Positions 1-45,789 of a DNA stretch of 45,789 nucleotides are shown in pieces. The stretch is from contig NZ_CAXBJS010000001.1 in the NCBI RefSeq assembly GCF_963976025.1, positions 1-45,789 on the forward strand, read 5' to 3'. How positions within the stretch are numbered: position 1 is the stretch's first letter; each line of letters begins with the position of its first letter. The DNA comes from an uncultured Arenimonas sp. Lineage in GTDB: Bacteria; Pseudomonadota; Gammaproteobacteria; Xanthomonadales; Xanthomonadaceae. The notes beneath the pieces are model-generated. The model was not told the DNA's origin. It ran no database searches and saw nothing but the letters and a program-made list of their open reading frames with translations. Both the position numbers and the translations under genes were made by a program.

Positions 1-191
1 CTGCTGTGTTTGAGCACCGCGCCCATCGCCACTTCGCCCAGCTGTTCACCGTGCAGGCCGAACTTTTCCACCAGCGCGCCCAGGGCCTTGATCGACATGC
101 CGAGGTTGCCGACGTCGTGGTAGGCGGTGTTATTGCGGACGAAGGGGATGCGGACACCGCCCAGGATGGCGACACGGCGGGAAGGCGACAT
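1..191 (-). CDS. Acetyl-CoA C-acyltransferase (thiolase), 5' part; runs off the window start
   Basis: Manual translation from ATG at 191 gives MSPSRRVAILGGVRIPFVRNNTAYHDVGNLGMSIKALGALVEKFGLHGEQLGEVAMGAVLKHS, a thiolase N-terminus. AAGGAG RBS lies upstream. Confidence 0.85.
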   Translation of the reverse strand, partial: MSPSRRVAILGGVRIPFVRNNTAYHDVGNLGMSIKALGALVEKFGLHGEQLGEVAMGAVLKHS

Positions 192-225
192 GCGGTTCAC
201 TCCTTGCTGGAACTTGTTCGGGGGG

Positions 226-1170
226 TCAAACGCTGGGCTCCAGGCCGGCCGGCACCGGACCCCAGTCGGGGCGGGTTTGCCAGGCGCCGAAGATCCAGGC
301 GCGGAACATGTTGGCCACGCCGTCGTCGGCGGGCCGCTGCGACAGCAGCGCCACCAGGCGATGCGGCCCGCGGGCCTCGGCTTCGTCGGCGACGATGGCG
401 TCGAAATAGGTGGTCCACTGCTGGCCGTAGGTGATGCGCGGCGCGGCGTTGCGCAGGCGTTCGGCCTCGCGCGCGCTGGCCACCGGGTCGCCGTCGGGCT
501 TGCGCGCCACGACCTGCACGCAGGGCGAATCGTCGAGCACCAGCACCGGTTCCAGGCCGACGCCGCGCACATAGGCTTCCACTTCCTGCGGCACCACGAA
601 CTGGTTGCGCGCCACGTCCTTGCGCTGGCCGGGCGGCAGGCGCGCGGCCTGCTCGAACTCCAGCGCGAAGCGCCGCCAGCCGACCGGGTGCGCCAGGTTC
701 CAGTGGTCGAAGTAGAACAGGCCGCCGGGACGCAGCACGCGGGCGACGTCGCGCAGGTAAAGCACGAAGTCTTCCTTGTCCATGTGGATGAACACGGCCA
801 CGCAGTAGCCCTTGTCCATCGAACCGTCGGCCAGCGCATCCAGGTGCGGACCCTGCAGTGCGCTGAAAGCGCAGTCGCCGCTGCCGGCCAGCCGTTCGCG
901 GGCGACGTCGAGCATGTTTTCGCTGATGTCCAAACCGTGCCAGTGCGCCACGTCGCCGGCGAGTTCGCGGCCGATGCGGCCGACGCCGCAGCCCAGTTCG
1001 AATACGCGATCGCCTGCCTGCAGGTCGAGCGCGGCGCGCGCCTGGGCGGCGGAAAAGGCGCCGGTAAGACGGACGGTGCGCTCGTCGTGGCTGCCATCGA
1101 CCGCCACCAGCGCGCCGCGCGGCGTGCTGGCCTTGTCGTTCCAGAAGGATTTGTAGTCTTGGAAATCCAT
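226..1170 (-). CDS. Class I SAM-dependent methyltransferase with C-terminal extension
   Basis: VFELGCGVGR motif I, GLDIS motif II, and LRPGG. Start placed at MDFQDY (ATG 1170). Confidence 0.85.
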   Translation of the reverse strand: MDFQDYKSFWNDKASTPRGALVAVDGSHDERTVRLTGAFSAAQARAALDLQAGDRVFELGCGVGRIGRELAGDVAHWHGLDISENMLDVARERLAGSGDCAFSALQGPHLDALADGSMDKGYCVAVFIHMDKEDFVLYLRDVARVLRPGGLFYFDHWNLAHPVGWRRFALEFEQAARLPPGQRKDVARNQFVVPQEVEAYVRGVGLEPVLVLDDSPCVQVVARKPDGDPVASAREAERLRNAAPRITYGQQWTTYFDAIVADEAEARGPHRLVALLSQRPADDGVANMFRAWIFGAWQTRPDWGPVPAGLEPSV

Positions 1171-1250
1171 GCCTGCGGCGGGCGCGGGACCGGCCGTCCA
1201 TGTGTCGAAAGGTATGATGGCGATCATACCCCGACACCGCACGCACCCGT

Positions 1251-2126
1251 ATGTCCAAGCCCGAACTGAGCGTCCTGGCGGCCCTTGCACTGGAACTTTC
1301 GCCAGGCGCCGAAGCCGGCCGCCTCGAGCTTGGGGTCGACGCCGCCGGTGAACTGGCCGGCCTGGTCGCCCGCGACCTGGCCCGGCTGGTCCCCGACGCC
1401 GCCGCACTGGACCTGGCGATGGTGGCCGGTCTGTTCGATCCGGCCGAACTGCTGCGCCCCGGTTACCCCGTGCACGCCGAACTGGGCCGCCTCGCCGCTC
1501 GCGCGCCGGGCGCCGCCGGTGGCCGCATCATCGGTTTTGGTGCCGGCCAGGAAGGATTGCCGGCCGGACTGGCGCCGGCGCCGGAGTTCGCCGGCGGCCC
1601 GCTAAAGCTGCTGCCACTGGTGCTGCGCGGCGACGTGACGGCGGTGGCGCCGGTGGGCGACCAGCTTGAACAGGTGCTGCTCGACACCGGCATGGCCTCG
1701 GCCGACACCGCCCTGTTCGCGCAGAAGGCATTTGGCACACAGGTGGAACATGCGCGCCTGCTGACCATCAACGACCTGGCCGCGATGATGGCCATGCAGT
1801 TCGAACATGCCGGTATCGCCGCGCTGTGGCCGCGGGTGGAGGCCGCGCTGCTGGCCCCGGACGGCGAACAATGGCTCGACGCGCCGCCCGAGCCGCTGGC
1901 GCGTTATGCCAACGGCGGGGTGCGCATGGCGATGCTGGACATGGACGCCTGGGCGGAAGGCGGCTTCGCGCCGGCCGATACCGACGCCGCGCGCCTGGGC
2001 CGCGCCTTCGACCGCTTCCAGATGCGCCAGCGCCAGTTCGCCGGCCTGCTCGAGGCCCACGGCATCCCGGTCACCTACGACCACTGCCCCGCCGGCCGCG
2101 ACCCCAGGCAGGTACTGTCAGACTAG
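1251..2126 (+). CDS. Hypothetical protein (291 aa)
   Basis: Clean ORF with host-like codon usage and globular composition; no recognised motif. Confidence 0.75.
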   Translation: MSKPELSVLAALALELSPGAEAGRLELGVDAAGELAGLVARDLARLVPDAAALDLAMVAGLFDPAELLRPGYPVHAELGRLAARAPGAAGGRIIGFGAGQEGLPAGLAPAPEFAGGPLKLLPLVLRGDVTAVAPVGDQLEQVLLDTGMASADTALFAQKAFGTQVEHARLLTINDLAAMMAMQFEHAGIAALWPRVEAALLAPDGEQWLDAPPEPLARYANGGVRMAMLDMDAWAEGGFAPADTDAARLGRAFDRFQMRQRQFAGLLEAHGIPVTYDHCPAGRDPRQVLSD

Positions 2127-2168
2127 GCCCCGTCCCCCGGCCTACGCGCCGCCGCAGGAGCCTCACCC

Positions 2169-4409
2169 ATGCCCGCCCCCCTCCGCCTGCTGGCGCTGGC
2201 GCTGCTGCTTTGGCTGCCAGCCATGGCGACGGCGGCCAGCGACCCGGTGCAAACCAAGGCCTGCCGCAGCGGCGGCGGCGATCCCGAGCGCCCGCGCATC
2301 GGCCTGGTGCTGGGCGGCGGCGGCGCCCGCGGTTTCGCGCACGTGGCGGTGCTCAAGGAGCTCGAGCGCCTGAACGTGCCCGTGGACTGCATCGCCGGCA
2401 CCAGCATGGGCGCGCTGGTCGGCGGCCTGTACGCCTCGGGCCTTTCTGCCGCGCAGATCGAAACCGAACTGCGCGCAATCGACTGGCCGGCGATGTTCAG
2501 CGACCGGCTGGACCGGCCGGCGCGGTCCTTCCGGCGCAAACGCGACGACGACCTGGCCCTGGTCGCCGGCAAACCCGGCATCGGCAACGAAGGCCTGAAG
2601 ATCGCCTCGGGCCTGGTCTCGGGCGAGCGGGTGGTGCTGCTGCTCGAGCGCCTGACCCAGCCGGCGGCGCTGGCCGACGATTTCGACGCGCTGCCGATTC
2701 CCTTCCGCGCCGTCGCCACCGACCTCAACACCGGCCAGGCCGTGGTGATCGGCGACGGCAACCTGGCCCAGGCCATGCGCGCGAGCATGTCCATCCCGGG
2801 CGTGTTCCGGCCGGTGCGGGTGGGCGAAATGGTGCTGGTGGACGGCGGCCTGGCCAACCAGGTGCCGGTGGACGTGGCGCGGGCGATGGGCGCCGACATC
2901 GTGATCGCCGTGGACGTGGGCACGCCGCTGCGACCGCTGGACGAAGGCGCGGGGCTGTTCGCCATCATCGACCAGATCAGCGGCTTCATGACCGTTGGCA
3001 GCGCCGCGGCGCAAACGGCAAGCCTGCAGGGCCGCGACGTGCTGGTGTCGCCGCCGCTGGGCACCGAGGTGGGCACCAGCGATTTCTCGAAGCTCGACCT
3101 CGCGCTTGAACTGGCCGAAGCCGGCCTGGTGCAGGTGCGGCCGCGCCTGGCGGCGCTGTCGGTGGGGGCCGAGGAGGCCGCGCGCCTTGCCGCGAACCGC
3201 GCCACCGTGGCGACGTCACCGCCGGTGGTGGATTTCGTGCGCCTGGACAACCGCAGCCGCTACGCCGATGAGTTCGTGCTCTCGCACATCGATGTGCCGC
3301 TGCGTCAGCCGCTGGACGCCATGGCACTCGAACGCGGACTGCGCCGCATCCACGGCCTGGACACGCTGGACCTGGTGACCTACGACCTGGTCGAGGAAAA
3401 CGGCCACACCGGCCTGGTGATCCACGTGGTGCCACACGCCTTCGGACCCAATTACCTGGAAAGCGGGCTGAGCGTCTATTCCGACTTCAACGGCGACTTC
3501 TTCGTGAACCTGCGCGCCGGCGTGCTGCGTTCGCCGGTGAATGCGCGCGGCGGCGAACTGCGCGGGCTGCTGCAGCTGGGCGACGAGCCGGGCCTGCTGC
3601 TCGACTACTACCAGCCGTTGGATCCGCAGGGCAATTATTTCTTCATCGCCAGCGCCAGCTACGAATCGCCCAAGTTCGGCCTGTTCGACGCCGACGGCGA
3701 ACGCCTGGCGAACTATCGTGCGCCCAACGCCGGTATCGAGCTGGCCCTGGGCCGCGAGTTCAGCAACTACGGCGCCGCCACCCTGGCCTACCGGCGCCGC
3801 AGCGGCCGGGTCGAACTCGAGCTGGGTGATCCGCTGGTGCAGGGGCTGGATTTCGAACAGGGCGAACTGGAGTGGGCGCTGACCTACGACCGCATCGACA
3901 GCCTGTTCCTGCCGCGCGCCGGCCAGTACGCCGTGCTGGGCCAGGTACATTCGCGCGACGCGCTGGGCGCCGGCGCGGACTACACGCTCAACAACTTCGA
4001 TGCGGTCACGGCGCATGCCATCGGCAAACACTCGGGCTTTGGCGGCATCCGCCTGCACACCAGCGACAGCGACTCCGGCGTGCCGGTGCAGGGCCTGTTC
4101 CGGCTGGGCGGCCTGACCCGCTTCAGCGGCTTCCGGCCCAACGAACGCCTGGTCGAAAACTACGCCCTGGCCTACGCCGGCTACACCTACGAACTCGGGC
4201 GCGTGCTCAGTCGTTCCGCCGTGCTGGGCGGCACCATCGAATACGGGCGCACCTGGGACGGCAGCGGGTCGCTGGGCCGCGGCAGCCGCGAACTGCACGG
4301 CAGCGTGTACTTCGGCTTCGACTCCTGGCTGGGGCCGATGCAGCTGGGCTACGGCATCCGCGAAGGCGGCGACGGCATTTTCCTGCTGGAACTGGGCCAG
4401 CAGCGCTGA
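2169..4409 (+). CDS. Patatin-like phospholipase with POTRA and Omp85-type barrel (PlpD-like, type Vd)
   Basis: Signal peptide; LGGGGARG, GTSMG and DGG patatin motifs; C-terminal amphipathic beta-strands; AGGAG RBS. Confidence 0.88.
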   Translation: MPAPLRLLALALLLWLPAMATAASDPVQTKACRSGGGDPERPRIGLVLGGGGARGFAHVAVLKELERLNVPVDCIAGTSMGALVGGLYASGLSAAQIETELRAIDWPAMFSDRLDRPARSFRRKRDDDLALVAGKPGIGNEGLKIASGLVSGERVVLLLERLTQPAALADDFDALPIPFRAVATDLNTGQAVVIGDGNLAQAMRASMSIPGVFRPVRVGEMVLVDGGLANQVPVDVARAMGADIVIAVDVGTPLRPLDEGAGLFAIIDQISGFMTVGSAAAQTASLQGRDVLVSPPLGTEVGTSDFSKLDLALELAEAGLVQVRPRLAALSVGAEEAARLAANRATVATSPPVVDFVRLDNRSRYADEFVLSHIDVPLRQPLDAMALERGLRRIHGLDTLDLVTYDLVEENGHTGLVIHVVPHAFGPNYLESGLSVYSDFNGDFFVNLRAGVLRSPVNARGGELRGLLQLGDEPGLLLDYYQPLDPQGNYFFIASASYESPKFGLFDADGERLANYRAPNAGIELALGREFSNYGAATLAYRRRSGRVELELGDPLVQGLDFEQGELEWALTYDRIDSLFLPRAGQYAVLGQVHSRDALGAGADYTLNNFDAVTAHAIGKHSGFGGIRLHTSDSDSGVPVQGLFRLGGLTRFSGFRPNERLVENYALAYAGYTYELGRVLSRSAVLGGTIEYGRTWDGSGSLGRGSRELHGSVYFGFDSWLGPMQLGYGIREGGDGIFLLELGQQR

Positions 4410-4415
4410 GCGGTT

Positions 4416-5465
4416 TCAGCGGCCCCAATAACCCAGCTCGCGGCGCAGCTTGAGGCTGCGCCACCAGCCCGCCAGCGGTTTGCGGCGCAGGCTGCCCAGA
4501 TCGCCGCGCAGCAGGGCCTCGGTGGCTTCAAGAACCCTTTGGCTGGACCGGCCGTCGCGCCAGGGATGGATGGCGTCGGCGTAGGCGGCGATGGCCGCGC
4601 GCAGCGTGTCGTCGGGCGCGAACGCCCGCGCCAGGTGCTGTTCCAGGGCCGCCGGGTCGTCGAAATCGATCATGTGCGGCTTCGGCGCGCGGTTGCGGAA
4701 AGTGACCACCGGTTTACGCTGCACCACGAATTCCGAGACCACCGAGGTGGTGTCGGCCAGCAGCACGTCGGCGGCGCGCTGGGCGCTTACCAGCTGTTCG
4801 GTCTCGACGAAGGCCGCGTTGGCGCCGGCCAGCGCGCGATAGCGTTCGAACAATTCCGCCGGGCACTTGGGATGCAGGGTCAGCAGCCAGTAGCGGTCGC
4901 CGCGGGCGACCTGCGCGGCGATGGCGTCGTACAGGCGCGGCGCCGCGCTGAGGCGTTCGGTGAAGGTCGAGGCGAACAGCACCACCGGCCGGCCACCGGC
5001 GCCGGCGCGCAGGGTGTCGGCCAGCGGGTCGCTGGCACGGAACAGGGGGTCGAGCTTGGGCCAGCCGGTTTCAACCACGGCGAAATGCCCGGCCCGGGCG
5101 GCCAGGGCCTGGAAGGGCCCGGTGGTGGCCGGCCCCTGCGTGCAATAGAGGTCGAACTGCCCGCGCACGCGGAAATGGCCGCGCGTGTCGCTTCGCTTCT
5201 CGACGTTGAAGCCGTGGAAGAGCTGCACTTTTGCGCCGGCGATGAATCCCGGCACGTCGTTGGCGGCGCTGAAAACGGCCCGCGGCCGCAGCGCCACCGC
5301 TTCGTGCACGCCTACCGGTCGCGCCGCCGGCGGCAGCGTGGCGCCCGCGGCGCCGCGGATGAACAGCGTGTGTACACCGTGGCCCGCGGCTTGCAGGGTT
5401 TCCGCGAGCGGGCCCAGAATGGGCAACGCGTAGCGCTCGGTCGCGAACAACAGGTATTCCGCCAT
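4416..5465 (-). CDS. CDP-glycerol glycerophosphotransferase-family / GT-B fold protein
   Basis: QLFHG, TGWPKLD, LHP, ADVLLADTTSV and DGRSSQRV motifs. Start at MAEYLLF. Confidence 0.8.
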   Translation of the reverse strand: MAEYLLFATERYALPILGPLAETLQAAGHGVHTLFIRGAAGATLPPAARPVGVHEAVALRPRAVFSAANDVPGFIAGAKVQLFHGFNVEKRSDTRGHFRVRGQFDLYCTQGPATTGPFQALAARAGHFAVVETGWPKLDPLFRASDPLADTLRAGAGGRPVVLFASTFTERLSAAPRLYDAIAAQVARGDRYWLLTLHPKCPAELFERYRALAGANAAFVETEQLVSAQRAADVLLADTTSVVSEFVVQRKPVVTFRNRAPKPHMIDFDDPAALEQHLARAFAPDDTLRAAIAAYADAIHPWRDGRSSQRVLEATEALLRGDLGSLRRKPLAGWWRSLKLRRELGYWGR

Positions 5466-5481
5466 CAACGCACCCCCGGCC

Positions 5482-6270
5482 ATGTCGCCTCGCCTATCGG
5501 CCTGCATTATCACCTTCAATGAAGCCGATCGCCTGGCCGACTGCCTGGCGTCGCTGGCCTTCTGCGATGAAATCGTGGTGGTGGACTCGGGTTCGACCGA
5601 CGCCACCGTCGCCATCGCCCACCAGGCCGGCGCCCGCGTCTTCGAGCGGCCCTTCGAGGGCTTCCGCAGCCAGAAGCAGTTCGCGGTCGAACAGGCCCGC
5701 TTCGACTGGGTGCTGTGCCTGGACGCCGACGAACGCGTGGACGACACCCTGCGCGCCAGCATCCAGGCCGAACGCGCGCTGGGCTTCGAGCACGTCGCGG
5801 GCTATCGCTTCGCCCGGCTGTCGAACTACTTCGGGCGCTTCCTGCGCCACGGCAATGCCTATCCCGACCGCGTGCTGCGCCTGTTCGACCGCCGCCGCGG
5901 CGGCTGGCGCGGCAATCGCGAAGTGCATGAAGCCGCCAGCGTCGATGGCCCGGTGCGCACGCTTGCCGGCGACCTGCTGCATTTCCCCTACCGGTCGCTG
6001 GAACAGCAGCTGGCCAAGACCCAGCGCTACGCGCGCATGATGGCCGAGCACGATTTCAAGCGCGGCCGGCGCGCCAGCCTGGTCGGCCTGGTGCTGTCGC
6101 CGGCCTGGCGCTTCTGGCGCGGCTACCTGCTGCGCGCGGGTTTCCTGGACGGCTGGCACGGCCTGGTTTATGCCTACGTGCGCGCCAACTACGTGCGCCA
6201 GAAGACCATCATGCTGTGGATGCTGCAGCACAAGCAGCCGGTGGTCGAACCCCCGCGCGGGGACCGCTGA
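5482..6270 (+). CDS. Glycosyltransferase family 2 (WaaE/KdtX-like)
   Basis: IITFNEA, VVDSGSTD, LDADE, VHE and GFLDG motifs. Confidence 0.9.
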   Translation: MSPRLSACIITFNEADRLADCLASLAFCDEIVVVDSGSTDATVAIAHQAGARVFERPFEGFRSQKQFAVEQARFDWVLCLDADERVDDTLRASIQAERALGFEHVAGYRFARLSNYFGRFLRHGNAYPDRVLRLFDRRRGGWRGNREVHEAASVDGPVRTLAGDLLHFPYRSLEQQLAKTQRYARMMAEHDFKRGRRASLVGLVLSPAWRFWRGYLLRAGFLDGWHGLVYAYVRANYVRQKTIMLWMLQHKQPVVEPPRGDR

Positions 6271-6273
6271 GCC

Positions 6274-8178
6274 ATGTGCGGCATTGCCGGCACCTGGTTC
6301 CCGGGCGCGCGCGACGACGCGTCCCTGCACGCGCTCGGCGCCCGCCAGGGTGAAGCCATCGCCCACCGCGGCCCCGACGACGCCGGCACCTGGGCAGACC
6401 CGGCCGCCGGCCTGGTGCTGTCGCACCGCCGGCTTTCCATCCTCGACCTGAGCCCCGAGGGCCACCAGCCCATGCTGTCGCGCGACGGCCGGTGGGCGCT
6501 GATCTTCAACGGCGAGATCTACAACCACGGCGCCCTGCGCGCTGAACTGGCGACCCTGGGGCACGCGTTCCGCGGCCACTCCGACACCGAAGTGCTGCTG
6601 GCGGCGATCGGCGAATGGGGCGTCGAACAGGCGCTGCAAAAGAGCAACGGCATGCTCGCGCTGGCCGCCTGGGACCGCAAGCAGCGCCGCCTGTGGCTGG
6701 CCCGCGACCGCATGGGCAAGAAGCCGCTGTATTACGGCTTCGCCGGCGACGGCGCGCTGGTGTTCGGCAGCGAACTGCGGGCGCTGAAGGCACATCCGGC
6801 GCTGGAAGCCACGGTGGATCCCGACGCGCTGTCCCTGCTGCTGCGGCTCGACTACATCCCGGCGCCCTGGTCGATCCTGCGCGGCGTGCACAAGCTGCCG
6901 GCCGGCACGTTGCTGAGCCTGGACATGGCCGCGCTGCAGGCCGGCGCGGCGGCCCTGGACCCGGCGAAAACTCCGCGACGCTGGTGGGACGCGCTGGCTG
7001 CCCAGCGCGAGGCGATCAACCACGGTTTCGCCGGCGGCGACCAGGAAGCCCTGGACACGCTGGACGTGCTGCTGCGCGAAGCCACCGCCATGCGCATGGA
7101 GGCCGACGTGCCGCTGGGCGCCTTCCTGTCCGGCGGCACCGATTCGTCGCTGGTGACGGCGATGATGCAGGTGCAGTCGGCGGCGCCCGTGCGCAGTTTT
7201 TCCATCGGCTTCGACAACCTGCGCCACGACGAAAGCGCGCATGCGGCGCGGGTGGCCGCGCACCTGGGCACCCACCACACCGAGCTGCGCGTCGATGGCC
7301 AGGCCGCGCTCGACCTGGTGCCTTCGCTGCCGGACATCTTCGACGAACCCTTCGCCGACTCCTCGCAGGTGCCGACCGCGCTGCTGTGCGCGCTGACCCG
7401 CAAGCACGTGACGGTGGCGCTGTCGGGCGACGGCGGCGACGAACTGTTTTTTGGCTATTCGCGCTACGCCCGCACGCTGCGCAACAACGCCTGGCTGGGC
7501 AAGCTGCCGCGGGCGATGCTGGCCAACCGGATCAGCGAGCCCGGCGAAGCCGCGCGCCTGGGCGGAATGGCCGCGCTGCGCGCCGAGCTGCGCGCCGGCG
7601 ACCTGCAGGGCCTGGCCCGGCACCGCGTTTCGCGCTGGCGTTTGCCCGAGGCCGTGGTCATCGGCGCACGGCGGCTGAAAACCGCCTATGACGACCCCGA
7701 TGCCCTGCCCGGCGTCGGCACGCCCGGCGACGCGCTGATGGCGATGGACATGGCCTGCTACCTGCCCGAGGACATCCTGGCCAAGGTCGACCGGGCCAGC
7801 ATGGCGGTGTCGCTGGAAGCGCGCGCCCCGCTGCTGGACTGGCGCGTGGCCAGCTTCGCCTGGACGCTGCCGATGTCGATGAAGGCGCGTCACGGCCAGC
7901 TCAAGTGGCTGCCCAAGCAGCTGCTGCTGCGCTACCTGCCCAAGCCGCTGGTGCAGCATCCCAAGACCGGCTTCGGTGCGCCGGTGGGTGACTGGCTGCG
8001 CGGGCCGCTGCGCGAGTGGGCCGAGGCCCAGCTCGACGAAACCCGCCTGCGCGAAGAAGGCCACTTCGACCCGGCGCCGATCCGCCGCATCTGGAAGGCC
8101 TTCCTGGACGGCGAGCGCAAATGGCACACCCATCTGTGGGGCGTGCTGATGTTCCAGGCCTGGCGCGAGAAGCTCTAG
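6274..8178 (+). CDS. asnB: Asparagine synthase (glutamine-hydrolysing) family amidotransferase
   Basis: MCGIAG N-terminus; HRGPD, FNGEIYN, LSGGTDSS, SGDGGDELF and KVDRASM motifs. Confidence 0.92.
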   Translation: MCGIAGTWFPGARDDASLHALGARQGEAIAHRGPDDAGTWADPAAGLVLSHRRLSILDLSPEGHQPMLSRDGRWALIFNGEIYNHGALRAELATLGHAFRGHSDTEVLLAAIGEWGVEQALQKSNGMLALAAWDRKQRRLWLARDRMGKKPLYYGFAGDGALVFGSELRALKAHPALEATVDPDALSLLLRLDYIPAPWSILRGVHKLPAGTLLSLDMAALQAGAAALDPAKTPRRWWDALAAQREAINHGFAGGDQEALDTLDVLLREATAMRMEADVPLGAFLSGGTDSSLVTAMMQVQSAAPVRSFSIGFDNLRHDESAHAARVAAHLGTHHTELRVDGQAALDLVPSLPDIFDEPFADSSQVPTALLCALTRKHVTVALSGDGGDELFFGYSRYARTLRNNAWLGKLPRAMLANRISEPGEAARLGGMAALRAELRAGDLQGLARHRVSRWRLPEAVVIGARRLKTAYDDPDALPGVGTPGDALMAMDMACYLPEDILAKVDRASMAVSLEARAPLLDWRVASFAWTLPMSMKARHGQLKWLPKQLLLRYLPKPLVQHPKTGFGAPVGDWLRGPLREWAEAQLDETRLREEGHFDPAPIRRIWKAFLDGERKWHTHLWGVLMFQAWREKL

Positions 8179-8185
8179 CGCGCGT

Positions 8186-8650
8186 TCAGCGGGTCGGCGC
8201 CTCGTACATGCGGTAGCCCGCATCCACCATGCCCAGGCCTTCGTAGGTCTTCTGGGCGATGCTGTTTTCGCGCTCGACGTACAGGCGCAGGCCGCAGACG
8301 TCGGGCGTGGCTTTCGCGCGCTCGAGCACGTGTTTGTACAGCGCGGCGTAACAGCCGCGGCGACGGAAGGCCGGGTCCACGTAAACGCTCTGGATCCACC
8401 ACCAGTCGCCGTTGCGCCAGTCGCTCCACTCGTAGGTAAGCATCAGCGTGCCGGCCGGTTCGCCCTCATGTTCGGCGACGAAGTAGGCGCCGCGGCGCGA
8501 CTCCGCCAGCACCGCGCGAATGCCGGCTTCGACGGTGTCGGCATCGAGCGCCTTGTGTTCGGTTTCCCAGGCCATGGCCACGGCCCAGTCGCGCAGGCGG
8601 GCGACGTCGCCGTCGCCCGCCGCGCGGATCTGCCAGGGGCCTTTGGTCAC
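8186..8650 (-). CDS. GNAT family N-acetyltransferase
   Basis: SVYVDPAFRRRG motif A and LYVERENSIAQKTY. GTG start overlaps the sodC stop. Confidence 0.88.
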   Translation of the reverse strand: MTKGPWQIRAAGDGDVARLRDWAVAMAWETEHKALDADTVEAGIRAVLAESRRGAYFVAEHEGEPAGTLMLTYEWSDWRNGDWWWIQSVYVDPAFRRRGCYAALYKHVLERAKATPDVCGLRLYVERENSIAQKTYEGLGMVDAGYRMYEAPTR

Positions 8651-9278
8651 GAGGCAGGGCCCTGGTAGTCGGGCGCCGGCTGCACCAGTTCGACCACGCC
8701 GCAGGCGATGCGTGCGCCGGCGTTGCCGGTGGGCTGGGTGGCGTAGTCGTCGGCCTGGGCGTGCACGATCACCGCGCGGCCGACCACGTCGTGGCTGGCG
8801 TCGCCGTCGATCTGCAGGCCGTCCAGGCGCACGTCCACCTGGCCGACGCCATCGTCGCCCGCGGTCAGGTTCGGCATGTCGCCGGCGTGGTGCGGACCTT
8901 CGGTCTGGCGGTCGCCGTGCTGCATCTGGTCGGGATTGAAGTGGCCGCCGGCGCTGGTGGCGTCGGGCGCGCTGCAGTCACCAAATTCATGCACATGGAA
9001 GCCGTGCACGCTGCCGGGTTTGAGGCCACGAACTTCGCCGTGCAGACGCAGGGCGTCACCATCGGGGTCGAAGGTCAGTTCGCCGGTGACGCCGCTGCCC
9101 TGGACTTCGGCCAGGACGACGCGGGCCTGTGCAGCCAGGGCGATGCCGCCGGCGGCCGATGCGCTGTCGTCGGCGGGGCGGCCGGCGCAGGCGTCGGCAC
9201 CTCAGGTTCGGGTTCGCCGGCGCAGCCCGCCAGGCCAAGGGCCAGGGCGGCGGCAAGCACGGTGGTCATCGTCTTCAT
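8647..9278 (-). pseudogene. sodC: Cu/Zn superoxide dismutase lipoprotein, split by a 1-bp frameshift near 9175-9178
   Basis: The lipobox-bearing N-terminus (LAGC) from ATG 9278 is in one frame. The SOD domain (HGFHVHEFGDC, GGHFNP, HAGDMPN, GARIACG) is in another. The span is 632 bp (3n+2). Confidence 0.8.
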
Positions 9279-9338
9279 GGGGACTCCTTGGCGTACAAAT
9301 TGAACACGCAGGGTGACGGGTTACGGCTTAACGTTTAG

Positions 9339-10754
9339 TCAAGGCGAGCGATTGGATTTGCCGCGACGCGGACGCGCGCCCAGCTTGCGGGTGACGGTGT
9401 TGCGGCCCAGGCCCAGCACTTCGGCGGCGTTCTGGCGGTGGCCGCCGGTGTGTTCGAGCGCGGTCTCCAACAGGGCCTGGTCGAAGGCTTCGCGCAGCGG
9501 CGCGTGCAGGCCGGTCTCGCCGCGGTCCAGGCGCGCGCGCACCTCCGAGGCCAGCGCCTGCTGCCAGGCCGGCGGTCCCGGCGCTTCGTCTCGCGCCATG
9601 GCCTTGGCCAGGTCGCGCGGGGTGATGGTGTCGCCGGGAGCCAGCACGGCCAGGCGCCAGCACAGGTTCTCCAGTTCGCGCACGTTGCCGGGCCAGTCGT
9701 GCTTCAACAACCGTTCCATCGCCGCCGTGTCGAAACGTTTCGGCGGCGCGTCGAGTTCGTCGCCGGCCTGGGCCAGGAAACGCGCCGCCAGCGCCGGCAC
9801 GTCGGCCTTGCGCTCGCGCAGCGGCGGCAGGCGCAGGCGCACGACGTCGAGGCGGTGCAGCAGGTCGGCGCGGAAGGTGCCGGCGCGCACCTTGGCTTCC
9901 AGGTCCTGGTGGGTGGCGGCGATGACGCGCACGTCCACCTTGATCAGTTCGCGGCCACCGACGCGGTAGAACTCGCCTTCGGCCAGCACGCGCAGCAGGC
10001 GGGTCTGCAGGTTGGCCGGCATGTCGCCGATTTCGTCGAGGAACAGCGTGCCGCCGTGCGCCTGTTCGAAGCGGCCGACGTGGCGTTTGTTGGCGCCGGT
10101 GAAAGCGCCAGCCTCGTGGCCGAACAGTTCGCTTTCCAGCAGTTCGGCGGGAATGGCGGCGGTGTTGAGCGCCAGGTAGGGCCCGCGTGCGCGCGGCGAC
10201 TCGCGGTGCAGCGCGCGCGCCACCAGTTCCTTGCCGGTGCCGGTTTCGCCGGTGATCAGCACCGACAGTGGTGCCTGCGCCAGGCGGCCGATGGCGCGGA
10301 ACAGTTCGCGCATGGCCGGGGTGTCGCCGATCAGTTCGTCGCCGGTGGCGCTTGGTTCCTCGGCCACCGGTGAGGCATTCGTCGGCGGCAGCGCGCGTTC
10401 GACCAGCGCCACCGCTTCGTCGAGGTCGAAGGGTTTGGACAGGAATTCGTGGGCGCCGCCGCGGAAGGCGCCGGCGGTGCTGGCGACATCCGTGTAGGCC
10501 GACATGACCACCACGGGCAAATCGGGCTGCTGCGCCTTGAGTTGGTCCAGGAAGGCCAGGCCGTCGAGCCCCGGCATGCGCACGTCGGTGAACACCAGGT
10601 CGGGCTGTTCGCCGTCGGCCAGCGCGGCCAGTGCCTCGCGTGCGCCCTCGAAGGCCGACACCTTGTGGCCGGCGTCGCGCAGCGCCTGCACCAGCACGAA
10701 GCGCACGGTGCGGTCGTCGTCGATGACCCAGAGGTGGGCGGCCCGGGAGTTCAT
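9339..10754 (-). CDS. ntrC: Nitrogen regulation response regulator NtrC
   Basis: Receiver domain (IDDD, DVRMP), [31 protein letters not shown], Fis-type [11 protein letters not shown]. Confidence 0.95.
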
Positions 10755-10765
10755 GCCACCCAGTT

Positions 10766-10782
10766 TGCACCATTCGGGTGCA
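10766..10782. promoter_or_regulatory. Putative NtrC binding site
   Basis: TGCACCATTCGGGTGCA matches the TGCAC-N7-GTGCA palindrome and lies 11 bp upstream of the ntrC ATG. Confidence 0.7.
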
Positions 10783-10887
10783 TCCTGTCGGCTTCGGTCG
10801 CTGCCCGGCAACAAGGGCAGTCCGATCGTCAATCTGCACTTCGCTTTTGGGCTAGGCTCGGTTCACGCCCCCCGCCAAGGTTGCCCC

Positions 10888-13062
10888 TTGGACAGCCGTT
10901 TCAGTTACCGCGCCTTCCTGAGCTACAGCCACGCCGACAAGGCCTGGGCTGACTGGCTGCACCGACGGCTGGAGACCTACCGGCTGCCGGCCGCCATGGT
11001 TGGCCGCGAAAGCCCCTCGGGGCCGATACCTGCCCGGCTTGCACCGATCTTCCGCGATCGCGACGAGCTGGCCGCTGCGACCGATTTGTCGACCGAGATC
11101 GATGCCGCGCTGGCGCAATCGATGTTCCTGGTGGTGGTCTGCTCGCCGGCGGCGGCCCGTTCGCGCTGGATCGACGAGGAAATCGCCGCCTTCAAGCGCC
11201 TGCACGGCGAGGACCGCGTGCGCGCGATCATCGTCGACGGTGAGCCGCTCTCGGGGGACCCGGCCACTGAGTGTTTCCCCGCGTCGCTGCGCGTGCGTTT
11301 CAACGCGCGCGGCGAGCGCACGTCCCAGCCCGCCGAGCCGATCGCAGCCGATGCGCGCCGCCAGGGCGACGGCCGGAGGTTCGCATTCCTGAAGCTGGTC
11401 GCGGGCCTTTCCGGCGCGCGCCTGGACGAGCTGGTCCGGCGCGAGCAGAAGCGCAGGCACACGCGGCTTGCCGTGCTTTCGACGGCCCTCGCCGCGCTGG
11501 TGGTGGTGCTGTCGGCCCTGACCTGGGACGCGCTGCGCCAGCGCAACGCCGCCCGTCTCGCGCAGGCCGAGGCGCAGTTCCAGCGCGACGAGGCGCAAGG
11601 CCTGGTCGAGTTCATGCTCACCGACCTTCGCCAGCGCCTGGATGCCGTGGGCCGGCTGGACGTGCTGGAGGCGGTCGGCGAACGACTTTCGGCCACCTAC
11701 GCCCGCCAGGATCTTTCCCAGCTCGATGCCGACGCCCTGGGGCGTCGCGCGCGGGTCCAACTGCTCCTGGGCGAGATAGAAAGCACCCGCGGCAATCTTG
11801 ATGCCGCGCTTTCGCAGTACCGGCAGGCCGCGGCAACCACCGGTGAGCTGCTCGCGCGCGAACCAGGTGACCCGCAGCGCATCTACGACCATGCGCAGTC
11901 GGTGTTCTGGGTCGGCCAGGTGGCCTGGCAGCGCGGCGAGGCTGATGTCGCCAGACTGCACTTCACGCAGTACCACGACTATGCGCGCCAGCTGGTCGAG
12001 CTCGATCCGGACAATGCCGACTGGCAGATGGAGCTCAATTACGGCCTGAGCAACCTTGGCACCCTGGCCATGGACCGTGGCGATGCCGTGGCGGCCGAGC
12101 GGCATTTCAGGGAGGCGCTCGAGGTCTCCCGGGCCCTTTCAGACACAGGGCCGGACGATGCCGACCGGATGATAAACACCGGTACCTCGCTGGCCTGGCT
12201 GGCCGACGCGCTGTTGCGCCAGGGCAAGCTGGCGCCGGCCGCCGGCTTGCGGGGAGAGGAAATCGCGCTCTACGAGCACTGGCTGGCCGGGCATCCGGCC
12301 GATGCCAACGTGCGCCAGCTGCTGGTGGATGCCCGATCCCGGCTGGCGCAGATCCACCTCGGCCTGGGCCTGCCGGACCAGGCCCGCAACGACGCCACGC
12401 TGGCCACGGCGCTCGCCGACGCACTGCTCGCCGGCGACCGGGAGAACATCGAATGGGTGGACCGCGCCTCGCTGGCGCATGCCGTCGCAGGCGAAGCCTA
12501 CCTTCACCTGGGCCAGCACGACCTGGCCCGGGCCTCGCTGCAGCGGGCGATGGGGATCGCCGAGGATTTCGTCGCCGGCAAGGGCGGACTTGAGCGCTCG
12601 CGCAGCCTGACCAGCACCCAACCGCGCCTCGTGCTGGCGGCACTTCATGCGCGGGAGGGTCGTGCCTCCGAGGCGCGGTCGATATACGCGGACGTAGCGA
12701 ACCGCTACCGCGACGACCAGGCCGCGGGCAACAGCCTGTACCCGGTCGCCCGGCGTCGTCTTGCCGAAGCGCTGGCGGGCCAGGTCCGGCTCGCCGGCAC
12801 CGGCGGGCCGGGCTGGCAGGACGTGGTCGCGCTGCTCGAGCCCGCTCGGGGACGACTGGCCCCTGAGGAAGCGGGGCTGCTGGCGGAGGCCTATGCCCGG
12901 ACTGGGCGCCTTGAAGAAGGTGCGGCGCTTTTCGCGCCGCTGCATGCCGCAGGCTACCGGCATCCGGATTTCATGGCCGTACTCGACCGGTTTCCTGCGT
13001 TGCTAATAGAAACCGGCACGACCGACCTCAACGATCCATCCCAAGGACGAACCAATGACTGA
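10888..13062 (+). CDS. TIR domain - hydrophobic (TM) helix - coiled coil - TPR-repeat protein (about 724 aa)
   Basis: YRAFLSYSHAD, IFRDRDEL and LVVVCSPAAARSRWIDEEI match the bacterial TIR pattern. A hydrophobic helix at 11467-11526 is followed by TPR-like helical repeats. The start (TTG 10888) is uncertain. Confidence 0.88.
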   Translation: MDSRFSYRAFLSYSHADKAWADWLHRRLETYRLPAAMVGRESPSGPIPARLAPIFRDRDELAAATDLSTEIDAALAQSMFLVVVCSPAAARSRWIDEEIAAFKRLHGEDRVRAIIVDGEPLSGDPATECFPASLRVRFNARGERTSQPAEPIAADARRQGDGRRFAFLKLVAGLSGARLDELVRREQKRRHTRLAVLSTALAALVVVLSALTWDALRQRNAARLAQAEAQFQRDEAQGLVEFMLTDLRQRLDAVGRLDVLEAVGERLSATYARQDLSQLDADALGRRARVQLLLGEIESTRGNLDAALSQYRQAAATTGELLAREPGDPQRIYDHAQSVFWVGQVAWQRGEADVARLHFTQYHDYARQLVELDPDNADWQMELNYGLSNLGTLAMDRGDAVAAERHFREALEVSRALSDTGPDDADRMINTGTSLAWLADALLRQGKLAPAAGLRGEEIALYEHWLAGHPADANVRQLLVDARSRLAQIHLGLGLPDQARNDATLATALADALLAGDRENIEWVDRASLAHAVAGEAYLHLGQHDLARASLQRAMGIAEDFVAGKGGLERSRSLTSTQPRLVLAALHAREGRASEARSIYADVANRYRDDQAAGNSLYPVARRRLAEALAGQVRLAGTGGPGWQDVVALLEPARGRLAPEEAGLLAEAYARTGRLEEGAALFAPLHAAGYRHPDFMAVLDRFPALLIETGTTDLNDPSQGRTND

Positions 13063-13651
13063 CCAAGGCAAGTCGGAGATGGACTCCGCGAACGCGGGGA
13101 GAGCCGCCATGGGCCTGCCCGGGCTCATCCTTACGCCAATCGAAGCCGCGGCATTGCCTGCGCACGTCGTGGGCGGGGCCAGCGTGACGCTCTCCCTGCG
13201 CGACAACGTGATGTGGTTCTCCGCCGCCGCCGCCGGCTACAACCCACCCAGCGGCCAGACGATGCTGGCGGCCGAAGTGCCGCCGCTGGTTATCCGCACC
13301 GATGGCGGTGATATCGACCTCACGGGGTTTCCGCCCGGCGACGTGCAATTGACGGTGCTGATCGACGACAGCGTGTTCAACGGTGGCTACCGGATCCCCG
13401 CCGACGCGTGGCAGGCCGTGGCGCTGGCGGCGAATCCCGTGGGTGGCCCGCCCAGTACGCCGGTGTTCGGCCAGGCGAACTGGCCCGCCAACTTCGGGGC
13501 GCCCGTGGTGGCAGCCGACCAGCGTTCGGTTACGTGGATCGACACGGAGTCCGACCAGAACGTCTACGAGTACTCCCTGGCGCTCGATGGCCCGAACGGC
13601 CGCATCGTCATCGACCCCAAGATCAAGCCCGGCGGAAGCACCAACCGCTGA
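13055..13651 (+). CDS. Small beta-rich hypothetical protein with C-terminal DPKIKPGGSTNR (paralog 1)
   Basis: ATG overlaps the TIR stop by 8 nt with AAGGA upstream; alternative ATG at 13109. Paralogous to the next gene. No signal peptide. Confidence 0.85.
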   Translation: MTDQGKSEMDSANAGRAAMGLPGLILTPIEAAALPAHVVGGASVTLSLRDNVMWFSAAAAGYNPPSGQTMLAAEVPPLVIRTDGGDIDLTGFPPGDVQLTVLIDDSVFNGGYRIPADAWQAVALAANPVGGPPSTPVFGQANWPANFGAPVVAADQRSVTWIDTESDQNVYEYSLALDGPNGRIVIDPKIKPGGSTNR

Positions 13652-13683
13652 GATCCCGCGGCAGCGCCTGAAGGAGCAAGAAG

Positions 13684-14172
13684 ATGACGAGCAGCAATCC
13701 GAATGAGGTCGGCAGTGTCAACGTCGGCGTCAACCTCAAGGACGGCGTCCTGGGCTTTTCCTACCTGGGCGAGTCCTTCAGGACGCCTGCCGGTGGCGAA
13801 GTGTCCGGGATCGTGGCGCAAACCAACGGCGACATCGACCTGTCCAACACCCCGCACGGCGACGTCAGGATCACGGTGTCGCTGGAGGACTCCGCCTACG
13901 GCGCCGGCTGCCGGTTTCCGGGCGATCCATGGCAGGCCGTCGCCCTGGCCGCCGCCCCCGCCTCCCAGCCGCCGCCCCAGCCCGTATTCGACCAGGCACG
14001 CTGGCCTGCGAACTTCCTGCCGCCGACCGTCTCGGCCGACCGGCGCTCGGTGACCTGGGTGGATCTGGAAGCCGACCAGAAGGTTTACGAATACTCGGTC
14101 GCCGTCGACGGGCCCCATGGACGGGTGGTGTTGGATCCAAAGATCAAGCCCGGCGGAAGCACAAACCGCTGA
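13684..14172 (+). CDS. Small beta-rich hypothetical protein with C-terminal DPKIKPGGSTNR (paralog 2)
   Basis: AAGGAG RBS. Hand alignment gives 75/114 identities, ungapped, with paralog 1 from GDIDL to the C-terminus. Confidence 0.88.
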   Translation: MTSSNPNEVGSVNVGVNLKDGVLGFSYLGESFRTPAGGEVSGIVAQTNGDIDLSNTPHGDVRITVSLEDSAYGAGCRFPGDPWQAVALAAAPASQPPPQPVFDQARWPANFLPPTVSADRRSVTWVDLEADQKVYEYSVAVDGPHGRVVLDPKIKPGGSTNR

Positions 14173-14192
14173 AAGCGAAAGCATGTGCCCGG

Positions 14193-15236
14193 CTAGTCCG
14201 GGGCGACTGCTTCGGGCGACGGCGCCGGCAGCAGCAAGGTGAACACCGTATGCCCCGGCCGCGAGCGGTAGCCCAGCGATCCCCCGTGTTCGCGTGCAAC
14301 CTGCTGGGCCAGCGGCAGGCCCAGGCCGGTGCCTTCGGCGCGGCCGCTGACCAGGGGCAGGAAGATGCGTTCGGCCAGGTCGTCGGGAACTCCGCGGCCG
14401 TCGTCGGCGATTTCCACGCGCAGGGCCAGGCGGTGGCTGGTGTCGCCGATCAGCACGTGGTGTTCGGCGCGGGTGCGCAGCCAGACGTTGGACGCGCCCG
14501 ATTCAAGCGCATTGCGCACCAGGTTCCACAGCGCCTGCACCAGGCGGTCGGCGTCGCCGGCGAATTCCGGCAGTGACGGATCAAAGTCGCGCACCAGTTT
14601 CACGGCCCAGCCGGCTTCGACTTCGGCCAGCTGGCGCACGCGTTCAAGCACGGCGTGGATGTTGGTGGGTTCGAAGTCGCGCGGCGGCGCCGGATTCATC
14701 AGGCGGTCCACCAGCGCCGCGAGGCGATCGACTTCGGCGCTGATCAGCTGCACGAGTTCGGTGGACTCTTCGCCTTCGACGCGGCGCGCCAGCAACTGCG
14801 CGGCGCCCTTCATGCCGGCCAGCGGGTTGCGGATTTCGTGGGCCAGGCCCTTGAGCGCGGCCGACAGCGCCGCCGGCAGGGCGGTGGCGGGGTCTTCGCC
14901 GGGGAATTCGTCGGCCGGATGGGCTTCGAGCCACAGGCCGCCGTCTTCGCCGCGCGCCAGCCACAGGTCGGCAAACCGTTCGCTGCCACCCGGGCTGGCC
15001 AGGCGGGCGCGGCGCACGCGCAGGGCGCCGCCGGTGTCGGGCAGGCGCGGCAGCAGTTCGGCCAGGCGGTCGCCTTCGGCGTCGAGTTCGGCCAGGGACA
15101 GACCGTGCAGTCGGCGCGCGCTGACGCCCAGCCAGCTGGCGAAGGCGGGCGTGCAGCCGGCGAGCTTGCCTTCGGCGTCCAGCCAGGCGAGCGGCGTGGC
15201 CAGTTGGTCCAGGGACGGGGGCGCGGCGGGCGACAT
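14193..15236 (-). CDS. ntrB: Nitrogen regulation histidine kinase NtrB
   Basis: PAS-like N-terminus; H-box GLAHEIRNPL, DPSLP, NLVRNA, IFLPLVSGRAEGTGLGL, SRPGHTVF. Confidence 0.93.
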   Translation of the reverse strand: MSPAAPPSLDQLATPLAWLDAEGKLAGCTPAFASWLGVSARRLHGLSLAELDAEGDRLAELLPRLPDTGGALRVRRARLASPGGSERFADLWLARGEDGGLWLEAHPADEFPGEDPATALPAALSAALKGLAHEIRNPLAGMKGAAQLLARRVEGEESTELVQLISAEVDRLAALVDRLMNPAPPRDFEPTNIHAVLERVRQLAEVEAGWAVKLVRDFDPSLPEFAGDADRLVQALWNLVRNALESGASNVWLRTRAEHHVLIGDTSHRLALRVEIADDGRGVPDDLAERIFLPLVSGRAEGTGLGLPLAQQVAREHGGSLGYRSRPGHTVFTLLLPAPSPEAVAPD

Positions 15237-15276
15237 GCCCGCAAGCATAGTGGAGCCGGCGGCGACCGCGCTGCCC

Positions 15277-16401
15277 CTAGCCGACGAAACGCCGCAGCGG
15301 CGTGTGCCGCACCAGCAGCTGGTAGCTGAGCAGGCACAGCGCCAGCGTGCCGGCGCTGGCCAGCGCGAACTTCAGCGGCCAGTGCAGTTCAAGGTCCATC
15401 AGCAGGTACTGGATGGCGAACAGCAGCGGCAGGTGCAGCAGGTAGGTCCAGTACGCGCTTTGGGCGAGGTAGCGCATCACCGGGTTCGGCCGGTTCAGCA
15501 GGCGCTGGCCCGCCAGCAGGCAAGACACGGTCAGCCAGACGCTTAGCAGCGCTTCGAGCGCGGCGACCGGCCAGGAGGCGGTTGGCGTTTCGGAACCCGG
15601 AAGTTCAACCCGCAGTCGCCACAGGAACACCAGGTACAGCAGCACGCAGCCGGCGAACAGCCAGGGTGCGAACGGTCGGGCGCGTTGCAGCCAGTCCGGC
15701 CGTGCGTGGACCTGCGTGCCCAGTGCGAAGAACGCCCCATAAAAAACCAGCGCCCAGAATTGTGGCAGCAGGCCTTCCGGCGCCGGGTGCGGCGCGCTGA
15801 CCGTGGCCAGCGCCGGGGCCAGCAACAGTGGCAGCCCCAGCAGCACCCAGGCCGGATGCCGGTCCAGCAGCCACCGGCCCAGGCGACCCAGTTCCAGCGT
15901 GCGCGCGACCCAATGCAGGACCGCGAACAGCAGCAGGTAGTAGAGGAACCACAGATGCGCCGTGCCCGGCGGCATTCGCGGCCGATCCGGCAGCAGCATC
16001 CAGGCGCGCACCATTTCCAGCAGGGGCGAGGGATGCTGCACGTTCGCCAGCGCCCAGTCGGTGCTCGCCGACAAGGACCACCACACCAACGGCCAGGCAA
16101 CCAGGAAAGGCAGCAGGATGCGCCGCACGCGCTGGCGGGCCAGCGCCATGCCGCCGCGCCGGCCCAGGATCCAGGCTGCGAAAAATCCCGCCACCAGGAA
16201 AAAAAGCGGCATGCGCACCAGGTGCAGTCCCCACGCCGCGACATCCACCCACGCCGACGATTGCCGGTCGGCCAGCGGCCAGAAGTCATGCATCAGCGGG
16301 CTGTAGGCCAGGGCCGCATGGAAGAACACGCCGGCCAGCATCGCCAGCGCGCGCAGGTGGTCCATGTAGTGCAGCCGGTCCTGCGTCGCGCTGGCGTCCA
16401 T
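15277..16401 (-). CDS. Acyltransferase family 3 membrane protein (OpgC/MdoC-like)
   Basis: RLHYMDHLRA, RMPLFFLVAG, HLWFLYYL and YLLHLP motifs; many TM segments. Confidence 0.88.
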   Translation of the reverse strand: MDASATQDRLHYMDHLRALAMLAGVFFHAALAYSPLMHDFWPLADRQSSAWVDVAAWGLHLVRMPLFFLVAGFFAAWILGRRGGMALARQRVRRILLPFLVAWPLVWWSLSASTDWALANVQHPSPLLEMVRAWMLLPDRPRMPPGTAHLWFLYYLLLFAVLHWVARTLELGRLGRWLLDRHPAWVLLGLPLLLAPALATVSAPHPAPEGLLPQFWALVFYGAFFALGTQVHARPDWLQRARPFAPWLFAGCVLLYLVFLWRLRVELPGSETPTASWPVAALEALLSVWLTVSCLLAGQRLLNRPNPVMRYLAQSAYWTYLLHLPLLFAIQYLLMDLELHWPLKFALASAGTLALCLLSYQLLVRHTPLRRFVG

Positions 16402-16405
16402 GGCG

Positions 16406-17083
16406 TCAGTAGAACGCCGGCTTGCGCGCGTGCACCCAGGTGGTGACCGCGATCACCGCGAGACTCGCCAGCACCAGGCCCGCCAGAATGCCCAGGGCTT
16501 CGGGCGTCCAGACGATGGCGTCCTTGCTGACGCGGTCGTTGATGGCGGGAATCTGCGACATACCCATGATGAAGGGATTGATCAGCACCATCGAACCGAT
16601 CATCGCGAACGTGGCCCAGCCTTCCGACTCCACCGACATCGCCACCGCCAGGGACACGCTGAAGGCGAACAGGATGTAGGCGTAGATGAGCAGCGAATAG
16701 ACGAACAGCCCATCGGGCAGCGGCGTGAACAGCACCACCGCCAGCGTGCCGCCGGCAATGATGGCGAAGGGCACGGCGAAGGTGAGCACGTTGCCGGCGA
16801 TCTTCGCCACCGTGAAATCCAGCGGTGACACCGGCAGGCTCATCACGAAGGCGAGGGTTTTTTCCTTGCGCTCGACCATCAGGGACGTCGAGATCGAGAA
16901 GCAGGCAATCGACACCGTGACGATGATCAACATCAGCGAGCCGATGTAGAACGCCCACGGCTTGGCCAGCCCCAGGAAACACAGGGCGACGATGCCGGCC
17001 AGCACGTACAGGGCCAGCTGCTTCTGGAACAACTGCCAGTCCTTGGCCACCAGCAGGCGGATCACGGGGGTGTTGAGCGTCAT
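16406..17083 (-). CDS. ABC-2 type transporter permease
   Basis: About six hydrophobic helices; ERKEKTLAFVMSLPVS motif; overlaps the ATPase gene. Confidence 0.85.
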   Translation of the reverse strand: MTLNTPVIRLLVAKDWQLFQKQLALYVLAGIVALCFLGLAKPWAFYIGSLMLIIVTVSIACFSISTSLMVERKEKTLAFVMSLPVSPLDFTVAKIAGNVLTFAVPFAIIAGGTLAVVLFTPLPDGLFVYSLLIYAYILFAFSVSLAVAMSVESEGWATFAMIGSMVLINPFIMGMSQIPAINDRVSKDAIVWTPEALGILAGLVLASLAVIAVTTWVHARKPAFY

Positions 17084-17964
17084 GCCACGTCTCCCGAACG
17101 AACGGCGGTGATGAAGATGTCTTCCAGGTTCATCGGGTCGGTGCGCTGTACCTGCAGACCCGTCGCGGCCAGTCGCGCCGGCAGCGTGTCGTTCCAGGCA
17201 CGTGCCTTGATCTCGACCAGGCTGCCGTTGGCGCGGGCGCTGGCGATTTCAGGCCAGTCGCCGATGTCCGCGGGCAGCGCGCCCTGGCAGACGATACGGC
17301 GCCAGCTTTCCAGGAAGCTGTCCTTGTCGGCCGACGCGACCAGGCGGCCCTGGTGCAGGAAGGTGATGGTGTCGGCCAGCTGTTCGATGTCGTGGGTGTT
17401 GTGCGATGAGAACAGCACGCTGCGCTGTTCGTCGCGCAGCACGTCGGCCAGGGCTTCAAGCACTTCGATGCGCGCCACGGGATCCAGGCCGGTGGTGGGT
17501 TCGTCGAGCAGCAGCAGGCGCGGGCGGCGGGCCAGGCACAGCAGCAGCAGGGCCTTGACCCGCTGGCCGTGCGAGAAGCCGCCCACGGCCTGTTCGGGCC
17601 GCACGTCGAAGCGCTTCACCAGCTCGCCGGCGTAGCTTTCGTCCCAACCGGGGTAGATGTTCTTCACCAGGTCCATGTGCCAGCGCAGGCTCTGGCCGCG
17701 GTACAGGCGCATGTCTTCGGAGGCGAAGCCGATGTCGCGCTTGGCGGCGACCTGCGCCCCGGGCAGGCGGTGGCCCAGCACCGTGACCTGGCCTTCGTCG
17801 GGCGCGGCCAGGCCGGTCAGCAGCCGCAGCAGCGTGGTCTTGCCGGCGCCGTTCGCGCCCACCAGGCCCATGACCTGGCCTTCGGGTAGCTGCAGCGTGA
17901 TGTCGCGCAACGCGAAGTGCGGGTAGCGCTTGGCGATGCCGGTCAGGGAGAAGGCCGGGGTCAT
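17080..17964 (-). CDS. ABC transporter ATP-binding protein
   Basis: GANGAGKTT, FSHGQ, LLLDEPTTGLD and SSH motifs. Confidence 0.93.
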   Translation of the reverse strand: MTPAFSLTGIAKRYPHFALRDITLQLPEGQVMGLVGANGAGKTTLLRLLTGLAAPDEGQVTVLGHRLPGAQVAAKRDIGFASEDMRLYRGQSLRWHMDLVKNIYPGWDESYAGELVKRFDVRPEQAVGGFSHGQRVKALLLLCLARRPRLLLLDEPTTGLDPVARIEVLEALADVLRDEQRSVLFSSHNTHDIEQLADTITFLHQGRLVASADKDSFLESWRRIVCQGALPADIGDWPEIASARANGSLVEIKARAWNDTLPARLAATGLQVQRTDPMNLEDIFITAVRSGDVA

Positions 17965-18368
17965 GGCGTGTGTCCTTTCGGGGTGTCGGGGCCGGCCTCG
18001 GCCGCGTCTGCGGCAGCGTCGAGGAAGCGGTGCAGGTCGGCGCGGGAAAGGCCCAGGCGCGTGGCGATCGCCAGCAGGGCCTCGAGCTGGCGCTGCAGCT
18101 CGTCGTGCATCAGCACGGTGGGCAGGTCGGAACGCTCGGCGACCACCGAACCCTTGCCCTGGCGGGTGGCGATGACGCCGGCGCGCTCGAGCTCTTCGTA
18201 GGCGCGGCGCACGGTGATGACGCTGACGTGGCTGGCCGCCGCCAGTTCACGGATGGACGGCAGGGACTGACCGGGCGCCCAGTCGCCGGCCATCACCTTG
18301 GCGGTGATCTGGTCGGCGATCTGCTGGTACATCGGCCGGGGGTCACTGGCCGACAGGAAGAGTTCCAT
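17961..18368 (-). CDS. GntR family (YtrA subfamily) regulator
   Basis: PMYQQI, LPSIRELA, TVRRAYEELE and QGKGS; short C-terminus; heads an ABC operon. Confidence 0.9.
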   Translation of the reverse strand: MELFLSASDPRPMYQQIADQITAKVMAGDWAPGQSLPSIRELAAASHVSVITVRRAYEELERAGVIATRQGKGSVVAERSDLPTVLMHDELQRQLEALLAIATRLGLSRADLHRFLDAAADAAEAGPDTPKGHTP

Positions 18369-18380
18369 GCGCGGAGGCTA

Positions 18381-18414
18381 ACTGTGCTGCTTTGATATGC
18401 ACAGTATGCACAGT
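18381..18414. promoter_or_regulatory. Putative YtrA-type operator
   Basis: ACTGTGC...GCACAGT inverted repeat plus tandem TATGCACAG x2, just upstream of the GntR gene. Confidence 0.55.
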
Positions 18415-18425
18415 GGATTTACCGC

Positions 18426-19079
18426 TTATTGGGTGGGCAGCTTGCCCGCGTACAGCGCCACCAGGCTCAGGGTGTCGATCAGGCCGTGTGCCAGAACCAG
18501 CGTCCACAGGTTCCTGGACCGCAGGTAGAACAGGCCGAACACCAGGCCGAGGCTGCCCGTGACCAGGATGCCGGTGGGGCCCTGGTAGACGTGGGCCAGG
18601 CCGAACAGGCCCGCCTGCACCAGCGCGGCGAGCAGGCCGGCGCCGCGCCCGGCACCGAAAAGTCGCTGCAGCCGCCCCTGCAGGAAGCCGCGGAACAGCA
18701 GCTCCTCGCCGATCGCCGCGGTGGTCCAGGCAATGGCCAGCATGCCCAGCAGCGCCGGCAGGTTGCCCTGCACGGCCCCGACCTTGCCGGACACCATCGG
18801 CGGCCAGCCCAACACCTGGGTCGCCACCACCGTGGCGGCGATCGCGGCCAGGTAGCCCACGACGGCGATTCCGAGGCCGGCGGCCAGCGTGCGCACCGGG
18901 CGCGCGGGGCGGGCCAGGCCCAGCGCGGCCCAGCCTTCGCCCTGCCGGTGCAGGCAGACCACTGCCGTCACCGCGGCCAGGACGACGGCCACGGGACCGG
19001 CCAGCGGCAGGCCCAGCATCGGCAGGGTCACGAAGGCGGCAATGAAGACGCAGGCGACGATCAGGAGTTGGCGAATCAT
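18426..19079 (-). CDS. CPBP (CAAX/Abi) family intramembrane metalloprotease
   Basis: EELLFRG, FGLAH and HGLID motifs. Confidence 0.88.
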   Translation of the reverse strand: MIRQLLIVACVFIAAFVTLPMLGLPLAGPVAVVLAAVTAVVCLHRQGEGWAALGLARPARPVRTLAAGLGIAVVGYLAAIAATVVATQVLGWPPMVSGKVGAVQGNLPALLGMLAIAWTTAAIGEELLFRGFLQGRLQRLFGAGRGAGLLAALVQAGLFGLAHVYQGPTGILVTGSLGLVFGLFYLRSRNLWTLVLAHGLIDTLSLVALYAGKLPTQ

Positions 19080-19119
19080 GGCGACGGCCTTTTCAGGGGA
19101 ACGGCGGCAGGTTGCCGGA

Positions 19120-19149
19120 AGCAAAAGAGAACCGCCCTATACTTTTGCT
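19120..19149. promoter_or_regulatory. Putative TetR operator
   Basis: AGCAAAAG-N14-CTTTTGCT inverted repeat between the divergent CPBP and TetR genes. Confidence 0.45.
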
Positions 19150-19190
19150 GCCCCGTCCCGGACAGCCGATTGGCCCACACCCGCGCCCGC

Positions 19191-19805
19191 GTGAATCCAC
19201 CCCGGCAGCCCCGCAGCGTGGCCACCCAGGAACGCATCCTGGCCGCCACCGAGGCGCTGCTGGCCGAAGGCGACCCGGACCTGATGACCATGGAACAGGT
19301 GGCCGAACGCGCCCACGTTTCCATCGGTGCGATCTACAAACGGTTCCAGGGCAAGTCTTCGCTGCTGCCGCTGGTGCTTGACCGTGTCCACCAGCAGCAG
19401 CTCGCCCGCCTGCATGAATTCCTGGGGCAGGAACGCTGGCGCGACGCCGGCCTGTCCGAACGCGTGCATGCCCTGCTTGGCGTATTCGCCGAAAGCCAGG
19501 TGGCGCGGCAACGGCTGATCCGCGCCCTGGTGGTGGGCCACTGGCAATCGACCGACCCGGTTCCGCAGGAAGCGCGCGCCGCCGAAGTGATGGGCGCCAT
19601 GCATGCCTGGCTGTCGGAGCGCACCGATGAAATCACGCATCCGGATCCACGCGGGGCGCTTTCACTGGGCTTGTTCACCACCCTGCAGACGCTGCAGACG
19701 GCGATCATGCTCGGCCGCGTGCCGCCGGCGGTGGGGCTGGAGCGTTTCACCGGAGAACTGGCGCGAATGTTCCTGGCCTACCTGGGCGTCACGCACGCGC
19801 CCTGA
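19191..19805 (+). CDS. TetR/AcrR family regulator
   Basis: RILAATEALL...TMEQVAERAHVSIGAIYKRFQGK HTH. GTG start at 19191. Confidence 0.9.
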   Translation: MNPPRQPRSVATQERILAATEALLAEGDPDLMTMEQVAERAHVSIGAIYKRFQGKSSLLPLVLDRVHQQQLARLHEFLGQERWRDAGLSERVHALLGVFAESQVARQRLIRALVVGHWQSTDPVPQEARAAEVMGAMHAWLSERTDEITHPDPRGALSLGLFTTLQTLQTAIMLGRVPPAVGLERFTGELARMFLAYLGVTHAP

Positions 19806-19814
19806 GCCCCTCGC

Positions 19815-21017
19815 TCAGGATTCGGGCTGCGGCTCCGGCCCGGCCTGGGTGGCAATGATCGCCGCCAGATGTCCCCGCAGTGCTTCGGCATGGTCCAGCA
19901 GCCGCTGCTGGTAGTTGCCGTAGGCCGGTGACGCGATGGAAGCAAGGATGTGGCTGATGGGCGCCGCCCAGAAGTTGATCGAGGTGCGGTCGTAGTCCTG
20001 CACCTCCAACTGCGGAATCTCGCCGCGTGCGATCGCGGCCTGGCCTTCGGCGGTACACATCGGCGCGAAGTGGTTGGCGCTCCAGGCGCGCTGCAGCTTG
20101 TCGCTGTAGAGCACCCAGCGCGCGGGCAGGCGCCAGCCGTCCATGGCGGCGTTGGTCTGGCGGGAGAGCTCGGCCAGCATTGCGTATTCGGTGCGCAGGG
20201 CGCCGCAGACCTGGTAGTCATCCACGGTCACCGGCTCCAGCGCGGCGTTGCATTCGCCGGGCAGGGGCAGGGTGGGATCCAGGGCCCGCAAGTCGGCCAG
20301 CAGTGCGCCGGCGCCTTCGGCCAGCGATGCCGTCACGATCTTCTCGATCAGCATGCCGTCATTGCGCAGGTGCCTGCGGCTATTGGCGAGCAGCGCGCAG
20401 GCTCGTGGCAGCGCGCCGGCGACGTCGCCCTCCAGCGCCTGCAGGGCGATGTCATTGAGCGGCAGGCGCAGCAGGCGGAAGTTCGCCAGCGGGCTGGCCA
20501 CGTCATGTGGATAGGGATTGAGGAAGTGTCCGGCGGCCAGCGCTTTTTCGGCCAGGGCCAGTCGTTCGGCCTCGGCGTCCAGCCAGGTGCGGACGATGTC
20601 TTCCTGGCCGCGCAGTTTGGCGAGGCAGTCTTCATCGCGGAAACCGCAGTCCACGTCGGGTGGCGCCACCGCGGCGCGGGGCGGGTAGCGGGACGCGCTG
20701 GGAAGCTGGGGTGGCTGCACGACAACGTCGCCGGTCGTCGCGAAACGTTCGCCGGCGGTGGCATGCCAGGCGATGAAAGCGTCGAGGTCCGCCGCCAGCG
20801 CCGCGTCCAGTTCGTCTTCGGGCACCACCAGGTCCGTGTAGGCCAGGTACTTGAAGCCGCTTTCGCCCGCCGGCGCGACCGGCGCGACTTCCATCACCGC
20901 CAGCGCTTCGCTTTCTTCATCACCGAAGGCGATCCAGCGCAGCACCTGGACCGTGAGTACGTACCCCACGAGAAGAAACAGCACGGTAAAAAAGAGGCGC
21001 TTGAACCATTGGTTCAC
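19815..21017 (-). CDS. Hypothetical membrane-anchored exported protein
   Basis: N-terminal TM helix, several Cys, helical body; no recognised motif. Confidence 0.75.
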   Translation of the reverse strand: MNQWFKRLFFTVLFLLVGYVLTVQVLRWIAFGDEESEALAVMEVAPVAPAGESGFKYLAYTDLVVPEDELDAALAADLDAFIAWHATAGERFATTGDVVVQPPQLPSASRYPPRAAVAPPDVDCGFRDEDCLAKLRGQEDIVRTWLDAEAERLALAEKALAAGHFLNPYPHDVASPLANFRLLRLPLNDIALQALEGDVAGALPRACALLANSRRHLRNDGMLIEKIVTASLAEGAGALLADLRALDPTLPLPGECNAALEPVTVDDYQVCGALRTEYAMLAELSRQTNAAMDGWRLPARWVLYSDKLQRAWSANHFAPMCTAEGQAAIARGEIPQLEVQDYDRTSINFWAAPISHILASIASPAYGNYQQRLLDHAEALRGHLAAIIATQAGPEPQPES

Positions 21018-21055
21018 TGGGTCGCTCCGTCAAAGGCTTCGGGGCAAAGCATGCA

Positions 21056-21514
21056 TCAATCAAGCAACCGGGTCATGTACACGCTGTGCGGATCTTCGCG
21101 GTAGTCGGCGAATGGTCCGCAGCGCTGGAAGCCTGCTGACTCGTACAAGCGCAGGGCCGGCAGGAAGGCCGGCGTCGCCCCTGTTTCCAGGCTGACCCGT
21201 TCGTAGCCGCGTTCGCGCGCCACGGCCAGCAGGTGGGACAGCATCGTGCGGCCTATTCCTTTGCCTCGGTGGGCGTCGGCCGTGCGCATGGACTTTATTT
21301 CGCCGTGCAGCGGCGTCAACTCCTTGAGCGCGCCGCAGCCCAGCAGTAACTCGCCTTCCCAGGCCGTCCAGACGTGAATCCCAGGCTGGCGCAGGCGGTC
21401 CAGATCCAGCGCGTGCACGCTGCAGGCCGGCGACATCGTAAGCATTTGCGCGCGATGGCCAGCCAGGAGCTCGCGGACCGGCTGCCGCTCCAGGTCATCA
21501 ATCTCGATATTCAT
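21056..21514 (-). CDS. GNAT family N-acetyltransferase (YedL-like)
   Basis: GEIKSMRT, HRGKGIGR, LETG and LYESAGF motifs. Confidence 0.9.
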   Translation of the reverse strand: MNIEIDDLERQPVRELLAGHRAQMLTMSPACSVHALDLDRLRQPGIHVWTAWEGELLLGCGALKELTPLHGEIKSMRTADAHRGKGIGRTMLSHLLAVARERGYERVSLETGATPAFLPALRLYESAGFQRCGPFADYREDPHSVYMTRLLD

Positions 21515-21533
21515 CGTGGGTCCCGAACGAAGT

Positions 21534-21557
21534 GCGGCCCGGTTTTACCCGGGCCGC
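21534..21557 (-). terminator. Hairpin downstream of glnA (probable terminator)
   Basis: 9-bp stem GCGGCCCGG/CCGGGCCGC with a 6-nt loop; weak U-tract. Confidence 0.55.
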
Positions 21558-21585
21558 GAACATCAAACGCTGATCCAGTGACGGA

Positions 21586-22995
21586 TCAGACGCCGTAGTA
21601 CATCTGGTATTCCAGCGGGTGCGTGGCCGCGCGGAACTTGGTCACTTCCTGCATCTTCAGGGCGATGTAGCCGTCGATGAAGTCGTCGGTCATCACGCCG
21701 CCGGCCTTGAGGAACTCGCGGTCCTTGTCCAGGGCTTCCAGCGCCTGGTCGAGGCTGTGGCAGACGGTCGGGATGTTCTTCTCTTCTTCCGGCGGCAGGT
21801 CGTACAGGTCCTTGTCGCTGGGCGCGCCCGGGTCGATCTTGTTCTTGATGCCGTCCAGGCCGGCCATCATCAGCGCGGTGAAGGTGAGGTAGCCCGACTG
21901 GATCGGATCCGGAAAGCGCATTTCGATGCGGCGCGCCTTCGGGTTCGACACGTACGGGATGCGGCACGAAGCCGAGCGGTTGCGCGCGGAGTAAGCCAGC
22001 ATCACCGGCGCTTCGAAGCCCGGCACCAGGCGCTTGTAGCTGTTGGTGCCCGAGTTGGTGAAGGCGTTGATGGCGCGCGCGTGCTTGAACACGCCGCCGA
22101 TGTACCACAGCGCCATCTGGCTCAGGCCGCCGTAACCGTCGCCGGTGAACAGGTTGGTGCCGCCCTTGGCCAGGCTCTGGTGCACGTGCATGCCGCTGCC
22201 GTTGTCGCCGACCAGCGGCTTGGGCATGAAGGTGGCGGTCTTGCCGTTGCGGTGGGCGACGTTCTTGATGATGTACTTCATCGTCAACAGTTCGTCGGCC
22301 TTCTTCACCAGCGAATTGAACTTGGTGCCGATCTCGCACTGGCCCGCGTTCGCCACTTCGTGGTGGTGCACTTCGACTTCGATGCCGGCTTCGGTGAGCA
22401 CCTTGCACATCTCGGCGCGGATGTCGTGCAGCGTGTCGGTCGGCGCGACCGGGAAGTAGCCGCCCTTCAGGCCCGGGCGGTAGCCGGTGTTGCCGCCTTC
22501 GTACTTCTTCTTGCTGTTCCAGTGCGCTTCCTCGGATTCGATCTCGAAGAAGGTGTTGCCCATTTCATTGGCCCAGCGCACCGAATCGAAGATGAAGAAC
22601 TCGGGCTCGGGACCGAAGAAGGCCTGGTCGGCGACGCCGCTGGCCTTGAGGTAGGCCTCGGCGCGACGGGCGACGCCGCGCGGGCAGCGCGAATAACCCT
22701 GCATGGTGGCCGGGTCGAGCACGTCGCAGACCAGGATGATGGTCGGGTCGGCGGTGAAGGGGTCGACCAGCGCGGTTTCCGGATCCGGCAGCAGCACCAT
22801 GTCGGACTCGTTGATGCCCTTCCAGCCAGAGATCGAGCTGCCGTCGAACATCTTGCCGTCTTCGAACAGCGCCGGCTCGACGATCGAAACCGGATAGGTG
22901 ACGTGGTGCTGCACGCCGCGCACGTCGGTGAAACGCAGGTCCACGAACTCGATGTCGTGGTCCTTGATGAGCTTTTCGATGTGGCTGTAGGGCAT
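21586..22995 (-). CDS. glnA: Glutamine synthetase type I
   Basis: [37 protein letters not shown] and the adenylylation site DLYDLPPEE; 469 aa. Confidence 0.98.
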
Positions 22996-23033
22996 GGAAG
23001 GTTTCCTGGCGGGTTTGGGTCTGCTGGGGTAGG

Positions 23034-23049
23034 TGCAAGGGGCGTGCCA
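23034..23049 (-). promoter_or_regulatory. Sigma-54 promoter of glnA
   Basis: Minus strand TGGCACGCCCCTTGCA is a canonical -24/-12 element. Confidence 0.88.
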
Positions 23050-23111
23050 AGTGCATTTCCCCGCCAAGTTCTTGATTGGTAACGCCACCGGGTCCGCCAG
23101 GGTTTCCTACT

Positions 23112-23128
23112 TGCACCATCATGGTGCT
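23112..23128. promoter_or_regulatory. NtrC enhancer site for glnA
   Basis: TGCACCATCATGGTGCT, about 60-80 bp upstream of the -24 element. Confidence 0.8.
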
Positions 23129-23148
23129 CTGGAAAGTAGCATTTCCCT

Positions 23149-23198
23149 GTGGGAGGGACTTCAGTCCCGAAAAGCACCGGGACTGAAGTCCCTCCCAC
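23149..23198. repeat. REP doublet (GTGG-type inverted repeat)
   Basis: Perfect 21-bp inverted repeat GTGGGAGGGACTTCAGTCCCG / CGGGACTGAAGTCCCTCCCAC with an 8-nt spacer. Each arm has an internal GGGACT..AGTCCC hairpin. Confidence 0.8.
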
Positions 23199-23242
23199 CG
23201 GGGCGGTTATGCTTGGGCGCTTCCAAGACCACCCGGACCGCC

Positions 23243-24037
23243 GTGACCGACCTGCTGACCGCCCTGCTGCTTGGCATCATCGAGGGCCTGACCGAATTCC
23301 TGCCGATCTCCAGCACCGGCCACCTGCTCATTGCCCAGCACTGGCTGGGCGCGCGTTCGGACCTGTTCAACATCAGCATCCAGGCCGGCGCGATCCTGGC
23401 GATCACGCTGGTCTATCGCGAACGCCTGCTGGCACTGGCCACCGGCTGGCGGCAGCCGGAAGAGCGCGATTACCTGCTCAAGATCCTCGGCGCCTTCGCG
23501 GTGACGGCCGCGGTCGGCCTGCCGGTGCGGCTGCTGGGCTGGGAGCTGCCGGAAACGGTGACGCCCGTGGCCTGGGCGCTGGTGATCGGCGGCGTCTGGA
23601 TGCTGGTGGCCGAACGCCTGGGCGAACGCGGCCCGCCCAGCAGCCAGGTGACCTGGGCGATCGTGGTGGCGGTGGGCCTGGCCCAGGTGCTGGCCGGCGT
23701 ATTTCCCGGCACCTCGCGCTCGGCGGCGGCGATCTTCATGGCCATGCTGCTGGGCCTGAACCGCAAGCCAGCCGCAGCGGAGTTCGTGTTCCTGGTGGGC
23801 ATTCCCACCATGTTCGCCGCCAGCGGCTACGCGCTGATGGAAACCGTGCTTGAAGGCGAGGCCGGCGACGAGGACTGGGCCAGTCTGGCCGTGGCCTTCG
23901 TGGCCGCGACGATCACCGGCTTCGCCGCGGTGCGCTGGCTGCTGGCCTACATCGCCAACCACCGCTTCACGCCCTTCGCCTGGTACCGCATCGGCCTGGG
24001 CGCGGCGCTGCTGCTGGGCCTGCCGGCGGGCGGCTGA
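23243..24037 (+). CDS. uppP: Undecaprenyl-diphosphate phosphatase
   Basis: GIIEGLTEFLPISSTGHL and PGTSRS motifs. GTG start. Confidence 0.93.
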   Translation: MTDLLTALLLGIIEGLTEFLPISSTGHLLIAQHWLGARSDLFNISIQAGAILAITLVYRERLLALATGWRQPEERDYLLKILGAFAVTAAVGLPVRLLGWELPETVTPVAWALVIGGVWMLVAERLGERGPPSSQVTWAIVVAVGLAQVLAGVFPGTSRSAAAIFMAMLLGLNRKPAAAEFVFLVGIPTMFAASGYALMETVLEGEAGDEDWASLAVAFVAATITGFAAVRWLLAYIANHRFTPFAWYRIGLGAALLLGLPAGG

Positions 24038-24044
24038 GCACCCG

Positions 24045-24066
24045 CCGCGGCCCTGGCCGCGGTTTA
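24045..24066. terminator. Short hairpin between convergent genes
   Basis: CCGCGGC-CCTG-GCCGCGG followed by TTTA. Confidence 0.35.
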
Positions 24067-26082
24067 TTCGGCCGGGTAGCCCAGGCGTGCGGCCACCGGC
24101 GCGAGCAGGGCGAACTCTTCGGCCAGGCTTTCGCGGTAGTGGCGCCAATGGCCGGCCGGCAGGCGCTGGCCGGGGCCGAACACGCCCGGCAGCGGGCTTT
24201 CCAGGCCCAGGGCCTGTTCGATGCGCTGCGCGGCTTCGCCGGCGTCGGCGTCCAGGCGCACCAGGTCGATGCGGCCCGAGACTTCGGCTTCGTCGGCCAC
24301 GGCCTCCAGCACATCCGCCAGCCACTGCGCCGAACGGCTGATTTCCGGCAGGAAGTGATAGTTCTGCAGGCTGCCGTGCAGCATCCAGTTCAGCAGCGCG
24401 TCGCGCGGGTCGGTCAGCAGCACCAGCACCTTGGCGCCGCCCAGGGTGGCGAAGGTGTAGGCGTCCACGTGCGGCAGCCAGTCGCGTGATTCGGCCGGGT
24501 CCAGGCCGGCGGCACGCAGCGAGGCTTCCCAGCGCGACGCGGTGCCGGCTTCCGGGTGGCCCGGGGCGCGACGGCGAACGCCGTAGCCGTCGCCGTCGGC
24601 TTCGCTGCCGATGCGGTCCAGGCGCAGCTTCGGGCCCAGCTGGGACTTGGCCTGGCGCAGCACGAACTCGGCGCGCACGCCCGGCGGCGACCACAGCAGC
24701 ATGCCGTCGATCTTGCCGGCGGGCGCTTCACCGGCCGGCACCGCCGGCGGCGGCAGGACCTGGCCAGGCACCGGCAGGCGCACCATCTCGCGCCAGACCT
24801 CGGCGGCTTCGGCGTGGCGACCCAGGGCGTCGAGCGACAGGCCGCGCCAGCTGAGCAGGGTGCGCCGGGCCGGGCCGTCCTTGGCCTGCGCCAGCAGGCG
24901 TTCGGCGCGGGCCAGAGACAGGGCCGGGTCGTCGCGGAATTCGGCGCGCAGCTTGTGCAGGTTGGCGGTGTAGAGCTCGGGATTGATCGCCAGCGCCTGG
25001 TCGGCGTACTGGCCGGCCTGTTCGGGCTGGCCCTGGGCGTCGTGGTAGGCACTGAGCATTTCCAGGCAGGCCGCCGACTGCGGCATGGCCTTGAACCAGC
25101 GGTCGAGCACGGGCTTGGCTTCTTCGCCCAGCATGCCGGCCACGTTCAGGCGCACCTTCCACAGTTCGTCCTGGTCGGGGGCCTTCTCCAGCGCGGCTTC
25201 GGCGCGGACCTTGGCTTCGTCCGGGCGGCCGCCGCGCACCAGCAGCGCCACGGCCTGGGCCAGCACCGGCGCCTGGGTCGGGTGGGCGTCGAGCACGGCG
25301 CACAGGTCGGCCACGGCGTCGGCGTCGCGGCCGTAGTCGATAAGCAGTTCGGAACGCAGCACGCGGGCCATCGGGTCGGCCGGCGCGATGGCGATCAGCT
25401 CGTCCAGGGTGGCCAGGGTTTCTTCGGCCTTGCCCTGGCGGCGGCGGGCTTCGACCAGCGCGCGCAGGGTGGTCGGGGCGCGCGAATTGTCCAGGCGCAG
25501 GGCGTTGACCAGCGCCTGTTCGGCGAAGGGCCACATGCCACGCGACAGGTAGGCCTGGCCCAGGGCCAGCTGGGCGGCGGCGAGGTTGGGGTCGGCTTCG
25601 GCGGCGGCGGTGAAACACTTCAGCGCCTTGTCGCCGTCGCCCTGGGCCTGGGCCACGTAACCTTCGATGACGCGCACCTGCGGGTGCTCGGCGTTCACGC
25701 GCTGGGCCAGGCGCAGGTTGCGCTCGGCCTCGGCCCGGTCGCCGCGGCCCAGGGCCAGGTGGGCCAGCAGCACGTAGGCGCCCAGCTGGTTCGGGTCCAG
25801 CACCAGGGCGTCCTGCAGGCCACGGATGGCGCCGGCGGCGTCGCCTTCGGCCAGCTTCAGGGTGGCCAGGCTGAAATGGTGGGCCGCGACGTCGGGGGCC
25901 AGTTCAAGCGCGCGCTCGAAGCCCTGGCGGGCACCGGCCAGGTCGCCCTTCTGCTGCAGGCACACGCCCAGCAGGTGGTGGGCGGAGGCGTTGTCGGGCT
26001 CGGCGGCGAGGGTGTCGCGGGCGGCGGCCAGCGCGGCGGCGATGTCGCCACGGCGCATGGCTTCGATGATGTCGACGATCAT
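24064..26082 (-). CDS. TPR-repeat protein with a degenerate sulfotransferase-like C-terminal domain
   Basis: Many TPR repeats (e.g. AHHLLGVCLQQKGDLAGARQGFERALELAP); C-terminal TDPRDALLNW. Confidence 0.8.
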   Translation of the reverse strand: MIVDIIEAMRRGDIAAALAAARDTLAAEPDNASAHHLLGVCLQQKGDLAGARQGFERALELAPDVAAHHFSLATLKLAEGDAAGAIRGLQDALVLDPNQLGAYVLLAHLALGRGDRAEAERNLRLAQRVNAEHPQVRVIEGYVAQAQGDGDKALKCFTAAAEADPNLAAAQLALGQAYLSRGMWPFAEQALVNALRLDNSRAPTTLRALVEARRRQGKAEETLATLDELIAIAPADPMARVLRSELLIDYGRDADAVADLCAVLDAHPTQAPVLAQAVALLVRGGRPDEAKVRAEAALEKAPDQDELWKVRLNVAGMLGEEAKPVLDRWFKAMPQSAACLEMLSAYHDAQGQPEQAGQYADQALAINPELYTANLHKLRAEFRDDPALSLARAERLLAQAKDGPARRTLLSWRGLSLDALGRHAEAAEVWREMVRLPVPGQVLPPPAVPAGEAPAGKIDGMLLWSPPGVRAEFVLRQAKSQLGPKLRLDRIGSEADGDGYGVRRRAPGHPEAGTASRWEASLRAAGLDPAESRDWLPHVDAYTFATLGGAKVLVLLTDPRDALLNWMLHGSLQNYHFLPEISRSAQWLADVLEAVADEAEVSGRIDLVRLDADAGEAAQRIEQALGLESPLPGVFGPGQRLPAGHWRHYRESLAEEFALLAPVAARLGYPAE

Positions 26083-26092
26083 GAGGGAGTCT

Positions 26093-27121
26093 TCAGGCAG
26101 GCGCGGAAACGACCATTGTAGCCGCCCCGGCCTCCCGGGCCGCTTCTTCCAGCCGGTCGGCGACCCAGCGTTCGCCGTAGCCGCCCAGGTGCAGGCCCTC
26201 GAGGAAGCCGCAGTGGCCGCCGAAATCGGCGATTTCCAGGCGCGAATGGGCCGGCAGCTGCAGGCCCGGGAAACCGTCGACGGGGATCACCGGGTCGTCG
26301 GCCGCGGCCAGCACGCTCACCGGCACCTGCAGGGCAGCCAGGCGGCCGCCGGACACCGAATAGCCTTCGAAGTAGTCATCGATGCCGGCCAGGGTGGTGT
26401 GGCGCTTGACCATCCAGCCGGTCAGCGCGCGCATGTCCATGGCCAGCACGTCGTCGCCGAAGTCGTGCAGCTCGGGAAACAGCTGGCGCTTGCGCTGCAG
26501 CGACCGGCGCCATTTCTTCATGAAGTACCAGTGGTAGAACCGCGGCCCGCCTTCGAGCGTGCGCAGCACCGCCGCCGGGTCGATGGCCGGGCACACGGCC
26601 GCGGCGTGCACCAGCGGCACGCCGGCGCCCGGGGCCGCCAGCGCCAGGCGCAGCGCGAAGTTGCCGCCCAGGGAATAACCCGCCGCCAGCAGCGGCCGGG
26701 CCGGGAAGCGCCGGGAGACTTCGCCCGCCGCCTGCACCACTTCGGCCAGGCGGCAGGAGTGGAACAGGTCGGGGTTCAGATGATGGGTGTCGCCATGGTC
26801 GCGGAAGTTGAGCCGGAACACGTCGAAGCCGCGCGCCAGCATGGTGGCGGCGGTATGGCGCATGTAGCTCGAGTCGGCGCTGCCTTCCCAGCCGTGCAGC
26901 AGCAGCACCAGGCCACGCGGGTCGCGGCCCGGCAGGGCGCTGTGGAAACCCTGCAGGCGCACGCCGTCTTCGACTTCCACCAGGTGTTCGGTGGTGACTG
27001 CGCCCAGCCGGCGCAGGGCGCGTTCGCCGGCGGCGCGGCGCAGCGTGGTCGAGCCCAGCAGCGACTGCAGGTGCGGGTTGCGCAGCCAGCGCGGCGGGCG
27101 GTAGCCGACCGACCGGGTCAT
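26093..27121 (-). CDS. Alpha/beta hydrolase, YheT-like
   Basis: NPHLQS, LHGWEGS, GYSLGGN, DDPVIP and GGHCGF motifs. Confidence 0.9.
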   Translation of the reverse strand: MTRSVGYRPPRWLRNPHLQSLLGSTTLRRAAGERALRRLGAVTTEHLVEVEDGVRLQGFHSALPGRDPRGLVLLLHGWEGSADSSYMRHTAATMLARGFDVFRLNFRDHGDTHHLNPDLFHSCRLAEVVQAAGEVSRRFPARPLLAAGYSLGGNFALRLALAAPGAGVPLVHAAAVCPAIDPAAVLRTLEGGPRFYHWYFMKKWRRSLQRKRQLFPELHDFGDDVLAMDMRALTGWMVKRHTTLAGIDDYFEGYSVSGGRLAALQVPVSVLAAADDPVIPVDGFPGLQLPAHSRLEIADFGGHCGFLEGLHLGGYGERWVADRLEEAAREAGAATMVVSAPA

Positions 27122-27125
27122 GCCT

Positions 27126-27917
27126 TCAGCCCGCCATGGCCGCGATGATGCGCGCGCGGCAGGTGTCGGCCATGCGCCGCCGGCCGTCTTCGCTGGCGGC
27201 CACGGGTTCCAGGAAGTGCACTTCCGCCACCCGGGCGGGTTCGCCGAGCAGGCGCACGAAGTTCTGGAAGAAGTTCTCGCGCTCACCGAAGGCGATGATG
27301 GTCTGGGCGTTGCCGCGCAGGCCGTACTTGAGCGCCACCGGCTGCGCCGGCACGCCGGCCAGCACCGCCGGCTGGAAGATGCGCGCGTGGAAGGTGGCGA
27401 TGGCGTCGCCGCGGGTGGTGCGGCCTTCCGGGAACACGCCCACCGACAGGCCCTGTTCCAGCCGCTGCACCATCTGGTGCATCACCCCGTGCAGCGAATC
27501 GTTGCTGCCGCGGTGGTGGTAGATGGTGCCGCCGCGGCTGGCCAGCCAGCCCACCAGCGGCCAGCGGGCGATTTCGGCCTTGGCCACGAAGCCCATCATG
27601 CGCTGGCTGTGCATCAGTTCGATGTCGATCCAGCTGACATGGTTGGCCACGAACATCACCGCGCCCGGCAGCGGCGTGCCGTAGCGGCGCAGGCGGAAGC
27701 CGAAGATCCGCATCAGCGTGCCCGACCAAAGGCGCACGGCCAGGTGGTCGAGGCGTTCGCCGCGCACGTCGATGCGCGCGCTGATCGGATTGATAAGCAG
27801 CAGCGTGATTGGCAGCCCCACCAGCAGGTGCAGCACCAGGAACGGGAATCGCCAGAGGTAGCGCAGCGGCCGGCGCCAGTCGCGCGACGGGCGGGTCGCT
27901 TCAGTGATTACGGACAT
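27126..27917 (-). CDS. Lysophospholipid acyltransferase (PlsC-like)
   Basis: NHVSWID and FPEGRT motifs. Confidence 0.9.
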   Translation of the reverse strand: MSVITEATRPSRDWRRPLRYLWRFPFLVLHLLVGLPITLLLINPISARIDVRGERLDHLAVRLWSGTLMRIFGFRLRRYGTPLPGAVMFVANHVSWIDIELMHSQRMMGFVAKAEIARWPLVGWLASRGGTIYHHRGSNDSLHGVMHQMVQRLEQGLSVGVFPEGRTTRGDAIATFHARIFQPAVLAGVPAQPVALKYGLRGNAQTIIAFGERENFFQNFVRLLGEPARVAEVHFLEPVAASEDGRRRMADTCRARIIAAMAG

Positions 27918-27975
27918 TGCCGGCATTGTGCCGCAAGCGGGGCCCGGCGACACCCGACGCAGCGGTACGCTGCGT

Positions 27976-28404
27976 TCAGCGGCCGATGACGGCGCCGGTC
28001 ATGCGCGAAATGCAGACCAGGCGGCCCCTGTCGTCTTCGATGCGGATTTCCCAGACCTGGGTGGCGCGGCCCAGGTGGATCGGGCGCGCGGTGCCGGTGA
28101 CTTGGCCTTCGGTGACGGCCTTGATGTGGTTGGCGTTGATTTCCAGGCCCGCCAGCTGCTGGCCCGAGTCCGGATCCAGGCACAGGTAACCGCCCAGGCT
28201 GGCCAGGGTTTCGGCCAGCAACACCGAGGAGCCGCCGTGCAGCAGGCCAAAGGGCTGTTTGGTGCGCGCGTCCACGGGCATGGTGGCGCGCAGGAAGTCG
28301 GGACCGTGTTCGGTCAGCACGATGCCCAGGTTGCCCGGCGCGGTGCCGGGCAACAGGGCATTGAGAGCATCGACGCCGGGCCGCTGGCGGAACGGGTCGG
28401 TCAC
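27976..28404 (-). CDS. Hotdog-fold thioesterase (PaaI/YdiI-like)
   Basis: QPFGLLHGG, LAETLAS and EINANH motifs. Confidence 0.9.
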   Translation of the reverse strand: MTDPFRQRPGVDALNALLPGTAPGNLGIVLTEHGPDFLRATMPVDARTKQPFGLLHGGSSVLLAETLASLGGYLCLDPDSGQQLAGLEINANHIKAVTEGQVTGTARPIHLGRATQVWEIRIEDDRGRLVCISRMTGAVIGR

Positions 28405-28417
28405 GCGCTTGCCAGGC

Positions 28418-29026
28418 TCAGCGGACGCGCAGCATGCCCGGGCGGTAGGCCGAGGTGTAGCCGCGGCGCGCGTAACCCGAGCTGTCGCCGTAGCCACCGC
28501 CCAGTTCGCGGTTGCGGCGGCGGTGCATGCGGTCGACGAGTTCGTCGCGGCGGGCTTCGAGCCAGTCGGCGCGACCGGCCTTGGCCGGGTCCAGGCCGCG
28601 GCGCTCGGCCTCGCCCTGGCGGAACTCGCAGAATTCGTCGTAGGCGTCGAGCTCGTGCTTGAGGTCCTTGACGCACATTTCGATGGCGATGGCGTCGTCG
28701 AAGTAACCCAGCACCGGCACGCTGTCCGGGATGACGTCGGCCGGGTCGGCGAAATAGACCAAGGCCGACAGCACGCGCTGCCTGTCTTCTTCGGGCAGGT
28801 GCCAGCCATCGTCGCGCAGCATGGCGATCATGGCGTCCAGGCGGTCCAGGCGCTCATTGATGAAGTCCGGCAGGTCGGCGATGTTGGCGCCCTTGAGCAG
28901 CCCGGCCGCGGCGTTGATGATTTCGTCGGCGGACTTGTTGCCGGCCGACGCGCGCGCCGTTTCCATGGCCTTCGTGAAGTGGGCGAGGTCGCGGTCGGAG
29001 AGTTCGAAGCTGATCGAAAGGGGCAT
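28418..29026 (-). CDS. YkvA/DUF1232 family protein
   Basis: ALVYFADPADVIPDSVPVLGYFDDA motif. Confidence 0.85.
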   Translation of the reverse strand: MPLSISFELSDRDLAHFTKAMETARASAGNKSADEIINAAAGLLKGANIADLPDFINERLDRLDAMIAMLRDDGWHLPEEDRQRVLSALVYFADPADVIPDSVPVLGYFDDAIAIEMCVKDLKHELDAYDEFCEFRQGEAERRGLDPAKAGRADWLEARRDELVDRMHRRRNRELGGGYGDSSGYARRGYTSAYRPGMLRVR

Positions 29027-29133
29027 GCGGGCGATTCCGGCAGACGTTTACAGGAACGCGCAGCCTAGGCCGGGCCGCCAGCAGCGTCAATCGAACGCAG
29101 TGGCGGGTGGATCCGGCCAGGCTGGCGGGCGGG

Positions 29134-30975
29134 TCAGAGAATGGGCACCAGGCCGGCGCCAAAGGCCGTCAGGATGCGGGTGTAGACGGTTTTCAGGGGC
29201 AGGTCGACCTCCGGAAAGGCGCCCACGTCCTGGTAACAGGTGTAGAAGCGCGGGTCTTCGGGCGGCAGCGGGTTGCAGCCTTCACGCAGCTCGAAGCTGC
29301 TGGCGTAGGGGAAGGGCCAGATGTCGAAGATCGGCAGCTTTTCCGACAATTTGCCCAGGCTGTAGTTCAGGCCCGACAGCACCGGCGGCTTTTCCTGGCG
29401 GGCGATGGTCCAGGCATTGGCCGGGATCATGTCGCGCTGGATGCTGGCGCGCAGGGCCCCGGCGAACTGGCTGTCGTGAACGACCACCATCGATTCGGTG
29501 TTGAGCTTGTCCGAGCGCGGGTCGAAGTTGTGGCTGCCGACCACGCCGATGCGGTCGTCCACGACGATGGACTTGGCGTGCAGGCCCACCCGCACGCCGG
29601 CGCGCTTGAGCGGCACCGGCCCCGAGGCCGAGCCGGACGAGCCGGAGCCGAAGATCGGCAGCGCGGCCTCACGGGGACCCAGCACGCCGGTGGCCGCGAC
29701 ATCGATCGGTGCGTCCTCGGGATAGGGCTTGTACTCGAAGATCTGGAAGCCCAGCTCGCGCAGGTACAGGCGCTTGTACTTGTGGCTCATCGCGTAAACG
29801 GGGAAGGCGTCGGTCGCGGCCAGGGAATTGGTCGAAACGATGACCTCGGGCGCGTCGGTGCGCGCGTGCATTTCCCGGAACAGCTTGCGCGCCGGCCGCG
29901 ACAGCACCAGGTAGGGCGTCTGCATGACCAGTTCGTCGCGGGAGGAATCGACCAGGTCGCGCATGGCCCGCGAGGCATCCTCGTGCGCGGGCTGTTCGCC
30001 GATGTGCTTTTCCGGCAGGTCGGCGAAAAATTCGACCTGGCCCACGGGCAGGGTCAGCGGCGCCAGGCGTTCGTACACGGCGGCGCCGTCGGTGACGGCC
30101 TCGGCCATGGCCAGCACCCGCGGTGAACGCTCGCGGGCGGGGTCGAGCAGTCGGTGCGCGGGCACCCCGCCCTCGCGGATCAGGCGCTCGGCAACGTCCT
30201 TGAGCGTATGCGCCGGGTGGCTTTGTTCAAAGGTCCAGAAGGCCTCGAAGTTTTCCTTCATGGCCGCGGCGATCGGGCCGGCGACGAGGATGTCGCGGTC
30301 GCGGTAGTTGTAACTTTCGCCCCAGTCGAAATAGCGGTCCTGGATGTTGCGGCCGCCGGTGACCCCGACCGTGCCGTCCACCAGCAGCAGCTTGGTGTGC
30401 ATGCGTCGGTTGAACTTGCGGAAGCAGCAGACGATGCCGGCCGCGTACTGCAGGGGCTGGGTCTTGGCTTCGCCGAAGGTCGGGTTGTACAGGCGCAGCT
30501 CGAAATTGGGATGGGCGCCGGCCAGCGCGGCCTGCAGGCCGGGGTCGGGCAGGCCGTAGAGCTGGTCGAGCAGCAGGCGCACCTTCACGCCGCGGCGCGC
30601 AGCGGCCAGCAGCTCGTCGAGCACCAGCAGGCCGGAGTCGTCGACGTCGTAGATGAAACTTTGCAGGTCGATGTTTTCGCGCGCGGCACGGATAAGGTGC
30701 AGGCGGGCGATCAGGCCGTCCTGGCCGCGGTCGAGCAACGTGACGTAGTGGTGCGGCGCCTCGGCGGTGGACGCGGCAATCGCCTCGCCGCCCAGGGCGA
30801 GCAGGGGCGAAGCCACCGGGCGGCAGGCCGGGTCGTTGCCGTCGCGGCAGTCGCGGGCGGCAGCGTGGCCGGATTCGACGATATCGGTGGCGGCACGCAG
30901 GTCGCTGCGGCTGAGCGTGGCGCAGCCGGAGGCGAACAGGACCAGGAGCAGCGGCAGGGCCAGGCGGGGGGACAT
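29134..30975 (-). CDS. Phospholipase D family lipoprotein (ClsC-like)
   Basis: Lipobox ASGC; two HKD motifs (HTKLLLVD, HAKSIVVD); GSHNFDPRS. Confidence 0.9.
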   Translation of the reverse strand: MSPRLALPLLLVLFASGCATLSRSDLRAATDIVESGHAAARDCRDGNDPACRPVASPLLALGGEAIAASTAEAPHHYVTLLDRGQDGLIARLHLIRAARENIDLQSFIYDVDDSGLLVLDELLAAARRGVKVRLLLDQLYGLPDPGLQAALAGAHPNFELRLYNPTFGEAKTQPLQYAAGIVCCFRKFNRRMHTKLLLVDGTVGVTGGRNIQDRYFDWGESYNYRDRDILVAGPIAAAMKENFEAFWTFEQSHPAHTLKDVAERLIREGGVPAHRLLDPARERSPRVLAMAEAVTDGAAVYERLAPLTLPVGQVEFFADLPEKHIGEQPAHEDASRAMRDLVDSSRDELVMQTPYLVLSRPARKLFREMHARTDAPEVIVSTNSLAATDAFPVYAMSHKYKRLYLRELGFQIFEYKPYPEDAPIDVAATGVLGPREAALPIFGSGSSGSASGPVPLKRAGVRVGLHAKSIVVDDRIGVVGSHNFDPRSDKLNTESMVVVHDSQFAGALRASIQRDMIPANAWTIARQEKPPVLSGLNYSLGKLSEKLPIFDIWPFPYASSFELREGCNPLPPEDPRFYTCYQDVGAFPEVDLPLKTVYTRILTAFGAGLVPIL

Positions 30976-30982
30976 GGCGGTC

Positions 30983-31561
30983 TCAGGGTTGCCGGAGGCG
31001 GACGTGGAAGTCGAAGCCTACCTCGTCGCGCAGCCAGACCCGGTAGGCCTCCATGCCGAAGTCGCGCCGGCTGACCTGCCCGGCCACGGGGATGTCGCAA
31101 TCGTAGCCGGGGTTTTCGCAGGCCGAAGGCGCCACCTGGAAGGCCACCGGACGGGCCACGCCGCGCAGTTCGACGGTGCCGGCCAGGGTGCCGCCCTTGC
31201 GCACCAGTTCGGGCGCGAAAGGTTCGGAGCGGAAGTGGATCCAGCGATGGGCCTCGACGTCCAGGAACTTGGGCGAGCGCATCGAACGGCCCATCCAGGC
31301 CGGGCCGTCGAGTACCAGGCTGCGGGCGTCCAGACGCACCGACACCTGCAGGCGCTCGTCCTCGAGCCGGTCTATGCGCCCTTCCATGGCCTGGAAATCG
31401 CCCCGCACGCGGCCGCCCAGGCGCAGGTCCACCTCGATGCCCGCGCGCGAGGCGGCGGCATCTATAAGCGGGGAATCTTCCGGGCCGATCGCCAGCGACC
31501 AGCCGGGCAGCCAGAGGCCGGCCACCAGGGCCAGGCCGGCGCCAGCCGGACCGGGTTTCAT
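30983..31561 (-). CDS. YceI family protein
   Basis: Signal peptide; FLDVEAHRWIHFRS, GTVELRGVARPV and SRRDFGM. Confidence 0.82.
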   Translation of the reverse strand: MKPGPAGAGLALVAGLWLPGWSLAIGPEDSPLIDAAASRAGIEVDLRLGGRVRGDFQAMEGRIDRLEDERLQVSVRLDARSLVLDGPAWMGRSMRSPKFLDVEAHRWIHFRSEPFAPELVRKGGTLAGTVELRGVARPVAFQVAPSACENPGYDCDIPVAGQVSRRDFGMEAYRVWLRDEVGFDFHVRLRQP

Positions 31562-31565
31562 TGGC

Positions 31566-32042
31566 TCAGGGCCACCAGAAGGCGGCGATTCGGGCGATAC
31601 CGGGTTCGAGCGTGGCTTCGTCGGGCAGGGTCAGCACGGCCACGCCGCCGGCGGGCATGCCGCGGAAGTCGCCGGACTGGCCCGATGCCAGCAGGGCGGC
31701 CAGCTGCTCGAAGCCGGGGTTGTGGCCGATCATCAGCAGCCGGGCGACGTCGTTGTTTTCGTCGGCGATTTGGATAAGCCGGCCCGGGGTGGCGTCGTAG
31801 ATGCGGTCTTCCTGCCGGCACTCGAAGTAGCCCAGCGAGGCCATGACCGTCTCGCAGGTTTCGCGGGTGCGCCGGGCCGGCGACACCAGCACGCGGTCGG
31901 GCAGGTAGCCATGTTCCTTGAGCCAGCGGCCGGCGGCCTCGGCTTCGGCCTGGCCCTGGAGGGACAGCGGCCGGTCGAGGTCGTCCTGGCCCGGGGCGGG
32001 CGGTTCAGCGTGGGCGTGGCGCAGCAGGATCAGTTCGCGCAT
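31566..32042 (-). CDS. sixA: SixA-like histidine phosphatase
   Basis: LLRHAHA, DRPLS, SPARRTRET and GHNP motifs. Confidence 0.85.
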   Translation of the reverse strand: MRELILLRHAHAEPPAPGQDDLDRPLSLQGQAEAEAAGRWLKEHGYLPDRVLVSPARRTRETCETVMASLGYFECRQEDRIYDATPGRLIQIADENNDVARLLMIGHNPGFEQLAALLASGQSGDFRGMPAGGVAVLTLPDEATLEPGIARIAAFWWP

Positions 32043-32057
32043 GACGTTCCTTGTCGG

Positions 32058-32690
32058 TCAGAGGGCTTTCTTGAGCCAGCGCAGCAGCGGAGCCCAGTCT
32101 TCCTGATGGCTTCGCACCTGCTCGGAGTGGTAGTCGAATACGGATTTGCCCAGGCCGGCCAGCAGCACGTAGGCCTGGGTGTCGCGCAGCTGGGCGACCA
32201 GCGGGTAGGGCCAGGCCTGCAGCTGGGCCATGGCCTGCTGGGAGGCGCTGGTCCAGGGCTTGAGGCGGTTGCCGACCAGGCCCACGGGCAGCTTGCCCTT
32301 TTTCACCCGCGGGTGGGTGACCAGGCTGTCGAGGAAGGGCACGGTGGCCTCGATGTCGATCGCCGAAGGCAGCACCGGCACCACGACGGCGTCGGCGCGG
32401 TCCAGGAAGTCCTTGAGGTCGTCGCCCATGGCGCCGGCGGGCGCATCGACCACCAGCCGGGCGATGCCGTCGGGCAGGTGTTTGTCCCAGTTGCGCCGGC
32501 AGCCGTCGAGCGGCAGCACCGCGGATTCGAGGTGGGCGCGCTTCTCGCACCAGTGGGTCGAGGATTTTTGCTTGTCGGCGTCGAGGATGGCCGTGGCCTT
32601 GCCATCGAGCGCGAAATACGCGGCCAGGTTGGTGGCGACCGTGGACTTGCCGGCGCCGCCTTTCGAACTTGCGACCAGGATCGTGCGCAT
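32058..32690 (-). CDS. ParA family ATPase (short, orphan)
   Basis: KGGAGKST deviant Walker A, DADKQ and VDAP. Confidence 0.88.
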
Positions 32691-32819
32691 CAACGGGACT
32701 CCGCTGCGGGACGAAGCTCCACTCTACCCCGGCCGGCACGGCCTGGGAACGGCGGCCGAGCAGAAACTCTAGACGAGTGTGTGAGGTTGAACGAATCCAT
32801 CGGTTTCCGCGGGGGGCGC

Positions 32820-35800
32820 ATGAGCAAATCGCCAGCCCCGGGGCTGTATTCCCCGGCGTTCGAGCACGACAGCTGCGGCTTCGGCCTGGTGGCGCGGCTC
32901 GACGACCGCCCGCAGCGGGCGATCGTGGACGCGGCGCTGGTGGCGCTGGACCGGCTGACCCACCGCGGTGCCGTGGCCGCCGACGGTCGCAGCGGCGACG
33001 GCTGCGGCCTGCTGCTGCGCCGGCCCGAAGCCTTCCTGGCCGCGATTGCCGCCGAAGCCGGCCTGGCCTGGCGGTCCGGCGATGCCTGCGGCCTGGTGTT
33101 CCTGCCCGACGACGATGCCGGCGATGCCCGCTGCCGCGAGGCGCTGGCCGGGGCCCTGCAGGCCCGTGGCCTGGCCGTTTCCGGCTGGCGCGAGGTGCCG
33201 GTTGACCAGGCGGCCTGCGGCGAAGTGGCCCGGCGCGGGCTGCCGCGGCTGGCCCAGGTGTTCGTGCATGCGCCGGGCGACGGCGATGCCGCAGGCTTCG
33301 AACGCAGGCTCTTCCTGGCCCGGCGGCCGGGTTTTTATGTCGCCAGCCTGTCGGCGGCGACCCTGGCCTACAAGGCCATGGTGCTGCCGGCGGCGCTGCC
33401 GTCCCTGTTCCCGGACCTGGCGCGGGCCGACCTGGCCAGTTCGGCGGTGGTTTTCCACCAGCGTTTTTCCACCAATACCGCGCCGGCCTGGGCGCTGGCC
33501 CAGCCGTTCCGGGTGCTGGCGCACAACGGCGAGATCAACACCATCGCCGGCAACCGCTGCTGGGCCCTGGCGCGCGCCGCGCACTGGCGCACGCCGCACT
33601 TCGACCTGGCCGAGCTGCAGCCGCTGGTGTCGCTGGAAGGCTCGGATTCGCAGAGCCTGGACAACATGCTCGAGCTGCTGCTGATGGGCGGCATGGACCT
33701 GCTGCAGGCCATGCGCCTGCTGGTGCCGCCAGCCACGTCTTCACTGGAGTACAAGGACCCGGACCTGGCGGCGTTCTACGAATACCACGGGCTTTCCAGC
33801 GACCCCTGGGACGGGCCGGCCGGCATCGTGATGTGCGATGCCCGCTACGCCGCCTGCACGCTCGACCGCAACGGCCTGCGGCCGGCGCGCTGGCTGCTCA
33901 CCGACGACCAGATGCTGGTGGTGGCCTCGGAAACCGGCGTCTGCGACGTGCCCGACGACGCGGTGGTGGCGCGCGGCCGGCTGGGCCCGGGCGAGATGCT
34001 GGCGGTGGATTTCGGCCGCGGCCGGCTGCTGGGCAGCGAGGACATCGACGCCATCAACAAGGCGCGCGCCCCCTACAAGGCCTGGCTCAAGCAGGGCGTG
34101 GAGTACCTGTCCACCAGTCTGGTCGACCCCTCGCTGGCGGCCGAACCCATGGACCCGGCGACGCTGCGGCGTTTCCAGGTGCTGTTCCAGCTGACCCGCG
34201 AAGAACGCGAGTCCGAGCTGCGCGTGCTTGCCGAAACCGAACAGGAAGCCACCGGATCGATGGGCGACGACACGCCGCTGGCGGTGATGTCGCACTTCAT
34301 CCGGCCGGTGCACGACCACTTCCGGCAGGCCTTCGCCCAGGTCACCAATCCGCCGATCGACCCGCTGCGCGAGCAGGTGGTGATGTCGCTGGCCACCCAG
34401 CTGGGCCCGGAAGGCAATGCCTTCGAAGACACCGCCGACAATGCTGTGCAGGTGCTGCTGAACTCGCCGGTGCTGAGCCAGCGCAAGCTGCGCCAGCTGC
34501 TGGCGATGCCGCGTTTTTCCGACGCCCACGCGCTGATCAGGCTGAACCTGGGCGCGGGTGAATCCCTCGAGCAGGCGCTGCACCGTATCCGCGACGAAGC
34601 CGAAGCCGCGGTGCGCGCCGGCGCATCGATGGTGCTGCTGACCGACCGTTACCCGGAGCCCGGCCAGGCCGTCGTGCCGGCCCTGCTGGCCACCGGTGCG
34701 GTGCACCACCACCTGGTCGCCACCGGCCAGCGCTGCCGGGCCAATGTGGTGGTGGAAACCGGCGCGGCCCGCGGCGCGCACGCCATCGCCTGCCTGGTGG
34801 GCGTGGGCGCGACGGCCGTTTACCCCTACCTGGCCTACCAGACCATCGCCGCGCTGGGCCGTTCAGGCGTGGTCGCGGGCAAGATCGGCAACGCTCCGGC
34901 CGAACTGGGCCGCAGCTACCGGCGCGGCATCAAAAAGGGCCTGCTGAAGATCCTTTCGAAGATGGGCATCAGCACCATCGCCAGCTATCGCGGCGCCCAG
35001 CTGTTTGAAATCGTCGGCCTGGCCGATGAAGTCGTGGCGCTGTGTTTCCCCGGCGTGCCCAGCCGCATCCAGGGCGCGGGCTTCGCCGAACTCGAAGCCG
35101 AAGCGCGCGAACTGGCGGCCCTGGCCGCGTCCCCGACGGCGGAACTGGCGCCGGGTGGCCGGCACAAGCTGGTGGTCGGCGGCGAAAGCCACATGTTCAA
35201 CCCGGACGTCATCAACAGCCTGCAGCAGGCGGTGCGCAGCGGCGACAGCGCCGACTACCAGCGGTACGCGGCGCACGTGGACGGCCGCGCCCCGGCGGCG
35301 CTGCGCGACCTGCTGCAGCTGCGTGAGGCCAAGACGCCGCTTGCGCTCGATGAGGTTGAGCCCACCGAAGCCATCCTGGCGCGCTTCGATTCGGCCGGCA
35401 TGTCGCTGGGCGCGCTGTCGCCGGAAGCGCACGAAGCGCTGGCGATCGCGATGAACCGCCTGGGCGGGCGTTCGAATTCCGGCGAGGGCGGCGAAGACCC
35501 CTCCCGGCACGGCACCGAAAAGCGCAGCAAGATCAAGCAGGTCGCGTCCGGCCGCTTCGGCGTGACGCCCGAATACCTGGTCAACGCCGAAGTGCTGCAG
35601 ATCAAGATCGCCCAGGGCGCCAAACCCGGCGAAGGCGGCCAGCTGCCCGGCCACAAGGTCAACGCCACCATCGCCGCGCTGCGCCACGCGCGCCCGGGCA
35701 TCGGCCTGATCTCGCCGCCGCCGCACCACGACATCTATTCCATCGAAGACCTGGCGCAGCTGATCTTCGACCTCAAGGAAGTGAACCCGTCGGCGCTGGT

Positions 35801-37259
35801 GTCGGTGAAGCTGGTCTCGCACGCCGGCATCGGCACCATTGCCGCCGGCGTGGCCAAGGCCTATGCCGACCTGATCACCGTTTCCGGCCACGACGGCGGC
35901 ACCGGCGCTTCGCCGCTGTCGTCGATCCATCACGCCGGCACGCCCTGGGAACTGGGCCTGGCCGAAGTGCAGCAGACGCTGCGCCTGAACCACCTACGCG
36001 GGCGCGTGCGCCTGCAGGTGGACGGGGGCCTCAAGACCGGCCGCGACGTGGTGAAGGCGGCCATCCTGGGCGCCGAGAGTTTCGGCTTCGGCCCCACGCC
36101 GATGGTGGCGCTGGGCTGCCGTTACCTGCGCATCTGCCATCTGAACAACTGCGCGACCGGCGTCGCCACCCAGGACCCGCGCCTGCGCGCGAACCATTTC
36201 ATCGGCCTGCCGGAAATGGCGATGAACTTCTTCCGCTTCGTTGCCGACGACGTGCGCCAGTGGCTGGCGCGGCTGGGCGTGGCGCGGCTCGAGGACCTGA
36301 TCGGCCGCACCGACCTGCTTGAACGCCTGCCGGGGGATACGCCGCGCCAGCGCCGCATCGACCTGGATCCGGTTCTGCAGGCGGCCAGCGGCAAAGGCGA
36401 AGCGGCCCGTTACAACCAGCAGCCCCGCAATCCCCCGCGCGACACCGGCGAACTGGCCGCGCGCATGCTCGAAGAAACCCGCGCCGCGCTTGCGGCCGGC
36501 GCCGGCGGCGAATTCCACTTCCCGGTGCGCAACCGCGACCGCAGCCTGGGTGCGCGCCTGTCGGGCGAAATCGCGCGCCAGCACGGCAACCAGGGCATGG
36601 CCGACACACCGCTGCAGCTGCGGCTTTCCGGCCACGCCGGGCAGAGCCTGGGCGCCTGGAACGCCGGCGGTTTGTTCATCGAACTCACCGGCGACGCCAA
36701 CGACTACGTCGGCAAGGGCATGGCCGGCGGCCGCATCGTGCTGCGGCCGCCCGCGGATACACGCTACGTCGCCCGCGAGGCGCCGATCATGGGCAATACC
36801 TGCCTCTACGGCGCCACCGGCGGCGAGCTGTACGCCGCGGGGCGCGCGGGCGAACGCTTCGCGGTGCGCAACTCCGGCGCACTGGCGGTGGTCGAAGGCG
36901 TCGGCGACCACGGCTGCGAATACATGACCGGCGGCGTGGTGGCGGTGCTGGGCCGCACCGGCCTGAACTTCGGCGCCGGTTTCACCGGTGGCCTGGCCTA
37001 CGTGCTCGACCTGGACCGCGATTTCGTCGACCGCTACAACCACGAACTGGTGGACGTGCACCGCGTCACGCCCGAAGGCATGGAACACCATCGCCACCAC
37101 CTGCGCTGCCTGCTGCGCGACCACGCCGGCCACACCGGCAGCGTCTGGGCGACCCGCCTGCTGGAAGACTTCCGCGACGTCGCAGGCAAGTTCTGGCTGG
37201 TCAAACCCAAGGCCGCGTCACTCGAACAATTGGCCGACGACCTGCGGCGGGCGGCATGA
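32820..37259 (+). CDS. gltB: Glutamate synthase large subunit
   Basis: HDSCGFG, HQRFSTNT, HNGEINT, QGAKPGEGGQLPG, CHLNNCATG and GXGXG repeats. ATG at 32820. Confidence 0.96.
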   Translation: MSKSPAPGLYSPAFEHDSCGFGLVARLDDRPQRAIVDAALVALDRLTHRGAVAADGRSGDGCGLLLRRPEAFLAAIAAEAGLAWRSGDACGLVFLPDDDAGDARCREALAGALQARGLAVSGWREVPVDQAACGEVARRGLPRLAQVFVHAPGDGDAAGFERRLFLARRPGFYVASLSAATLAYKAMVLPAALPSLFPDLARADLASSAVVFHQRFSTNTAPAWALAQPFRVLAHNGEINTIAGNRCWALARAAHWRTPHFDLAELQPLVSLEGSDSQSLDNMLELLLMGGMDLLQAMRLLVPPATSSLEYKDPDLAAFYEYHGLSSDPWDGPAGIVMCDARYAACTLDRNGLRPARWLLTDDQMLVVASETGVCDVPDDAVVARGRLGPGEMLAVDFGRGRLLGSEDIDAINKARAPYKAWLKQGVEYLSTSLVDPSLAAEPMDPATLRRFQVLFQLTREERESELRVLAETEQEATGSMGDDTPLAVMSHFIRPVHDHFRQAFAQVTNPPIDPLREQVVMSLATQLGPEGNAFEDTADNAVQVLLNSPVLSQRKLRQLLAMPRFSDAHALIRLNLGAGESLEQALHRIRDEAEAAVRAGASMVLLTDRYPEPGQAVVPALLATGAVHHHLVATGQRCRANVVVETGAARGAHAIACLVGVGATAVYPYLAYQTIAALGRSGVVAGKIGNAPAELGRSYRRGIKKGLLKILSKMGISTIASYRGAQLFEIVGLADEVVALCFPGVPSRIQGAGFAELEAEARELAALAASPTAELAPGGRHKLVVGGESHMFNPDVINSLQQAVRSGDSADYQRYAAHVDGRAPAALRDLLQLREAKTPLALDEVEPTEAILARFDSAGMSLGALSPEAHEALAIAMNRLGGRSNSGEGGEDPSRHGTEKRSKIKQVASGRFGVTPEYLVNAEVLQIKIAQGAKPGEGGQLPGHKVNATIAALRHARPGIGLISPPPHHDIYSIEDLAQLIFDLKEVNPSALVSVKLVSHAGIGTIAAGVAKAYADLITVSGHDGGTGASPLSSIHHAGTPWELGLAEVQQTLRLNHLRGRVRLQVDGGLKTGRDVVKAAILGAESFGFGPTPMVALGCRYLRICHLNNCATGVATQDPRLRANHFIGLPEMAMNFFRFVADDVRQWLARLGVARLEDLIGRTDLLERLPGDTPRQRRIDLDPVLQAASGKGEAARYNQQPRNPPRDTGELAARMLEETRAALAAGAGGEFHFPVRNRDRSLGARLSGEIARQHGNQGMADTPLQLRLSGHAGQSLGAWNAGGLFIELTGDANDYVGKGMAGGRIVLRPPADTRYVAREAPIMGNTCLYGATGGELYAAGRAGERFAVRNSGALAVVEGVGDHGCEYMTGGVVAVLGRTGLNFGAGFTGGLAYVLDLDRDFVDRYNHELVDVHRVTPEGMEHHRHHLRCLLRDHAGHTGSVWATRLLEDFRDVAGKFWLVKPKAASLEQLADDLRRAA

Positions 37260-38662
37260 AGGCCCGGCCCTTCCAGTTCCTGGACGTGCCGCGACGCATG
37301 CCGCGCGAACTGCCGGCCAACGTGCGCGTGCTGGGCTGGCAGGAAATCTACGCCGGCTTCGAAGCCGAAGGCGCCGCCGAACAGGGCGCGCGCTGCCTGG
37401 ACTGCGGCAATCCCTACTGCGAGTGGAAGTGCCCGGTGCACAACCCGATCCCGGACTGGCTGGCGCTGGTGCGCGAGGGCCGCTTGTTTGAGGCAGCCGA
37501 GCTGGCGCATTCCACCAACCCGCTGCCGGAAGTCTGCGGCCGGGTCTGCCCGCAGGATCGCCTGTGCGAAGGCGACTGCACCCTGCACACCGGCTTCGAG
37601 GCGGTGACGATCGGTGCCATCGAGAAATACATCGTTGACGAAGCCTTCCGCCAGGGCTGGCGACCCGACCTTTCGGCGGTTCAGCCCAGCGGCAAACGCG
37701 TGGCGGTGATCGGCGCCGGCCCGGCCGGCCTGGCCTGCGCCGACCGGCTGGCGCGCGCCGGCATCCAGGCGCATGTGTTCGACCGCCACGCCCAGATCGG
37801 CGGCCTGCTCAGCTACGGCATCCCCGCCTTCAAGCTGGAAAAGTCGGTGATGGACGTGCGCCGCGAGGTGCTCGAAGGCATGGGCGTGCAGTTCCACCTG
37901 GGCGTGGACGTGGACGCGACGCTGGGCGCCGGGCTGCTGCGCGACCATGACGCGCTGTTCCTGGGCACCGGCGCCACCACGCCCGTGGATGCCGGCCTGC
38001 CGGGCCAGGAGCTTCCCGGCGTGCTCTCGGCCCTGCCCTTCCTGGTGGCCAACGCGCGCCGGCAGCGCGGCGAAAAACACGAAGGCGACGTCAACTTCGC
38101 CCTGGCGGGCCGGCGTGTACTGGTGCTCGGCGGCGGCGACACCGCCATGGACTGCGTGCGTTCGGCCGTGCGCCTGGGCGCGGCCCAGGTGACCTGCGCC
38201 TATCGCCGCGGCGAAGCCGACATGCCCGGTTCGGCGCGCGAGGTCAAACACGCGCGCGCCGAGGGCGTGCATTTCCTGTTCCACCGCCAGCCCCTGGCCA
38301 TCGAGGGCGGCGCGGCCGTGACCGGCGTGCGCCTGGCCGCAACCCGCGCCAGCAGTGGCCGGGCTGGCGCACTGGAACTGGTCCCTGGCAGCGAAGAAAC
38401 CATCGCCGCCGACGTGGTGATCCAGTCCTTCGGCTTCCGCGCCAGCCCCGCGCCCTGGTGGCAGGACATCGGCATAGAACTCGGCGGCCGTGGCCACGTC
38501 GCCACCCGCGGCCCGGCCGGCGCCACCTCGCACCCGAAGGTTTTCGCCGGCGGCGACAACGTGCGCGGCGCCGACCTGGTGGTCACCGCCGTCCACGACG
38601 GCCGCGAAGCCGGCGACGCCATCGCCCGGAAACTCGAGCTCGCTCCGTTATCATCCCGGTAA
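37256..38662 (+). CDS. gltD: Glutamate synthase small subunit
   Basis: CLDCGNPYCEWKCP, GRVCPQDRLCE, GAGPAG and GGGDTAMDC; ATGA overlap with gltB. Confidence 0.95.
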   Translation: MKARPFQFLDVPRRMPRELPANVRVLGWQEIYAGFEAEGAAEQGARCLDCGNPYCEWKCPVHNPIPDWLALVREGRLFEAAELAHSTNPLPEVCGRVCPQDRLCEGDCTLHTGFEAVTIGAIEKYIVDEAFRQGWRPDLSAVQPSGKRVAVIGAGPAGLACADRLARAGIQAHVFDRHAQIGGLLSYGIPAFKLEKSVMDVRREVLEGMGVQFHLGVDVDATLGAGLLRDHDALFLGTGATTPVDAGLPGQELPGVLSALPFLVANARRQRGEKHEGDVNFALAGRRVLVLGGGDTAMDCVRSAVRLGAAQVTCAYRRGEADMPGSAREVKHARAEGVHFLFHRQPLAIEGGAAVTGVRLAATRASSGRAGALELVPGSEETIAADVVIQSFGFRASPAPWWQDIGIELGGRGHVATRGPAGATSHPKVFAGGDNVRGADLVVTAVHDGREAGDAIARKLELAPLSSR

Positions 38663-38678
38663 TGACCGGGGACCAAGA

Positions 38679-40166
38679 ATGAGCGAACTGCAGGACCTGA
38701 CCTCGCTGGTGCGCGCCAACACGGCGCTGATCGTCATCGAGACCCCCGACGAGGCGCGCGTGGTGGACCTGTTCCGGCACCTGCTGATGAACGTCTGGCG
38801 GCCGCTGTACCACTGGTCGATCACCGAGGGCCTGCGCCGGGTCGACCTGGACGGCGAAGACCCGCCGCTCGCCTCGCCCGACGCCACCGGCACCCTGCGC
38901 GCCATCCGCGACCTCGACCAGCGCAGCATCTGCCTGCTGCTCGATTTCCACCCTTACCTCGGTTACGCCACCACCCAGCGCCTGCTGCGCGAAACCATGG
39001 AACGCCGCGGCAGCCTGGGCCACACCCTGGTGCTGGTGGGCGCGAAGATCGAACTTCCGCCCGACCTCGAGCACCACGCCGTGCGGTTTTCGCTGCGGCT
39101 GCCCGACGAAAACGCGCTGCTCAAGACCGTCAAGGACGAAGCTGCGCTGTACATGCGCGAACACGGCGGCAAGCGCGTCGAAGTCGACCAGGACGCGCTG
39201 AAGGCGATCGTGCGCAACCTGCGCGGCCTGTCGCTGACCGAAGCGCGGCGCCTGGCGCGGCACCTGATCTTCACCGACGGCGCGCTGCATGCCGGCGACC
39301 TGCCGGAGCTGGCCAAGCTCAAGTTCGAAATGCTGAACAAGTCCGGCCACCTGCATTTCGAATACGACACCGCGCAGTTCGCCGACGTCGCCGGGCTGGC
39401 GCGCCTGAAAGCCTGGGTGAACCAGCGCCGCGCCGCCTTCACCGCCGACAAGCTGCCGCCGGGCCTGGACCCGCCCAAGGGCATGCTGCTGCTGGGCGTG
39501 CAGGGCTGCGGCAAGTCGCTGGCGGCCAAGGCGGTGGCCGGTGGTTTCGGCGTGCCGCTGGTGCGGCTTGATTTTGGCACCCTGTACAACAAGTACCACG
39601 GCGAAACCGAAAAGAACCTGCGTGACGCGCTGGCCTCGGCCGAGCAGCTTTCGCCCTGCGTGCTGTGGATAGACGAACTCGAGAAGGGCCTGGCCGCCTC
39701 CGGCAGCAGCGAAGACGGCGGCGTGTCGCGCCGCGTACTGGGTTATTTCCTGACCTGGATGGCCGAACGCAAGTCCAAGGTGTTCCTGGTCGCCACCGCC
39801 AACGCAGTGAATGACCTGCCACCGGAGCTGCTGCGCAAGGGCCGCTTCGACGAAATCTTCTTCGTCGACCTGCCCGACCACGCCGCCCGCGCCGAGATCT
39901 TCCGCCTGCACCTGGAAAAACGCGAAGTGGACTGGGAAGGTTTTTCCCTGGACACCCTGGCCACCGCCGCCGACGGGTTTTCAGGCGCGGAAATCGAACA
40001 GGCCGTCGTCAGCGCACTTTATTCCGCCCACGCCGACGGCGTGCCGGTGGACGAAGCGCGCGTGGTCACCGAAGTCGGCGCCACCCGCCCGCTGAGCGTG
40101 CTGATGGCCGAACAGGTGAACGCCCTGCGCGCCTGGGCGAGCGGGCGTACCGTCCCCGCCGACTAG
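38679..40166 (+). CDS. AAA+ ATPase (Ycf46-like)
   Basis: GVQGCGKS, LWIDE, ATAN, PELLRKGRFDEIFFVDLP and FSGAEIE motifs. Confidence 0.9.
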   Translation: MSELQDLTSLVRANTALIVIETPDEARVVDLFRHLLMNVWRPLYHWSITEGLRRVDLDGEDPPLASPDATGTLRAIRDLDQRSICLLLDFHPYLGYATTQRLLRETMERRGSLGHTLVLVGAKIELPPDLEHHAVRFSLRLPDENALLKTVKDEAALYMREHGGKRVEVDQDALKAIVRNLRGLSLTEARRLARHLIFTDGALHAGDLPELAKLKFEMLNKSGHLHFEYDTAQFADVAGLARLKAWVNQRRAAFTADKLPPGLDPPKGMLLLGVQGCGKSLAAKAVAGGFGVPLVRLDFGTLYNKYHGETEKNLRDALASAEQLSPCVLWIDELEKGLAASGSSEDGGVSRRVLGYFLTWMAERKSKVFLVATANAVNDLPPELLRKGRFDEIFFVDLPDHAARAEIFRLHLEKREVDWEGFSLDTLATAADGFSGAEIEQAVVSALYSAHADGVPVDEARVVTEVGATRPLSVLMAEQVNALRAWASGRTVPAD

Positions 40167-40191
40167 TGCGCTCGATGTGGGAGGGGTTTTT

Positions 40192-41172
40192 CTACTTCGG
40201 TTGCCAGTCCGCGGGCGGCTCGAGGGAGCGCCCCGTCGCCTGCGCGGCATAACGCATGGCGGCGAACTCGCCTTCGCTGGCGAAAATTTCGTAGTACCGG
40301 CCCCATTGCCCGTCGTCGAGCTCACTGCCGAAGTTCGCGACGCTGGCAAGCAGCCACTTCGCTTCGCGCTCCAGTTCGCGCGCGCCTTGTTGCTCGGCTG
40401 GCGTGCCGATCTTTTTTATCAGGGCGACCCCGATGAGGCGGTCCAGGAGAACGGTGCTGCGTTCGGCCATGCGACTGGCCACGGCCACGCAGAGCGTGCG
40501 CCGATCGGCGTCATCCTTCTCGCAGGCCTGCATGAAGGGCTGATAGCCGGGGAGGACGACCGCGGCGGCGATGGCCATGGCCTGGACGCCCGGGGCGGCC
40601 TCGGGACCGTATTCGTTTTCCGGGTGCTGCCACAGGGCGTCCGGCACCTGGCTGTAGCGCGCATGCAGGGAGGCAAAGACAGGAACCAGGTCCGGGTCGA
40701 ACCTCGGCGCTGCGATGAGCTTTTCGCCGTGGGTGGCGAAGGCGTCCTCGTCGCCGCGCCTGGCCGCCATGCTCATCAGCACGAAGTGGTGGTAACCATT
40801 CTCTTTCGCGAGCCCGGCCAATCGTTCCCGGCTGTCGCTGCACTCACGGGCGTCCGCCCCCTTCTTCATGCAGTTGACGGTCGTATAGAGCCCCACGGGC
40901 ACTTCGTCCGCGGCCGAATCCACGCGCTGCGCAAGGTCGTCGCGCGCCTGTTCAAGGGATTTGCGCAGCTCCGGATCGAGCTCACGGCCCGGCGCGTCGG
41001 CCTCCAGGGCCAGGTCGATCATCGGGACCAGGTAGGCATCGGAAAGCAGGTCGCCGGGCGCGTTCGCGGCGGCCAGGTTCACCCTTACGTTCATGTCGGC
41101 ATTGCCGGGATCTTCTGCGCTTGCGGCAAAAGCGCAGCCCAGCATCAGCGGCAGCAGCAATCGAGTCTTCAC
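40192..41172 (-). CDS. Secreted hypothetical protein
   Basis: Signal peptide (KTRLLLPLMLGCAFAASA); GGAGAAGG RBS; GTG start; paired Cys; helical. Confidence 0.8.
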   Translation of the reverse strand: MKTRLLLPLMLGCAFAASAEDPGNADMNVRVNLAAANAPGDLLSDAYLVPMIDLALEADAPGRELDPELRKSLEQARDDLAQRVDSAADEVPVGLYTTVNCMKKGADARECSDSRERLAGLAKENGYHHFVLMSMAARRGDEDAFATHGEKLIAAPRFDPDLVPVFASLHARYSQVPDALWQHPENEYGPEAAPGVQAMAIAAAVVLPGYQPFMQACEKDDADRRTLCVAVASRMAERSTVLLDRLIGVALIKKIGTPAEQQGARELEREAKWLLASVANFGSELDDGQWGRYYEIFASEGEFAAMRYAAQATGRSLEPPADWQPK

Positions 41173-41215
41173 GGTGGCCTTCTCCGGTCTATTTTCCCTC
41201 CCACACAGGACCTGG

Positions 41216-42100
41216 TTACAGCTGAGTCAGCAACCACGCCCACGCAGGCAGCGTGGCGAGTGAAAGCAGGATGCCATAACCCACCAATGCCGATGCCAGG
41301 CTCGGCGCCAATCTGTGCGATATCGCTAACGCCGCGGCGGTGATCATCGGTGGCATCGCGGCTTCCAGAACGGCGGTGTCGGCGGCGACGGCATCCATCG
41401 GCAGCCAGGCCACCAGCAGCAGCGCCAGCACCGGCATCACCAGCAGTTTCAGCGCCAGGCCGGCCGCCAGCGGCCTGAGTTCGTCGCGCGGCAGCTTCAG
41501 CTTCAGGCCAAGGCCAATCGCCAGCACCACCAGCGGCAGCAGTGCATCGGCCAGGCGCTGCAGGCCACCGGCAATCCATTCCGGCGGATCGGCCAGGAAG
41601 GGCGGGAACGTGGCGATGCGCCGCGCGATGTCGCGCCAGGTGGGTTCGGCGTCGCCGCCGTAGCGTGCCAGCACGTACAGGCCGAAGGTCGAAAGAATGA
41701 GGAAGGCGCCGAACTGGTCGTAGATGACCGCGTACGGTAGCGCGTCTTCGCCCAGCAGCGCGCGCACCAGCGGGTAACCCAGGAAGCTGGTGTTGCCCAG
41801 CGCTACGCACAGCAGCAGCACCGCGTGCTGGTCGCGGCGCAGCTTCAGCAGCCGGGTCACGCCGGAAACGGCCAGCACGGTGGCGCCGAGCAGGGCCCAG
41901 GGCACCGCGGCCACCGCGATCACCTCGGGCCCCAGCTCCAGCCGCGGCGCGTAGCGCAGCACCGCCGCCGGCAGGCACACGTACAGCACGACCTTGTTCA
42001 GGACCTCCGGCGCGCTTTCCGGAAACAGGCGCAGGCGCTGGAACACCAGCCCCAGGGCCAGCATCGCCAGGATCAGCGCAAAGGCGTCGAAGGCAGCCAT
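41216..42100 (-). CDS. AEC (auxin efflux carrier) family transporter
   Basis: VLYVCLPA, GNTSFLGYP, KLLVMP and EAAMPPMIT motifs. Confidence 0.88.
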   Translation of the reverse strand: MAAFDAFALILAMLALGLVFQRLRLFPESAPEVLNKVVLYVCLPAAVLRYAPRLELGPEVIAVAAVPWALLGATVLAVSGVTRLLKLRRDQHAVLLLCVALGNTSFLGYPLVRALLGEDALPYAVIYDQFGAFLILSTFGLYVLARYGGDAEPTWRDIARRIATFPPFLADPPEWIAGGLQRLADALLPLVVLAIGLGLKLKLPRDELRPLAAGLALKLLVMPVLALLLVAWLPMDAVAADTAVLEAAMPPMITAAALAISHRLAPSLASALVGYGILLSLATLPAWAWLLTQL

Positions 42101-42112
42101 GCAGTGCGCCGG

Positions 42113-43936
42113 TCAGCCGGCGAGGGCAGCCTTTTCGCTGGCGATCCACTCGCGGATCTTGGTCTGCAGCACGCCCATCGGCAGCGCACCGTCGGCCAGC
42201 ACCTGGCGGTGGAAGGCGCGCACGTCGAAGTCGTCGCCCAGTTCGGCTTCGGCCTCTTCGCGCAGTTCGCGGATGACCCGCTGCCCGACCTTGTAGGAAA
42301 GCGCCTGGCCCGGCATCACGATGTAGCGCTCGACTTCGGCCACCACGTCGGACTCGGCCATGGACGAGTTCTGCATCATGTAATCGATGGCCTGCTCGCG
42401 GCTCCAGCCGTAGTAGTGCAGGCCGGTGTCCACCACCAGGCGCATGGCGCGCAGCTGTTCGTCGCTCAGGCGGCCGTACCACTGGTAGGGGTCGGTGAAC
42501 AGGCCCAGTTCCTTGCCCAGCGATTCGGCGTACAGCGCCCAGCCCTCGGCGTAGGCGGTGTAGCCGCCGAAGCGGCGGAAGGCCGGCAGCGATTCCAGTT
42601 CCTGCTGGATCGAGACCTGGAAGTGGTGGCCCGGCGAGGCTTCGTGGATGGACAGGGTTTCGACCAGGAAGTTGGGCTGGGCGCGAAGATTGAAGGTGTT
42701 GAGGTAGAACACGCCCGGCCGCGAACCATCCGGCGTGCCGGACATGTAGGACGCGCCGGCCGAGGATTCGGCGCGGAAGGCTTCGACTTCGCGCACTTCG
42801 TAATCGGCCTTGGGGAAGATGTCGAACAGCTGCGGCAGCGCCGGATTGATCTTCGCCTGCACGTCGCGATACGCCTGCAGCGCTTCTTCGGGCGTCTTGA
42901 AGTAGAAGCGGTCGTCGGTCTGCAGGTGGTCGAAGAAGGCCGGCAGGTCGCCTTCGAAGCCCACCTGTTCGCGCACCGCGTTCATTTCGGCCAGGATGCG
43001 CGCCACTTCGTCCAGGCCGAACTGGTGGATCTCTTCCGGCGACAGGCCGGTGGTGGTCTGGGTGCGCACGCTGTAGGCGTACCAGTCCTTGCCGTCGGGC
43101 AGGTGCATCATGCCCACGCCTTCGCGGGCGGCCGGCAGGTACTGGTCGCGCAGGAAATCACGCATGGCGGCGTACTCCGGCACCACGGTGTCCATGATCG
43201 CCGCGCGGTAGGCCGCGGTGAGCCGTTCGCGTTCTTCCGCCGGGAAGCTTTCCGGCATGGCCGAAATCGGCCCCCAGAACACGCTGTCCTCGGCACGTTC
43301 GACCACGTGCGCCGCGAACTGCGGGATGGACTTCTCGACCACGGGCCTGGGCTGCACCACGCCCGCGGACATGCCTTCGCGCATGTTGGCCATGGCGCTT
43401 CGGTTGATGGCCGGGAAAGCGGCGATGCGCGCCAGGAAGTCGTCGTAGTGCTTGACCTCACTGAAGGGCTGCAGGCTTTTTCCCGAACCCAGCTGGGCGA
43501 AGAAGCTGCCGTAGTTGCTCATCTGGTTCACCGGCAGCATCCAGGCCGGGAAGCGATTGCCTTCCAGCGACAGGGTGCGGTCGCTGATGAAGACGTCGTA
43601 GCTGAGCCGGTCCTGGCCGGCCAGGGCGTCGCGGTCAAGGCGCTGGATGCGATCGAGGAAGTCCCGTTCGCGCGCTTCGGACTGTTCGCGGAAGCTGGCC
43701 GAGAAAAAATCGGGCAGCTGGTCGTTGTAGCGCAGGTCGCCCAGGGCGGTGGCCATGATCGGGTTGGCCTTGAGCTGGGCCTCGTGCCAGTCGGCCAGCA
43801 AGGTGTTGAGCTCGGCGGCTACGGTGGCCGGGTCTGCGGCAGGTGCCTCGGCGGCAGGAGCGGCCCCGGGCGCGGATTCGCCGCTGCAGGCGGCAAGCAG
43901 TAACAGGCAGGACAAGCACAGGGCCAGGGCGCGCAT
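42113..43936 (-). CDS. DUF885 family lipoprotein
   Basis: Lipobox LAAC; HEASPGHH, EGWALYAE, RLVVDTGLH and PGQALSYK motifs. Confidence 0.9.
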   Translation of the reverse strand: MRALALCLSCLLLLAACSGESAPGAAPAAEAPAADPATVAAELNTLLADWHEAQLKANPIMATALGDLRYNDQLPDFFSASFREQSEARERDFLDRIQRLDRDALAGQDRLSYDVFISDRTLSLEGNRFPAWMLPVNQMSNYGSFFAQLGSGKSLQPFSEVKHYDDFLARIAAFPAINRSAMANMREGMSAGVVQPRPVVEKSIPQFAAHVVERAEDSVFWGPISAMPESFPAEERERLTAAYRAAIMDTVVPEYAAMRDFLRDQYLPAAREGVGMMHLPDGKDWYAYSVRTQTTTGLSPEEIHQFGLDEVARILAEMNAVREQVGFEGDLPAFFDHLQTDDRFYFKTPEEALQAYRDVQAKINPALPQLFDIFPKADYEVREVEAFRAESSAGASYMSGTPDGSRPGVFYLNTFNLRAQPNFLVETLSIHEASPGHHFQVSIQQELESLPAFRRFGGYTAYAEGWALYAESLGKELGLFTDPYQWYGRLSDEQLRAMRLVVDTGLHYYGWSREQAIDYMMQNSSMAESDVVAEVERYIVMPGQALSYKVGQRVIRELREEAEAELGDDFDVRAFHRQVLADGALPMGVLQTKIREWIASEKAALAG

Positions 43937-44004
43937 GACGTTTCCTTCGCTTTGTATCGGGGACAGTGCGCTATCTTCCCCCAGTCACCGCCCGGAGCCT
44001 ACCG

Positions 44005-45735
44005 ATGAAAGTCATGCCCGCCTCCCTGATGTGCTGCCTGGTCCTGCTGGCGGCGCCCGCTCCGGCCGCCGACCGCATCACCGGCCGCGATTTCGCCACG
44101 CGTTCGGTGGTCTACGCGCCCGAGGCCATGGCCGCCACTTCGCACCCGCTGGCCACCCAGATCGCGCTGGACGTGATGAAACAGGGCGGCAGCGCGGTGG
44201 ACGCCGCCATCGCCGCCAACGCGGCCCTGGGCCTGATGGAGCCCACGGGCAACGGCATCGGCGGCGACCTGTTCGCCATCGTCTGGGACCCGAAGACGCA
44301 GAAGCTGCACGGTTACAACGGCTCCGGGCGTTCGCCCAGGGGCCTGACGCTGAAGTGGTTCCAGGACAACGGCCATGAATCGGTGCCCTCGCACGGCCCG
44401 CTGCCGGTGACCGTGCCCGGCGCGGTGGACGGCTGGTTCGCGCTGCATGGCCGTTTCGGCAAACTGCCGATGAGTGAGGTGCTGGCGCCGACCGTGCGCT
44501 ACGCGCGCGAGGGCCACCCGGTGCACGACACCATCGCCTACTACTGGAACCGCAGCGTGCCGCTGCTGTCGAAGTGGCCGGGCTTCAGCGAACAGTTCAC
44601 CATCGACGGCCGCGCGCCGCGCACCGGTGAGCTGTGGAAGAACCCGAACCTGGCCAATACGCTCGAGACCATCGGCCGCGATGGCCGCGACGCCTTCTAC
44701 AAGGGTGACATCGCCCGCCGTATCGACGCCTACTTCCGCGAAAACGACGGCTTCCTGCGCTACGAGGACCTTGCCGCGCACGAAGGCGAGTGGGTCGAGC
44801 CGGCCAGCGCCAACTACCGCGGCGTCGATGTCTGGGAACTGCCGCCCAACGGCCAGGGCATCGCCGCGCTGCAGATCCTGGAGATACTGGAAGGCTTCGA
44901 CTTCTCGAAGATCGATTTCGGCAGCGCCGAACACGTGCACCTGTTTGTCGAAGCCAAGAAGCTGGCCTTCGCCGACCGTGCGCGCTGGTACGCCGATCCG
45001 GACTATTTTCCGGCGCGCGATGGCGACCGTGCAAAGGCGAAGGCCCTGGTCGGTGAACTCATCTCCGAAGAGTACGCCGCCAAGCGCCGCGCGCTGATCA
45101 ACCCGGACCGCGCCGCGAAATCCGTGGACGCCGGCATCCTGCAGCACGGCGACACCATCTACCTGACCACCGCGGACAAGGACGGCATGATGGTTTCGCT
45201 TATCCAGTCCAACTACCGCGGCATGGGCAGCGGCATGGCGACGCCGGGCCTGGGCTTCATCTTCCAGGACCGCGGCGAGCAGTTCGTGCTCAAGGCCGGC
45301 CACCCCAACAGCTTCGCGCCGGGCAAGCGGCCCTTCCACACCATCATCCCGGCCTTCATCACCAAGGATGGCAAGCCCTGGGTGAGCTTCGGCCTGATGG
45401 GCGGCGCGATGCAGCCGCAGGGCCACGCGCAGATCGTGATGAACCTGGTGGACTTCGGCATGAACCTGCAGGAGGCCGGCGACGCGCCGCGCATCCAGCA
45501 CGACGGCAGCACGGATCCGGCCGGCCAGGTGGCCGAGATGAACGACGGCGGCGTGCTGAACCTGGAAACCGGCTTCGACTACGAAACCATCCGCGCCCTG
45601 ATGCGCAAGGGCCACACCATCGAATTCGCCGACGGCCCCTACGGCGGCTACCAGGCGATTGCGCGCGATCCGGAAACCGGCGTGTATGCCGGTGCGTCCG
45701 AGAGCCGCAAGGACGGGCAGGCCGCGGGCTACTAG
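44005..45735 (+). CDS. ggt: Gamma-glutamyltransferase
   Basis: Signal peptide; GGSAVDAAIA, GIGGD, VPG, the catalytic Thr in GDTIY, PGKRPFHT and MGGAMQPQGH. Confidence 0.93.
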   Translation: MKVMPASLMCCLVLLAAPAPAADRITGRDFATRSVVYAPEAMAATSHPLATQIALDVMKQGGSAVDAAIAANAALGLMEPTGNGIGGDLFAIVWDPKTQKLHGYNGSGRSPRGLTLKWFQDNGHESVPSHGPLPVTVPGAVDGWFALHGRFGKLPMSEVLAPTVRYAREGHPVHDTIAYYWNRSVPLLSKWPGFSEQFTIDGRAPRTGELWKNPNLANTLETIGRDGRDAFYKGDIARRIDAYFRENDGFLRYEDLAAHEGEWVEPASANYRGVDVWELPPNGQGIAALQILEILEGFDFSKIDFGSAEHVHLFVEAKKLAFADRARWYADPDYFPARDGDRAKAKALVGELISEEYAAKRRALINPDRAAKSVDAGILQHGDTIYLTTADKDGMMVSLIQSNYRGMGSGMATPGLGFIFQDRGEQFVLKAGHPNSFAPGKRPFHTIIPAFITKDGKPWVSFGLMGGAMQPQGHAQIVMNLVDFGMNLQEAGDAPRIQHDGSTDPAGQVAEMNDGGVLNLETGFDYETIRALMRKGHTIEFADGPYGGYQAIARDPETGVYAGASESRKDGQAAGY

Positions 45736-45752
45736 CGCGACCTGCAGGAGCC

Positions 45753-45789
45753 GAAAAAAAACGGGGCCCGCGAGGGCCCCGTTTCTTTT
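45753..45789. terminator. Bidirectional rho-independent terminator
   Basis: A-tract, stem ACGGGGCCC-GCGA-GGGCCCCGT, then a T-tract. Confidence 0.9.

Follow-up and report, generated by a model that had tools for sequence, protein, structure and literature searches.

A TIR-TPR receptor gene with DP-EP-like partner genes in Arenimonas: candidate input half of a Thoeris-like relay

Introduction

What is sensed, and to what end, by a bacterial TIR domain that is apparently connected, across the membrane, with a TPR sensor on the outside and accompanied by a dedicated partner? The question is raised by three genes in a 45,789-nucleotide stretch of DNA from an uncultured Arenimonas sp. (the whole stretch is termed the window below), and the layout is that of animal Toll, where an outer repeat solenoid, one membrane helix and an inner TIR respond to Spaetzle, a ligand cut from a precursor. 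In plants, the Pep ligands are cut from signal-less PROPEP precursors and set free on damage. With both Toll/Spaetzle and PROPEP/Pep the comparison is by analogy only, the layout and the precursor-derived ligand being similar with no homology outside the TIR. Unlike Toll, the module here has TPR rather than LRR repeats, a candidate self-cleaving precursor and a TIR that would be enzymatic rather than an adaptor.

The reading favored here, at a probability of roughly 0.42, is that genes 1-3 make up the input half of a relay resembling Thoeris, the output half being a predicted SLOG-like/double-SLATT membrane effector whose gene is on a different contig. Computation shows the genes and their domains, the homology to the protein SO1698, and that all three components are genetically coupled. 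The analysis adds the tie of the module to the SLOG-like/SLATT gene across genomes, the matching of tails within loci and a residue-level comparison with SO1698.

The module and its setting

All three genes are on the plus strand. Gene 1 (10888..13062) encodes, from a TTG start, a TIR-TM-TPR receptor of 724 aa, assigned from domain matches, homologues and a structure model; gene 2 (13055..13651) encodes a DP-EP-like beta-sandwich protein of 198 aa, and gene 3 (13684..14172) its 162-aa DP-EP-like paralogue, without a signal peptide. With an overlap of 8 nt between genes 1 and 2 and a gap of 32 nt between genes 2 and 3, the description of the genes as co-oriented and tightly packed, made in an earlier note from the letters alone, is borne out. 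The module is placed between ntrC (9339..10754) and ntrB (14193..15248), both recognized by Pfam and both on the opposite, minus, strand; its GC3 (0.83-0.87) is similar to theirs (0.86-0.89). A longer gene 1 from an ATG at 10504, as offered by an ORF lister, is rejected as it would overlap the opposite-strand ntrC, and in close homologues of about 720 aa the alignment begins at residue 1-7 counted from the 10888 start.

An NtrC-type palindrome in the gap between ntrC and gene 1 (10766..10782) belongs to ntrC and not to the module. Module-specific nitrogen control via this box was rejected because 18 loci out of 30 carry the box ahead of ntrC, and 16 of these have no receptor. A sigma-70 promoter scan found none, and a sigma-54-like site at 10754-10768 is without the conserved GG and within chance expectation. 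RNA runs cover the module only as short contig pieces (shares 0.00-0.11; for instance pieces of 348 nt on gene 2 and of 324 nt on gene 1) and give no evidence of expression. No known defense gene stands beside the module in the window by Pfam or PADLOC.

The receptor

The TIR domain occupies about aa 7-175 of the gene 1 product (10906..11412), with Pfam TIR_2 matching residues 10-117 (E 5.5e-13) and ThsB_TIR also above its cut-off in the Pfam scan (E 7.3e-9). A helix of the form S-x-W-x-x-x-E carries the putative catalytic Glu98 (11179-11181), a position that we take to be that of the catalytic Glu of TIR domains; both W94 and E98 are invariant across 93 homologous sequences. A single membrane helix is predicted at aa 194-212 (11467..11523), where the mean KD hydrophobicity peaks at 2.4, and 83 of the 93 homologues have a peak in the same region. 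Basic residues are more frequent on its N-terminal side (a mean K/R of 5.8 before versus 2.7 after in the homologues), from which the TIR is predicted to be inside and the TPR outside. Since a second hydrophobic peak of 1.6 or more occurs in 35/93 receptors, this topology is to be read as a prediction.

Beyond the helix is a TPR solenoid, aa 224-706 (11557..13005), seen both as a Pfam TPR_12 match (E 2.8e-10) and, from about residue 224 to 706, as a helical solenoid in the model, so that the succession of N-terminal TIR, hydrophobic helix and TPR-like repeats proposed earlier stands. Among the top-ranked PDB matches of the TPR model those of lowest rmsd are peptide-binding LGN/Pins TPRs, the match to 4a1s_B (rmsd 3.9, TM-score by target 0.75) being a generic repeat match. 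The RRNPP receptors (Rap, NprR, PlcR) likewise bind a short extended peptide in a TPR groove; they are cytoplasmic, with neither TIR nor membrane helix. A peptide-binding TPR groove is thus what they and LGN/Pins would share with gene 1, and no RRNPP protein is among the structure matches listed for the TPR model. The receptor family is present in 85 of 301 genomes of the order and has at least 3312 proteins at E <= 1e-30. A second receptor of the same genome (C42) likewise has a partner.

The partner proteins and SO1698

Genes 2 and 3 had been described as beta-rich paralogues with a common C-terminal tail, and so they are: their products are 56% identical (89/160), the final 12 residues are the same in both, and the gene 3 model is a beta-sandwich (pLDDT 88). 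The accompanying statement that they have no recognizable catalytic motif has to be given up, for they are distantly related to SO1698, a DP-EP protein of Shewanella oneidensis that cuts itself, and have a candidate catalytic arrangement. The 12 best Foldseek matches of the gene 3 model are all SO1698 chains (best E 2.6e-6), and in a wide structure search SO1698 was the best of 48,161 chains (Z 9.6, rmsd 2.8, 114 aligned). By sequence, a profile of 52 receptor-adjacent partners, which matches the family of genes 2 and 3 at 97.4%, reaches SO1698 at E 1.9e-6, the Asp-Pro tail of SO1698 being aligned with the family tail. PDB sequence searches with the close-family profile, or with a single domain from locus L018, did not find SO1698. 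(The SO1698 family is Pfam DP-EP, PF08985, formerly DUF1888; the PDB entries are 3N55 and 3NJF-3NJN, and the literature reference is Osipiuk et al. 2012, J Biol Chem 287:19452.)

Scans of genes 2 and 3 with Pfam, NCBIfam and PADLOC gave no match, and at its cut-off of 25 bits PF08985 matches neither gene 2, gene 3 nor any of 20 close homologues. Distant members are touched at E 0.008-0.0008, with 8 of the 52 at E <= 1. No partner protein matches pNTSase1 (PF20301) in Pfam, a family found in 11-16% of the members of look-alike clusters in the Atlas; a search of 301 genomes of the class with PF08985 and PF20301 gave no match, the controls being equally silent.

SO1698 and the partners are alike in the beta-sandwich, in a G-D-I motif (containing Asp37 in SO1698) and in ending with an Asp-Pro and a short tail. 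They differ in that identity is 16-18%, loops are longer in the partners, many relatives of genes 2 and 3 are lipoproteins, and one tail position is Asn in the family and Pro in SO1698. The counterpart of Asp37, mapped by eye from printed alignments, is Asp86 in gene 2 (13310..13312) and Asp50 in gene 3 (13831..13833), both in G-D-I; among 45 family members this column has D in 27, N in 13, E in 3 and S in 2. The lengths of the deposited SO1698 chains suggest which residues are needed for its cleavage: wild type, Q118A, Y26F, P115A and K98A have 119 residues, and D37A, S114A, D116A and P117A have 128, pointing to D37, S114, D116 and P117. Three of these four have counterparts in genes 2 and 3 (that of Asp37 being the by-eye one). 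The Ser114 position is Val or Ile in the family (Val149 in gene 3), Ser occurring in 1/45, and because this equivalent is missing, self-cleavage of the two products is uncertain. Lys98, which presumably forms an isopeptide with Asp116 in SO1698, is also not kept, its position being Glu (Glu136) with Lys in 0/45; K98A SO1698 is itself deposited as a cut chain.

The next structural relatives after SO1698 are Vibrio MakD (Z 8.8) and the PixA/AidA inclusion proteins (PixA Z 7.5), related beta-sandwiches at 7-11% identity for which a sequence link was not found. No paper on pNTSase1 or on a relevant use of DP-EP was found in the literature, where SO1698 came up only in one biotechnology use. Nor was a paper pairing DP-EP with TIR found; Burroughs/Aravind 2015 or 2020, or bioRxiv supplements, may list the neighborhood.

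Coupling of receptor and partner

Pairing of the receptor with a DP-EP-like partner is widespread. That homologues of the small proteins should co-occur with TIR/TPR receptors had been set as the test on which the earlier proposal could fail, and a receptor is present at every partner locus with upstream DNA, immediately upstream of the partner family in 5/5 genome loci. Conversely, a co-oriented gene with a P-x-[IV]-x-N tail is found at 42 of 60 fetched receptor loci (42/67 when the seven loci without fetched DNA are entered as misses), against a background of 6 in 600 control windows (1%) and 3 in 60 opposite strands. The module occupies a variable genomic slot and is patchy in the genus, the close partner family being present in 5 of 82 other genomes.

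Export signals vary. Of 45 family members 27 have a lipobox, 3 further look Sec-type and 15 are without a flagged signal, as are 27 of 50 wider partners. That most of the close relatives have export signals fits partners that meet an extracytoplasmic TPR as its ligand or co-sensor. Gene 2 is an orthologue of lipoproteins minus their signal peptide, and locus L001, from a second species, has it in this signal-less form at 92% conservation; the short form without a signal, as in gene 3, recurs in 7 close homologues. Because neither partner in the window has a signal peptide, both are predicted to be across the membrane from the TPR.

The shared tail

The candidate released or exposed ligand is Asp187-Pro188 with an 11-residue tail in gene 2 (13613..13648) and, identically, Asp151-Pro152 with its 11-residue tail in gene 3 (14134..14169); the tail has a monoisotopic mass of 1153.66. 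Asp and Pro at its start are invariant in 45/45 family members and, through the profile alignments, coincide with the Asp-Pro cleavage position of SO1698. In the wider set of 52 the residue preceding Pro is Asp in 35, Asn in 10, His in 3, Arg in 2, Ala in 1 and Thr in 1, so that cleavage cannot occur throughout the set.

Partners from the same locus have 0.78 of 8 tail positions identical (15 pairs) versus 0.49 between loci (1581 pairs), and where the bodies are less than 30% identical the values are 0.74 within a locus versus 0.47-0.53. At locus L005 two partners that are 27% identical have identical tails. Between genes 2 and 3 the tail codons match more (9/12) than those of the body (32/74), so gene conversion of tails is possible, and conservation of the tail may be partly structural since the gene 3 model puts tail residues 153-155 in a strand.

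A third component

The earlier note also stated that a Thoeris, CBASS, Pycsar or STAND partner is absent. For the window this stands: SIR2, Macro, CD-NTase and STAND were not found among its 35 ORFs (Pfam, best 5 families per protein), and the module gives no Pfam, PADLOC or NCBIfam match to the CD-NTase, cyclase or STAND NTPase that would be expected for CBASS, Pycsar or Avs. It does not extend to the genome, which has a candidate Thoeris-like effector elsewhere, and the lack of an effector that the note implied finds no support: a SLOG-like/SLATT gene occurs in all 70 genomes whose receptor match is strong (E <= 1e-55). Over all receptor-positive genomes the count is 75/85 versus 17/216 in the others. 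This gene is within 7.7 kb of the receptor in 37 of 60 loci, co-oriented in 35; at locus L002 it is 4 nt upstream of a receptor orthologue 73% identical to gene 1. There is usually one per genome, probably shared by one to three receptors, and in the present genome it is on a separate contig (C120), absent from the window. One 99% complete genome (G075) has receptor and partner with no effector match.

The domain assignments of this protein are to be read as leads. SLATT_1 and SLATT_3 matches on the candidate effector are all under cut-off (best E 3.6e-6), and the SLOG-like part is assigned from motifs, Pfam values of E 0.013-0.11 in 2/30 members and an Atlas lead of 0.77. A PDB search with the N-terminal profile gave no SLOG match, PADLOC no match to the protein and NCBIfam none to the copy from this genome.

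Likeness to Thoeris

In a bioRxiv preprint (10.64898/2025.12.03.692087), Thoeris is a group of TIR-plus-effector operons responding to phage infection, the effectors of types I, III and VII being SIR2-SLOG, SLOG or SLATT; TIR with SLATT (type VII) and TIR with SLOG (type I) are there validated signaling pairs, and the preprint presents SLATT effectors as membrane proteins that kill the cell. Like these three types, the module has a conserved-Glu TIR genetically tied to a SLOG-like/SLATT-like protein. Unlike in Thoeris, the TIR here is predicted to be the head of a membrane receptor whose TPR solenoid is on the outside, and there is a dedicated DP-EP-like partner besides. The effector gene need not be linked and can serve several receptors, same-operon placement being seen in relatives. 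No Thoeris model of PADLOC or NCBIfam passes its cut-off on the module (NCBIfam ThcB4, 11.8 bits versus a cut-off of 220); in the window PADLOC detects the TIR part only (E 2e-6).

A possible relay and its alternatives

The favored relay starts from the predicted topology, a cytoplasmic TIR and a periplasmic TPR. The C-terminal tail of a partner would occupy the TPR groove, whether as part of the intact partner or once cut free by it. The tail is given a little short of even odds of being the ligand of the TPR, and its release by self-cleavage is rather doubtful. Binding would cluster receptors and the TIR would then convert NAD+ to an ADP-ribose-derived messenger, a step suggested by the invariant Glu98 together with known TIR chemistry. 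The messenger would probably gate the SLOG-like/SLATT protein shared by one to three receptors, to judge by their co-occurrence. The most speculative step is a damage-alarm role for signal-less partners: because both partners in this lineage are without export signals, they may reach the TPR only on breach of the envelope, whether of the same cell or of a lysed neighbor.

In its widest form the proposal becomes a widespread bacterial Toll-like pathway, a damage-peptide immunity between cells in which, on breach of the envelope, self-cleaving DP-EP precursors would shed short, lineage-coded C-terminal peptides. Membrane TIR-TPR receptors on the same or neighboring cells would sense these from outside the cytoplasm, and several would feed one SLOG-SLATT effector via a NAD-derived messenger. 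This extension seems quite unlikely; if true, the DP-EP family, and SO1698-type self-cleaving proteins with it, would gain a biological role.

With the same downstream relay retained, the partners might instead be constitutive co-receptors or brakes that sit intact on the TPR, the receptor being set off by binding of a foreign molecule to the beta-sandwich, or by removal or breakdown of the partner. Many orthologues are lipoproteins tethered in the envelope (27/45), partner bodies are highly diverse (mean column identity 14%), as expected for ligand-binding modules, and TPR identity tracks the body (rho 0.46) better than the tail, with which its agreement is modest (rho 0.35; kin are not independent in either value); that some partners are without the Asp and Ser114 has no equivalent also agrees with an intact partner. 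However, same-locus tails match even when bodies are less than 30% identical, and cytoplasmic partners, as here, would be unable to hold a periplasmic TPR constitutively. This alternative is considered unlikely. Less credence is given to the same parts serving kin or cell-density signaling rather than defense, with a lineage-specific tail peptide and a non-lethal output. Absence of a surrounding defense island, stability in whole families (34/40 genomes of one family) and the use of several receptors with lineage-specific tails per single effector would suit such signaling, whereas the patchiness in the genus and the variable slot would not, nor would the cell-killing ascribed to SLATT effectors in the preprint cited above (bioRxiv 10.64898/2025.12.03.692087).

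The relay to a separate effector is itself dispensed with if the TIR is the effector, draining NAD+ once clustered, or acts as an adaptor without enzyme activity, the SLOG-like/SLATT protein then serving other TIR proteins. That gene is unlinked here, was not found in G075 and is present in 17 receptor-free genomes, but its co-occurrence (70/70), linkage (37/60) and 4-nt junction in a close orthologue make the idea improbable. More improbable again is that the module is uncoupled or decaying in this lineage, gene 2 having lost its signal and neither partner reaching the receptor, so that the partners are no more than beta-sandwich proteins of the PixA or MakD kind that self-assemble, their last strand being structural. 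The want of an export signal in both and the standing of MakD and PixA as next-best fold matches are in its favor; against it, the three frames are intact, gene 2 in its signal-less state is kept by a second species, and partners without a signal are frequent throughout the order.

The receptor and its family

As the earlier note had claimed, genes 1 to 3 form a packed, co-oriented set: gene 1 (10888-13062, +, 724 aa) overlaps gene 2 (13055-13651, +, 198 aa) by 8 nt, and gene 3 (13684-14172, +, 162 aa) follows after a gap of 32 nt. The module is a real, widespread and uncharacterised variant of TIR signalling. In the tests run on the described Thoeris types it was not a member of any, and no description of it was found in the literature searched, an incomplete selection outside which key papers lie; the Pfam name pNTSase1 points to earlier cataloguing of a related domain.

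The TIR domain of gene 1 (Pfam TIR_2, E 5.5e-13; ThsB_TIR, E 7.3e-9) carries Trp94 and Glu98, both invariant across 93 aligned homologues, the query included, selected from the 120 listed; Glu98, the putative catalytic residue, stands where TIR domains have their catalytic Glu. In 83 of the 93, hydrophobicity in this part of the protein peaks most strongly at the stretch 194-212, and since Lys/Arg are more numerous before it than after it (5.8 versus 2.7), the TIR domain is predicted to lie inside and the TPR part outside, a topology that stays a prediction given a second hydrophobic peak of at least 1.6 in 35 of the 93. The model (pLDDT 89) comprises the TIR domain, a single extended helix and, over 224-706, a solenoid whose fold matches are generic TPRs, LGN/Pins having the lowest rmsd among the top matches listed. 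The family comprises at least 3312 proteins, and of the 301 genomes searched within the order, 85 carry the receptor. Elsewhere in the window's own genome, a long ORF (L144, G000:C51:9073-12528, -) resembles gene 1 weakly through its TPRs; its neighbours are a response regulator and an FHA-like ORF, and it is probably a kinase-TPR receptor.

The small partner proteins

No Pfam, NCBIfam or PADLOC model matched genes 2 and 3, and among their Atlas look-alikes DP-EP or pNTSase1 occurs in 10-16% of members. With the gene 3 model (pLDDT 88), the 12 best Foldseek matches are SO1698 of Shewanella oneidensis, labelled aspartic peptidase, which is also best against 48,161 chains (Z 9.6), followed by MakD (8.8) and PixA (7.5). 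By sequence, SO1698 is reached (E 1.9e-6) by a profile of 52 receptor-adjacent partner domains that matches the window's small-protein family at 97.4%. The two proteins are filed as distant DP-EP relatives, outside PF08985, and by this homology of fold and profile the Asp-Pro that opens the 'invariant tail' corresponds to the cleavage site of SO1698.

PMC11655445 describes SO1698 as a self-cleaving endopeptidase, with cleavage reported at low pH. Its deposited chains, of 119 versus 128 residues, point to D37, S114, D116 and P117 being needed for cleavage and to K98, Y26, P115 and Q118 being dispensable. The Asp-Pro is kept in all 45 close relatives of genes 2 and 3, window proteins included; a G-D-I motif in the latter was mapped by eye to D37, and that column has Asp in 27 and Asn in 13 of the 45. 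In the window proteins the S114 position is Val/Ile and the K98 position Glu, and the residue before the tail Pro is Asp in 35 of the 52 wider partners; self-cleavage of the small proteins is therefore no more than possible, and it is not universal.

In Marinicaulis (L005:2103-4208) two lipoprotein partners, 27% identical, have identical 12-residue tails, and there is a third short frame with a similar tail end. Upstream of the receptor at L039 and L034 are partners of ~350 aa with the DP-tail domain fused behind another domain, and the protein P0042 (385 aa) has two tandem DP-tail domains with a hydrophobic segment between. At three loci of one genus (L027, L028, L032) a longer beta-rich repeat protein, seen over its first 330 residues, replaces the DP-tail partner just downstream of the receptor.

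A lipobox in 27 of the 45 family members, with three more looking Sec-type, predicts a location on the TPR side for those partners. Such a signal is absent from both window proteins and 13 others of the family, and, by a crude score, from 27 of 50 wider partners. Gene 2 is an orthologue of 240-aa lipoproteins minus their first ~40 residues, and a second species has this short form at 92% conservation. For a partner with no signal, the way to the TPR would lie through unconventional export or a breach of the envelope.

Coupling of partner and receptor

The expected co-occurrence of small protein and receptor was borne out by the neighbourhoods, the receptor being directly upstream in all five genome loci, in G075 (another genome with both) and in three of six metagenome loci; the remaining three begin at a contig end or close to one, and there are duplicates among the loci. 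Starting from the receptor, 60 loci were fetched from the 67 best non-own ones, with seven omitted (two at contig ends, five without a tail-motif neighbour seen earlier). Under a strict rule 33/60 have a partner, one likely spurious, versus 0/400 in the control; a looser rule finds 42/60, or 42/67 with the omitted loci as misses, versus 6/600 random windows and 3/60 opposite strands. By eye, ~10 of the 18 looser-rule misses have a variant Asp-Pro or Asp-x-x-Pro tail.

The tail looks matched to the receptor. Same-locus partners share 0.78 of eight tail positions versus 0.49 between loci, and the gap persists at body identity below 30%. The same-locus figure comes from 15 pairs, of which a single locus supplies three and those of the window and L005 were entered by hand, with kinship ignored. 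Against such matching, TPR identity correlates more with the partner body (0.46) than with the tail (0.35), and the window's two proteins share 9/12 tail codons versus 32/74 in the body, so that their tails may owe their likeness to gene conversion.

A third component

Reading of partner-less receptor loci drew attention to a recurring gene for a protein of ~570 aa. Two of its regions resemble SLATT with scores below cut-off, and its N-terminal domain bears the motifs G-H-R, L-A-E-G-G-D, W-D-G and G-G-T, presumably SLOG by these signatures, profile support being weak. The 7.7 kb retrieved at each receptor locus contain the gene in 37/60 cases, co-oriented in 35, and in L002, where the receptor shares 73% identity with gene 1, 4 nt separate the end of this gene from the start of the receptor. 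Among the 301 genomes it is present in 75/85 that are receptor-positive versus 17/216 others, and in 70/70 where the receptor scores E <= 1e-55; 90/92 genomes have a single match, with one to three receptors. Patchiness within families runs parallel for receptor and third component (7/41 and 7/41; 18/40 and 17/40, kinship ignored). It is present in four of the five genomes that carry the close partner family, and the same query did not find it in G075 (99% complete).

The window's genome has a lone copy on another contig (L142:2549-4282, -, on G000:C120), by eye with a copper-resistance-like cluster on one side and mobile-element-looking ORFs on the other. That genome also has a second TIR-TM-TPR receptor (L143, G000:C42:8791-11284, -; 35% identity over 521 aa), then a partner with a Sec-type leader and a tail unlike the window's, so that two receptor-partner sets share a single candidate effector.

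Proposed relay and rival readings

The favoured reading, held at a probability of about 0.4, is a Thoeris-like relay set off from outside, in which the partner tail would bind the receptor TPR, tail-bound receptors would cluster, the clustered TIR would produce a messenger derived from ADP-ribose, and the SLOG-like/SLATT protein that receptors share would act on the membrane. Precedent is offered by Thoeris signalling (bioRxiv 10.64898/2025.12.03.692087; PMC9503650). The analysis establishes the genes, their domains, the homology and the co-occurrence; the topology, the binding, the cleavage, the messenger, the output and the purpose are inferences. The chief competitor, itself rather unlikely, has the partner acting intact as a co-receptor or brake. 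Peptide signalling with a purpose other than defence is less probable again; that the receptor TIR is a direct NADase is improbable, and that the module is decaying slightly more so.

The ntrB-ntrC junction

Genes 1 to 3 sit between ntrB and ntrC, on the strand opposite to both; their GC by codon position is about that of flanking genes, and the closest named relatives are Arenimonas records. Within the genus this junction is a variable slot: among 30 ntrC loci, ntrB is within 200 nt in 14 and at 1.3 kb in one, it was not found in up to 1.5 kb upstream in 13, and the module's receptor is at ntrC in two. By eye, cargo differs by species (L053-L067, L072, L074), including an RHS fragment, a type I methylase, a RES-like protein, an ECF sigma pair, MerR and proteases. 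A 672-aa multi-TPR protein further along the window (24064-26082; TPR_19 E 6e-22) had no relation to the module by tblastn.

NtrC-type palindromes precede ntrC (10766-10782) and glnA (23112-23128, with a perfect sigma-54 consensus at 23035-23049), two matches in the window versus 0.2 expected, and the former is real and belongs to ntrC. Such a box precedes ntrC in 15/16 loci with ntrB non-adjacent or out of view, and in the window's own, versus only 2/14 with ntrB adjacent, as though splitting of the operon gave ntrC a control of its own.
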